A stretch of DNA of 41,053 bases from NCBI GenBank assembly GCA_018650085.1, contig JABIGQ010000035.1:1-41053 (forward strand), in the 5' to 3' direction. Positions within the stretch are counted from its first letter, which is position 1. The number at the start of each line of letters is the position of its first letter. Shown in pieces: positions 1 through 41,053 of the stretch. A program made the position numbers and the translations under genes. This stretch comes from Candidatus Magasanikiibacteriota bacterium. Its GTDB lineage: Bacteria; Patescibacteriota; Patescibacteriia; Magasanikbacterales; UBA922. The notes below the pieces were generated by a model, which saw only the letters and a program-made list of their open reading frames with translations, was not told the DNA's origin and searched no databases.

Positions 1-398
1 TCACCCTCAACTAGTTTTGATTTGCTGGCATAGTTAGGTGGAATGGTATATGTTTTTCCATCTTCTCCTATCATTTCTTGCCCATTAAATACTCCTTCAA
101 TTATTTCTCTATCTTTTGAAGATGTAGTTTGTTCATAATCTCCTGTAGAAAGTGTAGGAAGTCGGACTCCTTTTTCGATCATTGTGAGCATTGCATCTAG
201 TTGATCTTTCATATGTAAGATCATTTTTTTTAATTCAGTAGTACTTGGGCTTGTTTCAGGAGTGTCTATTGTTGTTTCTTTTATAAGTGTCTGTGTTTCT
301 ATAATAGGGGATGGTGGAGCAACAATAGGCTGTTGTGGTAGATTTATCGGTGCGGCAGGAGGTTTTCCTGGATGTAGCACTGTTCCAATGTGATCCAT
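1..398 (-). CDS. Conserved CPR-type hypothetical protein, 5' part (runs off window start)
   Basis: Not in the ORF track. ATG at 398 reads MDHIGTVLHPGKPP...IIEGVFNGQEMIGEDGKTYTIPPNYASKSKLVEG with no stop to the window edge. I recall the NYASKSKLVEG motif from CPR hypotheticals. Confidence 0.8.
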   Translation of the reverse strand, partial: MDHIGTVLHPGKPPAAPINLPQQPIVAPPSPIIETQTLIKETTIDTPETSPSTTELKKMILHMKDQLDAMLTMIEKGVRLPTLSTGDYEQTTSSKDREIIEGVFNGQEMIGEDGKTYTIPPNYASKSKLVEG

Positions 399-424
399 AT
401 TTGTTTTTATATTAATAATGATTT

Positions 425-520
425 ACGTCATTGCGAGTTGCCGATAGGACAACGCGGCAATCCCGTACTTTATTGCGCTAAACTCTGGGATTGCTTCGTC
501 GTTCCTCCTCGCAATGACGT
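425..520. repeat. CGTC-tagged REP/RPE-like palindromic element
   Basis: Perfect 13-bp terminal inverted repeat ACGTCATTGCGAG (425-437) / CTCGCAATGACGT (508-520), with inner stem GCAATCCC (457-464) / GGGATTGC (487-494). GC-rich within an AT-rich spacer. Confidence 0.8.
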
Positions 521-533
521 GATTTATTTTTAT

Positions 534-3122
534 TTAAAGTGTTGGTTCTATAGCATCAGTATTTCCTTTTATAATTTCACCCAATTTTGATCGTTCTATG
601 ATTTCAGTAGATACTATTGTTTTATCTCTCCCGTATTTAAGACGAGATAGTTGAGTAATAGCATTAGCAAGTTCTTTATTCCCTTCTGTTGGGGGATCTG
701 GACGCATAAGGAACGGTTTACTTGCTTGGTTATCTATGAGCATTTTTGTATAAAAAGAAAATTGTGGAGCATTTATAAGATCATAGGAACCAAATACTGG
801 AGCAAATTCTTTTGCTAAAATTTCTGAATCATCTGGCCCTATACGCCCAGACATCATAGTACCTACATTTCCAAGTATAGCATCTCGTACATCTGATTTT
901 CCTTTATCATCGACTAGTTGCCCCATATATTGATGAGCGACAATAAGATCTAATTTATATTTTCTGGCTTCAGATAGAATTGTAGAGATAGAGTCAGTAA
1001 TAAAGTTTTGGAACTCATCTATATAAAGATAAAAATCTTTTCTATCTTCTTCTTCCATATCAGCACGCCCCATAGCAGCCATTTGGAGTTTTGCCACCAC
1101 AATTAGCCCTAGAAGTTTAGAATTTACTTCTCCTGTTTTTCCTTTTGCGAGATTTACCAATAGAATTTTTTCATTATCCATAATGTCACGGAAGTCAAAA
1201 CCAGATTGTTGTTGACCCATGATATTTCTCATCATTTCGTTTCCTACAAATCGTCCTACTTTTGATACCAAGTATCCTAGCATTTCTGATTTTTGGTGGT
1301 CACTTGTCTTTGCCATTTCTTTTTCCCAGAAAGCACGAACGACTGGATCTGTTACTTTATCTAAATATACTTTTACATAATCATCATCTGTAAACATGCG
1401 TGGAATGTCTACGATAGTTCCTGGATTATCAATATCAGCCATGAGGGTTAACATAACATTTCTCATCTGATGTTCAAACATTGGCCCTATCATTTCAGGT
1501 GGAAAAAGTTTATAAAAGATTCCTATCATTTCTTGGACAGCAAAGTCTCTTTCATCTTCTGTTTTTGGCCCAAGCATATTTAGTCCAATTGGTCTTTCTA
1601 GATCAGAAGGATTAAAGATAATAACATCATCAGCTCTATGTTTTGGGATATGTTGAAGGATTGCTTCTACTAAATCTCCATGAGGATCTACTACTGCTAC
1701 ACCTTTTCCTGCTTGTATGTCTTGGATAGCGAGGTTTGCAATAGCAACAGATTTTCCACTTCCAGATTTTCCTATAATATAGAGATGACGACGACGGTCT
1801 GCCTCTTTTATAAATACATCTTCTTTTTGGCCTCTATATTCTACAAATCCAAGTTTCAATCCTTCTTTTGGTAAATTGGCTGGTGGCGGGGCTCCTCTTC
1901 CGGAGAGCCATTTTATATTTGGTGCTTCTGTAGAATGCAGTGGCATATGCCAAAGTGAGGCCATTTCTTCTGTATTCATAACCATGCCCCATTTTTTTTC
2001 AAATGTTCTATAAATAAATTGTTGGATTAATCTTTTTTGATTTTTTGGCACTGCTGCTTTAAAACTATTTCCATATCTATAAAGGTTATACTGACTAAAT
2101 GAATTAAGCAGATTATCTAAATTCATTTGGGCGGTCATTTCATCATCTGATGTGGTGAGAACACGTAAAGTGACTTCTAATCCTCCTTTACTTAGTTTTT
2201 CTTCGATGCCTTTTAACATTTCTTCTTCCATGCCAGAAAGTTCATATTTTTTTTCTGGTGTTATGCCATCTTTTTCTTTTTTACTTCCTTTGAGTAGTTC
2301 TCCTAGAGTTTCTCCTGATTTTTTCATGGCACGCCCAAATCCAGAAGTCAGGGCAACGTCTTCAAATTTGTTTCCTTTTTTTACTTCTCGTACAATACGG
2401 ATAGCATCATTACGCCATGACTTTGGGGCACTACGTACGACAAATTGAATGGCAGCACTGCTTTCTTTTTCTCGTATTTTTGCCAGTACATTTAATACAC
2501 CAGAGAGGGGATCGGAGTCCATTTTTTTATATGTTTTAAATGGAAACACGGCTTTTCTGTCTGCATATAAGTACGCACCCAAGATGGTACTTTTTTCTGT
2601 AAAAATATTATAGTCAGTCATAACGTCAATTTGTGCGTGTGGGTATTGTGCATGAATTTGTTGTTCTATAAAAGGTTGTATTTTTTTTGGGGTATCCACA
2701 TAAAAATAAATCATGCCATTGTGCACGACTATTTCAAAAGAAATATCTGATGTTTTTCCATTAAGCCAGTCTCCAAACCCTTTTTTTGCTTTTAGGCCTG
2801 CAATTGTTGAAAAAAATGTTTCTGTGATACCAATTTCTTCTTTTACTTGCTCTAGCCTATCTTCTTGTCCTGCTTGCCCGCCTTGTCCTTCTGATTTTTT
2901 TTCTTTTGGGACTTGTATTTGTAAGACAATACGTTCAAACGCAACTAGCTTTTTATTTTTTCCATGAAGTACTGCTCGTATAATAAAGAGTGTCGTAACA
3001 ATAGATGATATCCCAAATACAGAAAATAAACCAATCATCATCATTTGTTCTGAAATAGCAACGGACGCTATGGGTGATTGACCGTATGGGTTTGCAGTAA
3101 ATTGAATTAGAAATGAAAGCAT
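534..3122 (-). CDS. VirB4/TraG/VirD4-like (DUF87/HerA-FtsK superfamily) ATPase with N-terminal TM helix
   Basis: Walker A GKSGSGKS after RRRHLYIIG, VVDPHGDL, Walker B YLYIDEFQNF, LSEARKY, AHQY; hydrophobic N-terminal segment. Confidence 0.85.
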   Translation of the reverse strand: MLSFLIQFTANPYGQSPIASVAISEQMMMIGLFSVFGISSIVTTLFIIRAVLHGKNKKLVAFERIVLQIQVPKEKKSEGQGGQAGQEDRLEQVKEEIGITETFFSTIAGLKAKKGFGDWLNGKTSDISFEIVVHNGMIYFYVDTPKKIQPFIEQQIHAQYPHAQIDVMTDYNIFTEKSTILGAYLYADRKAVFPFKTYKKMDSDPLSGVLNVLAKIREKESSAAIQFVVRSAPKSWRNDAIRIVREVKKGNKFEDVALTSGFGRAMKKSGETLGELLKGSKKEKDGITPEKKYELSGMEEEMLKGIEEKLSKGGLEVTLRVLTTSDDEMTAQMNLDNLLNSFSQYNLYRYGNSFKAAVPKNQKRLIQQFIYRTFEKKWGMVMNTEEMASLWHMPLHSTEAPNIKWLSGRGAPPPANLPKEGLKLGFVEYRGQKEDVFIKEADRRRHLYIIGKSGSGKSVAIANLAIQDIQAGKGVAVVDPHGDLVEAILQHIPKHRADDVIIFNPSDLERPIGLNMLGPKTEDERDFAVQEMIGIFYKLFPPEMIGPMFEHQMRNVMLTLMADIDNPGTIVDIPRMFTDDDYVKVYLDKVTDPVVRAFWEKEMAKTSDHQKSEMLGYLVSKVGRFVGNEMMRNIMGQQQSGFDFRDIMDNEKILLVNLAKGKTGEVNSKLLGLIVVAKLQMAAMGRADMEEEDRKDFYLYIDEFQNFITDSISTILSEARKYKLDLIVAHQYMGQLVDDKGKSDVRDAILGNVGTMMSGRIGPDDSEILAKEFAPVFGSYDLINAPQFSFYTKMLIDNQASKPFLMRPDPPTEGNKELANAITQLSRLKYGRDKTIVSTEIIERSKLGEIIKGNTDAIEPTL

Positions 3123-3125
3123 ATA

Positions 3126-3668
3126 TTATTTTGGCATTGCCTTATGTTTTTTGTGAAGTCCTAAGATTTTTTCTGTTTTAATTTTTGCTTCTTGTTCTAA
3201 AAAAAATCTGTTTATTCCAGGGAGCATTTTTAACCATTCAAAGAGTAGTTTTAAAATAGATTTAGTTCGGACATGTGTTTTTTTCAAAAGTTGGCGAATT
3301 TGGATAGCAGTTTGTTCTCCTTTTATTTTAAATTCTTGTCGTTCTACTGGGGAGAGGGAAGTAAATGCTTCTTTTAATCCTTCTTCCATAATATGCTCTA
3401 CTTCTATTGTTATAGCATCTCGTACAATGGGGATCGCTCTTTGTTTTTGTTTTTTTGAAATGCGAAGTTTTCTTTTTAGTGCATCAATAGTAGATTCTAC
3501 AGATGTTTCTTTTCCTTTTTCTGTGGGTTCTAATTCTTTTATTTTTTCAATTTCCATGTCAAAAGCACCTGGTGCTTTTATTTCAGGTGTTTTTATTATT
3601 TGTTCAGGAGACTCAGGAATATACAAAGGGCGTATATCCTGTTCGTGTGGTGTCACGTTTGGTGACAT
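3126..3668 (-). CDS. Hypothetical protein (CPR-type, C-terminal WLKMLPGINRFFLEQEAKIKT)
   Basis: 180-aa ORF ending 3 bp before the ATPase start, co-directional. Confidence 0.75.
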   Translation of the reverse strand: MSPNVTPHEQDIRPLYIPESPEQIIKTPEIKAPGAFDMEIEKIKELEPTEKGKETSVESTIDALKRKLRISKKQKQRAIPIVRDAITIEVEHIMEEGLKEAFTSLSPVERQEFKIKGEQTAIQIRQLLKKTHVRTKSILKLLFEWLKMLPGINRFFLEQEAKIKTEKILGLHKKHKAMPK

Positions 3669-3741
3669 AAAATATATGTACTAATTATTAACGTAATTAT
3701 ATTATATCAAAAAATAAGAAAAGATGCTATTAAGTTCCGTA

Positions 3742-3770
3742 TAGACAAAGAAGATGTTTCATTATATAAT
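3742..3770 (+). promoter_or_regulatory. sigma70-type promoter of the large surface protein gene
   Basis: TAGACA (3742-47), 17 bp, TATAAT (3765-70). Confidence 0.65.
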
Positions 3771-3803
3771 AGAGATACATTAATAATTAATACATATATT
3801 TTT

Positions 3804-6800
3804 ATGAATATGAAAAGGTTTCTTTTTACTTTTATTGTGTTAGGGGTGTTTTTATTTCTCCCAAGAATTTCGCATGCAGCGTCAAATATTTCATCTTGTA
3901 ATATTACAGCAACGGATACTGCTATAAGTTCCTCAGAAAATGAAGTAGTGTTTACTGTTAATTATCTTACTTTTGATCCTGTTATTGTAGATTATCATGA
4001 AAAATTAGCTATAGATAGAAAAGGAGAATTAGATACTATTCATGAAGTATCAGCAAGTGATGTGCTTCTTCCAATAGGGGCTGGTTCATATAGAAAGAAT
4101 TATTCTGTAATATATGAAAAAGGTACTGCATTAAACATGGTATTGGAAGCTCAAATAGGGGATACTGAATGTAAGACACTGGCACTTCCTCTATCTACAT
4201 TTGGTGCAGCGTCAAATGTAGATATAAGTAGTTGTTATGTAGAAGCTACAGACAGTGTTTCTAGTGATACGCATAATGATATTTCATATAATGTTATGTA
4301 TACAAATGCAGGGGCTGTAGATACGGAGGATTATTCTATAAATATAAAAACAGATAAACTAAAAGATCTCACATCTTATTTAGCCAATACTGAATTTTTA
4401 GAGGGGAAAAATTTATTATTTAGTACAGCAAGTGATCTTTCATATAGGCGAGATGAGGTAACATCTTTTGTTGTATCTGCATCTATAGGGGAAACACAGT
4501 GTAGTCCGAAAACAGTTATTACGAGACAACCAGTATCATCTTGTCTTGTAGATTTTCCAAGGATGAATAATGTATCGCAAGGAGTATGGGATCTATCTTA
4601 TACGGTGATGTATTCAAAAGTTGGAGATGAAGGAGTAGATTTTCGAGAAACAGTAGGTGTGGATGGACATGGATTATATCAAAATAATACAGAATCTGGG
4701 TACCCTTTGATAAATGGTGTAGATAATATAACAGCAGAAAGGACCGTTCGATTTGAAAACTCTTTTTTTAATATTATAGATGATGCGCAATTACCAGTGA
4801 GCCTTGATGTATATCTTGGTGGATTTAAATGTGATGGAATAGATATTCCTAGGGAATTATTTCAACAGGCTGAGGAAGAAGTAGTTGTGCATACTCTTCC
4901 AGAACCAGAGGATCCAGATGTTGAACCAGAACAAAGTAATATACAACCAGTGTCATCTTGTTTTGTTTCTGTACAGGTTAAAAATGTAGCTAATGAAGAT
5001 GCAGGAAGATTAGATCTTAGGTATACTGTGAGATATTCAAAAGTTGGGGATGAAGAAGTAGAGTTTAGAGAAATTTTAGGTGTGGATGATTATGCAATAG
5101 ATCAGAATAATGTAGAATCGGGGTACCCTTTGATTGATGGTGTAGATAATATAACAGCAGAAAGAACAGTTCGGTTTGATAGTGTTTTTTTTAATTTTAT
5201 AGATGACGCACAAGCGCCACTTAGTCTGGATGTATATTTAGGTGGATTTAAATGTAATGGAGCAAATATTCCTAGGGAAGTATTTCCACAGTCTGAAGAT
5301 GATATAGAAGTTCCAGATCCTGTAGAATCAGTAGAGGAAAATAATGATGACCCAGATGATGAAGAGGATGTACCAGTTGTAGAGATGTTACAAGTCGATA
5401 TGGAACCAGTATCATCTTGTGCTGTAAGTATAATAGATGGGGCTATAGTAAATGCAGAAAAGAATTCTATTAGTTATCTTGTAACATATTCTAAAATAGG
5501 GAGTGAATATCTAGGATATGGAGAAATAGTTGGAATAATGAATGGAACTGAATTGCCACTATATATAGGTGGGCAAGATAGTTATTATGTGCGTAAGGGA
5601 GATAATAATACACTGCCAAAAAGAACAATAATTTTTAAAAGAGGCACAATGGATTACTCTGCAGGGGAGCCTATTACTGTGGCAGTAGCTATAGGTGGTG
5701 TGGAGTGTGCAGTAGATACTATTTCTAGAGAAACATATTTTATTCCAGAATTAGTACAAGAAAATGAAGTTATAGAAGCTGCCCCAGTAGAAATTTCAAA
5801 TGAGTCTCCAGAATCTTGTCGTGTAAAAGGACGCGATCTCATTTATGATGGGAAACAAAATAAAATAGAATTTCATATTGAATATACCAAATTGGGAGGT
5901 GTCTCTGAAGTCCCATATTCTTACAGTATTATCTCAGATTCAGAGCATGTATTACATGAAGAGATTAAAGACAAACAGTTTTTAATGAAAGGAGCAGATA
6001 TTTCTTTGAATAATCAAAAATTTTATTATCCACGAGAAAATAAAAATAATACTTTGATAAAGGCAAGTTTAGGAAATACAACTTGTGAATCTTTGGATTT
6101 GCGTGTATCTCAACCAATTGTGGTGGATGATATAGAGATTCAAGAAAATGGTGATGTAGGTGATCCAGAACAATTAGAAGGTGAGCCTGAACCACTTCCT
6201 GTTGAGATGATGGGATTAGAAGAAGGAGGAGAACAAGAAGAAGCCCCAGCAGCAGAAGAACAGGTGGCAGAGGTTGTGGAAAATCCATTTGCGGAGGCAC
6301 CACCAGTAGAAGAAGCTGTGGACAATGGGGACGCTCCAATAGGCAATGGTAGTAGTTCTTCTGGCAGTGGTTCTCGAGTTGTGGTTTCAACTGGCGACTC
6401 TGGTAATAATCCTGTGGTAGATACTGAAGATCCTACATGTAGAGTTGTAGCAGAGGGTAGAGTAGTAAATGGACATCTTGAAATTGGTTCTGGTATAGAA
6501 TATAGAAATTTTGAAGATGGAGATTATCAGTATGTATTAAGTGGTAGTTCACTTATTTCACCAAACAATGGAAAAATATATCAAGGAAATATTAGTTTTA
6601 CAAATGATTCTGGAATGATTATTCGTGTGGTAAATAATGCGAGTTTTCCAATGTCTTTTCAATCTGATAATGCAGAGGATGTATTTGTGCTTAATGCAGT
6701 GTTAAATGGAGTAACGTGTCAATCAGTATCATTTGATTATACTCAAATAAATGATGCTATTGAAACAGCGACAGTAGCCAATGGAAGTACTACTGATACT

Positions 6801-7088
6801 ATAGGACCAGGAGTTGCAGTATCTTCTATATCAGTTATTCCAGCAGGTATTGACGAAAGTGATGTTTCTGCGTTACTATCATTGGAGTTGTTAGACGGAG
6901 AAACTATAAATAGAAGGATTCGTTTTACTGGTTTCCCTGTACCAAAGAGTGTCGCTATGACAAAAGAAAAGAGTAATAATATATTTATTCTTATCGCGGT
7001 TTTAGCACTTGTTGGATTAGGATCTGTAGGTTACGGATTGTATCGTCTAAAGAAAAGAAAAAAACACAGTTTTATCCCATATGAATAA
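3804..7088 (+). CDS. Large secreted, C-terminally membrane-anchored acidic repeat protein (7 Cys-pair modules)
   Basis: Signal peptide ending ISHA|A; seven modules starting (S/T)C and ending G-x-x-C; Pro/Glu and Gly/Ser linkers; C-terminal TM helix plus RLKKRKK. Confidence 0.85.
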   Translation: MNMKRFLFTFIVLGVFLFLPRISHAASNISSCNITATDTAISSSENEVVFTVNYLTFDPVIVDYHEKLAIDRKGELDTIHEVSASDVLLPIGAGSYRKNYSVIYEKGTALNMVLEAQIGDTECKTLALPLSTFGAASNVDISSCYVEATDSVSSDTHNDISYNVMYTNAGAVDTEDYSINIKTDKLKDLTSYLANTEFLEGKNLLFSTASDLSYRRDEVTSFVVSASIGETQCSPKTVITRQPVSSCLVDFPRMNNVSQGVWDLSYTVMYSKVGDEGVDFRETVGVDGHGLYQNNTESGYPLINGVDNITAERTVRFENSFFNIIDDAQLPVSLDVYLGGFKCDGIDIPRELFQQAEEEVVVHTLPEPEDPDVEPEQSNIQPVSSCFVSVQVKNVANEDAGRLDLRYTVRYSKVGDEEVEFREILGVDDYAIDQNNVESGYPLIDGVDNITAERTVRFDSVFFNFIDDAQAPLSLDVYLGGFKCNGANIPREVFPQSEDDIEVPDPVESVEENNDDPDDEEDVPVVEMLQVDMEPVSSCAVSIIDGAIVNAEKNSISYLVTYSKIGSEYLGYGEIVGIMNGTELPLYIGGQDSYYVRKGDNNTLPKRTIIFKRGTMDYSAGEPITVAVAIGGVECAVDTISRETYFIPELVQENEVIEAAPVEISNESPESCRVKGRDLIYDGKQNKIEFHIEYTKLGGVSEVPYSYSIISDSEHVLHEEIKDKQFLMKGADISLNNQKFYYPRENKNNTLIKASLGNTTCESLDLRVSQPIVVDDIEIQENGDVGDPEQLEGEPEPLPVEMMGLEEGGEQEEAPAAEEQVAEVVENPFAEAPPVEEAVDNGDAPIGNGSSSSGSGSRVVVSTGDSGNNPVVDTEDPTCRVVAEGRVVNGHLEIGSGIEYRNFEDGDYQYVLSGSSLISPNNGKIYQGNISFTNDSGMIIRVVNNASFPMSFQSDNAEDVFVLNAVLNGVTCQSVSFDYTQINDAIETATVANGSTTDTIGPGVAVSSISVIPAGIDESDVSALLSLELLDGETINRRIRFTGFPVPKSVAMTKEKSNNIFILIAVLALVGLGSVGYGLYRLKKRKKHSFIPYE
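4527..5291 (+). repeat. Intragenic duplication (modules 3 and 4)
   Basis: ~4527-4868 and ~4944-5291 share long DNA blocks (e.g. GGGTACCCTTTGAT, GGTGTAGATAATATAACAGCAGAAAG, GGTGGATTTAAATGT, ATTCCTAGGGAA). Confidence 0.85.
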
Positions 7089-8610
7089 AAAACCATACTT
7101 TATTTCTACCTCTATTCCATACGTGAATGCTCAACCACATGTTGGGCATTCACTGGAGTATATTGAAACAGATGCTGTTGCCAGATATAAACGCTTACTT
7201 GGTAGTGATGTGTTTTTTTTATCAGGAGCAGATGAAAACTCACTAAAAAATGTACAAGCCGCAGAAAAAGCAGGGAAAGATGTACAAACATTTGTAGATG
7301 AACATTCTCGCTATTTTTCTGCTTTTAAAGATTCATTAAATATTTCTTTTGATGATTTTATAAAAACTACAGAGAAACGTCATAAAGATGGAGCCCAAAA
7401 ATTGTGGGGTAAGTTTGACAAAAAAGATATAGAAAAAAAGGCATATAAAGGATTATATTGTGTAGGGTGTGAGGCATTTTTTAAAGAAGAAGAATTAATA
7501 GATGGAAAATGTCCAGATCATAAAAAAGAACCAGAAGTGATAGAAGAAGAAAATTGGTTTTTTAAGTTATCAAATTATCAAAAACAGTTAAAGGAGTTAG
7601 TTGAAAAAGATATTATAAAAATCACACCAGAGTTTAGAAAAAATGAATGGTTAGCTTTTATAGATAGAGGATTGGAAGATTTTAGTATTTCTAGATCAAA
7701 AGAACGTGCGCATGGGTGGGGAGTAGAAGTCCCAGAAGATGATGAGCAAATTATGTATGTTTGGGTAGATGCATTGTCCAATTATACCAATGCCTTGGAT
7801 TTTAGTGGAGATGAAACATTATATAAAAAATATTGGGTACAAGGAGAAGAAAGAGAAGTAGTACATGTTATTGGAAAAGGAATTGCAAAGTTTCATGTGC
7901 TTTATTGGCCTGCTATGCTTTTATCAGCTGGAATGCCACTTCCTACAGAAATATTTGTGCATGGGTACATGACTATTGAAGGAGAAAAGATGAGCAAGTC
8001 TTTGGGTAATGTTATAAATCCAGCTGAATTAGTAGAAACATATGGAAAAGATGCGGTACGGTATTATTTCCTGGGAGCAGTATCTTCTACAAAAGATGGT
8101 GACTTTTCAAAAGACCGTTTTGAAGAATTTTATACTGCACATCTGGTAAATGGGATTGGAAATTTAACTAGTCGTGTTCTTACCATGCTTGAAAAATATT
8201 CCGAGGGTGTTGTCCCTACTATTTCAGCAGATTGTTTTCATACAGATAAGATATATGCATCATATATACATGCATTTGAAAATTATGCATTTGAGGGAGC
8301 TATAAAAAGTATAAATGAGTTAGTCCGTGCAATTGATACAAAAATTTCAGAAGAAAGACCGTGGGAAAAAGCAAAAAATGGAGAAGATATTTCTGAGTTA
8401 CTGTATCAATTGGTAGAAGGATTACGCCATATTGCTCTTCTTCTTATTCCTGTTATTCCAGACACTGCACAGAAAATTTTTGCACAACTGGGGTATAGTG
8501 AAGAAGAAATAAAATCTTTTCTATTTGATAAAGAAAAAGAATGGGGAGTATTGGAACAGGGGACTGATGTGAAAAGAGATAATATACTCTTTGCTAGGTT
8601 AACATCATAG
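7081..8610 (+). CDS. metG: Methionyl-tRNA synthetase (short form, no C-terminal tRNA-binding domain)
   Basis: PYVNAQPHVGH (HIGH), YCVGCE..CPDH knuckle, YVWVDAL, KMSKSLGN. Confidence 0.95.
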   Translation: MNKKPYFISTSIPYVNAQPHVGHSLEYIETDAVARYKRLLGSDVFFLSGADENSLKNVQAAEKAGKDVQTFVDEHSRYFSAFKDSLNISFDDFIKTTEKRHKDGAQKLWGKFDKKDIEKKAYKGLYCVGCEAFFKEEELIDGKCPDHKKEPEVIEEENWFFKLSNYQKQLKELVEKDIIKITPEFRKNEWLAFIDRGLEDFSISRSKERAHGWGVEVPEDDEQIMYVWVDALSNYTNALDFSGDETLYKKYWVQGEEREVVHVIGKGIAKFHVLYWPAMLLSAGMPLPTEIFVHGYMTIEGEKMSKSLGNVINPAELVETYGKDAVRYYFLGAVSSTKDGDFSKDRFEEFYTAHLVNGIGNLTSRVLTMLEKYSEGVVPTISADCFHTDKIYASYIHAFENYAFEGAIKSINELVRAIDTKISEERPWEKAKNGEDISELLYQLVEGLRHIALLLIPVIPDTAQKIFAQLGYSEEEIKSFLFDKEKEWGVLEQGTDVKRDNILFARLTS

Positions 8611-8632
8611 ATTTATTTTATAATAAAAATAT

Positions 8633-9169
8633 ATGCCTGTCATAGATATCTATTTTAGTATTTTTACCATTATTCTCGTTGGTTTAGGTGTTTGGCGTGG
8701 TTTACTCTATGGTATGATTTCTCTTGTGGGAACTGTTCTTGGAGTACTTCTTGCGAGTTGGTATGTAGAGCCTATGGCGGGGTGGTTGATAGAGCGATTT
8801 GATTGGGCGGCTAATTTATCTCGCATAGCAATATTTGTAGTTTCTTTTATTCTTATTATGCAGATTGTGCGGGTTGCATTTTGGGGATTAAAAAAGGTGT
8901 CTCGTTGGTTTAATAGAATTCCATTATTGGGCTGGACAAATAGGCTTCTTGGTGGAATATTTGGTTTTGTTCAGGCAGTTATTATCTTGGGGATGTTAGT
9001 GTATGTTGTGGAGAGATTCCCATTACACGAGGGGCTTATGAATATGATTGCAGGGTCTAATATGGCGCCATATTTGCTTTTATCTGTGAGTTGGATTATT
9101 CCTTTTTTGCCAGAGGCATGGAAAGCGCTTCAGTCTACTGTAGATTATACGAAAAATATAATAAAATAG
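8633..9169 (+). CDS. cvpA: CvpA family membrane protein
   Basis: GVWRGL near the N-terminus, NRLLGGIFG motif, four TM segments. Confidence 0.8.
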   Translation: MPVIDIYFSIFTIILVGLGVWRGLLYGMISLVGTVLGVLLASWYVEPMAGWLIERFDWAANLSRIAIFVVSFILIMQIVRVAFWGLKKVSRWFNRIPLLGWTNRLLGGIFGFVQAVIILGMLVYVVERFPLHEGLMNMIAGSNMAPYLLLSVSWIIPFLPEAWKALQSTVDYTKNIIK

Positions 9170-9231
9170 TGAATATACAAAACGAGATATACTTATTTAA
9201 TATGTTGTATAGGGTTAAAATAAAATAATAT

Positions 9232-10107
9232 ATGCTTATAGATTCACATTGTCATCTTCAGTTTCAGGTGTATAGTGAAGATAGAAAAGAAGTAATAGAA
9301 AAATGTTTGTCAAAGGACATGTTTTTAAATATAGTAGGAACTCAGAAAGATACGAGTAAAAAAGCGGTAGATTTGGCATCTGCGTATGAAAATTTTTATG
9401 CAACCGTTGGGGTGCATCCTATTCAGCATACGGCGACTGCTGTAATAGAAGAAAACACAAGTTTTATTTCAAGGGGGGAAGAATTTGATGAGGATTTTTT
9501 TGAGGATTTAATTGTTACTGGGCAGGTGATTGGTATTGGGGAAACTGGATTAGATAAATATCATATTCCAGAAGGTGAAGCAGGAAACATAGCATTTGAA
9601 AAACAAAAAATATTATTTAAAAAACATATTGCTTTTGCTAGGAAACATAATTTGCCATTGATAGTGCACGTAAGAGATGCAAAGAATGCAGAGGAGTCAA
9701 GTACTCATGAAGATGTATTTGAAATATTGGAAGAGGAATGGAAAGAAAATGGAAATATAAAAGGAGTGCTTCATTGTTTTACTGGAAATATAGAGCAAGC
9801 TAAGAGATATATTGATTTAGGTTTTTATCTGGGATTTGGTGGTGTTATTACTTACCCAAATAAAGGAAATAAATATGTAAATGGGAGTTTGGCAGATGTT
9901 ATTGATAGTATTCCTTTAGAAAAAATTCTTACAGAAACAGATGCTCCATATTTATCACCAAAAAAATATAGAGGCGGAAGGTGTGAGCCTTGGATGGTGG
10001 AAGAAGTTGTGGATTTTATTGCAGAGAGGAAAGAGATGGATGTTGATAAACTTAATGATATTATAGAAAATAATTTTAGGGAATTGTTTTCTTTATCTTT
10101 ATTGTAG
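9232..10107 (+). CDS. tatD: TatD family DNase
   Basis: IDSHCHL, GVHP, IGETGLD, HVRDA, GVLHCF, ETDAPYL. Confidence 0.95.
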   Translation: MLIDSHCHLQFQVYSEDRKEVIEKCLSKDMFLNIVGTQKDTSKKAVDLASAYENFYATVGVHPIQHTATAVIEENTSFISRGEEFDEDFFEDLIVTGQVIGIGETGLDKYHIPEGEAGNIAFEKQKILFKKHIAFARKHNLPLIVHVRDAKNAEESSTHEDVFEILEEEWKENGNIKGVLHCFTGNIEQAKRYIDLGFYLGFGGVITYPNKGNKYVNGSLADVIDSIPLEKILTETDAPYLSPKKYRGGRCEPWMVEEVVDFIAERKEMDVDKLNDIIENNFRELFSLSLL

Positions 10108-10118
10108 TAAGAAATAAT

Positions 10119-10364
10119 ATGTGGTACATATATATAGTCAACTGCGCAGATAATACACTGTATACTGGTGTAACTACAGATATTGAAAGACGAGTTTTTG
10201 CGCACAATAGTTTAAAGAGTGGGGCCAAATATACAAGAGCAAGACAACCAGTGCAGGTGGTATATAAAAAAATATATCCTAGCAAAAAAGAAGCTATGCA
10301 GGAAGAGTGGCGTATAAAACAATTATCCAGAAAAGAAAAGTTGGTATTAATAAAAAGTATATGA
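10119..10364 (+). CDS. Small GIY-YIG nuclease (UPF0213/YhbQ-like)
   Basis: WYIYIVNCADNTLYTGVTTDIERR..HN..GAKYTR..A..EE.RIK.LSR. Confidence 0.9.
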   Translation: MWYIYIVNCADNTLYTGVTTDIERRVFAHNSLKSGAKYTRARQPVQVVYKKIYPSKKEAMQEEWRIKQLSRKEKLVLIKSI

Positions 10365-11044
10365 CTATAAAACACATAGCCGTTATAATGGATGGGAATA
10401 GACGCTGGGCAACGAAGCGTGGAATGCCAAAGATAATGGGGCATACGCAGGGAGGAAAAAATTTATTTACAATAGTAGATGAAGCGATGAAGCAGGATAT
10501 AGGGTATATAACATTCTATGCTTTATCTACAGAAAATTTAAAAAGGAGTGAAGAAGAATTATCACACCTATTTTCATTATTTAATAAATCAGTTGCGAGT
10601 CTAGAAAAATTTATAAAAAATAATGTACAGCTCCGTGTTATAGGGAATTTACAGCTTATCCCAGAAGAAATTAGAAGTAAGTTGGAATCGATGATAGAAA
10701 AAACAAAAGATTTTTCTCATCCAAAAACAATATTGACACTGGCAGTAGCGTATGGTGGGCGTGATGAAATTATGCGTGCTATAAAAAAAATAATGCACAG
10801 TGGCATAAATGTTTCAGATATAAACGAAGAGGTGGTCGGTAGATATTTAGATACGCATGATATGCCGGATGTGGATTTGGTTATTAGGACTGGTGGGCAT
10901 AAACGGCTTTCTAATTTTCTTCCATGGCAGACAACGTATGCGGAGTTTTATTTTACAGATATACTCTGGCCTGCGTTTAACAAAAAAGAATTTATTAGTG
11001 CGATAGAGTGGTTTGAAGAACAGAAAAGAAATAAAGGAAAATAG
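10361..11044 (+). CDS. uppS: Undecaprenyl diphosphate synthase (start revised to ATG 10361)
   Basis: HIAVIMDGNRRWA, STEN..RS, YGGRDEI, DLVIRTGG..RLSNFLPWQ; ATGA overlap with the GIY-YIG stop. Confidence 0.95.
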   Translation: MTIKHIAVIMDGNRRWATKRGMPKIMGHTQGGKNLFTIVDEAMKQDIGYITFYALSTENLKRSEEELSHLFSLFNKSVASLEKFIKNNVQLRVIGNLQLIPEEIRSKLESMIEKTKDFSHPKTILTLAVAYGGRDEIMRAIKKIMHSGINVSDINEEVVGRYLDTHDMPDVDLVIRTGGHKRLSNFLPWQTTYAEFYFTDILWPAFNKKEFISAIEWFEEQKRNKGK

Positions 11045-11054
11045 AAAAGTTGGT

Positions 11055-11078
11055 GGCTGTGTTCACGGGGACACAGCC
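11055..11078. terminator. Hairpin between convergent genes (possible bidirectional terminator)
   Basis: GGCTGTGTTC-ACGG-GGACACAGCC; T-rich tail on the minus strand. Confidence 0.6.
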
Positions 11079-11107
11079 GTTGACCCTTTACGATTCATCA
11101 TTATTTT

Positions 11108-11302
11108 TTATTTCCTCCTGTTATGGTGTTGTGTTGGGGTGGTTGTACGGGTATGGATGTAAAATCCACACTCATTACACCACAAAGAACAGTCCACTGT
11201 ACGGCTACATGCCGTGTTTAGGACTCTTTTTTTTGTTACGGTTTTTGTGCTCCCACATTTGGGGTTTGGGCACCGTTCTTCCCCCTTTTTCTTGTAGGCC
11301 AT
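11108..11302 (-). CDS. Small basic Cys-rich (zinc-ribbon-like) protein, 64 aa
   Basis: CPNPKC...CSLWCNECG; SD-like GAAAGGGG upstream; GC-rich codons; hairpin downstream. Confidence 0.6.
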   Translation of the reverse strand: MAYKKKGEERCPNPKCGSTKTVTKKRVLNTACSRTVDCSLWCNECGFYIHTRTTTPTQHHNRRK

Positions 11303-11392
11303 TTGGCCCCTTTCTGCCCCACCCGTGATGATGAGGACACTTCATGCAACTAATGATTAATTGACTGAAGTGTAATAAAAAATTTGGCTAAG

Positions 11393-11416
11393 AAAAAAAC
11401 CACTTGGAGGTGGTTT
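11393..11416 (-). terminator. Intrinsic terminator of the 63-aa gene
   Basis: Stem AAACCAC / GTGGTTT followed by a U-run on the minus strand. Confidence 0.55.
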
Positions 11417-11488
11417 ATTGTTGTTTTTGCATTTCTGCTTTTGATCTATTAGCTAGTATTTTTTCTTCTTTATATTTTATCATATATA

Positions 11489-11680
11489 TTACTTAATATC
11501 AGTAAACATCATAACTAACTTTAGTATGATAATTACTAAAACGAGAAGTCCAAATCCTATAGCCCCGCCTTTTAGACGTAGGTCTCTATTTTCTGTAAGC
11601 AGGGTATCTACTTCTTCTGGGCTCATGTCCTTTGTGGATTTTCCAAAATGAAACGCTTTATTTTTTTTTGAGTATATCAT
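11489..11680 (-). CDS. Small single-TM hypothetical protein, 63 aa
   Basis: C-terminal hydrophobic helix; promoter-like TTGACA-18-TATACT just upstream; terminator downstream. Confidence 0.6.
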   Translation of the reverse strand: MIYSKKNKAFHFGKSTKDMSPEEVDTLLTENRDLRLKGGAIGFGLLVLVIIILKLVMMFTDIK

Positions 11681-11690
11681 ATATAAATAT

Positions 11691-11742
11691 AGTATAAGAT
11701 ATATATGTGTAAGTTGTCAATTATTATTAATTTTAGTATACT
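11691..11742. promoter_or_regulatory. Back-to-back sigma70 promoters sharing a palindromic -35 (TTGTCAA)
   Basis: Plus strand: TTGTCA (11714-19)-17-TATACT (11737-42). Minus strand: TTGACA (11720-15)-18-TATACT (11696-91). Confidence 0.6.
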
Positions 11743-11770
11743 AATAGTATATTTATTAAATAAAATATTT

Positions 11771-13396
11771 ATGAAGAATTTTTTCATTGTATTATGTACG
11801 TTTTTATTATTACCCTCAATAGTACACGCAGCGCCTGCTACTAATTATGGATGTAGGGTAGAAGGAAATCTAGAAGAAATTGAAGGAGGAAAAAATCGAT
11901 TATATACAGCAATAAGTTATACGCTTGATAGTGGTGATGTATATGATATCCCATTTAGTATTTCTATGCAGACAAATAGTGGATCATTGGGATCTTATAG
12001 TGGAGAAGTAGATTTATATTATACAGGTGAATCAGTAAATCAATTTGATAGAACTGAAATAAATAGAAGTTTAGTAAGTCCATTGTATCAAGGAGAAGCG
12101 ATTTTAACACCAGAGTTTTCTATACAGGGAAATTCGTCTGTTCAAATAGGCGCTTCTCTAAATGGAATTACATGTACACCACTTATTTTAGAAGTGGTAG
12201 AAGAAGATGTCATTATAGAATGTTTTGCAGAGGGTGCATTAGAATTATTAGATTCGGGTGATAATAGATTGCAGTATTCTCTCATGTATGATGTCTCAGA
12301 AGATAAAGATAATGTGCCATTTTTTATTGAAGTGGTAAATAATGCAGGAAGATTTGATAGTAAAAGTGGTACAGATTCACTTTATGCGGATGCTCAGCTT
12401 GTTGTGTTGTATCAAGGTAACCCTGTACAAATGGTTACTATTCCAGCAGTGATAGATGGAAATATTTCTATAGAAGCCACACTGGGAGGAAAAACTTGTG
12501 ATACAAAACAGCTTACCTTGTTAGAATTACCAGAAGAATTAATTATAGAAGAAATAGAACCGTTGGTAGAAGAACAACCACCTGTAGAACCTCTTGTAGA
12601 AGAAGAATCTGATCCTATCGTAGAAGTACCGCCGATTGTGGAAGAGGAACAGCCAGTGGTTATGGCTGAACCAGAACCGTTACCAGTTGTTGTGGAAGAT
12701 CCAGCTCCAGTGGTGGCAGTGGTTTCTTCTCCGTTTGCTTCTCCAAATGTTCCGCAGACAGTTACTACAGATAATGAAACATCTACAACTGTTTCACCTT
12801 CGTGTACTGTAGTTGCAGAAGGGCAAGTACAAGAAAATGGTAGTATTTTATTAGGGAATGCAATTACCTTTAAAGATTTTGATTTAGGAGAGCATAGTTA
12901 TAGATTAATTGGTTATTCTGAAAATGATAGTTTTGATCAGACACAGTTCATGGATCAGATACAATTTGTAGATACACAAGGGGTATTAATGCAGACAAAC
13001 GCAGTGACTGCTAGTTTCCCAATGATATTTATGCCAAAACAAGCAAATGAGACATTTGTGATTAATGCAATAATTGATGATGTGGTATGTAAATCGGTTA
13101 TGTTTGTCTCTTCTCCTATGATGAATGTTACAGAACTAATTACTGTGTTTCCAAAGGGGACTTCCCAAGAAGTCACAGCAGATGTGCATTCTTTGGCGCT
13201 TATTTCTTCAAATGATAAGGGATTGGCTGAAGATACGGAACCAGTTGTCCGTAATGTAGAATCATCTTCAGAGCTTAGTTCAACCCAGTTTATGGTTATT
13301 ATCATTGTCTCAATTATCTCTGTAGTATTTCTTGCCTTGGTTGGTATGCTTTCTTATGTAAAACTAAAGAAAAAACAGTCAGATTTTTTAAGATAA
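11771..13396 (+). CDS. Secreted membrane-anchored repeat protein (3 Cys-pair modules), paralog of 3804..7088; start revised to ATG 11771
   Basis: Signal MKNFFIVLCTFLLLPSIVHA|A; last module PSCTVVAEG..ASFPM..FVINA..VVCKSV matches PTCRVVAEG..ASFPM..FVLNA..VTCQSV; TM helix plus KLKKK. Confidence 0.85.
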   Translation: MKNFFIVLCTFLLLPSIVHAAPATNYGCRVEGNLEEIEGGKNRLYTAISYTLDSGDVYDIPFSISMQTNSGSLGSYSGEVDLYYTGESVNQFDRTEINRSLVSPLYQGEAILTPEFSIQGNSSVQIGASLNGITCTPLILEVVEEDVIIECFAEGALELLDSGDNRLQYSLMYDVSEDKDNVPFFIEVVNNAGRFDSKSGTDSLYADAQLVVLYQGNPVQMVTIPAVIDGNISIEATLGGKTCDTKQLTLLELPEELIIEEIEPLVEEQPPVEPLVEEESDPIVEVPPIVEEEQPVVMAEPEPLPVVVEDPAPVVAVVSSPFASPNVPQTVTTDNETSTTVSPSCTVVAEGQVQENGSILLGNAITFKDFDLGEHSYRLIGYSENDSFDQTQFMDQIQFVDTQGVLMQTNAVTASFPMIFMPKQANETFVINAIIDDVVCKSVMFVSSPMMNVTELITVFPKGTSQEVTADVHSLALISSNDKGLAEDTEPVVRNVESSSELSSTQFMVIIIVSIISVVFLALVGMLSYVKLKKKQSDFLR

Positions 13397-13410
13397 AGGG
13401 AAAAAAGAAG

Positions 13411-13440
13411 GGCATGTGTTTAGGACATATGCCTTTTTTT
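13411..13440 (+). terminator. Rho-independent terminator
   Basis: GGCATGTGT-TTAGG-ACATATGCC followed by T7. Confidence 0.75.
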
Positions 13441-13483
13441 ATAGATAAAGGAGCTCTTATGCACATATGTATAGAAAAAATAG

Positions 13484-13512
13484 TTGACTTTGATAACAAA
13501 ATACTATATAAT
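13484..13512 (+). promoter_or_regulatory. sigma70 promoter of the atp operon
   Basis: TTGACT-17 bp-TATAAT. Confidence 0.75.
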
Positions 13513-13562
13513 AATGTCGTTTCAAATCAAATGTGAAAACGATTTTTTCTCTATAATATTGT

Positions 13563-13871
13563 ATGAATAAGTTAGAACAAAAACGAGAAGAACTCGTTCA
13601 CAAAACATTTACATCCATGTTTAAGATTTTAATAATCTTTGGCATTCCTGCAGCAATTGGTTTTTTTGTAGGAAGTTTCGTAGACGCGAAATATGATATT
13701 CGTCCGTATGGATCTGTGGGTGTACTCGCGGTCACATTTATTTTATCTTGGATTATTATGATTCGGATGTATCTAAATATAACGAAACAGTTTAGTGCAT
13801 TACGAGAACAAGAAAATGCAGAGCGTAATATTACACAGAAAATGCTAAAAGATAATATTTCTTCTAAATAA
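13563..13871 (+). CDS. AtpZ/AtpI-like (ATPase gene 1) membrane protein
   Basis: Two TM helices, G..VG..VD...D..P motif; first gene of the atp operon. Confidence 0.75.
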   Translation: MNKLEQKREELVHKTFTSMFKILIIFGIPAAIGFFVGSFVDAKYDIRPYGSVGVLAVTFILSWIIMIRMYLNITKQFSALREQENAERNITQKMLKDNISSK

Positions 13872-13881
13872 AGATATAGTT

Positions 13882-14673
13882 ATGAGTTTTCAAGTGGCTG
13901 TAGCACAACCAGAAGTACAACCAGAAGCTGTATTTGCGATTGGGAATTTTGTGGTATCAAATGCTATGATGATGAGTGTAGTTGTTACATTCATTTTTTT
14001 ATTTTTGAGTGTCGGTTTTATTCGTAAATCAAAACTTGTTCCATCTATATTTCAAACAATGTTTGAATTATTGGTAGATGGAATATTAGGTTTACTTGAA
14101 TCCATCATGGGGAATAGAAAAGGAGCAGAAAAGATGTTGCCATTGATTGGGTCATTATTTCTATTTGTAGGATTATCAAATGTGATAGCGTTGTTTCCAG
14201 GGGTAACATCATTTACATATGATGGAGTACAGATGTTTAGAACACCTACAAATGATTTCAATACTACGTTTAGTATTGCACTTGCCATGATAATATTGAC
14301 GCAAATTGCAAGTATGAAAGAGTTTGGTATCTTTGGGCATTTAGGAAAGTATTTCAAGTTTAAGGATGTTGTGGTAGGATTTAAGAAAGGTGCCGGAGAA
14401 GGAGTACTTGCTATAGTAGACTTTTTGATTGGATTGTTAGATATTGTGTCAGAAATCGCAAAAGTTATTTCATTGTCCCTTCGTTTATTTGGGAATATGT
14501 ATGCCGGAGAAGTATTAGCAGCTATCCTACTTGGGACATTTGCAATGTTTATTCCAGCACCATGGTTAGCAATGAATTTACTGGTAGGATTACTCCAAGC
14601 ATTAGTATTTGGGTCATTGACCGCAGCATACTATGCATTGGCAATAGAGAAATCAGAAGAACAAATTAATTAA
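13882..14673 (+). CDS. atpB: F0 subunit a
   Basis: SLSLRLFGNMYAGE, LQALVF, PT.D.NTT. Confidence 0.95.
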   Translation: MSFQVAVAQPEVQPEAVFAIGNFVVSNAMMMSVVVTFIFLFLSVGFIRKSKLVPSIFQTMFELLVDGILGLLESIMGNRKGAEKMLPLIGSLFLFVGLSNVIALFPGVTSFTYDGVQMFRTPTNDFNTTFSIALAMIILTQIASMKEFGIFGHLGKYFKFKDVVVGFKKGAGEGVLAIVDFLIGLLDIVSEIAKVISLSLRLFGNMYAGEVLAAILLGTFAMFIPAPWLAMNLLVGLLQALVFGSLTAAYYALAIEKSEEQIN

Positions 14674-14700
14674 TTTAGATATATATTTAATTATACGTAT

Positions 14701-14916
14701 ATGGATATTGAAGTAGCGCGACTTATCGCAAAAGGACTTTGTACCACATCTATGTTTGGATCTGGTATTGGTGAAGGATACCTTATTGGTAAAGCACTAG
14801 AAGCAATTGGGCGTAACCCAAAGATGGAAGGAAGCATTTTTAGTAAAATGATCATCGGTGTTGCTCTAGCAGAATCTACTGCGATTTACGCATTTGTAGC
14901 ATTCTTTATTGTATAA
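14701..14916 (+). CDS. atpE: F0 subunit c
   Basis: GxGxGxG stripe, RNP loop, ion-binding ESTAIY. Confidence 0.95.
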   Translation: MDIEVARLIAKGLCTTSMFGSGIGEGYLIGKALEAIGRNPKMEGSIFSKMIIGVALAESTAIYAFVAFFIV

Positions 14917-15006
14917 TACCATTTTAATGGTATAAGCTATTGTTTTAGCTTCGGTGTATATGTGTATATACACCAACTGGTAAAACAATAATTAGTTAAT
15001 TGTCAT

Positions 15007-15513
15007 ATGGATTATATTTTGGACACATTAGGGAAAGTAGGATTTGAATGGAAAATGGGATTATTTAATTTTTTAAATTTTCTTGTTGTATTTTTGATAT
15101 TAAAAAAATACGCGTTTAAACCAATTACAAAAGTAATAGCAGAACGCCAGAAAAAAGCAGAAGACACTGTTGAAAATTTTCAAAAAGCAAAGTCTGAATT
15201 ACAAATGGCAGAACAAAAAGCACAAACATTAATAGATGAAGCAAAAGTAGAAGCAAATAGAACAATAGAAAAATCTCATGAGACAGCGCAAGCACAAGCA
15301 GTTGATATGAAAGAAAAAGCAAAAGCAGAGATTGAATCACTTATTGTACAGGCAAAAAAGAATATTGCTATAGATAGATTAGAAATGCAAGATTCACTTC
15401 GAACGGAGACAGTTGAGTTAGTAATAAAAGTAGTAGAAAAAATTGTTGGAAATAAATTAGACAATGCTACTGATGATGCATATATTAAAGATGTTCTTGC
15501 AACATTGAAATAA
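15007..15513 (+). CDS. atpF: F0 subunit b
   Basis: NFLVVFLILKKYAFKPI..ERQ followed by a coiled coil. Confidence 0.92.
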   Translation: MDYILDTLGKVGFEWKMGLFNFLNFLVVFLILKKYAFKPITKVIAERQKKAEDTVENFQKAKSELQMAEQKAQTLIDEAKVEANRTIEKSHETAQAQAVDMKEKAKAEIESLIVQAKKNIAIDRLEMQDSLRTETVELVIKVVEKIVGNKLDNATDDAYIKDVLATLK

Positions 15514-15519
15514 TAGATT

Positions 15520-15909
15520 ATGCCTAAATTAATCCCAAAACAATACGGAAAAATTTTATACGACATTACTTACGGAAAAGATGGGGAAGAGTTGGATAAG
15601 GCTCTTTCTATATTTGCAACATTTTTACGAAAAGAACAAGTCTTGTCAAAATTACAATATATTGTAGAAGAATATATTGCATATGGAAAAGAAAAAGAAG
15701 GAATAGTTTCACTGCATGTTACAAGTGCACGAGAACTTTCAAAGGAAATGATAGGAAATATTGAACAAGCATTTGAAAGAAAAGCAGAAATAACACAATC
15801 CGTAGATAAGGAACTTATAGGTGGATTAGTCGTAAAAGCAGGAGATACGATTTTAGATGGAAGTGTACAAACACAATTAAAACAATTAAAACAACATTTA
15901 AGCAATTAA
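15520..15909 (+). CDS. atpH: F1 subunit delta (short)
   Basis: [27 protein letters not shown]; operon position. Confidence 0.9.
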
Positions 15910-15919
15910 TTATCTGGTT

Positions 15920-17413
15920 ATGTCATATACAGATCAAGTGGTCGCAACATTAAAAAAACATATTGATTCTTTTGAAAAACAAGTTGATGTACAAGAAGTA
16001 GGTACTGTTATTGAGATTGGTGATGGTATTGCTCGTATGACTGGATTGTCTCAATGTAAGGCACAAGAGATGCTTGAATTCCCAGGTGGAGTATATGGTT
16101 TAGCATTGAATTTGGAAGAAGAAACAGTGGGTGCTATTATTTTAGGAGATTATAGAGCAATTAAAGAAGGAGATACTGTAAAAAGAACTGGACGTATTAT
16201 GTCTATCCCAGTGGGAGATGCTATGATTGGGCGTGTAGTAAATGCACTTGGAATAGAAATAGATGGAAAAGGAGATTTAAAAACAAAAGAATTTTATCCT
16301 ATAGAACGTGTTGCGCCGGGTGTTATGACACGTGAGCCAGTGAATCGTCCTATGCAAACAGGAATAAAGGCTATTGATGCGATTATCCCAATTGGACGTG
16401 GACAGCGTGAACTTATTATTGGAGATAGACAAACTGGAAAAACAGCGATTGCAATTGACGCAATTATAAACCAAAAAGGACAAGACATGGTTTGTGTGTA
16501 TGTAGCTGTGGGGCAAAAAGACTCAAAAGTAGCTCGTATAGTATCAAAACTTGAAGAAGCCGGAGCAATGGATTATACAGTGGTAGTTTCTGCTGGAGCT
16601 TCTGAACCAGCGCCTATGTCTTATTTAGCACCGTATGCTGGTGTGACTATTGCAGAATATTTTGCAGATAAAGGAAAAGATGTATTGATAGTATATGATG
16701 ATCTTACAAAACAAGCATGGGCTTATCGTGAGATGAGTTTGCTTCTTCGTCGTCCACCAGGCCGAGAGGCTTATCCTGGAGATGTATTTTATCTTCATTC
16801 ACGTTTACTTGAACGAGCATGTAATTTAAATGAAAAGCATGGTGGTGGTTCTATTACAGCATTACCTATTATTGAAACACAAGCAAGTGATATTTCAGCA
16901 TATATTCCTACCAATGTAATTTCTATTACAGATGGACAGATTTTTCTTGAAACAGACTTGTTTTATAAAGGAATTCGCCCAGCGTTGAATGTAGGACTTT
17001 CTGTATCTCGTGTAGGTGGATCAGCACAGATTAAACCAATGAAAAAAGTAGCAGGAAGTATGAAATTGGATCTTGCGCAGTTTCGTGAATTGGAAGCATT
17101 TTCACAATTTAGTAGTGATTTAGATGCAGATACAAAACAAAGTATTGATCGTGGCCAAAGAATTACTGAAATGTTAAAACAAGGACAATATTCACCATTG
17201 TCAGTGGAAGAACAAGTTATTTCTATTTATGCTGCAGGAAAGGGTTATTTTGATGATGTAGATGTGTCACGTGTAAGGGAAGTAGAAGAAAAATTACTTG
17301 ATTTTGCTAAAAAAGCAAAAGCTTCATTACTTGGAAAAATAAAAGCTGGTGATTGGAGTGATGAAACACAAGCAGCAGTAAAAGAGTTATGCGAAGAATT
17401 TAAAAAACAGTAA
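15920..17413 (+). CDS. atpA: F1 subunit alpha
   Basis: [40 protein letters not shown]. Confidence 0.98.
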
Positions 17414-17423
17414 GCTGTAAAAT

Positions 17424-18383
17424 ATGGCACTGAGTACCAAAGCAATTAAAACAAGGATTAAATCGGTAAAAAATACCAAGAAGATCACCAAAGCAATGGA
17501 GATGGTTTCAGCTTCAAAAATGAGAAAAGCAGTTGACGCTGCTCTAAACACTCGTATGTATGCTACTCTTGCTTCTGAGCTTCTAGAACATCTTTCTGGT
17601 ATAGATGAACCAAATATCCCATTACTCGAAAAAAGACCTATAAAAAAGGTGCTCATGGTTTTGATTTCTTCAAACAGAGGACTCTGTGGTGGATTTAATG
17701 GAAATATTTTAAGAAAATCTGTAGAATTATTTAAAGATAAAGAAGATCTAGCAACGCATAAAATAAAAAGTGGAGAAGAAGCGATTGACGTGTTAGAAGA
17801 TGTAGAAGTGGAAGTACTAGGTATTGGAAAAAAGAGTGCTGCATTTGCAAAAAAGTATGACTTACCACTTATCGCTGTATTTGATGAGCTGTCAGAAGCG
17901 CCATCATTTGAAGACATATTACCTATTAGTAATATGATCAATAATAGTTACCTTGATAAAACATATGATAAAGTAGTTATTGTCTATACTCATTTTCAAT
18001 CAAGCTTGGTCCAAACAGTAAAAGTACGCCAAGCATTGCCAGTAACAAATAGTGAGATTGAAGAGATGATTGCAGATGTATCAAAGGATACTGATAAAGA
18101 AAAAAAAGAAGATTCATTTCCTATTGAACAATATATTTTTGAACCAGGGCTTGATAGTATTATAGAGCATGTGATGCCGCGATTAGTTGAAATTCAATTG
18201 TATCAAGCAATATTAGAATCGGCTGCAAGTGAACATAGTGCTAGAATGCTTGCCATGAAAAATGCAAGTGAATCAGCAGATGATATGGTCAATTCACTTA
18301 CCCTTGCGTTTAATAAAGCTAGACAAGCTGCAATTACTCAAGAAATTGCAGAAATTTCTGGAGGAGCCGCAGCGCTTGAATAA
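17424..18383 (+). CDS. atpG: F1 subunit gamma
   Basis: KITKAMEMVSASK, RGLCGGFN, ARQAAITQEIAEI. Confidence 0.97.
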   Translation: MALSTKAIKTRIKSVKNTKKITKAMEMVSASKMRKAVDAALNTRMYATLASELLEHLSGIDEPNIPLLEKRPIKKVLMVLISSNRGLCGGFNGNILRKSVELFKDKEDLATHKIKSGEEAIDVLEDVEVEVLGIGKKSAAFAKKYDLPLIAVFDELSEAPSFEDILPISNMINNSYLDKTYDKVVIVYTHFQSSLVQTVKVRQALPVTNSEIEEMIADVSKDTDKEKKEDSFPIEQYIFEPGLDSIIEHVMPRLVEIQLYQAILESAASEHSARMLAMKNASESADDMVNSLTLAFNKARQAAITQEIAEISGGAAALE

Positions 18384-18410
18384 TCAATTAATGAATAAAC
18401 TCATAAATAA

Positions 18411-19796
<1,386 letters not shown>

Positions 19797-19805
19797 TATT
19801 TTTTT

Positions 19806-20213
19806 ATGATGCCATTTAACATTGTGACACCAGAGGGCGTTATCTATAAAGATGATGTACTAAAAGTAACGGTGCCTACAGAGGCAGGGGAAGTTACTAT
19901 TTTAGAAAATCACGCACCAATGGTATCTATATTAAAAGCAGGAGAATTGCATATTTATAAAGATGATCAAATCATATCTATGGCGGTATCTACTGGGTTT
20001 ATTGAAATTCGTCCTACAGGAGAGTTGTATATTATTGCAGATACTGCAGAGCGTGCAACTGATATTGATATAGAGCGTGCAGAGACTGCAAAAAAACGTG
20101 CAGAAGAGTTATTAAAACAACAACAAGATATTAACGATATTGACTTTGCTCGTATTCAAGCAAGTTTAGAAAGAGCGATTACTCGTATAGGAGTAGGGAA
20201 TACGTATAAATAG
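19806..20213 (+). CDS. atpC: F1 subunit epsilon
   Basis: IVTPEG, GEVTILENHAP, DIDIERAE. Confidence 0.95.
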   Translation: MMPFNIVTPEGVIYKDDVLKVTVPTEAGEVTILENHAPMVSILKAGELHIYKDDQIISMAVSTGFIEIRPTGELYIIADTAERATDIDIERAETAKKRAEELLKQQQDINDIDFARIQASLERAITRIGVGNTYK

Positions 20214-20232
20214 ATAGTACATACATAATATT

Positions 20233-20262
20233 AAAAATCATCTATATATTAGATGATTTTTT
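20233..20262 (+). terminator. Terminator of the atp operon
   Basis: AAAAATCATCTA-TATAT-TAGATGATTTTTT. Confidence 0.7.
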
Positions 20263-20333
20263 GTTTTAACTGTAACAATAATACTGTTTCAGCGTCTACT
20301 TATATGTAGAGTTATAATAATTTTAATATATTT

Positions 20334-22094
20334 ATGAAATATTTAACAAAAAAGACATTAAAAATTTATTTAGAACATTCCAAGAAATATTGGTTTTTGT
20401 TTGGCTTAGCTATTGCAGCAGTCATTGGGACTTCTATTGTTCAAGCACTTATTCCATTGGTGTATAAGGAATTTTTTGATACTATTTATCAGGCATCTGC
20501 GCCTTTGGAAGTAAAAAATACATTATTTTATTTGTTATTTAAAGTGGCGGGGTTGTATTCCATTATGTGGGTATTATGGAGAGTTGTTGAATTTTCCATA
20601 ACATACGCACAATCTCGTACGATTGAAAACCTTTTTCAATCATGTTTTTCATATATTCATAAACATAGTTTTTCTTTTTTTCAAGATCAATTTATAGGAT
20701 CATTGGTAAAAAAAGCAACACGATTTACTAGAGCATACGAGGCACTTCAAGATACATTCGTGTTTACTTTTGTTTCTAATTCTTTTGTTGTTGGAACTAT
20801 TATTGTTGTTTTAGCACAAAGAAATATATTATTAACAAGTTTTGTGGTGGCTTGGTTAGTATTTTTTATCGTAGCCAATATTTTATTTAGTAGATTTAAA
20901 CTAAAATACGATATAAAGAGATCTAAAACAGATTCAAAGATTAGTGCACAATATGCGGATACTTTAACAAATAATGTAAATGTAAAGTTATTTAATGGAT
21001 ACGGGCAAGAGAAAAAAGCATTTGCGAATATTACAAAAGAATGGGGAATAATCAATCGTCTTTCATGGAATTTATCTAGTCTTAATTTCGCAGTGCAGGC
21101 ATTGTTAATGATTGTATTAGAAGTAGGCATGATGTATTATGCTGTTATTTTATGGGAAAGAGGATTATTTACTATTGGAGATTTTGTATTAATTCAAAGT
21201 TATGTAGTATTATTAGTTCATAGAATATGGGATTTTGGGCGAGTGATTCGTCATTGGTATGAAAGGTTTGCAGATGCAGAGGAAATGAGTGAAATATTTG
21301 AAATGCCACACGAAATTAGAGATGCAAAAAATGCAGTACCATTGGAAATAGAGCAGGGTAATATTGAATTTCAGGATGTAACTTTCAGGTATAGACAGAC
21401 TAGAGCAATTATGAAAGATTTTAATCTTAAGTTTAGTGCTGGGAAAAGTTATGCACTGGTAGGTCCATCTGGTGCAGGAAAATCTACGATTGTAAATTTG
21501 CTTTTACGGCAGTTTGATGTAACAAAAGGAAAAATCCTTATTGACGGGCAGTCCACGAAACGTATTACACAAGAAACTCTTTGGAGAAGTATTAGTTTTG
21601 TTCCACAAGATCCTATTTTATTTCATAGAAGTTTACTAGAAAATATTCGTTATGGACGAACTGACGCTACGGATGAAGAAGTAGTAGAGGCTGCAAAGGC
21701 AGCGTCTTGTCATGAGTTTGTTATGAATTTTCCTAAGAAGTATAAAACATTAGTGGGAGAACGTGGAGTAAAATTATCTGGAGGAGAGCGTCAGCGTGTG
21801 GCTATTGCTCGTGCTATACTGCGTAATGCTCCTATTCTTATATTAGATGAAGCCACATCTAGTCTTGATTCAGAATCAGAAAGATTAATCCAAAATGCGC
21901 TAGATAAACTAATGAAAGGAAAAACAGTTATTGTGATTGCACATAGATTATCTACCATTATGAAGATGGATAAAATTATTGTTGTGGAAGCTGGAAAAAT
22001 AAAAGAAGAGGGGACACATAAACAATTACTTCGTAAAAAAGATGGTTTGTATAGAAGATTGTGGGAATTGCAGGCTGGTGGGTTTATTGCGTAA
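20334..22094 (+). CDS. ABC exporter, fused permease/ATP-binding protein (MsbA/MdlB-like)
   Basis: Multi-TM N-domain; GPSGAGKS, LSGGERQR, ILILDEATS, IAHRLST. Confidence 0.93.
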   Translation: MKYLTKKTLKIYLEHSKKYWFLFGLAIAAVIGTSIVQALIPLVYKEFFDTIYQASAPLEVKNTLFYLLFKVAGLYSIMWVLWRVVEFSITYAQSRTIENLFQSCFSYIHKHSFSFFQDQFIGSLVKKATRFTRAYEALQDTFVFTFVSNSFVVGTIIVVLAQRNILLTSFVVAWLVFFIVANILFSRFKLKYDIKRSKTDSKISAQYADTLTNNVNVKLFNGYGQEKKAFANITKEWGIINRLSWNLSSLNFAVQALLMIVLEVGMMYYAVILWERGLFTIGDFVLIQSYVVLLVHRIWDFGRVIRHWYERFADAEEMSEIFEMPHEIRDAKNAVPLEIEQGNIEFQDVTFRYRQTRAIMKDFNLKFSAGKSYALVGPSGAGKSTIVNLLLRQFDVTKGKILIDGQSTKRITQETLWRSISFVPQDPILFHRSLLENIRYGRTDATDEEVVEAAKAASCHEFVMNFPKKYKTLVGERGVKLSGGERQRVAIARAILRNAPILILDEATSSLDSESERLIQNALDKLMKGKTVIVIAHRLSTIMKMDKIIVVEAGKIKEEGTHKQLLRKKDGLYRRLWELQAGGFIA

Positions 22095-22135
22095 AGGATA
22101 AAATGATTTTAGAAGTGAAGATACCTGGGTATATA

Positions 22136-22164
22136 TTGAATATTAAAGTACGAAATGCTATGAT
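22136..22164 (+). promoter_or_regulatory. sigma70 promoter (extended -10) for sanA
   Basis: TTGAAT-17-TATGAT with TG upstream of the -10. Confidence 0.5.
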
Positions 22165-22191
22165 ATACAGTATAAATATTAACTAATCATT

Positions 22192-22848
22192 ATGCTTAAA
22201 AAAATAATAAAAAAGATAATACTATTTGGTATTTTATCTATTTTTATAAGTGGGCTGCTTATTGTAATTGCGAATTATTTTGTAGAAAAGAAGTCAGAAG
22301 GAAAAATATTTTCAGAAGTAGAGCAGGTTGAGGTAAATGATGTTGGGTTACTACTGGGAACGGCAAAGTATATGTATGATGGAAGAGAAAATTTATATTA
22401 CACATATCGTATAGATGCAGCTGTTGCATTATTTGAAGCAGGAAAAATTTCATATATCCTTGTTAGTGGAGATAATGGGCGAAAAGAATATGATGAACCA
22501 AGTTCCATGAAAGAGGATCTAATTGCTAGAGGAGTGCCAGAAGAGAAAATTTATCTAGATTATGCTGGTTTTCGTACTCTAGATTCTGTTGTGCGGAGTA
22601 AAGAAATATTTGGGCAAGAGATTATTACTGTTATTTCACAAGAATTTCATAATAAACGGGCTATCTACATTGCACAATCAAAAGGGATTGAAGCTATTGG
22701 ATTTAATGCAAAAGATGTAAATATATATTATCTCGTCAATATAAACATACGAGAAAAGTTAGCACGGGTAAAGATGATAGGGGATCTTATGTTTGGGAAA
22801 GATCCAAAGTTTTTAGGAGAGAAGATTGAAATTGGTGGGAAAGAATAG
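22192..22848 (+). CDS. sanA: SanA/YdcF (DUF218) family protein
   Basis: GLLLGTAK, LVSGDNG..YDEP, DYAGFRTLDSVVR, SQEFHNKRA. Confidence 0.9.
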   Translation: MLKKIIKKIILFGILSIFISGLLIVIANYFVEKKSEGKIFSEVEQVEVNDVGLLLGTAKYMYDGRENLYYTYRIDAAVALFEAGKISYILVSGDNGRKEYDEPSSMKEDLIARGVPEEKIYLDYAGFRTLDSVVRSKEIFGQEIITVISQEFHNKRAIYIAQSKGIEAIGFNAKDVNIYYLVNINIREKLARVKMIGDLMFGKDPKFLGEKIEIGGKE

Positions 22849-22883
22849 TAGTTTATTATAAAGCTTAATTTATATATCAATCC

Positions 22884-22912
22884 TTGATTGAATGTATTTT
22901 TCATGCTATCAT
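22884..22912 (+). promoter_or_regulatory. sigma70 promoter (extended -10) for the HAD-HD cluster
   Basis: TTGATT-17-TATCAT with TG upstream of the -10. Confidence 0.5.
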
Positions 22913-22937
22913 TTCTATATTCTCTTAAAAAGAAGTT

Positions 22938-23534
22938 ATGAAAACACTAATTTTTGATTTTGATGGAGTCATCCATGATACATTTGAATTTCATAGGGGG
23001 AATATAAATGAATTATTTGGAGTTGACGTTTCTATGCAGGAATATAAGGATATGCATAATGGTAACTTTTTTTCAGATTTTCCAGATATGTTAAAAGATG
23101 TTAACTGGAATGAATATGGAGATTATATTACAGCAAAGCATTCTTTATTAAAAATTGAGCAAGGAATAAAAGATTTTTTTATAAAACTCTATGATAAGCA
23201 TGACTTACATATAGTTAGTTCAGGGAGTAGGTTTAGGATAGAAGAGTATTTAGAAAATCAAAAAATGAGCCATGTATTTAAAGAGGTATTGGGGAAAGAG
23301 GATAGCCTTTCAAAGGTTGTAAAATTTTCTATGATTTTTGATAAATATAATCTTACTTCAGATGAGTGTATGTTTATTACAGATACATTAGGTGATATTA
23401 TAGAGGGAAATGAAGCAAATATAAAAACTATTGCAGTAGACTTTGGGTTTCATGATAGGGCATTGTTAGAAAAAGGAAATCCATATAAAATTATATCTGA
23501 TTTTAATGAATTATTTGATATTTTAGCAGAATAA
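22938..23534 (+). CDS. HAD-superfamily hydrolase
   Basis: IFDFDGVIHDT, VSS, K, ITDTLGD. Confidence 0.88.
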   Translation: MKTLIFDFDGVIHDTFEFHRGNINELFGVDVSMQEYKDMHNGNFFSDFPDMLKDVNWNEYGDYITAKHSLLKIEQGIKDFFIKLYDKHDLHIVSSGSRFRIEEYLENQKMSHVFKEVLGKEDSLSKVVKFSMIFDKYNLTSDECMFITDTLGDIIEGNEANIKTIAVDFGFHDRALLEKGNPYKIISDFNELFDILAE

Positions 23535-23535
23535 T

Positions 23536-24093
23536 ATGGATATTGTTTTAGAAATAAAAAATTTTGTAGAAGAAGAATGCAAAAAGCCTACAAGTAAATA
23601 TGGGTATAGTCCATTTACATCTCATTTTACCCCTATGGTGGCTTGTGCAGAAAAGTTAGCAGATGAATTAGGAGGGGATAAAGAAATAATTTCCATTGCT
23701 GCATGGTTACATGATATAGGGTCAATTATATATGGAAGAAAAGATCATCATATTACTGGAGTTGAAATTGCAGAAAAAAAATTAAAAGAATTAGATTATC
23801 CGGAAGAAAAAATTGAATTAGTAAAGGATTGTATCCGTCATCATCGTGGATCACAGGATTATACGCAAGAAACTTTAGAAGAACAAATTATTGTAGATGC
23901 AGATGCTATGAGTGCTTTCGATAGTATTGCAGGAAATTTCTGTGCTGCGTTTGTATATGAGAAAAAAACAGAGGCAGAAGCAAAAGAGGCGGTAAGAGAA
24001 AAATTTAAAAGAAAATGGAAACAGCTCCATTTTGATAAGTCAAAAGAGCTAGTGAAAGCGAAGTATGAGGCGGCGATGTTGTTACTTGGTTAA
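23536..24093 (+). CDS. HD-domain phosphohydrolase
   Basis: H...AAWLHDIG...DHH...IRHH...DADA. Confidence 0.88.
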   Translation: MDIVLEIKNFVEEECKKPTSKYGYSPFTSHFTPMVACAEKLADELGGDKEIISIAAWLHDIGSIIYGRKDHHITGVEIAEKKLKELDYPEEKIELVKDCIRHHRGSQDYTQETLEEQIIVDADAMSAFDSIAGNFCAAFVYEKKTEAEAKEAVREKFKRKWKQLHFDKSKELVKAKYEAAMLLLG

Positions 24094-24097
24094 ATAT

Positions 24098-24709
24098 ATG
24101 AAAAAAATATTATTTCCATATTATTATCATAAAAAACATTCTTTTTCTTTAAAAAATAAAAAGGGGAAGATATTATTTGCTTTATTTATAGTTTTTATTT
24201 TCTTTGCTCTTCGGGAGTTTTGGGATTATGAGATGTGGTATAAGCAATTTATTTGTAGAGGGATGAAAGCTTCTGCTGAAGAAATATTATTTTGTAAAGA
24301 AAAATATTCGATTTTTTCTTTTTATGTTATCCCATATGTTTTTGCTCAAATTGTTTTGTTATTTTATGGTATACAATTTATCTTTTTTAAGATAATCTTA
24401 GATTATAAAAATGCTTGGGTTTTTTTTAAGAAACATTGGGACTTGCTTGTCTTATTTACCATTATTTTTGTACAATGTTACTTATTTTATAAAGGAATGA
24501 AACGATGTAGTAATCCGTTTTATGATATTTTTCCTCGGTCAACTTGTCGTTTTATGTGTGGGTTTTATATTGTATTTCTTTATGTTTTGTTACCTCCTGT
24601 TACGCTTGTTTCTATTGTACGAACTTATATAAAGGATTTGCAGAAGGTCCGTTATTTTATTGTGGGTGTTATTTTATCTATATTATTATTTGGATTGTAT
24701 GTTAAGTAG
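24098..24709 (+). CDS. Hypothetical multi-TM protein (start revised to ATG 24098)
   Basis: Several hydrophobic helices; ATG 4 bp after the HD stop. Confidence 0.6.
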   Translation: MKKILFPYYYHKKHSFSLKNKKGKILFALFIVFIFFALREFWDYEMWYKQFICRGMKASAEEILFCKEKYSIFSFYVIPYVFAQIVLLFYGIQFIFFKIILDYKNAWVFFKKHWDLLVLFTIIFVQCYLFYKGMKRCSNPFYDIFPRSTCRFMCGFYIVFLYVLLPPVTLVSIVRTYIKDLQKVRYFIVGVILSILLFGLYVK

Positions 24710-24710
24710 T

Positions 24711-24998
24711 ATGAAATTTTTATTTTTTAAACGACACTGGGATTTAATCATACTGTTAATTCTGCCTTTAGAGTTATATTTGGTTCCAAAAATATCTAAA
24801 TTTTATCCATGGGAGTTCCGTCTTTTTTTAGGATCGATGTTTGTTCAGACTTTAGTTGTTTGTAGTGTTTTTATAGGAGTATCTATATATAGGACAAAGT
24901 TGCATAATATTTCTTATAAGAGACATGTTTTTAGCGCAATAGTGATATGTATCTGGATTTTAATTCTTGCTAGCCAAGCATCCTTTCTCATGTTATAA
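24711..24998 (+). CDS. Small hypothetical 3-TM protein (start revised to ATG 24711)
   Basis: MKFLFFKRHWDLII; similar to the C-terminal half of the previous ORF. Confidence 0.6.
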   Translation: MKFLFFKRHWDLIILLILPLELYLVPKISKFYPWEFRLFLGSMFVQTLVVCSVFIGVSIYRTKLHNISYKRHVFSAIVICIWILILASQASFLML

Positions 24999-25007
24999 TA
25001 CAAACAT

Positions 25008-25541
25008 ATGGTATTTACATTCCCAATTTTAATTATTTTAGCCATCTTATTTTTTTCTATGTCAAAAGAAATAAAAAAAGACTCAAATCCAAAGTTCTTC
25101 TTCCTACATCTACTCTCTATAGTGACCTTATATGTCTCTGCAGTGAGTTTTATTACCATGATATTTCAGGTTATTAATATTTATTTTCCGGATGCAATGC
25201 AAGGGGATATCTATTATCGTTCTGAAAATACGTATCAAATTTTACGTTCGGCTATTTCATTTTTACTAGTAATGTTTCCTGTATACATAGGAACACTCTT
25301 TACCCTTGATAAAGTTTATCTAAAAGATAAGAAAACAAGAGATTCTGCTGTCCGTAAATGGTTGATTTATTTAACATTATTTGTAGGGGCGCTTACTGTA
25401 TTATTTACTTTAGTAAGTGTCTTTAATACATTTTTAGATGGAGAGTTAACCACGAGATTTTTTTTGAAAGTACTTACTATTCTATTTGTAGCTGGTGGGG
25501 TGCTTTCATACTATGGTCATGATTTAAAGAAATTTAAATAA
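25008..25541 (+). CDS. DUF5671-like membrane protein (start 25008 or 25059)
   Basis: PKFFFLHLLSIVTLYVS..FPD, RKWLIYLTLFV, FLDGELTTRF, recalled as a CPR family. Confidence 0.65.
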   Translation: MVFTFPILIILAILFFSMSKEIKKDSNPKFFFLHLLSIVTLYVSAVSFITMIFQVINIYFPDAMQGDIYYRSENTYQILRSAISFLLVMFPVYIGTLFTLDKVYLKDKKTRDSAVRKWLIYLTLFVGALTVLFTLVSVFNTFLDGELTTRFFLKVLTILFVAGGVLSYYGHDLKKFK

Positions 25542-25547
25542 GTATAT

Positions 25548-26012
25548 ATGAAATATCTATTTACAAGTATTTTGATTATTGTTATTGGAGCTATAGGATT
25601 TTCATTGTATAGTGTAGGTTCACCTGCAAAAGCGCGAGAAATGCAATTTGATAAACAACGAGTAAGAGATCTAGAAGATATAGTATATGATATGGAAGAT
25701 TATCATAGAAGAAAAAAGGCAATGCCAGAGACGTATCAAGAGATGAACACTAGAAAAATTCTTGATCCAAAAACAAAAAAACCATATGCATATCGTCATT
25801 TGTCAGAAAGTGATTATGAATTATGCGCTACATTTACTTATGCATCGAGAGAAAGAGCATTTGAGTATGATAGACTTATGTATATGGGGGAAGAAGATAA
25901 TATACATGAATATATTTATATGCATGGTGCAGGAGAACAGTGTTTTCAATTTGAATTGGTAAAAGATTCAGAGGGTGATGATGCATATTATTATACAGAA
26001 GTAAAAAAATAA
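25548..26012 (+). CDS. Hypothetical membrane-anchored protein, pilin-like features
   Basis: N-terminal TM, GSP..R..FD..RV.DL..I, DP.T..PY.Y, YELCATF...CF. Confidence 0.7.
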   Translation: MKYLFTSILIIVIGAIGFSLYSVGSPAKAREMQFDKQRVRDLEDIVYDMEDYHRRKKAMPETYQEMNTRKILDPKTKKPYAYRHLSESDYELCATFTYASRERAFEYDRLMYMGEEDNIHEYIYMHGAGEQCFQFELVKDSEGDDAYYYTEVKK

Positions 26013-26048
26013 TTTATTTACTCAAAAATTGTGGAGAGAGGTAGACTT

Positions 26049-28973
26049 ATGGCAAAAAATAAATTAAATAAAGAACAACAGCAAGCAGTGGATCATATGA
26101 ATGGTCCACTTTTAATCGTAGCTGGAGCAGGGACTGGAAAAACGACTGTAGTGACAAAAAAAATCTCAAAACTTATTGAAGAAAAAGGAATTGCTGCAGA
26201 ACAGATTCTTACTCTTACGTTTAATGAAAAAGCTGCTGCAGAAGTGACCGAGCGTGTAGATACATTATTATCTGTGGGGTATGTGGAATTACCTATTGGG
26301 ACATTTCATGCTTTTTGTCAGGGAATATTAGAAGAATTTGGCTTAGACATAGGACTTTCTCGTCAGTTCAAGGTGTTATCAGAAATTGATACATGGTTAC
26401 TTATACGGGAACATTTGTATGATTTTTCTTTGGATTATTATCGCCCTATGGGGAACCCTACTAGTCATATTCATGCATTATTACAGCATTTTTCTAAATG
26501 TAAAGATGAACTTATATCACCAGAACAATATGTAGAATATACGCAGAATATAGAGAATGAAGATGCACAGGAGATTGAACGGCTAAAAGAAGTTGCAGAG
26601 GCATATAACACTTATAATAAATTGCTACTAGATAACAGCGCGCTTGATTTTGGGGATCTTATTTTTTATACAGTAAAATTGCTTGAAGAACGTCCTGCTA
26701 TTTTAAAACAATTACAAGAACGGTTTCAGTATATATTAGTTGACGAATTTCAAGATGTAAATTGGTCGCAGTATCGCCTGGTTCAATTACTTGCGAGTGC
26801 GCATAATAATATTACTGTAGTGGGAGATGATGACCAAAGTATTTATGCATTTCGTGGGGCCAGTGTTTCAAATATTATGCGATTTGAAAGCGATTATACG
26901 AATGTGGAAAAGATAGTGCTTCGAGAAAACTATCGTTCAGGACAAGAAATTTTAGATATATCATATAAATCAATTCAAGAAAACAATCCAGATCGTTTGG
27001 AAGTAAAGTTGGGGATTAATAAAAAATTAATTGCAAGCGGAGCAATAAAAAAAGCATCTGTGACGCATATTCATAAACCCACACTAGAGTTGGAAGCAAA
27101 AGCAGTCATAGAAGAAATACAAGCATTGAAAAAGATACATTCAGATATGACGTGGGATGACGTGGTTATATTGGCACGTGCAAATAGTCATGTAGAGCCA
27201 TTTATAGCAGAGCTAGAGGACGCGGGGCTTCCGTATGAGTTTATTGCATCAGCGGGACTTTATCGTCAACCTATTGTGTTAGATTGTATTAATTTTTTCA
27301 AGGCAGTAGATAATAGATATGATTCTACTGCACTCTATCGTATGCTTCATTTGCCATGCATGGATATAAATGCGCATGAAGTACAGCAAATCATGTATTA
27401 TGCAAAGAGGAAAAGTATAAGTTATTATGGGGCATTAAAAAAAGTACATGAAGTACAAGTATCCCCACAGACAGTCGCTTTTGCAAAAAAAATAGTTACT
27501 TTGATTGACGCATCTATTCGTACATATAAGCAGGTGAAACCATCTCAATTATTATATTCATTTTTAGAAAGCACAGGATATTTGGCATATATTGTAAAAG
27601 AAGAAGGACAAGGAAACAGAGAAGTTATTCGACAAATTTTTCAGTTAAAGCAATTTTTTGAAGTGGTATCTTCTTATGAAAAAGGGCATCCAGAGGCTAA
27701 TATCCAATCATTTTTAGATTATTACAAGCAAGTGATAGAAGCAGGGGATAAAGGGAAAATGCATCAGTTAAAAGATACTCCAGATTCAATTAATCTTATG
27801 ACAGTGCATGGATCAAAGGGATTGGAATATCGTTTTGTATTTATTATAAATATGGTTCAAGATAGGTTCCCGGCACGAAAGCGTGGAGAAGGAATTGCTA
27901 TGCCTATTTCTCTTATAAAAGAGACATTACCAGAAGGGGATTATCATCTCCAAGAAGAACGACGATTATTTTATGTAGCGATTACTCGTGCAAAAGAAAA
28001 ATTGTATTTAACGAGTGCGACAAACTATGGGGGAAAACGAGATAAAAAAATAAGTCGTTTTTTACATGAACTTGGATTTGTAATTACAGAAAAAGAAGAA
28101 GGAGAGGAAAAAAGTATTTTGCCAGTAAAACAAACACAAATTGAGTTTAATCGTCCTGTGGCATATACCATACCCAAATCATTTTCCTATTCGCAAATTA
28201 GCACATATGAAACGTGCCCATATAAATATAAACTCGCACACATTATTCGTGTCCCAACAAAAGGAACTGGAAATATCAGTTTTGGGATTACCATGCATTC
28301 TGTGTTCCAACGATTTTATGAAGCAATTCAAACAAAAAATAGTGCAACCCAAGCATCATTATTTGACGCACAACCTGTAGAGACAAAGGAAGATGGTGTC
28401 GTCATTGCCCCAACACTAGATGAGTTATTGGAATTATATGAGAGCAAATGGGTGGATGATTGGTATGAATCTACTAGACAAAGAAATGACTATTATGAAA
28501 AAGGAAAAAAGATTTTGAGAACATTTTATGCAGCACAAGAGGGACAGTGGGCTATACCATTGGCTTTAGAAAAAGGATTTACTATCCGAGTAGGGGAGTA
28601 TACCGTGAGAGGAAGTATTGATAGAGTAGATCAGATGGATGATGGTACACTTGAAATTATTGATTATAAGACAGGAAAAACAAAGGAAAAAATTATAGGG
28701 AAAGATAAAGATCAGCTTCTTATTTATCAGATGGCAGCCCAAACATTGCCCGCATATAGAAATGTTGGGGCAGTTGGAACATTGACATTTTATTATCTAC
28801 AAGATAATGTGAAGACATCATTTGTGGGGAAAGAAAAAGATATCGAAAAATTACGTGAAAGATTGGTTGGAGTAATTGACCATATTCATGATGGAAAATT
28901 TGAGGCAACTCCAAGTAAACATATGTGCGCTTATTGTGATTTTAAAGATGTGTGTAATTTTAAACAATTATAA
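26049..28973 (+). CDS. UvrD/PcrA-type SF1 helicase fused to a PD-(D/E)XK nuclease (AdnA/B-, AddA-like)
   Basis: AGAGTGKT, VDEFQD, VGDDDQSIY.FRGA, NYRS, TVHGSKGLE, EERRLFYVAITRA; C-terminal GSIDRVD..IIDYKTG..QLLIY; four Cys. Confidence 0.92.
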   Translation: MAKNKLNKEQQQAVDHMNGPLLIVAGAGTGKTTVVTKKISKLIEEKGIAAEQILTLTFNEKAAAEVTERVDTLLSVGYVELPIGTFHAFCQGILEEFGLDIGLSRQFKVLSEIDTWLLIREHLYDFSLDYYRPMGNPTSHIHALLQHFSKCKDELISPEQYVEYTQNIENEDAQEIERLKEVAEAYNTYNKLLLDNSALDFGDLIFYTVKLLEERPAILKQLQERFQYILVDEFQDVNWSQYRLVQLLASAHNNITVVGDDDQSIYAFRGASVSNIMRFESDYTNVEKIVLRENYRSGQEILDISYKSIQENNPDRLEVKLGINKKLIASGAIKKASVTHIHKPTLELEAKAVIEEIQALKKIHSDMTWDDVVILARANSHVEPFIAELEDAGLPYEFIASAGLYRQPIVLDCINFFKAVDNRYDSTALYRMLHLPCMDINAHEVQQIMYYAKRKSISYYGALKKVHEVQVSPQTVAFAKKIVTLIDASIRTYKQVKPSQLLYSFLESTGYLAYIVKEEGQGNREVIRQIFQLKQFFEVVSSYEKGHPEANIQSFLDYYKQVIEAGDKGKMHQLKDTPDSINLMTVHGSKGLEYRFVFIINMVQDRFPARKRGEGIAMPISLIKETLPEGDYHLQEERRLFYVAITRAKEKLYLTSATNYGGKRDKKISRFLHELGFVITEKEEGEEKSILPVKQTQIEFNRPVAYTIPKSFSYSQISTYETCPYKYKLAHIIRVPTKGTGNISFGITMHSVFQRFYEAIQTKNSATQASLFDAQPVETKEDGVVIAPTLDELLELYESKWVDDWYESTRQRNDYYEKGKKILRTFYAAQEGQWAIPLALEKGFTIRVGEYTVRGSIDRVDQMDDGTLEIIDYKTGKTKEKIIGKDKDQLLIYQMAAQTLPAYRNVGAVGTLTFYYLQDNVKTSFVGKEKDIEKLRERLVGVIDHIHDGKFEATPSKHMCAYCDFKDVCNFKQL

Positions 28974-28974
28974 T

Positions 28975-29493
28975 ATGGAACTTTTTATACCGTATCTGGT
29001 ACTAGCTATTATTGCATTAGTTTGTGTGCCATTTATTATTTATGGAGTATTTGCAATGAAAAGTGCAGCGCCTTTTGTGCCTGCTATGAAAAAAAATGTA
29101 AAAAAGATGATAAAGGAAGCAAATATACAGTCAGATGAAACAGTTATGGATTTAGGGTCAGGAGATGGAAGAATTGTTCGGATGGCGGCACCGTATGCAA
29201 AAGAATCTATTGGTATTGAAATAAATCCTGTGTTATATCATTTGAGTAGGTTTTTACATCTATTTAGTAGAAAGAAAAACATAACGTATCTTCGGAAAAA
29301 TTTATGGAAGGTATCATTGGCAGAAGTGGATGTATTGTTTCTATTTTTTATTAGTACAAAAATGCCTAAATTGAAAGAAAAAATAATGAAAGAGATGAAA
29401 CCAGGAAGTAGAGTGGTCTCTCATACATTTTCATTTCCAGACTGGAAACCAGAGAAAAAACATGGTATAGTATCTGTATATCGTGTTGAGTAG
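28975..29493 (+). CDS. Class I SAM-dependent methyltransferase with N-terminal TM (FAM173/aKMT-like); start revised to ATG 28975
   Basis: APFVP, DLGSGDGRIV, GIEINP, NLWKV, PGSRVVS..F.FPDW. Confidence 0.85.
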   Translation: MELFIPYLVLAIIALVCVPFIIYGVFAMKSAAPFVPAMKKNVKKMIKEANIQSDETVMDLGSGDGRIVRMAAPYAKESIGIEINPVLYHLSRFLHLFSRKKNITYLRKNLWKVSLAEVDVLFLFFISTKMPKLKEKIMKEMKPGSRVVSHTFSFPDWKPEKKHGIVSVYRVE

Positions 29494-29501
29494 TTAGTTT
29501 A

Positions 29502-29813
29502 ATGAATAATTTTATGGGCTTTACACCTATTGGAAGTACGATTGATGATAAAATGAATCAGGATCATGCATTAAAAAATCAAATTGATGCTACTGCAGTT
29601 ATTGAGTTTGCCCAGAAAGTTTTTGAAGAGCAATTTGGTAAAAATGATGCTGCTTGTGTAAAACCATTGTTTTTAAAAAATAGAACCCTTACGGTGACAT
29701 GTTCTAGTTCAGCAGTTGCACAAGAAATTAGGCTAAACCAAGCGGAAATTGTAGAAAAAATGAATAAAGTGATGGATGGCGATCATGTAGATCGTATTCG
29801 GTATTTACTCTAA
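29502..29813 (+). CDS. DciA/DUF721 family protein
   Basis: LKNRTLTVTCSSSAVAQEIRL..I..K.N....V.RIR. Confidence 0.75.
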   Translation: MNNFMGFTPIGSTIDDKMNQDHALKNQIDATAVIEFAQKVFEEQFGKNDAACVKPLFLKNRTLTVTCSSSAVAQEIRLNQAEIVEKMNKVMDGDHVDRIRYLL

Positions 29814-29826
29814 AAGTAGTTTTACC

Positions 29827-29855
29827 TTGCAAAGCAGAGGAAAACACGCTAAAAT
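29827..29855 (+). promoter_or_regulatory. sigma70 promoter directly upstream of the long hairpin
   Basis: TTGCAA-17-TAAAAT; predicted +1 near 29861. Confidence 0.6.
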
Positions 29856-29860
29856 AGAAT

Positions 29861-30036
29861 AGCCTAGATAATACCATTTTCCAATAACCTCTTCCCACCA
29901 AGTCTTGTTAATTTCACTGTATACTTGCTCTAAAAAAACACCGATACTATGGCATCGCTTTGTTTTTTAGACCTGCGTCTACATTGAAATTTCCTACGAC
30001 TTTTGGGTAGGAGTTATTGGAAAGTGGTATTAGGTT
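29861..30036. ncRNA. Candidate structured RNA (~175-nt rod-like hairpin); family not identified
   Basis: Nested stems: ATACCATTTTCCAATAAC/GTTATTGGAAAGTGGTAT, CCCA/TGGG, AAGTC/GACTT, AATTTCA/TGAAATT, TGTA/TACA, TCTAAAAAA/TTTTTTAGA, CGAT/ATCG. Confidence 0.55.
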
Positions 30037-30053
30037 ATTTTTATAATATTTCT

Positions 30054-30446
30054 ATGACATTAAGACAATATCTCACCATCATGATAGTAGCGACATTACT
30101 TTGCTGGACAGCATGGGGTGTTGTGTTATTAAATGTTGACCCGTTTTATGATACTGGCATGGGTTTTCTATTTTTTTATATTAGTTTGTTCTTTTCTCTT
30201 ATCGGGACAAGTTCTATACTTATTTTTGGGTTATCAGTGGTATTTAGTAAAAAAGAACTCCCCATATTTCGTCATGTAAGAAGAACGTTTATTATTGGAG
30301 TGGTTTTAGCGACTACTCTTATAGGATTATTATTTTTACAAGGGAAGCAGTTGTTGACATTATGGAACATGCTTCTTTTATTTTCAATTATTTGTTTTTT
30401 TATTCTTTTTCGTATATCAACGAAATCACAACATAGAAATGTATGA
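30054..30446 (+). CDS. Hypothetical 4-TM membrane protein (start revised to ATG 30054)
   Basis: MTLRQYL..W..V...VDP, FFYISLF; ATGA overlap with proS. Confidence 0.75.
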   Translation: MTLRQYLTIMIVATLLCWTAWGVVLLNVDPFYDTGMGFLFFYISLFFSLIGTSSILIFGLSVVFSKKELPIFRHVRRTFIIGVVLATTLIGLLFLQGKQLLTLWNMLLLFSIICFFILFRISTKSQHRNV

Positions 30447-31702
30447 AGCAGTCACAATTGTTTACAAAGACGAGAAAAGATGTATCTGCTGAGGAAGTAT
30501 CAAAAAACGCACAGTTACTGACTCGTGCTGGATTTATACATAGAGAATTAGCTGGCGTCTACTCATATTTACCATTAGGACTTCGAGTTATAGAAAAAAT
30601 TAAACAAATTATACGTGAAGAATTAAATACTGCTGGGTGCCAAGAAATAGTTATGTCTGCATTGCAAGGAAAAGAAATATGGGAAAAGACAGAACGTTGG
30701 AGTGATGAAATTGTAGATAATTGGTTTAAAACAACACTAAAAAACAAGACAGAGCTTGGTTTAGCATTTACGCATGAAGAGCCTATAGCGAATATCATGA
30801 AAAATTTTGTGCAGTCATACAAGGATCTGCCATTTTTTGCATATCAATTTCAAACAAAATTTCGTAATGAATTGAGGGCAAAGTCAGGAATTATGCGTGG
30901 ACGAGAATTTATTATGAAAGATTTATATTCATTTCATACGACAAAAGAAGCACATGAAGAATTTTATGATAAGATGAAAGAAGTATATATGAATATATTT
31001 CGTAGATTGGGATTGGGAGAAAATACATATTTGACTATGTCATCGGGGGTTCCATTTTCTAAATATTCTTATGAGTTCCAAACTATCTCAGATGCTGGTG
31101 AAGATGTGATTTTATATGATGAAGAAAAAAGAATTGCTATAAATAAAGATGATTTTTCAGATGATATTTTTGAAGATTTTGGATTAAAAAAAGATGAACT
31201 GAATTTTAAAGAAGCACCGTCAATAGAAATTGGAGATATTTATTCTCTGGGGACGAAATATTCAGAAGCACTTGATTTGACCTATGCAGATGCAGAAGGG
31301 AAGGGCCATCCTGTATTTATGGGGAGTTATGGTATAGGTGTCCCACGTGTTATGGGGACTATTGTAGAGGTACATCATGATGAAAATGGTATGATATGGC
31401 CAGCAGCAGTAGCACCATTTCAGGTTCACTTGATTTCACTAAATCAAAATGAAAAAGCAGAACAATTATACAAGGAATTGACAAAAGCTGGGGTTGAAGT
31501 ATTATATGATGATAGAGATACACGAGCAGGTGGAAAATTTGCAGATAGTGATTTGATAGGTATTCCATTGCGTGTTGTGATGAGTAAAAAAACACTAGAA
31601 CAAGATGCTGTAGAAATAAAACAAAGAGGTATAGATGCTTGTGATATGATTCCACTGTTATCTGTAACAAGAGATATGATTATGGATAGGTTGGGGCTTT
31701 AA
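30443..31702 (+). CDS. proS: Prolyl-tRNA synthetase (short bacterial type without INS editing domain)
   Basis: LLTRAGFI, THEE, KFRNELR..GIMRGREFIMKDLYSF, MGSYGIG, anticodon domain DLIGIP. Confidence 0.95.
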   Translation: MKQSQLFTKTRKDVSAEEVSKNAQLLTRAGFIHRELAGVYSYLPLGLRVIEKIKQIIREELNTAGCQEIVMSALQGKEIWEKTERWSDEIVDNWFKTTLKNKTELGLAFTHEEPIANIMKNFVQSYKDLPFFAYQFQTKFRNELRAKSGIMRGREFIMKDLYSFHTTKEAHEEFYDKMKEVYMNIFRRLGLGENTYLTMSSGVPFSKYSYEFQTISDAGEDVILYDEEKRIAINKDDFSDDIFEDFGLKKDELNFKEAPSIEIGDIYSLGTKYSEALDLTYADAEGKGHPVFMGSYGIGVPRVMGTIVEVHHDENGMIWPAAVAPFQVHLISLNQNEKAEQLYKELTKAGVEVLYDDRDTRAGGKFADSDLIGIPLRVVMSKKTLEQDAVEIKQRGIDACDMIPLLSVTRDMIMDRLGL

Positions 31703-31720
31703 TTCGTTTTGATGTATTGT

Positions 31721-32761
31721 ATGTTTGATAGATTGTTTAAGCGTTTTAGTAAAGATATGGGGATTGACTTGGGTACAGCAAATACTCTTGTCTATATTCC
31801 AGAAAAAGGTATTGTGATAGAAGAACCTACAGTAGTGGCTATTAATTTGAGAACAGATCAAATTTTAGCAGTGGGCCAAGAAGCAAAACAAATGCTAGGG
31901 AAAACACCGCCGCATATTACGGTATCACGCCCATTGACAAAAGGTATTATTTCGGATTATGAAGTCACTCAAAAGATGATTAAATATTTTATTGATAAGA
32001 TTCATGAAAATAGTTCATCTTTTATTACTCGCCCACGTATTGTTATTGCGATTCCACTAGAGATAACAGAAGTGGAAACAAAGGCCGTAGAAGATGCAGT
32101 TATTGCAGCGGGTGCAAGAGAAGTTCTGGTAGTACAAGAGCCTATGGCTGCAGCTATTGGGGCACGTATGCCAATCCAAGATCCTATAGGTAATATGATT
32201 GTAGATATTGGTGGGGGGAATACAGAGGTGGCTATTATTTCTTTAAGTGGAATTGTTGCGTGGAAATCTACAGATATTGCTGGAGATGAAATGAATAAAA
32301 ATGTGATACAGTATGCTCGTGAAGTGTTTAATCTTTTTATTGGTGAACATCATGCAGAACAAATTAAATTAAAAATTGGTACTGCAATTGATTTGGGAGA
32401 AAAAATGGAATTTCCTATGCGTGGGCGTGATGTAATTACAGGACTTCCAAGAGAAATTATTGTAAATGATACACAGATTAGAGAAGCGTTGAGCCGGTCA
32501 ATTAAAACAATTGTTGATTTGGTAAAGACAGCCTTGGAGATTACTCCACCTGAATTGACTGCAGATATTCATGAAAGAGGATTATTACTCACAGGTGGTG
32601 GTTCATTACTTCGTGGTATAGATAAGGTCATTGCAAAGGCGACATCCGTGCCAGTACGTATTGCAGATGATCCATTGACTGCAGTAGTTCGTGGTACAGG
32701 GATATTGTTGGAAGAAGAAGACTTATTAAAGGAAGTTGTCTTGCCATCTGCTAGAAATTAG
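31721..32761 (+). CDS. mreB: Rod shape-determining protein MreB (start revised to ATG 31721)
   Basis: GIDLGTANT, EPMAAAIGA, VDIGGG.TE, LTGGG.LL. Confidence 0.97.
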   Translation: MFDRLFKRFSKDMGIDLGTANTLVYIPEKGIVIEEPTVVAINLRTDQILAVGQEAKQMLGKTPPHITVSRPLTKGIISDYEVTQKMIKYFIDKIHENSSSFITRPRIVIAIPLEITEVETKAVEDAVIAAGAREVLVVQEPMAAAIGARMPIQDPIGNMIVDIGGGNTEVAIISLSGIVAWKSTDIAGDEMNKNVIQYAREVFNLFIGEHHAEQIKLKIGTAIDLGEKMEFPMRGRDVITGLPREIIVNDTQIREALSRSIKTIVDLVKTALEITPPELTADIHERGLLLTGGGSLLRGIDKVIAKATSVPVRIADDPLTAVVRGTGILLEEEDLLKEVVLPSARN

Positions 32762-32789
32762 TGTGGTATTCACTGAATATATAATCAAT

Positions 32790-32813
32790 AAACCTCCTAT
32801 TTTAGGGGGTTTT
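32790..32813 (+). terminator. Intra-operon hairpin between mreB and mreC
   Basis: AAACCTCCTA-TTT-TAGGGGGTTT(T). Confidence 0.5.
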
Positions 32814-32826
32814 ATACACAGAGGAT

Positions 32827-33639
32827 ATGTATAGACAAAAAAGACATATAAAAACAATGATAAGTATTGGTATTGTCGTATCATTACTTATTATATTTCA
32901 TTTGGTAGGATGGTTATTGCCAGTGGAACGATTTTTTAGAGGTATTATTAATCCTGGATCACAAACATTGTATCAGTGGAGCATTACTCTCAATGAAGAG
33001 ACAGAACAATTTTCTTCAAAAGAAGAATTAGTAGATGCGTATAAGATATTGAAGCAAAAACAAATAGATACTGTCGTAGATAAATCCAGATTATTATTTT
33101 TAGAAACAGAAAATTTAGAACTTCGTGAACAATTGCATTTCTTATCTACAAGTACATATCAGTATGTAGGAGCATTAGTGATTGGGAAAAACATTGAATC
33201 ACTGAGTAATAGTATTATTTTAAATAAAGGGACGATTGATGGGGTGAAAATAGGGAGTGCTGTTATTGTTGGAAATGGAATACTTGTGGGTATGGTTATT
33301 CGTGTAGATGAGCATACGTCTATTGTGCGGCTGATAAATGATAATCAAAGTAAAGTTGCAGCAATGGTATCAAATGCTGATCATAGTATGGGAATTATAG
33401 AAGGTGGATATGATATTAGTGTGCGTATGAATTTTATTCCACAGCATGAATATATCGCTATTGGAGATATGATTATTACTTCTGGGCTAGAAGGAAATAT
33501 TCCACGTGGATTATTTATTGGTATAATTGAAAGTATAAAAAAGGAAGCATATAAACCATTTCAAGAAGCGATTATACGCCCACCTGTGCATTTGGGGAAA
33601 ATTGCATTGGTTTCTATCATTATTCCAGAAGATTTATGA
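32827..33639 (+). CDS. mreC: MreC
   Basis: EN..LR..L, LNKG..DGV, G.LVG, ITSGL.G..P.GL.IG. Confidence 0.92.
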   Translation: MYRQKRHIKTMISIGIVVSLLIIFHLVGWLLPVERFFRGIINPGSQTLYQWSITLNEETEQFSSKEELVDAYKILKQKQIDTVVDKSRLLFLETENLELREQLHFLSTSTYQYVGALVIGKNIESLSNSIILNKGTIDGVKIGSAVIVGNGILVGMVIRVDEHTSIVRLINDNQSKVAAMVSNADHSMGIIEGGYDISVRMNFIPQHEYIAIGDMIITSGLEGNIPRGLFIGIIESIKKEAYKPFQEAIIRPPVHLGKIALVSIIIPEDL

Positions 33640-34172
33640 TACAGCGTATTATAAAATTTTTAGCAATATTTGCATTGCTTTTTGTGGTAGTTACTATTCA
33701 TTTGGGTATTGCATATATGTTACCATTCCCGTGGAATAGTCTTAATATTTTATTTGTTTTTAGTATTTTATTTTTAGTATTTCGTGGATCTGGTTTGGTT
33801 ATTTGGATTACTTGTGTTATGCATTTTTTTGTAGAATTGTATTCTGCACAGCCATTTGGAATTGCTATGGTTTCTAGTACATTTAGTTTATTGTTTACCT
33901 ATTGGCTATATCAATATATCTTTACAAATAGGTCATGGTATATCGTTATTATTTTATCTATATCATCATTGTTTTTTTATCGTGTAATGAGTACAATATT
34001 GCTTTGGTTATTTTCTATATTTATAAATGATATAGAATTACCATTATCTTCACTTATGATCCAATACGGGTGGGAGATGTTTTGTACTACAGTGGTGGCG
34101 AGTATGTTATATATTATTCCATATATGATGAAACCCAGAGAACAACGTCCTAAAAAAGCATTATTTTTATGA
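33636..34172 (+). CDS. mreD: MreD-like membrane protein
   Basis: Multi-TM protein coupled by ATGA overlaps between mreC and mrdA; called mainly on synteny. Confidence 0.65.
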   Translation: MIQRIIKFLAIFALLFVVVTIHLGIAYMLPFPWNSLNILFVFSILFLVFRGSGLVIWITCVMHFFVELYSAQPFGIAMVSSTFSLLFTYWLYQYIFTNRSWYIVIILSISSLFFYRVMSTILLWLFSIFINDIELPLSSLMIQYGWEMFCTTVVASMLYIIPYMMKPREQRPKKALFL

Positions 34173-36124
34173 ATGAAGATTTTTTTGAACGTCCTACAGA
34201 AAAATACCACTGGGTAGAAGACTCGGTTACATTTGAATATGCAAATAAAAAACAGCCTGTTATTCCACAGTCTAGTGAGTATATGGGTTCTAGTTTTACG
34301 AAACATGTAGCAAAGTGGTCTATTATTGCATTGAGTTTAATATTTCTTATTCTTACGAGTCGTTTTATTTATTTACAAATTATTTTTGGGGATGATTATA
34401 GTCATTTTTCAAAAAGAAATAAAGAACGTATTATTCCTATTTCTGCAGAACGAGGGCTTATTTATGATAGGAATGGTGTACAGTTAACAGAAAATATACC
34501 AAATTTTGCTCTTGCTCTCATTCCACAAGATCTGCCACGAGATAAAGAAGAAAGGGAAAAAATGGTAAGACAGTTAGCAAAGACGACATCCAATGATGAG
34601 GATACTATTCGTGATATATTAAAGAAATATGGGTCATATAGTTATGAGTCTATTGTGATAGAGGAAGATATTGATTATGATACTGCATTAAAATTACAAA
34701 TACAGTCGAGTGAGTTTCCGGGTATTTATATCCAAAGGGGGAGTAAGCGATTATATATTCATCCAGAAGTAGGATTGGACGATTCTGTGGCCTCTACTAC
34801 ATTATTATCTATGTCTCATACATTGGGATATTTGGGGAAATTAAGTCCAGAAGAATTAGATGTATTATATAGTGAGGGATATTTGCCGTCAGATTCTATA
34901 GGGAAAACTGGGGTTGAAAAAATATATGAGGAAAGATTACGAGGGACGTATGGAAAACGACGAATTGAAGTAGATGCACGTGGAAGAGAACAGCAAACAT
35001 TATCTCAGGAGGTTCCTATAGCTGGGAATCACATTGTTTTGTCTATTGATACAGAAATGCAAACAGAGTTGGAAAAAATAATGCAAGAAAAATTAGCAAT
35101 ATATGGGAAAACACGAGCATCTGCAGTGATATCTAATCCACAGACGGGAGAATTACTTGCATTGGTAAGTGTGCCGTCGTTTGATAATAATGATTTTTCT
35201 GGTGGAATTGATGTAAAGACATATCAATCATATCTATCAAACGAGGATAATCCATTGTTTAATAGAGCGATTAGTGGAAAGTTTCCATCTGGATCTGTGA
35301 TAAAACCTGCTATTGCAGCGGCTGCGTTGGAAGAGGAGATTATAGATGCAGGGACAGCATTTTTAAGTACAGGTGGGGTAGGAGTTGGTTCTTGGTTTTT
35401 CCCAGATTGGAAAGATGGTGGACATGGTATGACAGATGTACGAAAATCTATTGCATGGTCTGTGAATACTTTTTATTATTATATTGGTGGTGGGTATAAA
35501 GATTTTGTAGGATTAGGTGTAGATAAAATTATTATATATTTACAGCAATTTGGTTTTTCTCAAAAGTTAGGATTGGATCTCCCCGGAGAAGTGGCTGGTT
35601 TTTTACCATCAAAGTCGTGGAAAAAAGAAGTAAAAGAAGAACCATGGTATGTTGGGGATACTTATAATTTATCTATTGGGCAGGGATATTTTTTGACAAC
35701 TCCACTTCAAATTAATCTAATGACGGCAGCTATTGCAAATGGTGGAACATTATATAGACCGCATGTTGTACAAACTATTGTAGACCCGGTAAATAAAATT
35801 GGGGATACTATTTCTCCAGAGATTATTCATTCAGGATTTATAGATGCTAAACATATCTATACGGTAAAAAAAGGTATGGAGGACTGTGTAAAGGTAGGTT
35901 CGTGTTGGGATTTACGTTATTTGCCATTTCGTTCTGGTGGGAAAACAGGAACTGCTGAGTCAAATGGAAATAAGGATCATCATGCGTGGTTTACTTCTTT
36001 TGCCCCATTTGACAAGCCACGATTGGCGGTAACTGTGTTAGTAGAAGAAGGGGGAGAGGGATCTGCGGCTGCTATGCCGATTGCTGGGGAAATATATAAG
36101 TGGTGGTCTAAAAATAGGTATTAG
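34169..36124 (+). CDS. mrdA: Penicillin-binding protein 2
   Basis: RGLIYDRNG, GKTGVEK.YE, SVIK (SxxK), SVN (SxN), KTGTA. Confidence 0.93.
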   Translation: MNEDFFERPTEKYHWVEDSVTFEYANKKQPVIPQSSEYMGSSFTKHVAKWSIIALSLIFLILTSRFIYLQIIFGDDYSHFSKRNKERIIPISAERGLIYDRNGVQLTENIPNFALALIPQDLPRDKEEREKMVRQLAKTTSNDEDTIRDILKKYGSYSYESIVIEEDIDYDTALKLQIQSSEFPGIYIQRGSKRLYIHPEVGLDDSVASTTLLSMSHTLGYLGKLSPEELDVLYSEGYLPSDSIGKTGVEKIYEERLRGTYGKRRIEVDARGREQQTLSQEVPIAGNHIVLSIDTEMQTELEKIMQEKLAIYGKTRASAVISNPQTGELLALVSVPSFDNNDFSGGIDVKTYQSYLSNEDNPLFNRAISGKFPSGSVIKPAIAAAALEEEIIDAGTAFLSTGGVGVGSWFFPDWKDGGHGMTDVRKSIAWSVNTFYYYIGGGYKDFVGLGVDKIIIYLQQFGFSQKLGLDLPGEVAGFLPSKSWKKEVKEEPWYVGDTYNLSIGQGYFLTTPLQINLMTAAIANGGTLYRPHVVQTIVDPVNKIGDTISPEIIHSGFIDAKHIYTVKKGMEDCVKVGSCWDLRYLPFRSGGKTGTAESNGNKDHHAWFTSFAPFDKPRLAVTVLVEEGGEGSAAAMPIAGEIYKWWSKNRY

Positions 36125-36137
36125 TTTTAAATAGATT

Positions 36138-37955
36138 ATGATCATGAAAGATCATATACAATATATTATTTCTATATGTGCTTTATATATTTCAAGTGTT
36201 TTATATATGAGCTATATTCATGTTGTGCTTGATTGGGATGTATGGTCGTTTCAGATTATATTTCTTTTTTTATTTACTGTTATGTATGCGTCTTTGTTTT
36301 CTTTATGCCAGAGACGAGTTGCGCAAATATTGTTTCTTTTATCTAGTATTCTTTTTGTATTATATGCATTGGTAAATGTGGTGTATGTTCCTGTTTTTCA
36401 TACTATATTACCACTTTATTTTTTAGGGGATAGTTCTTTTGCTTTTTCTATGGTAAAAGATTTTTATAGGGAAATTCCATGGCATGTGTATGGTATAAGT
36501 GTTGTGTATCTTTTTGTGTCATATATAACTTGGTTTTTTATAGGTGAAAAAAATATAGTGAAAAAGAAATTGATTGCTGTGAGTATGTTTATGGGGAGTA
36601 TTGTACTTGGTATATGTGTTCTGCTTTTTACTGCCAATGCGGGGCTTACGGAAAGTCCAGAGAAACGTGTAGCACGTATTGGTATGCATTCAGGATTGGT
36701 CAAACAAATATATACAGATTATTTATCTACTCCATCTGCAGGGGCTGTGGGAGGGGAAGTTTCTATGAGTGATCCCATTTTTTCTACTCGTTATGTGAAT
36801 GAAGGTGTTTTGCCAGAAGTGGGCGATACGCCACATATTATTTTTTATCAACTGGAGTCTATCCCAGCATGGGCACTTTCATATGGTATTGAGGCTATGC
36901 CATTTTTACAATCACTTGTGGAGGATGGTTTATCTGTAAATAATGCTTATCCAAATGGTTGTCATACAATTGATGCAGAGTTTTCTACATTATGCAGTCG
37001 TTATCCACATTCTTATCGTCCCATCGCTTCTATAGGAACAGAAAATGATTATTATTGTCTTCCTCATATTTTAAAAGATGATTATGGATATGGGACAGCA
37101 GGATTTCATGCCAATGAATCTAAATTTTGGAGTAGAGACAAGTTGTTCCCAAAATGGGGGATAGATAATTTGTTTTTTGTTCCAGATACATTTGATACGC
37201 CTAAAATTGATGATAAAGAAGTTGTTGATTACGCCGTACAGTATTTGAGTGAACAGGAAAATCCACAGATGTTATATATAGTAGGGTATAGTTCTCACGC
37301 GCCACATATTTATAATCAGATGGAATATTTGCGTGAGGTTAGTGGTACGGAGATTGATTTTTATAATGGGCCTTTGGAAGATGAATTTATTCCGCGTGTA
37401 GATGTTCCAGTAGAGGGGGATATTAGAGCATATTTAGGGTTTATGGAACCAATTGATAGGGCAATTGAGGCATTGTTTACTGGGTTAGAAGAAAAAGGAC
37501 TGAGAGATAATACTATTGTAGTTATTACTGGGGATCATAGATATTATGACTTTTATGATTCACTGAGTAATGTAGGAAATTTCAAGGATACAAATACAGT
37601 TCCATTTGTTATTGTATTCCCAGATAGCCCTGGAGGTACAGATGATTTACTGGCAAGTCATATAGATATAGCACCTACACTGCTACATGCTATAGAGGGA
37701 GATGAGTACAAGAAAAGGGATGGATTTTTTGGGAGTAGTTTATTTGAAGGAAAAGTAGGCGATGAGGTGATTATGAGTTGTGATAAACAAATTCATTTAA
37801 TTACACCAGAGGGGCTTAGCCTTTATACAAATCAAGATATGCCTGCTATGTCTGTGATAGAAAATAGTCGTGGTTTAGGTAATGAGGAGTTGGAAGATGT
37901 TTCTGGAAGGTTGAGAGGGGTTGTTTTGAAGAGTAATGAGGAGTTGGTGGAATAA
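36138..37955 (+). CDS. LTA synthase (LtaS)-like / sulfatase-fold phosphotransferase
   Basis: ~5 N-terminal TM helices; QLES, TIDAEF (catalytic Thr position), FH....FWSR, SHAP, GDH, SHIDIAPTLL. Confidence 0.8.
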   Translation: MIMKDHIQYIISICALYISSVLYMSYIHVVLDWDVWSFQIIFLFLFTVMYASLFSLCQRRVAQILFLLSSILFVLYALVNVVYVPVFHTILPLYFLGDSSFAFSMVKDFYREIPWHVYGISVVYLFVSYITWFFIGEKNIVKKKLIAVSMFMGSIVLGICVLLFTANAGLTESPEKRVARIGMHSGLVKQIYTDYLSTPSAGAVGGEVSMSDPIFSTRYVNEGVLPEVGDTPHIIFYQLESIPAWALSYGIEAMPFLQSLVEDGLSVNNAYPNGCHTIDAEFSTLCSRYPHSYRPIASIGTENDYYCLPHILKDDYGYGTAGFHANESKFWSRDKLFPKWGIDNLFFVPDTFDTPKIDDKEVVDYAVQYLSEQENPQMLYIVGYSSHAPHIYNQMEYLREVSGTEIDFYNGPLEDEFIPRVDVPVEGDIRAYLGFMEPIDRAIEALFTGLEEKGLRDNTIVVITGDHRYYDFYDSLSNVGNFKDTNTVPFVIVFPDSPGGTDDLLASHIDIAPTLLHAIEGDEYKKRDGFFGSSLFEGKVGDEVIMSCDKQIHLITPEGLSLYTNQDMPAMSVIENSRGLGNEELEDVSGRLRGVVLKSNEELVE

Positions 37956-38183
37956 AAAAATATACTTTACAAAGGGATATATGGCTTCTTAATTAATATA
38001 TTTATAAAGAATTATCTAGTTTCATTGCATGTTTTTTAAAAATATGTTAACTTAATTAAGTTAGATGATTTAGTATATATTACTCTTATATGAGTTTTAT
38101 TTGTTTGGGGGACATTGACATTAATCTGTTTTTATTATAAAGCATCCTTTTTTGGATGTTTTTTTATTTATCTGTTAAAAAAT

Positions 38184-41018
38184 ATGTATAAGAAAATTTT
38201 GTTGCTGGGTATTATTATTTGTGGAATAAGTCTGTTTAGTAATCAAGCATATGCTCGTTATAGTGGTTTTATGCCTGCTATGGGGGATGTTCTTGTAGAG
38301 GAAACTGGGTATGAACGAGCATTAGTGACAGAAGATGGAAAATTAGAGTTGTGGAGTGCTTCTGGAGAAATGATGGCAGGATTTCCTGTATTACTTACAG
38401 ATGCTACATATATAAGTTCTCCAGTATTTGCAGATGTTACAGGGGATGGGCAAAATGAAATTATAGTAATAATTCATGATAGATCAGCTGAGGATTATGT
38501 TATTAGTGCATTTGATCAGACAGGGCAAGAATTTGTTCGTTCTGTATTGGAAACGCAGGAAGATATATATTTTGATCCTATAGTAATGGAAAGTAATAGT
38601 GAAAATTCGCAAGATATTGGGATTATTAATATTATAGGAACATTTCAACAATTGCATTATAGTGTAGCAGATGGTTTTATTTCTGTTGATACGCATGCAT
38701 TTGGACAAGCTGCTGGGGTAAGTATTGCAGCTGGGGGAGAATTACTCGTAAACTATCCAACTGAAGCAAAAATAGATATTTATACAAAAAATGAGTTAGG
38801 ATTATGGAGTTATGATCAGAATTTTGAATTAGATACTTCAATCATTTATCCACTTGTGGATGATGGTTTAGAACGATTTTATAGTATTGATCGTAATGGA
38901 GCGCTTGTAGCATTGCATAGTCAGACAGGGGAGATGATTACAGAGTTTCCTGTAGATTTATCGTCAATGCCACGAACTAGCCCAATTCTCTTAGATGTTT
39001 CAGATGAATATGAAGGAGATGAAATTGTGGTACAAGGAGAAAATAGAAAGCAATATATTGTTAGTAGAGATGGAGTGATTATTGAAATCACAGAGCAAGA
39101 ACAAAGTTTTGTTTCAGGAGATGTAGCTCAAGCTATTCCATATGAGAAAAATTTGTTTGGGAAAATTGGTGGGATAGGGATATCTTTTTGGAATCGTATT
39201 ACACATACAATGACGTCTATGTTTGCAAGCATTCGTATGGCTGTTACAGAAGCAGCACCAGAGATGCATGTGTTTATCTATAACGATGAAATGATTGGAG
39301 GAGAAAATTTTGATTTAGGGGCAATTCCATTTACAGATGAACAAAGTTATCCTGTGTCATTTAGGGTTGAAAATAATGGGAATATAGATCTTATTATTGA
39401 TGAAATTACCTGTGAAATTGAATCAAATACTACATGTACTTTTAAAGAGACAGAATTAATTATTCCACCACAAGAAAGTAAGATGATTGAGCTTGATTTG
39501 GCTGTGAATAATCTGGATCCTATAAATGCTGGAATTATTTTTGAAACGAATGATCCTACATATCCTGGTAGTTATGGGATTAATATATTGGCCACTCCGC
39601 AGGTGAATTTTGTCGTTGATGGGAATATGGAAGATCCCGTACATGAGTGGAGACGGTGGAGTAGACCGCATAATGTGGATTATAAATTTAAAACAGACAC
39701 AAATGTGTATAGGGGCGCTTATGCATCTTACATTGATGCACGTCCTACAGAAGAAGGAGATGTTCACGCGGGAATACAGCAATTAAATATACCAGTAGAG
39801 GCTGGAAAATCATATAGATTTAGTTTCCGATATAAATTGTTGTCAGGAGAGCTTTTTAGTATCCTTGGAGTACGCAGTTCAAATATAGATATGGGGAAAG
39901 CTGCGCCAGCATTGGTAGAAGTAGGTAATGCATGGCAATTTTATGAAAGAACATTTATTGTTCCAAGTAATTATGTTGATGATTTTCGAGTACGTATAAG
40001 TGTTTATTCTGGAGAAGTATATTTAGATGATATTACTATTACAGAAATCCCAGCACTTTCTATTGTACGAGATGGAGATTTTGAATCAGATAATGTAGAA
40101 CATTGGAGTGGTTGGGGTAGAAATACTAATTGGAGAAAAGTGACTTCAACCGTATATGCAGGAGATCAGTCATTAGAAATAGGGAATGTAGATAGAGTAA
40201 GTGGTGGAATGTATCAAAATAATATACCATTAGATAGTGATAAATTATATCAATTTTCATTTAAATATAATGTTGGGTCTGGGGTATTATATACAATTAT
40301 TGGAGATAATAGTGCAAATAAAGATGTAGAAGGACTTACCCCATATCTTCGAAATACTCATGGAGAATGGAAAGAATATACAAGAATAATTTCTGGTAGT
40401 GTATTTACTACACAAAATCCACTTATCCGATTTAGTACTAGAAATGGTATTTCTTGGATAGATGATGTAGAAATAATTGAGATAGATGCACCGGTAATGA
40501 TTATAGATGGAGATATGGAAAATGAAGGGTTGGGTAATTGGGAAAATTATTCCAATGCTCTAACTCTTGAAAAAACAGGAGTAGATTCTCAAGAAGGAGT
40601 TCAATCATTATATGTACAGACTACGAGTAGTGCACAGTATAATATAGGTGGGGTACAGTATAGAAATATATTTGTAGAGGCAGGAAAAACATATACGCTT
40701 TCTTTCTACTATAAAGTAAATGGTTCATTGATCCCACGATTGGGTATAAATGACTCAGATACAGATTTTGAGCTTACTGAAATGGATGTTCCAGAGCTTG
40801 ATCCTAGTGTAGAATGGGCATTATATACACGTACGTTCACTGTACCACAGGATTTCACAGGAGATTTTAGACTTGTGTATAGATTACAAAGTTGGTATGT
40901 GGATGGTGTAGAGGAAATTGAATATGAAGGACAAATATATGAAGCCCCTCATCATGAGTTTGTAGGAAATGGTGAGCTGTGGGTGGATAATGTCTTTATA
41001 GAATCAGTAGTTGAATAA
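38184..41018 (+). CDS. Large secreted protein: FG-GAP-like N-region, Ig-like middle, three CBM4/9-like repeats (start revised to ATG 38184)
   Basis: Signal ending AYA|R; ADVTGDGQNEII; F.VEN.G...L.I and FETNDP; repeats starting DGNME/DGDFE/DGDME and ending LDDI/IDDV/VDNV. Confidence 0.75.
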   Translation: MYKKILLLGIIICGISLFSNQAYARYSGFMPAMGDVLVEETGYERALVTEDGKLELWSASGEMMAGFPVLLTDATYISSPVFADVTGDGQNEIIVIIHDRSAEDYVISAFDQTGQEFVRSVLETQEDIYFDPIVMESNSENSQDIGIINIIGTFQQLHYSVADGFISVDTHAFGQAAGVSIAAGGELLVNYPTEAKIDIYTKNELGLWSYDQNFELDTSIIYPLVDDGLERFYSIDRNGALVALHSQTGEMITEFPVDLSSMPRTSPILLDVSDEYEGDEIVVQGENRKQYIVSRDGVIIEITEQEQSFVSGDVAQAIPYEKNLFGKIGGIGISFWNRITHTMTSMFASIRMAVTEAAPEMHVFIYNDEMIGGENFDLGAIPFTDEQSYPVSFRVENNGNIDLIIDEITCEIESNTTCTFKETELIIPPQESKMIELDLAVNNLDPINAGIIFETNDPTYPGSYGINILATPQVNFVVDGNMEDPVHEWRRWSRPHNVDYKFKTDTNVYRGAYASYIDARPTEEGDVHAGIQQLNIPVEAGKSYRFSFRYKLLSGELFSILGVRSSNIDMGKAAPALVEVGNAWQFYERTFIVPSNYVDDFRVRISVYSGEVYLDDITITEIPALSIVRDGDFESDNVEHWSGWGRNTNWRKVTSTVYAGDQSLEIGNVDRVSGGMYQNNIPLDSDKLYQFSFKYNVGSGVLYTIIGDNSANKDVEGLTPYLRNTHGEWKEYTRIISGSVFTTQNPLIRFSTRNGISWIDDVEIIEIDAPVMIIDGDMENEGLGNWENYSNALTLEKTGVDSQEGVQSLYVQTTSSAQYNIGGVQYRNIFVEAGKTYTLSFYYKVNGSLIPRLGINDSDTDFELTEMDVPELDPSVEWALYTRTFTVPQDFTGDFRLVYRLQSWYVDGVEEIEYEGQIYEAPHHEFVGNGELWVDNVFIESVVE

Positions 41019-41053
41019 GTTTATATATTAAAAAATTATTATGAAAAAAATAA

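Follow-up and report, generated by a model that had tools for sequence, protein, structure and literature searches.

A seven-module, two-cysteine, Ig-like surface-protein candidate from a Candidatus Magasanikiibacteriota bacterium as a putative disulfide-clamped tether

The window analyzed here, a 41,053-nucleotide stretch of DNA from a Candidatus Magasanikiibacteriota bacterium (contig JABIGQ010000035.1; a marine, Patescibacteria (CPR)-type, 100%-complete genome of about 1 Mb), contains an open frame at 3804–7088 on the plus strand that encodes a 1094-amino acid surface-protein candidate, P0001. By analogy with the covalently cross-linked repeats of Gram-positive adhesins, this protein is probably a surface tether or adhesin in which seven modules are clamped by first-to-last-strand disulfides, with adhesion itself as the part that we infer. 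Neither Rfam models nor a tRNA scan gave any match in the window.

The predicted protein starts with a Sec-type signal peptide (3804–3878; residues 1–25, recognized by eye in the translation from MNMKR, a hydrophobic core and the SHA-A boundary) that has no lipobox cysteine. It is followed, on the same strand, by modules A1 (3882–4199, Cys32/Cys123), A2 (4218–4529, Cys144/Cys233) and A3 (4527–4859, Cys247/Cys343); an acidic Pro/Glu spacer (4860–4943, residues 353–380; D+E 32%, P 14%, K+R 0); A4 (4944–5282, Cys386/Cys484); another acidic spacer (5283–5402, residues 494–533; D+E 42%, P 12%); A5 (5403–5735, Cys539/Cys635); A6 (5802–6113, Cys672/Cys761); a long spacer, acidic Pro/Glu and then Gly/Ser (6114–6422, residues 771–873), that is predicted to be disordered (pLDDT 38–59, no secondary structure); and A7 (6423–6746, Cys879/Cys972). 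The juxtamembrane segment (6747–6980) carries the motif V.P.G...D...L.L in family-conserved alignment columns, and AF2 predicts short helices and a short strand for it, with pLDDT up to 87. The protein ends with a single transmembrane (TM) helix (6981–7043; residues 1060–1080, a hydrophobic 21-mer, helix 399–429 of the modeled construct) and a basic cytoplasmic tail, RLKKRKKHSFIPYE, which together with the stop codon occupies 7044–7088. By composition, the spacers of P0001 are acidic throughout (D+E 23–42%, P 9–14%, K+R 0–1%). As far as can be read from the sequence, these features point to a type I membrane protein anchored at the cell surface. The TM helix and tail produce a weak, sub-threshold match to PF00746 (14.1 bits, cut-off 20).

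The 14 cysteines of P0001 form seven pairs with within-pair spacings of 91, 89, 96, 98, 96, 89 and 93 residues. The earlier note had described a seven-module, 14-cysteine protein with a signal peptide, acidic Pro/Glu spacers, a TM helix and a basic tail; translation and composition bear this out, and all the cysteine-flanking motifs that it quoted are present. The window also encodes a paralog, the 541-residue P0004 (11771–13396, plus strand; probable start at 11771 within the open frame 11705–13396), which consists of a signal peptide, two N-type modules, an acidic spacer, one C-type module, a TM helix and a basic tail, and contains three cysteine pairs with spacings of 107, 92 and 95. In an alignment of the ten modules of both proteins, the two cysteines are the only invariant residues, followed by a near-invariant tyrosine in an L.Y.V.Y strand that agrees with the conserved I/L.Y/F.V.Y strand of the earlier description.

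The seven modules of P0001 differ in type. A1, A2 and A6 belong to the N-type, A3–A5 form a divergent N-type group in which a short helix is inserted, and A7 represents a separate C-type (C.VVAEG...); accordingly, of the claim that the protein is built from seven copies of one module, the seven two-cysteine units stand and the uniformity gives way to three types. N-type and C-type profiles built solely from proteins of other organisms match the modules in register, which argues that the module pattern is not due to chance. The N-type profile identifies A1 (E 1.5e-5), A2 (E 9.6e-14) and A6 (E 3.7e-13) and partially matches A3, A4 and A5 (E 0.16, 0.022 and 0.0011, respectively), and the C-type profile identifies A7 (E 4.3e-27). 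In hhalign comparisons, the A3–A5 profile is similar to the N-type profile with the probability of 81% (E 1.3e-5, 96 columns), and the N-type profile to the C-type profile with the probability of 97% (E 1.1e-10).

The claim that the module belongs to no described family holds in Pfam, NCBIfam and PDB sequence searches: hmmscan of P0001 against Pfam and NCBIfam finds nothing at or above the curated cut-offs, and the PDB sequence profile search gives 0 matches at E <= 10. Among the scanned family members, 29 of 31 lack any family match and the other two have one each (E <= 0.01): PF17870, which falls on a TM segment, and DUF7757, which is matched weakly. The module may still be a remote member of an Ig-like clan. 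A family profile, a kind of search that the earlier note had proposed, was run against 1.84 billion representative proteins and gave 36 matches, 33 after the removal of three repeat false positives; one of the 33 is a fragment. The 32 full-length proteins comprise 75 modules, each with exactly two cysteines 89–112 residues apart, and their mature parts contain no cysteine beyond these pairs. Two modules are present in 25 of these proteins, in which the pairs are separated by 38–129 residues of low-complexity linker, three in 6, and seven in P0001. The shared layout includes a signal peptide, N-type module(s), a linker, a C-type module, the juxtamembrane motif V.P.G...L.L, a TM helix and a short basic tail; the family is rare, and its usual form is one or two N-type modules plus one C-type module. 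P0001 has N-type modules recognized by the foreign profile, a C-type module last before the anchor, two cysteines per module, and the signal peptide, TM helix and basic tail; it differs from the other members in its seven modules and in the lineage-specific divergent subtype A3–A5. All family members from P0005 to P0037, and P0039, are annotated as "hypothetical protein" in their sources. A word-index homolog search with P0001 retrieves only P0001 itself, and one with the family alignment retrieves at least three matches, all "hypothetical protein". A pattern search of genome contigs with one family alignment gave 106 pattern matches, none of which was confirmed; the search with another family alignment detected two loci, one in a Ca. 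Magasanikiibacteriota MAG and the other in a MAG (GC 37%) with a doubtful Gammaproteobacteria label. A full-text literature search yielded no description of the family; the supplements of PMC12102498 might list such genes among unclassified neighbors.

The long form of P0001 arose by expansion. In genome G008, the corresponding slot is occupied by the three-module protein P0006, a positional ortholog; in BLASTP alignments, the C-terminal 430 or so residues of P0001 align with the whole of P0006, and A6 aligns with module 2 of P0006. These sequence comparisons show P0001 as an expanded form (six N-type modules and one C-type module) of the three-module ortholog, with duplication as the route. 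At the DNA level, A3 and A4 contain a 300-nucleotide direct repeat, 80% identical, with a spacing of 423 nucleotides, and on the evidence of the sequence this pair is a recent tandem duplication (A4 is 69% identical to A3 at the amino acid level; A5 is 35% identical to A3). No insertions, deletions or joints, and hence no module copy-number variants, were seen in the covered parts of contigs from four sequencing runs, two of which (X6 and X7) cover only 21/30 and 15/30 bins.

AF2 models of three modules (A3, A6 and A7) are Ig-like beta-sandwiches with pLDDT of 65–92 (83.6 for A3, 80–92 for A7), in accord with the beta-sandwiches anticipated in the earlier note; in the model, A6 and A7 are separated by the disordered spacer and the TM helix comes after them. 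Structure searches, which the earlier note had also proposed, return generic Ig-like domains only (best Z 9.0); Foldseek with A3 finds no match at E <= 1e-3, and the best ESM Atlas score is 0.80, under the lead threshold of 0.9. The predicted fold is the common Ig-like sandwich and is not new; what is unnamed is the sequence family. In 3/3 modeled modules, Cys1 is residue 1–4 of strand 1 and Cys2 lies in a short turn or bridge that connects the penultimate strand to a last strand of 4–6 residues.

With classical Ig-superfamily domains, the modules share a beta-sandwich of some 100 residues, a single conserved cysteine pair and the arrangement in arrays on type I membrane proteins. In canonical Ig domains, the disulfide bridges the sandwich between strands B and F, whereas the P0001 cysteines occupy strand 1 and a position shortly ahead of the final strand, and no Pfam Ig family is matched. 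The best fold matches are with the Ig-like domains of GH2 glycosidases and Brr2 Sec63 units (Z 8.0–9.0, rmsd 3.2–3.4, 95–104 aligned residues), at a generic Z level; those domains, at 8–13% identity, are internal to enzymes or helicases and lack the cysteine pair, the repeat array and the anchor.

A close parallel is with ester-bond adhesins, in which tandem Ig-like repeats form a surface shaft, as proposed for P0001, with a covalent link between the first and last strands. According to PMC8382745, this link in Cpe0147 (4MKM) is the ester bond T11–Q141, and the domain has also been engineered with a T11C/Q141C disulfide in its place; in PMC8382745 and PMC10619420, each ester-bond repeat is described as having one covalent link through which force bypasses the fold. 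Structural matches include Cpe0147 (4mkm_A, Z 7.9, rmsd 2.9, 99 aligned; model 1–110 against chain 6–146), the Gemella ester-bond domain 8F9L (Z 7.7) and the Mobiluncus mulieris adhesin 5U6F (Z 6.8). The likeness is not specific, because models that have no clear match typically reach Z of 7–9. The cysteine pair lies roughly where T11 and Q141 do: within the aligned ranges, Cys6 is 5 residues from the start and Cys102 of the model 8 residues from the end, against 5 and 5 for T11 and Q141, a comparison of ranges and not a residue-level alignment. The differences are substantial: there is no sequence similarity, the modules are set apart by acidic, disordered segments where those of the adhesins stack rigidly, the protein is TM-anchored and lacks a thioester or adhesive tip domain at its N terminus, and the link would be a disulfide instead of an autocatalytic ester or isopeptide bond. 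A regular-expression search for the ester motif HxDxxDxxQ, as given in PMC10619420, finds none in P0001 or P0004. P0001 has no LPXTG-like motif or canonical sorting signal, and no sortase (PF04203) is detected in the complete genome.

Under the favored tether reading, P0001 would be exported by the Sec system and then anchored to the cell surface by its one C-terminal helix, with the seven Ig-like modules strung on the disordered Pro/Glu spacers. In each module, a disulfide would connect the start of the first strand with the segment just before the last strand, enclosing about 90 of the roughly 105 module residues in a covalent loop, so that a pulling force would be carried by the S–S bond without loading the fold. 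Joined in series, the modules would then make a long, hard-to-unfold tether or stalk, the same role as that of Thr–Gln ester or isopeptide bonds in Gram-positive Ig-repeat adhesins, with DsbA-type oxidation and no sortase, and the distal modules would adhere to a host cell or other surface. The host-attachment role and the episymbiont lifestyle suggested in the earlier note are conjectural. Counting against the tether reading are the failure to find a binding domain, a DsbB or VKOR, or a conserved gene neighborhood (see below) and the generic level of the fold matches; in addition, all seven modules are of the same general type, and a stalk of only two modules, as in typical family members, would be short.

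The same layout and fold evidence would fit an envelope-structural protein, such as a surface layer or S-layer-like component or a wall-spanning spacer or ruler, without a specific ligand and with disulfides that only stabilize it outside the cell; overall, we judge this alternative unlikely. Searches of Pfam and NCBIfam reveal no recognizable binding domain, lectin or thioester tip in P0001, and the ectodomain is strongly acidic (net charge -111), as is common in surface-layer proteins. The gene is also located among housekeeping genes, its stop overlapping the MetRS start (7081) by 8 nucleotides, and in two other genomes family members adjoin EpmA-like and EF-P genes. However, a core envelope component should be widespread, and the family is found in 5 of 60 relatives (5/36 genomes of the same family and 0/24 in other families of the order) and in 2/400 genomes of the phylum sample; this patchy occurrence is as expected of an accessory surface protein. 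Furthermore, the two copies per genome differ in module number, and in the same-genus genome G001 the slot is occupied by an unrelated 1057-amino acid protein without a Pfam match (a transglutaminase-like look of that protein, judged by eye, is unconfirmed).

One intramodule disulfide per module is strongly suggested by cysteine conservation, strand position in the models and analogy. The stapling proposed in the earlier note stands as regards the cysteines, two of which are present in 75/75 modules, and its bond, deduced in this way, is a likely one. Three N-terminally membrane-anchored DsbA-like thioredoxin-fold proteins are encoded (motifs CPYC, CANC and CPFC), and exported-like ORFs are biased to even cysteine counts (65 even versus 34 odd, compared with 198 even versus 233 odd among cytoplasmic-like ORFs; Fisher p = 5e-4, by a crude heuristic that mis-scores P0001 itself as odd). 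Alternatively, the cysteines could form inter-molecular or inter-module disulfides in a polymerized mesh, or serve as redox-sensing or metal-binding thiols, which we consider quite improbable. Such uses would be compatible with the distance of just 13–21 residues between Cys2 and the Cys1 of the next module where modules abut, and with the failure to find in the genome a DsbB or VKOR that would reoxidize the DsbA-like proteins. Against them, every module has exactly two cysteines whether or not it has a neighbor, and in each of the three models both lie on the periphery of one sandwich. Inter-module pairing is disfavored also because it would leave the first and last cysteines of the 25 two-module proteins unpaired, and a pair of thiols separated by 90 residues would not normally suffice to bind a metal.

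Analysis of the genomic context reveals a VirD4-like T4SS coupling protein (T4CP) at 534–3122 on the minus strand, divergent from the P0001 gene. Family members adjoin MetRS and T4CP genes in two genomes and, beyond the two with EpmA-like and EF-P genes, unrelated genes elsewhere; no conserved functional neighborhood was found across the family. In PMC12102498, monoderm T4SSs are stated to rely on surface adhesins, with no PrgB-like adhesin detected in Patescibacteria. A contact adhesin that stabilizes cell–cell contact for the T4SS, in a PrgB-type role as in monoderm conjugation, is nevertheless highly improbable: the divergent block of the VirD4-like and a small protein on one side and the family protein and MetRS on the other is common to G000 and G008, and the genome encodes a VirB4-like ATPase (contig C54), but adjacency in two related genomes may be inherited gene order, the same T4CP block in G001 flanks the unrelated protein, other members, including the paralog P0004, do not adjoin T4SS genes, and most patescibacterial T4CPs are, according to PMC12102498, placed far from virB4 and may serve other roles.

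Returning to the disulfide-clamped tether, a broader synthesis can be formulated, tentative and, taken as a whole, rather doubtful, in which the family is a lineage-restricted, force-proof tether, a natural counterpart of the T11C/Q141C version of Cpe0147, where the module number, tuned from 2 to 7 by tandem duplication, would set the reach, and the seven-module form would hold the epibiont on its host, possibly together with the neighboring T4SS coupling protein. Should the disulfide or the surface location fail, P0001 would simply join the many hypothetical membrane proteins that carry Ig-like repeats. If they hold, the covalent clamp across an Ig domain, familiar from the ester and isopeptide bonds of Gram-positive pathogens, would have an independent counterpart built with an ordinary disulfide. 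Being small and yielding good models, the module is definable as a new domain family. To our knowledge, cell attachment in Patescibacteria has been characterized chiefly through the type IV pili of Saccharibacteria; the family described here would be a candidate, open to experimental test, for a surface tether other than pili elsewhere in the phylum.

The surface protein P0001 (ORF 3804-7088, forward strand, 1094 aa) contains 14 cysteine residues that fall into seven pairs, with 89-98 residues between the partners, one pair in each of seven modules (A1 to A7 from the N-terminus). This confirms the observation in the earlier note, and the flanking cysteine motifs quoted there are found in the protein, as are the signal peptide, acidic spacers and C-terminal TM with a basic tail. 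The signal peptide is of the Sec type (MNMKR, a hydrophobic core and SHA-AS), and the C-terminus consists of a hydrophobic 21-residue helix (aa 1060-1080) followed by the tail RLKKRKKHSFIPYE, so that a type I orientation is predicted, which would place about 1030 residues on the cell's exterior. The spacers contain 23-42% D+E and 9-14% P, and the net charge of the ectodomain is -111. The stop of P0001 overlaps the start of the MetRS gene by 8 nt (window 7081-7088), suggesting co-transcription and translational coupling of the surface protein with a tRNA synthetase. The paralog P0004 (11705-13396, probable start at 11771, 541 aa) contains three further cysteine pairs; a whole-genome search identifies the ten modules of these two proteins and none besides.

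In the alignment of the ten modules, both cysteines are invariant and one tyrosine, within the 'L.Y.V.Y' strand, is nearly so. To guard against circularity, test profiles were built from proteins of other organisms only. The N-type profile matches A1, A2, A6 and A7 (E from 1.5e-5 to 9.6e-14), and the profile of the C-type, the last module before the membrane anchor, matches A7 (E 4.3e-27); A3-A5, a divergent N-type, yield partial matches only. An hhalign comparison of a three-sequence profile of A3-A5 with the N-type profile gives a probability of 81% (E 1.3e-5, 96 columns), and the N-type and C-type profiles match with 97% (E 1.1e-10, 103 columns). Given these matches, the seven modules are homologous, as proposed, but comprise three subtypes rather than uniform copies. 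The 69% protein identity between A3 and A4, together with a common 300-nt DNA repeat (80% identity), indicates a recent tandem duplication.

Searches of Pfam, NCBIfam and PDB sequences started with P0001 and P0004 yield no match, in agreement with the earlier failure to assign the module to a known family. The profile search proposed at that time, run with the ten-module profile against 1.84 billion representative proteins (E <= 1e-3), detects 30 other family members among 36 matches; the rest are the two window proteins, a fragment of P0004 (P0025), and three long unrelated repeat proteins (P0034, P0035 and P0038), which were excluded. No Pfam family is found in 29 of the 31 members scanned, the exceptions, one member each, being a weak match to DUF7757 and a match of PF17870 to a TM segment; where the sources name these proteins, the name is "hypothetical protein". 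In their common architecture, a signal peptide precedes one or two N-type modules, which a low-complexity linker connects to a single C-type module; the conserved juxtamembrane motif 'V.P.G...D...L.L', a TM helix and a short, basic tail follow. The 32 full-length proteins contain 75 modules (two in 25 proteins, three in 6, and seven in P0001), each with exactly two cysteines 89-112 residues apart, and the mature parts are otherwise cysteine-free. The two-cysteine Ig-like modules make up a new sequence family, which is rare and has no name so far.

The AlphaFold2 model of A3, obtained with the ten-module alignment, is an all-beta sandwich (mean pLDDT 83.6, pTM 0.77). A second model, of P0001 residues 660-1094 with an alignment of 29 family members, contains the A6 and A7 sandwiches (block pLDDT 65-92) with a spacer of 103 disordered residues between them, then a helix past A7, short juxtamembrane helices and the TM helix; the beta-sandwich modules previously envisaged are thus recovered in all three modelled modules. 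In each, Cys1 is one of the first four residues of strand 1, and Cys2 is located in a short turn that leads from the penultimate strand into the last one, which is 4-6 residues long. A Foldseek search of the PDB with A3 finds zero matches at E <= 1e-3, and with the two-module model all matches are to proteins with tandem beta-sandwiches (transglutaminase C-terminal barrels, VPS26, Cpe0147 and RbmA). VIA-align, run against 48,161 chains, ranks Ig-like domains of GH2 enzymes first (Z 9.0) and also lists ester-bond repeats of Cpe0147 (7.9), Gemella (7.7) and a Mobiluncus adhesin (6.8). Because Z of 7-8 is typical of models without a clear match, it is safe to state that the predicted module fold is a common, already known Ig-like sandwich.

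Indirect support for an intramodule disulfide comes from the two cysteines per module, without exception, whether or not a neighbouring module is present; their position in the models, on edge strands of one sandwich; three membrane-anchored DsbA-like proteins in the genome (motifs CPYC, CANC and CPFC); and the bias to even cysteine counts among exported-like ORFs (65 even vs 34 odd, compared to 198 vs 233 among cytoplasmic-like ones; Fisher p = 5e-4, with a crude home-made classifier). A search for DsbB/VKOR in the genome found none, which counts against this reading, and inter-module or intermolecular disulfides are possible.

A rival reading, P0001 as a contact adhesin linked to type IV secretion, is suggested by the divergently adjoining gene for a VirD4/TraD-like coupling protein (534-3122, reverse strand; 862 aa, with an N-terminal extension of ~420 aa; PF02534, PF10412, PF12696), by a VirB4-like gene on a separate contig (C54), and by the lack of PrgB-like adhesins in Patescibacteria reported in PMC12102498. 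The coupling protein and an adjacent 180-aa protein (3126-3668, reverse strand; no Pfam match) keep the same arrangement in the related genomes G001 and G008. The G008 block mirrors the window, with TatD, a CvpA fusion, MetRS and the three-module protein P0006 facing a 213-aa protein and an 861-aa VirD4-like ATPase; given this and the full-length alignment of P0006 with the final ~430 residues of P0001, P0001 is the positional ortholog of P0006, having gained five additional modules at its N-terminal end. However, in G001, from the same genus, the slot between the coupling protein pair and MetRS is variable, being occupied by an unrelated 1057-aa protein (L035, contig C20, 4091-7264, reverse strand) that matches no Pfam family and lacks an evident signal peptide. 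The remaining family members adjoin either unrelated genes or those for EpmA-like proteins and EF-P, and no conserved functional neighbourhood was found in the contexts compared; the G001 slot and these contexts weaken the type IV connection. The family profile matches 5 of 60 related genomes, all five among the 36 of the window's own family, none of 24 that belong to nine further families of this order, and 2 of 400 genomes sampled evenly across the phylum; such patchiness fits poorly with a role in the envelope that is purely structural. One named record with a member is a Ca. Magasanikiibacteriota MAG (Patescibacteria group). A locus labelled "uncultured Gammaproteobacteria" (L042, CAZQRI010000023.1) also carries a member, but this label is probably wrong given its GC of 37% and gene order identical to that of the Magasanikiibacteriota contig L043.

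The window (contig C52, 41,053 nt, GC about 34%) comes from a 1.0 Mb genome in 64 contigs, with a completeness rating of 100%, and encodes a housekeeping set typical of a reduced monoderm-like genome (MetRS, CvpA, TatD, UppS, the ATP synthase operon, ProRS, MreBCD and PBP2). Near-identical contigs (>=99% identity), showing no differences other than point differences in the covered parts, are present in marine/seawater metagenome runs of four studies, one possibly the source. CvpA is stand-alone here (178 aa) vs a 747-aa fusion to Memo-like and PGA_cap domains in G008 (L024, contig C57, 3064-5307, reverse strand). Upstream of P0004 lies a non-coding stretch (11045-11345, forward strand; GC 40-54% vs ~34%) with a perfect 16-bp hairpin and a folding energy of -97.3 kcal/mol (z -2.57, equalled by 2 of 100 shuffles); Rfam family and tRNA scans give no match, and the stretch may represent a structured RNA not yet described or else a regulatory leader. 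An exported 967-aa protein (38115-41018, forward strand) has FG-GAP-like and HYDIN/VesB Ig-like matches and three CBM_4_9 repeats; in the genome G014, a related CBM-repeat protein is encoded immediately upstream of a family member. Elsewhere in the window's genome, cysteine-rich exported-like ORFs on contigs C50 (26630-29251), C6 (13585-15354) and C37 (5037-8621), with 66, 33 and 24 cysteines past residue 35, may be further disulfide-dependent surface proteins.

The putative bond, from residue ~6 to ~102 of a ~110-residue module, would enclose nearly the whole fold. According to PMC8382745, the T11-Q141 ester bond of Cpe0147 links the first and last strands, so that force bypasses the domain, and an engineered T11C/Q141C disulfide version exists; in the Mobiluncus adhesin, such first-to-last-strand links are ester and isopeptide bonds (PMC10619420). 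The module cysteines lie near T11/Q141 when model residues 1-110 are matched to 6-146 of the 4mkm chain, as aligned ranges rather than a residue alignment. Unlike ester-bond and sortase-anchored adhesins, P0001 has no HxDxxDxxQ motif and no LPXTG signal, and the genome has no sortase, ruling out membership in either family. Given the enclosing cysteine pair and the Cpe0147 precedent, we propose that P0001 would be a disulfide-clamped surface tether that is hard to unfold. The earlier interpretation, a disulfide-stapled adhesin or stalk, is supported in part. The acidic spacers would provide reach and keep the tether off the cell's own surface, and the distal modules might plausibly mediate adhesion for a CPR cell. 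By analogy, the P0001 family would belong to a known kind of surface protein, the cross-linked Ig-repeat tethers, as a new sequence family.
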